Both the position numbers and the translations under genes were made by a program. A stretch of DNA of 20,522 nt from an uncultured Nitrososphaeraceae archaeon (GTDB taxonomy: Archaea; Thermoproteota; Nitrososphaeria; Nitrososphaerales; Nitrososphaeraceae). Location of the stretch: NCBI GenBank assembly GCA_963825865.1, contig CAWGVG010000020.1, forward strand, positions 1 through 20,522, written 5' to 3'. The notes under the pieces were generated by a model. It made no database searches. It was not told the DNA's origin and saw only the letters and a list, made by a program, of their open reading frames with translations. Of this stretch, positions 1 to 20,522 are shown one piece after another; position 1 is the stretch's first letter, and every line of letters starts with the position of its first letter.

Positions 1-26
1 TTCCCACGATGGAAATACACACGTTT

Positions 27-186
27 GTTTAAATCGTACGTATAATAGTGTAGAAACGCGCCATACTGCTCTATATTGTCATAGTAGCCATTAGTTTAAA
101 TCGTATATAATAGTTTAGAACCACGGAAATACAAGACAGGATATAATTAGAATCGACGTTTAAATCGTCGATTGTACTATATACTT
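27..186 (+). CRISPR. Degenerate (trailer) end of a CRISPR array, type I-like ~30-bp repeats
   Basis: GTTTAAATCGT recurs at 27, 94 and 158 (period 67/64). R1 GTTTAAATCGTACGTATAATAGTGTAGAAAC (27-57) has the typical GTTT...GAAAC ends. R2 is GTTTAAATCGTATATAATAGTTTAGAACC (94-122). R3 is conserved only at its 5' end. Spacers are 36 and 35 bp. It lies next to a cas8-like gene and probably continues left of the window. Confidence 0.75.
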
Positions 187-220
187 ATTTCGTCACTCAC
201 TGTAAATGTTCAAGTCTGTA

Positions 221-1373
221 CTATAGTAATGTTGTAAATAGAAGTCTGAAGAGATATAGAACTTCATATACAGACTCCTCGCCTTGCTTGTTTATGCAGA
301 GTGCTTTCCAACTAGCATTATAGTCAAAGTCCTCGTTTTCTTCCGCTAGTCTTTTGAATTGATTTCTCAACCAATTTGCATGTATGCGTCCATGAGCCAA
401 CCCACCTAGCACGCCCCTAATAAGCCTCTCTCTTCCTCTTCTCTCAATGTATGAGTTAAAGATTGCAGTTCCTATGGTGATAACTCTATTCTTAAACTCT
501 TGATTATTGTTTAACTTGTCATTATCTGCTTCCTCAATAGTCTTAAAACCTGCAATATCAGAGAGCATATAATACCTTATGAGTTGCCAAGGATTACCCA
601 GATGAGAGACAACGAAGAGATCATAATATTCATCAAATGTAATGCTTCCTTCTTCAGCCATTTCAATAATCCTCTGCTTAACAGTATTTTGCTTTTTAAT
701 TTCTTTATGAATATCTATGCCTAGGCCCTTATGCTTTTCAGGATCAACCTTAGAGTTTACATACTGTGCTATTTTGTAGGCAGTATGAAGTGTTTTAGCT
801 GGATAGTTTCGTATATGCGTTTGATATAATAAGAAGAGTTCAGAGGAAGCGCCCTCGTTGCTAAACTTCTTTGACGGGTATAAAGGAAGGTAATCTAGCT
901 TTTTGGTAATGCAGTTAAGGAAGGAATAATTATAAGATTTGTCCTTAACGGTTAATTCTCTGATGTCGTTATCAAGTCCATATTTCGCAGCTTTATGCAG
1001 AAAGTTTAACGAGAAGTTAGGAATTGTATCTAGTTGGCAATCTGCTTTATTTCCAAGATTTGATAATAGCCACATAGTCAAAGAAGTATTGGGATCAACT
1101 CTTATCCCCATTTTCATAATTGCAAGCAATGTATCAACAGCTACGCCATTAACTTCTTTTTTTCCTATAGTCTCAATTTTATCCTCACTGCTTGCAGAAA
1201 GTCCATTGCTAATTTTATTCACTAGATCCTTTACCCATTGATACCAGAATGTTGTCGATGTTGATTGAAATACTGTTAAAAGTCCTTTGATTAGAATAAC
1301 TCCTTGTGGTAAATACTGTTACTGCAAACAAGCATTTTGCACAGATATTTAATGAACGTGAACCACTAGGCAG
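221..1373 (-). pseudogene. cas8: Type I CRISPR large subunit Cas8 (Cst1/Cas8a1-Cas8b1, CxxC type), N-terminally truncated
   Basis: The 333-aa ORF extends upstream across a +1 frameshift near 1320 to LPSGSRSLNICAKCLFAVQYLPQG (CxxC at 1332-1343). LTMWLLSNLGNKADCQLDTIPN resembles the Cst1-family 'xxLxNxGxxxxxxxxxLP' segment. In-frame stops lie directly upstream of 1373. It is adjacent to CRISPR repeats. Family recognised from memory, no HMM run. Confidence 0.65.
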
Positions 1374-1493
1374 CTACTATTACATGAAAAAACCAGCAGG
1401 GTTGTTTCAATATTAAAATAGTTCATTTTTGGTGAAACTTCAAGATGAAATCCTACTCAGACAGGATAAACGGATATCGCTAGAGGTGAAAAT

Positions 1494-2472
1494 GTGACAA
1501 AAGATTCGGGTTTTCAGGTTCCCTGGGGTCTCCGGCCAACACGGAGAACGCGTTGGACTTGTCATGGATGGCACGAATGCGGCAGGCTCCAGTAAAACTG
1601 TTGCCGCAAGAAGCTCCAGGAGTACGGCAAATATCGATGTTACAATCACCTTGCTCGCCAGACATATTGACTACACTCGCAACCATTCCAACAAAAACAT
1701 CTACAATACGCTTCAGGAACATCCATTGTGCCAACCTATCCGCGTCATCCGCTCGTTATGGCACAGCAGGCTCTGTCAATATATGATATTGCACCTGGTC
1801 GATTGCGCCTTGGGATAGGTCCCAGTAATCAGTCCATTATCGAGGGCATCTATGGCTTACCACAGACAACACCATTAGCCCATCTGCGCGAATATGTAAA
1901 TGTGCTACGTAAAGTGCTATGGGAAGGTAAAGTGGATAATCATGGACAGTTCTTTAATGTTCAAGTGACATTCCCACATCTACGTCGCATATTCCAGTGT
2001 TAATTTCAACATTAGGAAAGAAAGCATTTCAACTGGCTGGAGAAATCGCTGATGGAGCACTTTCATTTATGTGTCCAGTTCCGTATTTGATTCGAACTGC
2101 AATTCCGACTATGCACACAACAACAGCCCAGTTGGAAGATCCGCCCCCCATTGGTGGCACATGTTTAAGTGGCGCTCAGTCAGGATCGTGATTATGTCCT
2201 TGTTACAGGACATCAACTGTTTGATATGCCCTGGGAAATTTCCTTTTTATGCTAAAATGTTTGCTGATGCAGGTTTTCCATTAACAGCCAGTCAAATGAT
2301 ATCTGACTCGCTTATAGACAGTTTGATAGTATCAGGAAATGAAGATACTGTGGCTTCACAGTTTACCAAACTTCTGACTGGAGGTTTAGACGAGCTATAT
2401 GTAGGCCTAGTGCCTATAATAGATGCCGATAATGAGCAGTCACGACTTGTGAATTTGATCGGTCAGCTGTAG
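1494..2472 (+). pseudogene. LLM-class (luciferase-like, probably F420/flavin-dependent) oxidoreductase, multiply frameshifted
   Basis: Pieces in several frames: RVGLVMDG, GVRQI, DILTTLA..TKTSTIR, VPTYPRHPLVMAQQA...PGRLRLGIGPS, LGKKAFQLAGEIADGAL, GLDELYV. GAGGTGA precedes a GTG at 1494. Confidence 0.85.
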
Positions 2473-3099
2473 AGATAGCAAGTTCACTAATCATCAATCA
2501 TTACATCATTATTATTATATTCAACTCCCCAATCTGACTTTAGAAAAACAACGAGATTTCGCCAAGGCTTATTTGTTATGTCTTTGCTTTCGTTTGGAGT
2601 TAATCAGGAGCTTGACATAATCATTACTGTCTGTCTTACTGTCCGGAGGAGGATATCTTATCGTTGACCAATATGTTGTAGTAACAAGTCAACTAATACC
2701 TACACAGACGATTTCTAATAAGATAACGAATCAGATGGCAGTAAGACAACCGGAACCTTCAACACCACCACCAGATCCTGATTGCTATCCTTCATATTCA
2801 GTATGGATGCCTGCTTCTCCACCACTTTTATGCGATATCAGTTTGTTTTCTAATCAGAGATATCTGAAACCCTTTTTATGTTTGTCATACGGTTTCATTT
2901 TCCCATGGTACTCTAATCAACGGTTTTCCGTTCAATATATCCAAAGGAACTAAAGGGAATATCTTAGAAGGGATTTCAGAGGTATTCGGTTGACAACCAT
3001 CCAAAATCTTGTCAAACTATATGATAAATTGAGTTTGGATATCGAATTAGAAAAACATAAGGCAATGTACTTGTTACTATAGATAAGAAACATAGTAAG

Positions 3100-3510
3100 T
3101 ACCGGGTTCTGATTCCCAAAGATGGAAATCCCTTTTTCCAAATTGACTGAATGGGACGTCCATTTGTTAACGTAGCCTTTACTAGGGCAGAGGATAAGGA
3201 CACGTTTAATCGCATTGAGCCAACACGCGACCGGGAACTCTTTACCAAGAAGTTTGCTGATCTCTTAGAGTCGTTTGGACATAACCCCGAGAGTGCTCAG
3301 CAGACAGCTCTCAGCCTTCTGCCAGATATCCTAGACTACGATTACTCTAGTTCCGAAGGCTATCGTAATGGTCGGAAGCTAACTGACGATATTATCGATA
3401 TCCAACTGGCCGTCTTAACGAATGGACGAGTGACTACGGACAAAGTAGGCCCCCATCAAGACCTGCTTGCAACGTCCCCTTATTTAGGCTCTCCACATCC
3501 AACCGCCTAA
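3100..3510 (+). pseudogene. DUF4331-family protein, C-terminal fragment
   Basis: QID*MGRP (QIDRMGRP motif with a stop codon), LLPDILDYD, NGRKLTDD and PYLGSPH at the C-terminus. The N-terminal part is absent. Confidence 0.7.
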
Positions 3511-3634
3511 CCGCACTCCACTTCCTTCCAGAGAGGATATTGCAATGCTGAAGTTTTTTTCCAATGTAAAACACCAAATGAAGTTTCAACATTACCTTAC
3601 ATACAAGTATGCTTTGATTGGTTCGATCTGTTTC

Positions 3635-5310
3635 CTATTCCTGGAGGACTTTATGAATAAATGAGATCGCAATCGATCCTTCGCCCACTGCGGACGCAAC
3701 ACGCTTGATGCTGCCGCCTCGCACGTCGCCCACTGCGAAAACCCCCGGCAAACTGGTTTCGAGCAAGTACGGTTGACGGGTAATGGGCCAGCCTGCAGTG
3801 CTCAGATTTTCTGGCGACAGATCGGGACCCGTCTTAATGAAGCCTTTAGCGTCGAGTGTAACGCAGCCATTGAGCCAACGGGTGTTCGGAGTCGGCGCCG
3901 GTCATGACGAACACGTGGCTGATGTTGTGCTCCTCAGTCTGTCCCGTTTGACTGTTTCGCCAGCGAACTAATTCGAGGTGATCGCCTCCTTCAAGCGCCA
4001 CGATCTCAGTGTACGGCCGTAATACTATCGTAGCAGTCTCTTCGATCCGGCGAATCAGATAGCGCGACATGCTCTCGGCTAAACCGGCAGACCTGACCAG
4101 CATGTGCACGCGCTTTGTAGTCTCCGCCAGAAACACGGCCGCCTGACCGGCTGAGTTTCCTCCACCAACCACAATCACTTCTTCTCCGCCACACAACTGC
4201 GCTTCCACAAAGGTCGCACCATAATACACGCCCGCACCTTCAAAGCGCGACAAGTTTTTCCAATGGCGGCCTTCGATACTCCGCCCCGGTTGCAATCACG
4301 ATAGTGCGTGCAGGAATTCGAGCTCCGTTCTCGACTTCGACAACGTACGGTTTGCTGTCGCAGACGAGTCGCGTGCCCTTGGCGATGAGCATCTCCGCGC
4401 CGAACTTCTGCGCCTGGTGGTACGCCCGAGCTGCGAGCTCCTGGCCAGAGATACCTGTGGGAAATCCCAAGTAATTTTCGATTTTTGAGCTTGAACCTGC
4501 CTGGCCTCCAGGCGAACTCGTTTCCAGCATCAGAACGTCAAGCCCTTCTGAAGCGCCATACACTGCCGCAGCCAACCCCGAGGGACCGGCGCCGATGATG
4601 ACGAGATCGCGCACCTGAGTTTGGTCAATAGATTCATTGAAGCCGAGGCAGTCTGCAATTTGCTGGTTACTGGGATTCCGAAGCACAACCTTCCCTCGGC
4701 AGATCACCACGGGTATCTCGCTGGCTGCGAGATGGAAACTATCCAATAGGTTCTGTACGTCAGGGTCGCGTTCGAGGTCTATGTAGGAGTATGGATGTCC
4801 GTTGCGCATCAGGAACTCTTTGATCCGAAGTGTACCGGCCGAATGCGTTGAGCCGATGAGCACAACATCTCCCACGCCAGCCGCCACCAACTCAACCCTG
4901 CGGAGAATGAAAGCCCGCGTCAGGATCTCACCAAGCTCCGCATCGCTCTGGATCAAAGCCCGCATATCTTGCCGATCCAGTTCGATCACCTTACCCGGTT
5001 TAGTGGAACGCACGCGAAAGAGAGTCCGGTGGCCGGAGAGCGTGCCGACCTCGCCCGTGAATTGACCAGGACCATGTACGGTGACAAGGGTCTCAACAGG
5101 GAACAAAGGGCGCACAACCTCAAGCTCGCCGGAGACAACGACAAAGAACGGCGCGGCGCTGTCTCCCTGCTCGTAGAGCACTTCGCCACGCTCCACCGCA
5201 CGCATGTGCCCGCGCGCTGCAATGCGACGAATCTGCGCTGGCGTTAATTTCGGAAATATTTGCTCAATATGAGATCTGGTTAGCGGAAGTCCCCTGCGTG
5301 TATTGCTCAT
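3635..5310 (-). CDS. cNMP-binding domain-thioredoxin reductase-like FAD oxidoreductase (frameshifts near 4260 and 3885)
   Basis: N-terminal cNMP domain (GEVLYEQGD..FFVVVSGELEV..GPGQFTGE) and a glutaredoxin-like linker. IIGAGPSGLAAAVY, GGQAGSSSKIENYLGFPTG, VVGGGNSAGQAA and PGVFAVGDVRGGSIKRVASAVGEG follow; TAG at 3635-3637. Confidence 0.9.
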
Positions 5311-5389
5311 AGTGGTAGTTTACATGCAGATGCTCCTCATAAATCATCGCTCGGAACTTTCTAGCTCGATCTGAGGAATCGGTGCGAAA

Positions 5390-6434
5390 GCTGGGTTTAA
5401 CATTTTGCCAATAAGGAAACGGTAGTGAGCTAAATGGCTCAAAATTGAAGCCTATACTTCTAACCACATAGATGCTTACGGGGCATTTAGGATCATCCCA
5501 GAGTTCATATTGCTAGACGAAGCCGATTTTTTCAAAAAGGAGAACAAGAAGATGTTAGACACGTATCGGAAAGATACATTGCAAAATCAGACCCTTACAT
5601 TGTTATGGTTTCAACGCCAAATGCTCCCGACGGCTTATTTGAACATATAGAAAAAGAAGATGAAGAAACCTGCCTGTACAAAAGATTGCTCTTAGATTAT
5701 ACTTATGGCCTTGACAAGATATACACTCAAGAGGAGATAGACAAGGCCAAGGCCTCGCCATCCTTTGAAAGGGAATACAATTTAAAATACCTGGGACTTA
5801 TTGGAAATGTCTTCCATACCAAAGATATTAAAACAGAGATACAGAAAGGCACGGGATACAGCCCGTCTGAGATAAACGACTACTCCCAGAAATCAATGGG
5901 CATAGACCGGGCTTTAGGGTAATCTGCCTTTGGAATTGTGATTACACAGCAAGTTGAAAACCAGATACAGATAATGCACGCCAAGGAATACCAGAGGCCT
6001 GACTTTAACCAGATGCTATCTGTTGTGTGGGACCTCTTCAGGAGGTTTGGCAAAATAAACAAAATATACATCGATGGCTCCAACCCCTCATTCATACGGG
6101 CTCTGAAGATACAGATAGGAGAAGACGAAGAATATGAGGAGATAAAAGGAAGCAAAAGGCGGAAAAAGAAGAAATTATGAGTTTAGCATGGATGTCATCC
6201 CCGTAAACTTTTCAACTGAGCACAAGTGCATGCTGGGGAATTGCAAAATGTACTTGGAAAGAGAAGGGGGATATATTGCAATAAATCCAAAATTTGACAA
6301 GCTCATAACATCACTCAGAACGGGCAGTGGAAAATGATGCTGTATTGAACAAGGAAGCCACATCATATGATGATGTGTTTGACGCTTTTAGGCTGGCGAT
6401 GCACTTCTATAGATTAAGTGAATATCAAAGATGA
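5390..6434 (+). pseudogene. Terminase large subunit-like fragment (ATPase C-half plus RNase H-like nuclease)
   Basis: Walker B FILLDEADF near 5504-5530, coupling motif MVSTP, SFEREY, nuclease SMGID, IYIDGSNPSFI and terminal SYDDVFDAFRLA. Several frameshifts and stops; Walker A is missing. Confidence 0.7.
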
Positions 6435-6503
6435 TAACAACTATTGAAAGAGCTTGCAGATATGGTAGTTACAGGTTACAGATGTTTCTAATTTGCATTT
6501 CCC

Positions 6504-6524
6504 ATTTGGTATTTGGTATTTGGT
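6504..6524. repeat. Tandem repeat (ATTTGGT)x3
   Basis: Read directly from the sequence. Confidence 0.85.
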
Positions 6525-7113
6525 GCTTATTTCTGCATTGTTTTATGTTGAAACGGATAATTGAGTTATAGGTCAGATTAACATTGGTCTATCGATTAAG
6601 CACTCTTCAAAGAGGTATATGTTCTCAGTTCCGTCCTCTAAGTCGCGGATGTATTTGTTAACTCCAGCCTTGAATTCGATAAAATAAGTTTTGACATAGA
6701 ATGTGTATCTATTACTTGCAGGATCATAATCAATCCCATGATTGCCATCATGAAGAGCAACTTAGAGGACAGTATAAATTGCTTCAAACGCGGGGAGAAA
6801 GGCCAAACTATCATAAGTAATAATCCATCATCTAGTGAAGGCGTACCATTTGCTGAAGTGTTAGTGCTAATAGGCTTTAATATTGACTTTCCATGTTTTT
6901 CAGCCTAACGTTGCCAACACACAACCAGGGAATGCCAATTAGAGCCTATTCTGAAGCATTTGTTGCAGCGAGCCTTCTGTAGGTGGATTTGATCGTTATT
7001 TACTATAAAACATCAGACATCCTAAGGCTAACTATATACCAAATTATCAAATGAAATTGGTAAAAATTATGAATTGGGAATTATGCACCCACACTCATTT
7101 ATTTAGACTATTG

Positions 7114-7645
7114 TTAATTATTTAAATCAGTAGTAGTCTTACGCAAATACTCAGTAATCCTATCATCAAGCATTTTATATTGATTTTCGTTTATGTTTCC
7201 CTTTTGCAACAGATATATAATGTCACAACGTAAAGCATCCAAAAAGCCCAGATATTCATTTTTGTTTATGTTTGTAGGTCCTGTCGTTTTACAGAGTTCG
7301 TCATATTTATTATGGATTTTTAATAAATATGTACCCAGAAATTTTGACTGCTTTCTTCCTCTTAAAAAGCCTGGTACGGTTACTATAGCTCCAGTAGCAT
7401 CTGCTCCAGTTCCTATAGCAGTTGAGATAGTAGATAAGGAAAGAAATTTAGTGTTATTATTATTATTTTCTTGTTGTTGAGCAGCTTGCTATTACTTGGA
7501 TATGATCAAAGGTAGAGTAGGCTGCTACGGTTCCGATAACAGACAGGAAGAATATTGCCATGAGAACTATTATCTTATTCTTATTGCTACTTTTCCTTCT
7601 GTGTAATCTATTTCTTCTATTCAAGCTATTCTCATGCATATACAT
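7114..7645 (-). CDS. Hypothetical membrane-anchored protein (one frameshift near 7485)
   Basis: N-terminal TM helix (IIVLMAIFFLSVIGTVAA), then in a shifted frame ISTAIGTGADATGAIVTVPGF...KGNINENQYKMLDDRITEYL...; TAA at 7114-7116. Confidence 0.65.
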
Positions 7646-7819
7646 TATATCCCTCCAGACAAAGTAATGCTACTACTATAGATAATAATAACGAAATATG
7701 ATGGTAGTAAATGAGATTGTTGTTACAAACAAAAAATTGAGGAAGATATTTGTTATGTGCTATCTTCTGCGCATAACAAGTATCAGTTATTGTAGCTGCT
7801 GCTTCTGTTCTTATCATGT

Positions 7820-8518
7820 TCATACTGTTGCTGCTTTAGGTAGCACCAATATTTGGCCAACCATGTTTGGCAGATGTACGTGGCAGATGTAAGTGATGGT
7901 TCCAGGGTTGTTTGCTGTGAATGATACAGTATGGATTTGTCCTCTCATAAGTTCAAAGGTATCTACTCCTTGGACATCAATGACATGATGTGCACCTTGT
8001 ACTCCTATGAAATGGAGAGTTACTTTATCGCCTTGGTTAACGACTATTTGATCTGGGCCGAATGTAAATGATCTAAAGTCCCAAGCTCCTACTTTATTTG
8101 GTGGTGTTATCCTGAATCCTCCTCCAGTTGGTATAGTCGAATTTACAGGAGGCTTCTCTGGTGGATGCAGTGGACTATTCTGGGACAAGTATCACATTTT
8201 ACGCCAGCATTTATATTTGTCATTCCATCAAGGTGTACTGTGTTTATCCAGAATTCCTTGCTAGTTGATTGGTTTGGGTTAACTGCTTTTACTGCTGCTG
8301 CAGTCAGTACTGCTACTACTTACTGCTGATGCAGTCTTGTACTCATTTGATGTTGCTGTATTTTTTCCAGATGGGTAGACTTCTTGTGCCATTACTTTCT
8401 GTAGGTTTTGGCCATTGTTGATGCCAATTATCATGGCTGCTGCTACTACTGATGTAGCTATGATTGCCACAGCCATTAGCTGTGTTTGTTTTGAAGTTAT
8501 TATTTTTTTTCGATTCAT
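7820..8518 (-). CDS. Secreted/membrane-anchored cupredoxin (blue copper) protein, frameshifted
   Basis: Signal/TM anchor and Ser-rich linker, then FTFGPDQIVVNQGDKVTLHF, His (AHH) and the C-x2-H-x3-M type-1 Cu loop YICHVHLPNM. Frameshifts near 8290 and 8183. Confidence 0.85.
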
Positions 8519-8831
8519 GTTCTTCGATCTCTTATCTGTTTTGTTTTCATATAAGCAAGGACACAAATTCCATCGCTGAATTTCAGAAGTGGAATTCGTC
8601 TAACAAGACAAAAATAGCAAAAGTATTTTCAAATGAGTTTAAGCATTTCGCAATTATATCATAGTGTTCTCAAATCTATAAACGTCAAATACGAAAGCAA
8701 CAATGTAATTATAGAAGCTGAACAGAATTTTGATATTATAAAAAAGACGATGGCCAGGTTTTATTCATTAGAATGATGATCATAAAAGAATGATAATAAT
8801 ATCATCAACTCAGTTATTACTACTGCTACTG

Positions 8832-9209
8832 CTATGTACCACTATTATTATCATTTTCTATACTACTTTCAACCATATTTTTTCTGCTTTTTTCTGTATA
8901 ATAGAATCTCAACCATATCATAATAGTGAAAAAGATTGCCGAGCCAACATGAATTTGTGGTCCAATATCTGGCGGCAAAACTGAAAATATAGCAATTCTA
9001 TTATTCTCTATTATTTCTCCTAAAATGTAAACTGCAATAAATACGAATATTTGAAATTGGAAGTTTTTGATACTCTTGGATCTGACTGCAAGCCATACAA
9101 ATATTATGAATGGTACCAGAGACAGAATGAGCGTAATATCACTCATAGAATGTAGAAAATCAGCGGAAGTACTATTACCAGCATTGTTATTTTCAAATAT
9201 ATTTATCAT
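8832..9209 (-). CDS. Small 3-TM membrane protein
   Basis: Three hydrophobic helices. The ATG at 9209 overlaps the upstream gene's stop (ATGA), suggesting translational coupling. Confidence 0.7.
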   Translation of the reverse strand: MINIFENNNAGNSTSADFLHSMSDITLILSLVPFIIFVWLAVRSKSIKNFQFQIFVFIAVYILGEIIENNRIAIFSVLPPDIGPQIHVGSAIFFTIMIWLRFYYTEKSRKNMVESSIENDNNSGT

Positions 9210-9529
9210 GTCTTGAGTTCCTCCTGCTGTTGTTGTTTTCTTGTCTTCCACGTACTAATAAGATACATTATTCCAAAGAAAAGTAATGCCGCCATCGATA
9301 ATGGTTCTAGGAATCCTTTTGCCAATAACCTAAAGCCAATGATTGCAGCAATGTGGTAGAAAACCTGCACTAAAATAAAACCTACAAGTACCATTGTTAA
9401 TTTTCTAAAATGATTATTGTTGTTGTTGATACTCTTTCTTGATTTTAAAATAAAGTAAGCTGGAATTATAGCAGCAACGAGATAAACAATGGCATCAATA
9501 AGGTTATAATAATATTGAGTTTGTAGCAT
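9206..9529 (-). CDS. Small 3-TM membrane protein
   Basis: 107 aa with three hydrophobic helices, a His in TM2 (QVFYH) and a poly-Asn loop. Confidence 0.75.
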   Translation of the reverse strand: MLQTQYYYNLIDAIVYLVAAIIPAYFILKSRKSINNNNNHFRKLTMVLVGFILVQVFYHIAAIIGFRLLAKGFLEPLSMAALLFFGIMYLISTWKTRKQQQQEELKT

Positions 9530-9675
9530 TTTAAGACTAATTCACCACTATTTGACCCAATGCATTATAATGATATTCTACATTAAAAATAGTTATACGA
9601 ATTCCACTTTTGGAATTCACACGTGAAATTCGTGTCTATTTTTATAGAGCAATAAAGCAAATCTGTAGAATAATA

Positions 9676-10103
9676 ATGAATAACATAGATAATCTGAATG
9701 AAGTATCAGAAATAAAAAATCAATATGAGAAGCTGCAGCGAAAATACCAAACACACCTTCCTAAGGTCGATCCCTATCTTGTTTATGACTTGCTGTTACG
9801 ACAGCAGAAAAATCCAGCGACTATGTATATGTATACGTAGAAGTATTTACAAAACAGGGAATAGATACAAACGAAGCCAAAGAATATATATATAGAAAAG
9901 CAGGCATGATACCAGCTGTTTACGATAAGGGTACTCATTATGTAACAAATCAAAAGCTAACGTTAGAAATACTCAAGGAAATTTCTGATTGTGAAGATGT
10001 TTTAGAAGTTGCTGGTGAATATTCTGGTAGCTGTGGGTCTATAGGATCAGTACATGAGCGTACTGAGAAATATAATAATACTACTAATTTATGTAACTAC
10101 TAA
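9676..10103 (+). CDS. Hypothetical protein (frameshift near 9835)
   Basis: MNNID...LPKVDPYLVYDLL, continuing in the shifted frame as VEVFTKQGID..GMIPAVYDKGTHYVTNQKLTLEILKEIS. Confidence 0.65.
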
Positions 10104-10128
10104 GGGATACAATCATCAGGGGAGAAAA

Positions 10129-12283
10129 ATGGTGAGAAAAAAGAATTTACCACAGTTTCAGAATTTAAAATAGACTTTTCATTCAGAAGGGAAGTATTCT
10201 TCATTATTGCAGGAGCCCTTATGGGAGCCATAGCTTATGTTATTCCTATAACCGTCTTTGCAATTGAGGGAGGATCTTCATACTATCTAACATGGATAGT
10301 ATTTGGTCATATCGCTGGTGTTTATTCTCCTATTACTTCAGTCATAACTGCAGGATTTATGCTCCATGTTCTTACTGCAACATGTATCGGTATAATAGCA
10401 GGGCTATTTCTATACAAGACCAATATTCTAAACATAAGCAAACCATCAAATGGGTTGAAATACGGACTCTTTGTAGGATCTTTAGTATTTGCTATCTTTG
10501 CTATACCAGTTCAGGAATTTGTATTAGGGCCTGAATATGCACGCACAACAGTTGGTAGCAGTAGCAGTCAACAACGACAACGACAACTAATACATACCAC
10601 CTGCTGTAATGGAATATTCTCAACCCATGCTTAATAAGCCTTCAATATCTTCAAATCAAATTACCTTAAATCAATTAAGAGCCATCATAGACTCTCTTAT
10701 AATTAATCTAGTTTTCGGAATTACACTTGGACTATTTTCATCATTTCTATCAATAAAATTTGGGGCTAGATACAGATGCCCTAAATGTGATATTTCCTTC
10801 TCAAGGGTTGATTCTCTACAACACCACCTTGAGCTTATACATGGCAGTAAACCAATACATCCAAAAAGGATCCTTATTCTAGGAGGAGGATTTGCAGGAG
10901 TAGCCGTATTAAAAAGACTCCAAAGTAAATTTCAGACTAATGTGAGCATTGAGATTACAATGGTAAGCAAAGATAACTACATGCTATTTACACCGATGCT
11001 TCATGAAGTAGCATCTGGAATGATAGAGACAAGGCATATTGTAACTCCTATCACGAGCCTTTTGTAATAGATCACGATTCTATTCTGCAATAGTGCAAGA
11101 TATTGACCTAAAAAACAAGAGAGTTGTGATTAGGTCTTCAGCAACAACAACACCGCTTGTGAATACTGGTAGATCCATAATAGAGCATGATAGTTTGGAT
11201 TTGAACAACACTAGATCTCTGTATTATGATTATCTTGTAATAGCATTAGGAAGCGAAACAAAGTTTTTTGGAATGTCTGATGTACAGCAAAATGCTTTTA
11301 CGATGAAGAGTTTGAATGATGCGATAAATTTAAGAAATCATGTTGTATATTTACTTGAACAATCAGACCAATTACCTAGCAACTATGCTACCGACACCAC
11401 TACCACTAGCAGTAATAATACTTACAATGATCTTCAAAAAAGATTGTTAACTTTTGTAATAGTAGGAGGTGGTTTTGCAGGAGTAGAAACAGCAGGCGAA
11501 ATAAATGATTTCATTAAAGACTCTGCAAAAGACTATTACCATAATATAGATTCAAACAACATAAGGACTATACTAATTCAATCTGGTAACAGACTTTTAC
11601 CCGAGATGAGTGAAGAATTAGCCGAGTTTGCATTGCAAAAGTTACGTAATAGCGGAGTTGAAGTTATTCTTAATACTCGCGTGGTAGGAGCCACAGCAAA
11701 TAGCGTAAAGTTAAGTAACGGTAATATAATTCCAACAAAGACAATAGTTTGGTCTGGCGGAGTATCTCCTAATTCTCTAATTACTAATCTGCCATGTGAG
11801 CACGATAAGAGTGGCAGAGTAGTTGTAGATAAATATTTGGAAGTACCCCAGTTCAAAGGTGTTTATGCACTTGGTGATTGTGCTTACATAACTGAACCTT
11901 ATACAGGAAAATCATGTCCTCCTACAGCACAGCACGCTATAAGAGAAGGTGCAGTGGTAGCAAAAAATATCATAGCAGCAATAGAGGATGGAAAAAGATT
12001 GGATGACAGAGAGGCATTTGATTACAAAACAAAAGGCATGATGGCTAGTATTGGAAAGCGAACTGGTATAGGTAATTTATTAGGAATAGAAGTGCAAGGA
12101 TTTTTAGCCTGGTGGATATGGCGCAATTATTATCTGGTAAATCTTCCGACATTACAAAAGAAGATAAGAGTAATGTCAGACTGGATGCTAGATATATTCT
12201 TTAAACGTGATGTGACCATGCTCAAAACATTTGTTGAAGAAAAAGAAACAGAAGATATTAAAACCAAGACCTCTTCTATGTAG
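10129..12283 (+). CDS. ndh: Fusion: multi-TM domain + C2H2 zinc finger + type II NAD(P)H dehydrogenase (NDH-2), three frameshifts
   Basis: Hydrophobic N-domain, YRCPKCDISFSRVDSLQHHLELIH, ILGGGFAG, FTPMLHEVASG, YDYLVIALGS, IVGGGFAGVETAGE, ALGDCA, PPTAQHA, YKTKGMMASIG and GFLAWWIWR. Frameshifts near 10140, 10575 and 11055. Confidence 0.85.
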
Positions 12284-13394
12284 AATTGTCATTACGCTTT
12301 TCACATTCGTAATTGGCACTTGTATGAGCTGAAGATTATCATCACCTATAGGGAATTGAGGCGGCAAGAGCTGTACTATTATTCAATCTAAACGATGAGC
12401 AAGTAAAGCAAACAAGCTACATATTCTCCAACCCTATTTTTCGCAATTCTTTGAGAGTATATAACAGATATTAATTAATAGAGTAGACAGCAGGTGAAAG
12501 TATAACTCTTATTACTATTTGTGCCGCATTTTTTGAGGAGTCAAAAATAAATAGTGAGGAATTTGTCAGTTGCGAAAATCGATGACAAATGTAGTTCTTC
12601 TAAAAAACTAGGCATAAATATAATCTTAAACATGAAAATGGAACATCTTTCGAAGACCCTCGTAAGAAATGGAATATTTGAGTTGTCTGGATTTCGTCCT
12701 ATCTTGCAATAGTGCACCACCCTCTATATGTACACAATAACAAGATTGTTAGCAAAAAAGGATCGGCTACTCATTGGTTATAGTCTAATATGAAACAATA
12801 ACGATTAGAGTTAACTGAGAACAAGATTGCTTGTAACGTTGGTGTCCTAAGTTTGGCTCAGTCCGTGTTCTTGAGCTGGTTCTCGACATACCTGTTTGAT
12901 TGTCGAGTACCTGCCTGTCCAGGCTTTGTATGCTCCCCTTTATGGACGACAGGATCAACTCTTGCCATTAGTTGGTCTACTATTGACTAGTAATACTTTC
13001 CACAATATTCTATTACTCTACAGTAAGATGCTAGAGTGTATTTCATTCCGTCTAGTAAAAGAGAAAGATACATTATTAGCCATTATAATAAATATATATA
13101 CATTAGTACATAAGTATGATAAGTATAGAATTTTTTACATTGCCGTTCCTTACAAAGTACTGACGACATAGAAAAAAGCATTCTCTGTATTTAATGTATA
13201 TATAAACAGAATTTGGCTGAAAATCCTTCTTGTCATATTCTATTTTATAAGGACTTAAGTCAAAATAGTGATAATGATTTACCAAGGTAAGCATTCGATG
13301 AAATCCTTGTAATTACATAGTTTTTAAACTGGTTTTTAATGCTATCGGCGAGTATATATTTAGGCTAGTGAGAAAATTCAAACAAGATGGATAA

Positions 13395-13469
13395 GGGCCG
13401 GTGGTCTAGCTTGGTTAAGATATCGCCTTGACATGGCGGGGTTCGTTGGTTCAAATCCGACCCGGCCCA
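13395..13469 (+). tRNA. tRNA-Val (GAC)
   Basis: Acceptor GGGCCGG/CCGGCCC+A, D arm GTCT/AGAT, anticodon arm TCGCC-TTGACAT-GGCGG, T arm GTTGG-TTCAAAT-CCGAC. No intron and no encoded CCA. Confidence 0.96.
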
Positions 13470-13546
13470 TTTCGCTGTCTTGCCATTTATTTTTGTGTTG
13501 CTTTCGGTTAACTGCATCATTTTCCTTCGATTTTTGCGATGTCTCC

Positions 13547-13574
13547 GGCGATATCTTAACCAAGCTAGACCACC
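13547..13574 (-). repeat. Perfect 28-bp inverted copy of the tRNA-Val 5' half (13400-13427)
   Basis: GGCGATATCTTAACCAAGCTAGACCACC is the exact reverse complement of GGTGGTCTAGCTTGGTTAAGATATCGCC. Confidence 0.97.
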
Positions 13575-14265
13575 CCAAATCAGGATTATATTGATGACTA
13601 CTAATTGTCATATCACGACAGTCTGTTGTCATTGAATGATTATTTATTCTCGTTATCAAACCTTGTCCAATAAGTAGCGGCAGCTTCATTACTGCTGAAT
13701 ATCTCCAATTTTCTCTTAATCCTATGGCGCATATGATTCTCATAGTCTCTTGAAACTTTGACCTTGCCTAGAAGCCAATCTCTTTCCCTTCTCGTCAATA
13801 AAGCTAAATCATAGGAGGATTCTTCTACCTTATCTACCATTATCCCATGCAATGAATTACAGTGTTGCTTAAAGAGTTGTCTATCTAGATATTGCTAGAT
13901 AATCTGTTAATTACTGATACAATCTATCAGATTAGCTATAAAGAGGAAAAGATTGGATATGAGCGTGAACATGGGCATATTATAGAAAGGCATATGTCAC
14001 ACCTTCGGTCGCGTGGTATGGCGCAACAGATAATAGACTTCAAGGTAGAACCCCAAAATCTGTTTTTGCAAGGTAATACTTTAGGCATGACCTTGACTAT
14101 CAAAAGATTAAGGATATCATAACTTCATTGTACAAATCTCTTGTATTATCCTAATCAGTAAAAGATCATATCAATAGCAAATATTCTCATTTGCAAAATA
14201 AACTCATTTAGCGGAAATGGATTAGCCAACTAATATTTTTGGTGCATTTGTAAACTAGCAAGAAA

Positions 14266-15720
14266 TTGCGCCAAGTTAGTCACAAATACGCGAAATCGTT
14301 ATTTATTTTCAGAAGAGACTTACGGCTTGAAGATAATACAGGACTAATAGCTGCTTTGCAATTATCCAAGCAAGTCATACCATGTTTCATCTTTGACCCA
14401 AGACAAGTCGAAGATAAACAAAATCCGTACAAGAGCAATAATGCATTACAGTTTATGATTGAATCAATAATAGATTTAGACAAGCAGATACTATCATCAA
14501 CAAAAAGTGATGGCAATAGTTCATTTCATATATTCTATGATGAAGCTGAGAATATAATCGAGCAATTAATACAAAAGGCACAAATTGATGCCGTATTTAG
14601 TAATAGGGATTATACTCCATTTAGCAAAAGTAGGGATAATACTATCAAACAAGTCTGTGAGAAATACAATGTATCGTTTTGTCAGTTTTCGGACTATTTA
14701 CTAAATGAACCCGAATCTGTTTTGGACGAAAAAGGTTTTCCTTTTAAAGTGTTCGGCCATTTCTATAAAAAGGCAATAACTAATCAAATAAGACATCCTC
14801 AAAAATACACATTGCGAATGAAAATAATAATTTCTTTACACAACCAATAAATTCAGAAATAGTAGGAGAAAGAAGATTTCTATAACAAGATCATTGAGAG
14901 ACCGAACGAGAATATACATGTACATGGAGGAAGAAGCAACTGCATTAAAATTCTGACTAATTTGCATAAATTCAAAGATTATGAAACTGAAAGACATTAT
15001 CCTTCAAAATCAGGTACAACAGATTTATCAGCTCATATAAAATTTGGAACTTGCTCTATAAGAGAAGTATTTTATGCTATTAAAGAACAGTTAGGAATCG
15101 AACACCCTCTAATAAGACAACTATTTTGGAGAGATTTCTTTACGTATATTGCATATCATTTTCCTCATGTATTTGGCGCGCCATTTAATAGAAAATATGA
15201 AAACAAGATAAGATGGAATACTGATGTCTCTGTGTTTCAGGCATGGTGTAATGGTCTAACAGGTTTTCCTATTGTAGATGCAGGAATGCGCCAACTAAAC
15301 AGTACAGGATATATTCCCAACAAAATAAGGATGATTGTTGCAACCTTTCTCACAAAGGATTTGCAGATAGATTGGCAGTGGGGCGAGAAGTATTTTGCGC
15401 AGAAACTTGTTGATTATGATCCATCTGTTAACAATGGCTCTTGGCAATGGGTTGCTTCTACAGGCTGCAATAGACAACACCATTTCAGAATATTAAATCC
15501 TTGGATACAACAAAAGAAATTTGATCCTGAATGTGACTACATAAAGAAATGGGTGATTGAACTACATGACCTTCCTGCTACTTCAATTCATAATTTAAAT
15601 AAACAACGACCAATGGATTTGGTAGTAGAATATCCTTTTCCGATAGTAAACCATTCAGAAGCCATCGAAATTGCAGAGAATATGTTTTCTTCCTCTGCGA
15701 TTGATCATATTCGTCAATGA
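14266..15720 (+). CDS. phrB: Deoxyribodipyrimidine photolyase (class I CPD-like), frameshifted near 14810-14880
   Basis: LFIFRRDLRLEDNTGL, GTTDLSAHIKFGTCSIREV, RQLFWRDFF, WCNGLTGFPIVDAGMRQL, DWQWGEKYFAQKLVDYD and NNGSWQW. Confidence 0.92.
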
Positions 15721-16734
15721 GTTCGCGTGATATGTGATTTGAGCTTTGCTTTTGATTCATCTAAGCTCTGCAGAAAATCCAACTGTTGCTTTATTTTAGA
15801 ATCTTTTTCAGACTGGCGCGCAAATTGCCATAACAAGAGTTCTTTTGATGGAGATAGTATACAATATAACGATTTTACAATCTCGACAGCCTCATTTTGA
15901 ATAAATCTATTTTTTAGTTCAGGCGGTGCATAATTCAAAAAATAAGCAAAGGTTCTATCCGATAGTTGATATGAGGTAACTTTAGATATTTGTTCCCTCG
16001 TTTCTCCATACATTCTTTCACTAAGCAATCCCTCAAACCTTACTAGAATGCATTGTTTGATTGCATCCAATATAACATTATATAGAATTGTTTTTGCAAG
16101 AGCGTTATTTTGGCATTTGGGTATTATTTTGGAAAATCTTGATATTATTGCATCAATAATCGCTATTGAGGTTTGATATTCTAATTGAAAGGCTTCTTCC
16201 AGCCAAGTAGGATATCTATCTATATCTTCAGTCTTCCAACCCCTCTGTGTTAGCCTATGATGAAATTGACTTGTTGAAATGGTCTGAACATTAAAGCCAT
16301 CAAAAACATCAAAATGTTCTTTAATTGCACTTCTTGACTTTGAATCAGATTCTTTATAGTCATCTATATTTAAAATTAGATTTGATAATTCATAGCCCAA
16401 GTCTGTGAGCATCCTTTTGCTGTACTTTTCCTTCTTTCTTTTTTCTACCTCTCTCCTTCTTTTTTCTTTTATAGCCAATCTGTTGAACCCCTTTGATTAG
16501 ATTACCTTTCTCTAAATCATAAATAGCATTTGTAACATATTGTTTGTGACTCAAACTTGTATCCTTAGCTCTAAACTGTTGTAATTGCTTGAATGTTTCG
16601 TTGATTCCCTTTCTACCATTAGCAAGTACACGTAAGATGAATACATAATGATTAAGAAGTCTATGTTGAACCGGTTCAATTCTTGCTCTTTTTAATGAGT
16701 TCAATTTATTCTCAGGTGGTTCAGAATTTGACAT
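15714..16734 (-). CDS. Hypothetical protein with N-terminal winged-helix-like domain (frameshift near 16475)
   Basis: FILRVLANGRKGINE...YVTNAIYDLEKGNLIK...LTDLGYEL pattern, joining the 119-aa and 254-aa ORFs. Confidence 0.55.
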
Positions 16735-17038
16735 TATTATCTTGTACACGTTATTTAATTATTATAATATTTAACATTTTTTCAAATGAGATCAATATAT
16801 CTATTGCAGCCCTTTCATGTGGGCTCAAAAAATGCAAAATCGACTGCTTTGGTGGTTCCTTGTGCTGTCGTTAAAGACTACAATATAGATACATCTACTG
16901 CATACAGACAACCAAAAGAAGACCATAACATTGGAAGTAATGCAATACTCTAGTGAAAAACAACAGGAAAATGCAACGATGCCTGATAAAGAGAGTTCTC
17001 CAACTTCTACCCAACAGGCATCATTACAGAATCATTAG

Positions 17039-17500
17039 GTGCAGAGCCCCAAAATGAATTCTACTATTAACTGCTGTAAAGAAGAATTTAAGGTATTCTA
17101 TACTTGCAGCGAAGGACAAAATTACACCTATTGCTTCGAGTGTGACTTTAGAGGATTTCCATATGAAAAAGTCGTTTATGTAGTCAAAGGCACACGAAAA
17201 GAAATCGAAGACGGATTTATAGACATAGTTGAAATCTATGATTATTATCCATTCATTGAAGGAAGAAAAATTAAACACGAGCATAAGTCATTGCGCCCTC
17301 TAACGTACGAGGAAGCAGAGACATTATTAGAAAGATTAGATGACGATATCAGAACGCATTTAGAATATGACATTAATAAACGCCAAGAACAAGCCTTAGC
17401 TGTTGAAGATAGTATTCTGCTCCAAACTCACTCAATTAGTCTCTCCGAAGGTAGCAATTCACCTCAACACCGTTCACGCAATAAAGAGACGACTGCATAA
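17039..17500 (+). CDS. Hypothetical protein with Cys-rich N-terminus
   Basis: CCKEEFKVFYTC..YCFEC. Its stop overlaps the primase start (TAATG). An upstream in-frame ATG at 16940 is separated from it by a TAG. Confidence 0.6.
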   Translation: MQSPKMNSTINCCKEEFKVFYTCSEGQNYTYCFECDFRGFPYEKVVYVVKGTRKEIEDGFIDIVEIYDYYPFIEGRKIKHEHKSLRPLTYEEAETLLERLDDDIRTHLEYDINKRQEQALAVEDSILLQTHSISLSEGSNSPQHRSRNKETTA

Positions 17501-18818
17501 TGACTATAGCATCAACAAATACAACTATTTCTGTTGAAACTTTACTAAATCTTTACAGAATAGGATTTAAGCTTGTTCCAATTGCAGCAGATGGAAAAAC
17601 ACCCAATGTTCAAGGTTTACTTACAGAGGAGGAACAAAATAGTAGTATAGGAGAATCATTATCTGATGGTAAGGCGCATCCTGTTAACTATATATATACT
17701 CATCCGGAATTTTGGACTGAAGAGCGACTTACAAAGGAAGCATGGCGCTTTAATATTGTACTACAACCTTTGGTAAAACTCGTTTGAAAGATAAACAGGG
17801 TAATGCTCTATACCTCAATAAATTGGATATAGATAGTGAGAAAGTATTTACAAGACTTGCGAATATACGTGTCAAGGATAAAGAATACTTTTTCATTGAT
17901 GAGATGTGCCGCAACACCTATGTAACAAAAACCAAGAAAAGATGTGGCCGTCATATCTATTGGCTTAGTCATAAGCAGAATACATCAATAGGTACTAAAG
18001 GCTGTAAACTAGGATATGAATTTGAGATAAAAACTGACAATAGTTTGGGACTTGGAACGTTACCACCAAGTATACACAGAGACTATTCAGATTTTCATTA
18101 TCAATGTATAGGCAAGAACACTATTTCTCATAAGGATGGTTTCTATGATGGGATATTGGATGTTCTCGCGGATTGTATGAAGATTAAAGAGGACAAAGAA
18201 AAATGGTCAAAGAATGGAAGCAAGTTTAAACCAAAGTATAACGTTATACCTATTAGTTTTAACGACGAAGAGATACAAACTATTTGCGATTTATTAAGCC
18301 CTTATTACTACAAAGGCTGTCATTCTAGGCATGATATAGTGTTCGGTTTCGGCGGCATATGTTTAAAGCATAATGTAACCAAAGAGTCTGCTACAAAATT
18401 AGTAGAATCGCTAGCAAAGGACGATGAAGAAAGTAAGTCTAGACTAAAAACCTTAGAAGAGACATACAATAAACAACGAGAACAAGTTAGTGGTACCAAA
18501 TGGCTGCTAGAAGCTTTAGAGCATATTACGGGAGATAGCAGTACTGCAAAGGACATATTTAATAAAATTTTCAAAATAATTGTTAACAAGTGGAGTGATT
18601 CGGCTGACCAAAAAAAAATCAATTATGTTTTAATGCTAACCGATGAAATAAGGGAGGAATACCCAATCAAGACAATTAAAGATACTGAGGAGATATACTA
18701 CTATGATAACAACAAGGGTGTTTACATCCAAGGTGGGGAATGGCTTATAAAAGAACAATGTGAAATATTGTATTGCATCTTGTCACAAACTATTTTATAT
18801 AATAGATCTCTTGTGTAA
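17500..18818 (+). pseudogene. Bifunctional primase-polymerase (AEP) with start of a D5-N-like region; helicase missing
   Basis: GFKLVPI..GKTP, DxD motif LDIDS, TKTKKRCGRHIYW, LPPSIH, a PriCT-like segment and EEIYYYDNNKGVYIQGGE. Frameshift near 17752; similarity appears to end near 18772. Confidence 0.8.
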
Positions 18819-19849
18819 TTAGAAGCTTAGAGCTATATTCCTCTTCACATAGGATATCTATCTGACAAGCTCTTTGATGTCCTATAGCAAATTATGTAAG
18901 AAACCTTTGATATTCAGGTCATTTACCGGAGTAACTGTATCTGAATTTGAATCCATTTGTAACGAAATTGAACATAACTACGAAGAGCACGAAAGAAGAC
19001 GTCTTCTATCAAGGACGAGAATACGGGATATAGGTGCTGGTAGACCATTTAAGCTTAAAGTTAAAGAAAGATTCGTTATGCTTCTAGTATACTACAGATT
19101 ATACATTACATATACATTATCAGGATTTCTGTTTGACCTTGATCAAAGCAATGTTTGTAGAGATATATCAATGATGGAACCACTTATCAAGGAGTGTATT
19201 CCATTGCCAAAGAAGATATACAAACGTACTAGGAGATTAAGAACTATAGATGAAGTAGAAGAGTGACTTCCTGGATTCAAGGCTTTCATAGACTCTACAG
19301 AACAAGAAATTCCAAGACCTAAGAACAAAAGAAGAAGGAAGAGTTACTATTCAGGTAGAAAGAAGAAACATACTGTCAAGACACAATTGATGGTAAAGAA
19401 GTGAAGGATTGATACTGCATAAGACAGGTCACAGAAGTGGAAGAAAACATGATTATGACATTTACAAACACAATCATTCTATAACTCCATCACAAGTTGA
19501 AAACATAGTTAATCCTGGTTATCTTGGCATTGAAAAGGACTTTCCCATGTAAAGTCTGTTCTTGGTATCAAAAAGAAAAAGGTACATTGCTTTCATGTGA
19601 TGAAAGAACTTACAACAAGAATCATTCTAGGCTAAGGATCATAGTAGAACATACCATATGTAGAATCAAAAAGTTTGGAATAATGGGTACTAAATTTAGA
19701 AACAGATTAAGGAAGTACAATAACGTATCTGATATAATATCCGGTCTCCTGAACTTCAGAGTTATACAGTCTGACAGCATTTCAATCTAAGAAGACGGCT
19801 AAAACAAGTAGGGTGTTAGACTATAGCTCCTAATTACGCAAGAGAATCT
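18804..19849 (+). mobile_element. IS5-family-like insertion sequence (HTH_Tnp_4/DDE_Tnp_4 type), ~1.05 kb
   Basis: Imperfect terminal IRs AGAT-CTCTTGTGTAATTAGAAGC (18804-18826) and the reverse complement of 19826-19849, AGATTCTCTTGCGTAATTAGGAGC. AAT flanks both sides as a candidate TSD. Confidence 0.85.
18874..19790 (+). pseudogene. DDE transposase, frameshifted
   Basis: FRSFTGVTVSEF, GAGRPFKL, FLFDLDQSNVCR, FIDSTEQEIPRP, YYSGRKKKHTVKTQ, HDY and RIIVEHTICRIKKF. The expected DxGY appears as NPGY. Confidence 0.88.
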
Positions 19850-19930
19850 AATAATATACTATCCTTACTATTTTCTATATATACACTAATAATTACTGCC
19901 TATCCATTACGGGGATGATTATAGATAGTT

Positions 19931-19950
19931 ACTAGGGACACTAGGGACAC
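19931..19950. repeat. Tandem repeat (ACTAGGGAC)x2.2
   Basis: ACTAGGGACACTAGGGACAC read directly from the sequence. Confidence 0.75.
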
Positions 19951-20522
19951 AATAAAATACAACCGTAATAGCAATCAAGCTTATAATACAATTGCTTAAA
20001 ACATTTGACATACTACAATTTTATCTGAGAAGCAAGTTAGTATTAGAGTTAACTTTTAAGGTAATAATACTATGCATTAATTTTGGAGTCTAAGACATCA
20101 ACAAAAAAAGCCCTCGTAGTCTGTTTGTCAGGATGATTGTCATTGTTTAATTCAATACAGATTCAATGGCTAAACCATTAGAGCTTTTATTTATATTCTC
20201 AAACCAACTTCAAAAGCCATGAATATGCTGCTTCTGTATTCAGGTTCGCTATTTCATATTGATTTGAGACATATTTTTATGGCACTATCGATTATGATAA
20301 CACTTTGACTAATAATTAAAGCACTAATTAGACGCTTAACGTAATGACAACCTATGTCACGCTGTAAGTATACTAGAGTTTATTTTGATTTTAGAAAAAA
20401 AGGAATGATTCTTTTAGATGTCATGAAGAGCCTCTAGAAGGCAGTGAATTATACATATTCCATGATGACAAATACCACATCTCGAATGCAACAGAAGTGT
20501 TAGAAAAGATATTGGAAAAAGT

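What the first reader, a model, noticed from the sequence alone, without database searches (positions are those of the whole stretch)
13395..13574. Integrase fragment carries a perfect inverted copy of its target tRNA's 5' half: candidate integration-state switch
Seen: 13547-13574 is the exact reverse complement of tRNA-Val 13400-13427, 77 bp downstream of the tRNA. It runs from acceptor-stem G6 through the D arm and stops exactly at the 5' edge of the anticodon loop. It sits in frame in the putative int(N) (GWSSLVKISP). Known: att remnants are normally direct repeats at the far end of an element, and anticodon loops are common crossover sites for tyrosine integrases. Inference gives three models. 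(a) An int(N) transcript running into the tRNA folds a 28-bp stem (119-nt loop), possibly only in the integrated state, quenching antisense RNA against the tRNA or silencing int(N). (b) A read-through pre-tRNA carries its own antisense, competing with the cloverleaf. (c) The 13428-13546 segment is invertible. Flipping it would destroy the + strand tRNA, give a - strand tRNA with a broken acceptor stem, and put TGA right after ...KISP (TCG CCT TGA) in int.
Basis: partly seen in the sequence, partly recalled or inferred. Interest (0 to 1): 0.82.

Follow-up and report, generated by a model that had tools for sequence, protein, structure and literature searches.

The report
Integrase module mirrors its target tRNA
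A mobile element of soil ammonia-oxidising archaea carries, beside the piece of tRNA gene it uses to insert itself, a reversed copy of the other half of that same tRNA; many relatives share this design and the copy always matches the tRNA they target, but what it does is not yet known.

Summary
13547-13574 is a perfect 28-nt reverse complement of tRNA-Val(GAC) 13400-13427. Shuffled sequence gives 0 such matches.

It is neither an attR scar nor an artefact. It belongs to the mobile element. It lies in the N-terminal fragment of an SSV-type ("suicidal") integrase gene that reads antisense into the tRNA, so the window holds an attL junction.

The same three-part module recurs in 18 tRNA-Val loci: the tRNA 3' part (true att), a T-rich spacer, and the inverted 5' part. 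Six of these loci have no tRNA 5' half beside them, so the copy exists before integration.

In an unbiased sample, 21 of 82 relatives carry such a copy, always of their own target (Val-GAC, Thr-CGT, Thr-GGT, Glu-CTC). The control orientation gives 0 of 82. The module occurs in both gene orientations, so its position follows the tRNA, not int(N).

Function is unproven. My best guess is an accessory integrase-binding pseudo-site on the element's arm, kept identical to the host tRNA by repeat-templated correction.

Three searches found no paper describing this. This scan earlier noted a loosely similar "spare inverted attP" in serine-integrase elements of CPR bacteria, on other DNA.

The parts
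13395..13469 (+). tRNA-Val(GAC), intact. This is the attL form: a chromosomal 5' part joined to a 3' part shared with or supplied by the element.
   Evidence: ARAGORN; Rfam RF00005, 57.2 bits.
13425..13469 (+). True attachment site (B): from the last 3 nt of the 5' strand of the anticodon stem to the tRNA 3' end. This is the stretch shared with attP-type junctions.
   Evidence: Contigs X1 record 4 and X2 record 13 switch to other sequence immediately left of 13425. G017:C202 loses identity at the same point.
13400..13427 (+). Left arm of the inverted repeat, lying in the chromosomal 5' half of the tRNA (positions 6-33).
   Evidence: the repeat finder I1.
13470..13546 (+). Spacer S, element-derived. 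On the tRNA strand it is T-rich, with T5 at 13490-13494, T4 at 13520-13523 and T5 at 13531-13535, making it a likely tRNA terminator. On the - strand it codes a K/E/N-rich linker. 13536-13546 is the degenerate copy of the anticodon loop.
   Evidence: Sequence; T-runs [5, 4, 5]. All 18 related modules have at least one T-run of 4 or more.
13547..13574 (-). Element-borne inverted copy (A) of the tRNA 5' part. It is read in int(N) as WSSLVKISP.
   Evidence: Homologous copies are present in 17 other tRNA-Val modules, including 6 with no tRNA 5' half beside them.
13378..13684 (-). Distal part of int(N): ELPLL motif, linker, copy A, spacer, then antisense tRNA, ending at the stop codon at 13378-13380. 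It is in the frame of ORF 13743..13378.
   Evidence: Translation. Its motif KLPLLIGQGLI matches ELPLLLEKGLI in the paralogue on own contig C11.
13682..13852 (-). int(N) N-terminal domain (LLTxxExxWL...KKL type). This is ORF 13852..13640 in a frame one base off the distal part.
   Evidence: HMM of alignment A2 hits 13682-13822, E 1.5e-22; 82.3 bits.
13685..13686 (.). TT where contigs of two other runs have a single T. Removing one T joins the two int(N) frames into ...EIFSSNELPLLIGQG.... It is either a strain-specific frameshift or an assembly error.
   Evidence: read-laying table 4: one base left out at 13685 in X1 and X19 contigs; frames.
13594..13631 (.). Two short imperfect palindromes (13594-13611 and 13616-13631) in the linker just upstream of copy A. 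Relatives carry analogous palindromes in the same place.
   Evidence: Read. Relatives. No statistical test was run.

Best explanation
SHOWN. The 28-nt copy is part of a mobile element, not of the chromosome. A family of SSV-type (self-splitting) tyrosine integrases in Nitrososphaeraceae carries a three-part attachment module in or at the integrase gene: (1) B, the 3' part of the target tRNA from the anticodon stem to the 3' end, where crossover occurs; (2) S, a 41-80-nt spacer that is T-rich on the tRNA strand; (3) A', an inverted copy of the 5' part of the same tRNA, ending in a degenerate anticodon loop. On integration, B replaces the tRNA's 3' half and S becomes its new trailer. A' ends up about 80 nt downstream, where it forms a perfect inverted repeat with the chromosomal 5' half. 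The window shows exactly this attL junction, with the int(N) fragment reading antisense into the tRNA.

INFERRED. (i) The loop of the copy is altered because the real loop would place a TGA in the integrase reading frame. (ii) The copy is kept identical to the host tRNA by repeat-templated correction (quasi-palindrome template switching or gene conversion) while the element is integrated. (iii) Function, my commitment: A' is a crossover-incompetent pseudo-core on the element's P' arm. It copies the left arm of attB, binds integrase, and distinguishes attP and attL (which carry it) from attB and attR (which lack it). In this system the cores are otherwise pairwise identical. It is an optional accessory site for assembly or directionality. 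I put about 0.9 on 'what it is' and about 0.4 on this function.
For: Element-borne. A-S'-B' occurs without an adjacent tRNA 5' half in 6 of 18 tRNA-Val modules (L023, L040, L045, L047, L048, L050). In L040 it is followed by an ORF matching PF16795 at 30 bits (cut-off 27). In L047 it is followed by an integrase homologue with 59% identity. Native tRNA-Val loci of relatives lack it: among 40 relatives only G017 showed it.

SSV type. L127 is one ORF running N-domain, antisense-tRNA peptide, then PF16795 at 31.6 bits. The antiparallel layout matches that described for pT26-2 (PMC7253208, passages).

The copy tracks its target. 21 of 82 N-domain records with an identifiable att carry an inverted copy of the cognate 5' part: Val-GAC 8/18, Thr-CGT 3/3, Thr-GGT 7/31, Glu-CTC 3/15, others 0/15. 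The control orientation gives 0 of 82. One N-domain clade (SH-aLRT 97) has 12 of 12 rows with the copy while its targets interleave (Val 6, Thr-GGT 3, Thr-CGT 3). One of those rows, L051, was originally found through the copy itself. Three more (L057, L087, L147) were labelled from BLAST hits, not by the criterion. In that subtype, 8 of 8 records with an identifiable att have the copy.

tRNA-centred position. The module lies on the tRNA's 3' side in both gene orientations (class II: L080, L094, L113, L151, L153; L043 and L050).

Coding constraint. In 5 of 6 unbiased Val copies the N-domain frame stays open through the copy and its altered loop.

Correction toward the host. At three polymorphic positions the copy matches the adjacent tRNA in 9 of 12 attL loci, against 2.9 expected; 22 of 100000 permutations reach 9. 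The window's tRNA carries a T at 13423 seen in 1 of 27 library tRNA-Val variants, and its copy has the same base.

Pseudo-core idea. The tRNA stretch covered by most copies is roughly positions 14-28, immediately 5' of the crossover (my reading of the matched stretches).
Against: No binding or recombination data exist, so the functional step is pure inference.

The copy is dispensable for the family. 61 of 82 records lack it. The only uninterrupted integrase ORF I found with the att inside it (L127, which targets Val-GAC) has none.

I found no uninterrupted full-length integrase ORF that contains the copy. L040 is cut by its contig start, L047 has two stops, and a protein search for longer forms gave one weak hit.

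Copies show a gradient of decay. The longest exact repeat in 12 attL loci is 33, 28, 28, 25, 24, 23, 22, 22, 15, 11, 10 and 8 nt, as expected of relics.

Spacer length varies from 41 to 80 nt with no evident helical phasing. In Glu-CTC elements the copy lies about 290 nt from B.

In several Thr-CGT copies the best-kept part is the D arm, not the anticodon-stem side that a core half-site would need (L087).

The haplotype match is confounded by element-host co-descent. Ten of the 12 loci in that count were found with a pattern taken from the copy itself.
Confidence: 0.42

Rival explanations
1. Functionless by-product. The inverted 5' part is a scar of how these att modules arise. One route is inversion of half of a full tRNA copy carried in the integrase gene. 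Another is a template-switch insertion at the tRNA gene. The scar is then carried along with B as a single cassette, refreshed by quasi-palindrome correction while integrated, and otherwise decays.
For: It is non-universal (21 of 82) and absent from the intact integrase L127. Copies show a decay gradient. Copy variation falls at the positions where real tRNAs vary, as expected if copies are re-templated from tRNAs. Family members exist whose int(N) ORF reads through a complete sense tRNA copy (L092, L111, L120, L135, L140); these would be the substrate for a half-inversion. Suicidal integrases catalyse inversion between inverted att sites in vitro (PMC7253208, passage).
Against: It needs at least three or four independent origins (Val, Thr-CGT, Thr-GGT, Glu), always in the same relative position and orientation (0 of 82 in the control orientation). 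The copy is retained in 12 of 12 members of one clade across repeated target switches. The reading frame stays open through the copy in 5 of 6. Copies without an adjacent tRNA still match a natural tRNA haplotype over 24 nt or more in 5 of 6.
Confidence: 0.3
2. RNA-level device specific to the integrated state. Transcripts crossing the junction fold the 28-bp helix. The helix would silence antisense RNA against the tRNA, or block maturation of read-through pre-tRNA and insulate the element from the strong tRNA promoter.
For: Both strands are predicted to fold into the long helix: - strand -78.5 kcal/mol, z -6.1; + strand -82.6 kcal/mol, z -8.9. This follows by construction from the repeat. The perfect helix exists only after integration. 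The module's position relative to the tRNA is conserved in both gene orientations, which fits a tRNA-transcript role. A contig from an RNA library covers 13546-13762 at about 95% identity (X19 record 7); DNA carry-over is not excluded.
Against: All 18 spacers have T-runs between the tRNA and the copy; established archaeal termination at oligo-T would end the pre-tRNA before A'. In the antisense transcript the 3'-half antisense stays unpaired in the loop, so quenching would be partial. Other int(N) fragments that read antisense into tRNAs lack any copy, for example own contig C11 and 18 of 22 Thr-GGT class I records. Archaea are not known to use hairpin terminators (recalled).
Confidence: 0.15
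3. Active invertible switch. Integrase, or homologous recombination, flips the segment between the true core and the pseudo-core, toggling the tRNA and int(N).
For: There are two core-like sites in inverted orientation about 120 bp apart. The whole module is found in both orientations relative to the int flanks in different elements. In one locus (L041/L054) the copy starts at tRNA position 1, so a flipped tRNA would be intact there.
Against: All 12 attL-type loci are in the canonical state with an intact tRNA. No joint appeared in contigs of 4 runs. The pseudo-loop differs from the real loop, by one extra base in Val copies, which should block strand exchange by a tyrosine recombinase (established requirement for overlap identity). 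In the window the copy lacks tRNA positions 1-5, so flipping would destroy what appears to be the only tRNA-Val(GAC) gene in the assembly.
Confidence: 0.05
4. Assembly artefact: a fold-back or chimeric join at a repeat.
For: The window is a metagenome-type assembly with several split genes. Public contigs break around the tRNA.
Against: An independent contig bridges 13430-13685. The same architecture occurs in 4 other genomes and 10 metagenome contigs.
Confidence: 0.01

Closest known systems
SSV-type (type I, 'suicidal') integrases of archaeal viruses and plasmids (SSV1, pTN3, pT26-2); NitEve-E3 in Nitrososphaera evergladensis
   Same: It is a tyrosine recombinase of the archaeal phage-integrase type (PF16795). 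The attP lies inside the integrase ORF. The att is the 3' part of a tRNA gene starting at the anticodon stem/loop. The gene is antiparallel to the tRNA, and integration leaves int(N) reading into the tRNA. Sources; PMC7253208, PMC8371274 and PMC6563490, passages only.
   Different: There is an additional inverted copy of the cognate tRNA's 5' part 41-80 nt from the att. I saw this in none of the passages read. The family also includes members oriented with the tRNA and members that read through a whole tRNA copy. It has an N-terminal LLTxxExxWL domain with no Pfam match.
Arm-type sites of lambda-like attP (P and P' arms)
   Same: It is an extra site on the element-derived arm, about 100 bp from the core. 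It is present in attP and attL and absent from attB and attR, so in principle it can give direction to an otherwise symmetric reaction.
   Different: Lambda arm sites have their own sequence, read by a separate Int domain (recalled). Here the site is a copy of the attB left arm. No binding has been shown.
CTX-phi attP (two inverted dif-like sites folding in single-stranded DNA) and integron attC hairpins
   Same: There are two core-like sites in inverted orientation roughly 100 nt apart, with an imperfect central region.
   Different: In the free element the two sites are complementary only over the anticodon-arm part (about 12-15 nt by my reading), so they cannot form a complete folded site. 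Nothing indicates a single-stranded element. The comparison rests on recalled knowledge of CTX-phi.
Quasi-palindrome correction by template switching
   Same: It would make an imperfect inverted repeat perfect. It would also explain why the copy carries host-specific tRNA variants, including the rare T at 13423.
   Different: It is a mutational process, not a system. It explains maintenance, not origin.
Self-splitting serine-integrase elements of CPR bacteria with a spare inverted attP
   Same: A recombinase gene is cut by its own integration beside a tRNA, and an inverted spare copy of att sequence sits nearby.
   Different: The enzyme class and the hosts differ. There the spare copy duplicates the element's own gene end and one inversion could rebuild the gene. 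Here the copy is the other half of the target tRNA, and no single inversion I worked through rebuilds int.

Membership tests
SSV-type (suicidal) tyrosine integrase element | Catalytic domain of the archaeal phage-integrase type | tested here: met
   Met in relatives that share the module or N-domain: L040 PF16795 at 30 bits (cut-off 27) and phrog_5127 at 4.1e-10; L127 PF16795 at 31.6 bits. The window itself holds only int(N). The PDB match to 'probable integrase' chains is weak (E 0.08).
SSV-type (suicidal) tyrosine integrase element | attP lies inside the integrase ORF | tested here: met
   L127 is a single 335-aa ORF (3' open) running N-domain, antisense-tRNA-Val peptide, then catalytic domain. 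No uninterrupted example was found for copy-bearing genes.
SSV-type (suicidal) tyrosine integrase element | att is the 3' part of a tRNA gene and the integrase is antiparallel to the tRNA | tested here: met
   Identity starts at 13425 and runs to the tRNA 3' end. int(N) is on the - strand.
SSV-type (suicidal) tyrosine integrase element | Integration leaves int(N) at one end, int(C) at the other, and direct att repeats | tested here: inconclusive
   int(N) at attL is present. No second copy of B turned up in the own assembly, and no cognate int(C) either (only a partial one at C7:59426-59800). The assembly is 81.8% complete. The rest of the element may be deleted or unassembled.
Site-specific DNA inversion switch | Both orientations of the segment coexist in a population | tested here: inconclusive
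   No joint was seen in contigs of 4 runs, but contigs drop rare variants and no raw reads were offered. 12 of 12 attL loci are in one orientation.
Site-specific DNA inversion switch | Two inverted sites with identical crossover regions | tested here: not met
   The loop of the copy differs from the real anticodon loop in all Val copies read; it carries an extra base.
Arm-type accessory site of an attP | Bound by the integrase and needed for efficient or directional recombination | not testable with these tools
   Needs footprinting and recombination assays.
Folded single-stranded attP (CTX-phi or attC type) | The two inverted sites pair to form a complete recombinase-binding duplex in the free element | tested here: not met
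   In attP-type loci, complementarity between copy and att is limited to the anticodon-arm part (read). The long helix needs the chromosomal arm.

The most novel reading that the evidence does not exclude
The module is a working two-core device. The pseudo-core made from the target's 5' half lets the integrase distinguish occupied from empty sites. It would act as a cis lock on attL against excision and against tandem insertion by competitors, or let the integrase flip the att cassette so the element can enter the tRNA in either orientation. Both orientations of the cassette do exist in related elements. That would give directionality to self-splitting integrases, which have no known directionality factor, and would explain how the copy and the att switch targets together.
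Probability: 0.12. Interest if true: 0.85.

Novelty: new variant of a known kind. Interest (0 to 1): 0.62.

Why it matters
Self-splitting (SSV-type) integrases are a hallmark of archaeal mobile elements, and how they control direction and change targets remains open. In the passages I read, only one such integrase (NitEve-E3) is mentioned for Thaumarchaeota (PMC6563490).

This work shows that the N-domain of this family is common in soil Nitrososphaeraceae, occurring in 112 of 238 genomes. It also shows that a sizeable branch carries a previously unremarked second tRNA-derived element that always matches the current target.

If the copy binds integrase, it supplies the asymmetry between attP/attL and attB/attR that these systems otherwise lack. 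If it is a scar, it records how new attachment sites are made. It also shows repeat-templated correction acting between a mobile element and an essential host tRNA gene, possibly in both directions, as the shared rare base at 13423 suggests.

Either way it is a practical marker. An inverted 5'-half copy 40-80 nt (up to about 290 nt in Glu-CTC elements) behind a tRNA gene flags an occupied integration site even when the rest of the element is gone.

Tried and rejected
Synteny. I ran tblastn of seven window proteins flanking the tRNA against the 19 tRNA-Val loci of relatives (about 1.5 kb of flank each). It gave no hit, so the right end of the element could not be set by comparison.

Own genome. 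No second copy of the att and no cognate int(C) were found.

Protein search for longer forms of the int(N)-copy-att peptide gave 1 weak hit among 276 candidates. This says little, because the tool warns that such searches are weak.

IMG/VR scan with the copy pattern gave 0 stretches. The scan of 185,579 species' genomes returned only the five loci already known, all titled Nitrososphaeraceae, Nitrososphaera or Thermoproteota MAGs.

The PDB sequence search with L127 gave only weak hits.

The roughly 72% matches of 13449-13534 to own contigs C2 and C26 aligned poorly and were dropped as unrelated AT-rich repeats.

Read laying. Only Logan contigs were offered, so transcript starts, ends, levels and rare orientations could not be seen. 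Parts without cover in X2, X3 and X19 mean nothing. One X1 contig (record 3) follows B and S and then leaves the window sequence after 13557, inside the copy. I cannot tell whether it is a variant with a shorter copy or a graph artefact.

Ideas considered and set aside by working through the geometry, with no tool:
- The two halves acting as a split-tRNA gene pair. The spacer is a trailer, not a leader, so no bulge-helix-bulge junction would form.
- A CTX-like folded attP. There is too little complementarity in the free form.
- An inversion that rebuilds the split integrase, as proposed in earlier notes for CPR elements. None of the three possible inversions joins int(N) to int(C).
- Native tRNA-flank structure. 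Relatives without the element lack the copy, as do the other 23 tRNAs of this genome.

I did not run complex prediction or structure prediction. No binding claim rests on them. Supplementary tables of PMC6563490 and PMC7253208 (att sequences of known elements) were closed and might show such copies unremarked.
Full report
The window has one tRNA gene, tRNA-Val(GAC) at 13395-13469 on the + strand (Rfam 57.2 bits). The repeat finder reports a 28-nt, 100% complementary inverted repeat with arms at 13400-13427 and 13547-13574, 119 nt apart. With up to three mismatches allowed, the 28-mer occurs only at these two places in the window; 100 dinucleotide-preserving shuffles gave none. It likewise occurs only at these two places in the whole 4.98-Mb, 62-contig assembly, of which the window is the complete contig C20. 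On the - strand the copy is read as GWSSLVKISP in ORF 13743..13378. Of the 24 tRNA genes found in this genome, only this one has an inverted copy of its 5' half within 300 nt downstream (score 28; all others 8 or less).

2. THE - STRAND ORF IS AN int(N) FRAGMENT.
Neither - strand ORF has a Pfam match.
- ORF 13852..13640 is homologous to a domain on own contig C11. There that domain follows a zinc-ribbon ORF and reads antisense into tRNA-Thr(GGT).
- A profile of six such domains finds matches in 112 of 238 genomes of the family (five of these genomes are flagged unpublished and were not analysed further).
- In relative L127 the domain is part of one 335-aa ORF. That ORF continues through an antisense tRNA-Val peptide into a PF16795 'archaeal phage integrase' domain at 31.6 bits, cut-off 27. 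An attP inside the integrase ORF defines the SSV-type or 'suicidal' integrases (PMC7253208 and PMC8371274, passages).
- The two window ORFs are one frame apart. Contigs of two other public runs lack one T at 13685. Removing it joins the frames to ...EIFSSNELPLLIGQG..., which matches the family motif ELPLL. The frameshift is therefore a strain mutation or an assembly error.

3. THE COPY BELONGS TO THE ELEMENT.
- Among 40 relatives searched with 13380-13900, only G017 matched beyond the tRNA.
- On its contig C202, an ORF with a zinc ribbon runs through the same arrangement: a sense copy of the tRNA 5' part, a spacer, then the antisense tRNA 3' part. Identity to the tRNA stops at the anticodon stem and the sequence continues into integrase-like coding sequence, not the tRNA 5' half.
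- A pattern taken from the copy and its altered loop finds 6 places in 5 of 238 family genomes and 10 metagenome contigs. It finds none in IMG/VR, and across 185,579 species' genomes only the same five non-window loci, all from Nitrososphaeraceae-type MAGs.
- Of 18 tRNA-Val modules tabulated, 12 are attL-type (a full antisense tRNA follows). Six are attP-type: other sequence follows at the same boundary.
- In L040 the attP-type module is followed by an ORF with PF16795 at 30 bits. In L047 it is followed by an integrase homologue with two stops.
- In public contigs, the window's own B and S are also joined on the left to a different sequence exactly at 13425 (X1 record 4 and X2 record 13). Read in the integrase frame, that junction stays open.
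- The window is therefore the attL junction of a standard SSV-type integration. The perfect inverted repeat is created when the element's copy arrives beside the chromosomal 5' half.
- No attR or cognate int(C) is present in the 81.8%-complete assembly. The sequence to the right carries a split photolyase and other apparently cellular genes. Only a remnant of about 0.4 kb may be left.

4. THE COPY TRACKS THE TARGET tRNA.
To avoid selecting on the copy itself, I sampled the family by the N-domain: 30 loci plus 80 fetched from its hit list.
- Among 23 distinct junctions with an ARAGORN tRNA, 8 have a sense copy of the cognate 5' part scoring above every one of 200 shuffles. None does so in the control orientation.
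- Using a library of 65 tRNAs to recognise partial tRNAs, 82 of 110 deduplicated records have an identifiable att. Of these, 21 carry an inverted copy of the cognate 5' part on the 3' side of the att: Val-GAC 8/18, Thr-CGT 3/3, Thr-GGT 7/31, Glu-CTC 3/15, and Arg, Gln, Ile, Ser 0/15. The control orientation gives 0 of 82. One locus, L106, is counted from both sides. Three further Thr-CGT cases with intron-bearing tRNAs were seen only by BLAST.
- The Thr and Glu copies are copies of those tRNAs, not of tRNA-Val.
- On a tree of the short N-domain (66 columns, weakly resolved overall), one clade with SH-aLRT 97 holds 12 rows, all with the copy. Val, Thr-GGT and Thr-CGT targets interleave among near-identical N-domains. 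One of these rows, L051, came from the pattern search. Three more (L057, L087, L147) were labelled from the BLAST hits.
- In that subtype, 8 of 8 records with an identifiable att have the copy, and 2 have no identifiable att.
- The copy and the att therefore change target together.

5. THE MODULE IS CENTRED ON THE tRNA, NOT ON int(N).
- In some relatives the integrase runs in the same direction as the tRNA. There the order is N-domain, sense 3' part, spacer, then antisense 5'-part copy (L080, L094, L113 for Thr-GGT; L151, L153 for Glu-CTC).
- For tRNA-Val, L043 and L050 have int(C) on the opposite strand about 100 nt from the copy.
- In every arrangement the regenerated tRNA is followed by the spacer and then the inverted 5' part.
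- All 18 Val spacers (41-80 nt) carry T-runs of 4 or more on the tRNA strand. By established knowledge of archaeal termination, these should end the tRNA transcript before the copy.

6. WHY THE LOOP DIFFERS AND WHY THE ARMS ARE PERFECT.
Every Val copy I read has an extra base or other changes there.
- In 5 of 6 unbiased copies, the N-domain frame stays open through the copy.
- I infer that the loop is altered to keep the integrase ORF open. As a side effect, the pseudo-core should be unable to exchange strands.
- At three positions where real tRNA-Val genes vary, the copy matches the adjacent tRNA in 9 of 12 attL loci, against 2.9 expected; 22 of 100000 permutations reach 9. Relatedness is not controlled, and 10 of the 12 loci are pattern-derived.
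- The window's tRNA has a T at 13423, making a G-U pair in the anticodon stem. Only 1 of 27 library variants has this base, and the window's copy has the same base. 13423 lies on the chromosomal side of the crossover.
- I infer repeat-templated correction between the two arms, possibly in both directions.
- Copies in attP-type loci still match a natural haplotype over 24 nt or more in 5 of 6.

7. WHAT THE COPY DOES IS NOT SHOWN.
- I favour a DNA-level accessory role. The module puts a copy of the attB left arm on the element-derived arm, so attP and attL carry it while attB and attR do not. In these systems the cores of attL and attB, and of attR and attP, are otherwise identical.
- Evidence against this role: the copy is absent from 61 of 82 relatives and from the one uninterrupted integrase ORF with the att inside it (L127). 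Spacing is variable. Copies decay.
- The main rival is a functionless scar of module genesis. One route would be inversion of half of a full tRNA copy of the kind some family members carry in their int gene.
- No flipped form was seen, so an active switch is unlikely.

8. PRIOR KNOWLEDGE.
Three full-text searches and passages of PMC6563490, PMC8371274 and PMC7253208 showed no description of an inverted 5'-half copy in an integrase or attP. Supplements were closed. Earlier AI notes of this scan describe 'spare inverted attP' copies in serine-integrase elements of CPR bacteria. The resemblance is only architectural.

9. VERDICT.
The structure is a conserved, target-matched part of the attachment module of an SSV-type integrase family. 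The 'integration-state switch' reading is unproven. This is a new variant of a known kind, of moderate to high interest.

Noticed in passing
window 13685-13686: The window has TT where contigs of two other runs have a single T. The extra base splits int(N) into two frames. Several other genes in the window are also split (see the next item), so indel errors in the assembly are possible.
   Followed up: partly
window 10609-12283; 14266-15720; 3846-5310; 18874-19790: Four genes each lie in two adjacent ORFs: NDH-2 with a C2H2 finger piece, DNA photolyase (N and FAD domains), a cNMP-binding/pyridine-nucleotide oxidoreductase, and an IS transposase (HTH_Tnp_4 plus DDE_Tnp_4).
   Followed up: no
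window 3500-5500: This region has 54-56% G+C against about 35% elsewhere. It covers the oxidoreductase ORFs and may be foreign DNA.
   Followed up: no
window 13594-13631; L030 1900-1940; L078, L087, L056 linkers: The linker between the N-domain and the copy or att holds one or two short palindromes (for example, 18-bp units centred on GAATTC in some relatives). Their arms differ between elements yet stay self-complementary. They occur with and without the tRNA copy, and also code repeated peptide motifs. They could be protein-binding sites.
   Followed up: no
L004, L006, L007, L009, L014 and G022:C55: In at least six relatives' contigs, tRNA-Val(GAC) sits within about 430 nt of a contig end. 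This suggests assembly breaks at this tRNA, perhaps because integrated elements repeat its 3' part.
   Followed up: no
L040 98-230: After the att core, this element has a sense copy of the T arm that is an 18-26-nt inverted partner of the antisense T arm. A small hairpin lies between them.
   Followed up: no
L078 and L087: The target tRNA-Thr genes beside these int(N) fragments appear to carry an intron-like insert next to the anticodon, which is why ARAGORN did not call them. The element-derived 3' part abuts it.
   Followed up: no
L092, L111, L120, L135, L140 (tRNA-Val); L090, L110 (tRNA-Ser): In these loci the int(N) ORF reads in the sense direction through a promoter-like TATA stretch and a complete tRNA gene. 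The att here may be a whole tRNA copy.
   Followed up: partly
L106 464-1053: Two N-domains face each other across a single antisense tRNA-Val 3' part. This looks like a head-to-head pair of integrase remnants.
   Followed up: no
window 13423 and 13551: The tRNA has a T giving a G-U pair at the top of the anticodon stem, seen in 1 of 27 library tRNA-Val(GAC) variants. The element copy shares it, and the copy in L043 also has it although its host tRNA does not. The host tRNA may have been converted by the element copy.
   Followed up: partly
G000 contig C11 10238-10800 (L030): The own genome holds a second int(N) remnant: a zinc-ribbon ORF plus the N-domain ORF, reading antisense into tRNA-Thr(GGT). 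It has no inverted 5'-half copy.
   Followed up: yes
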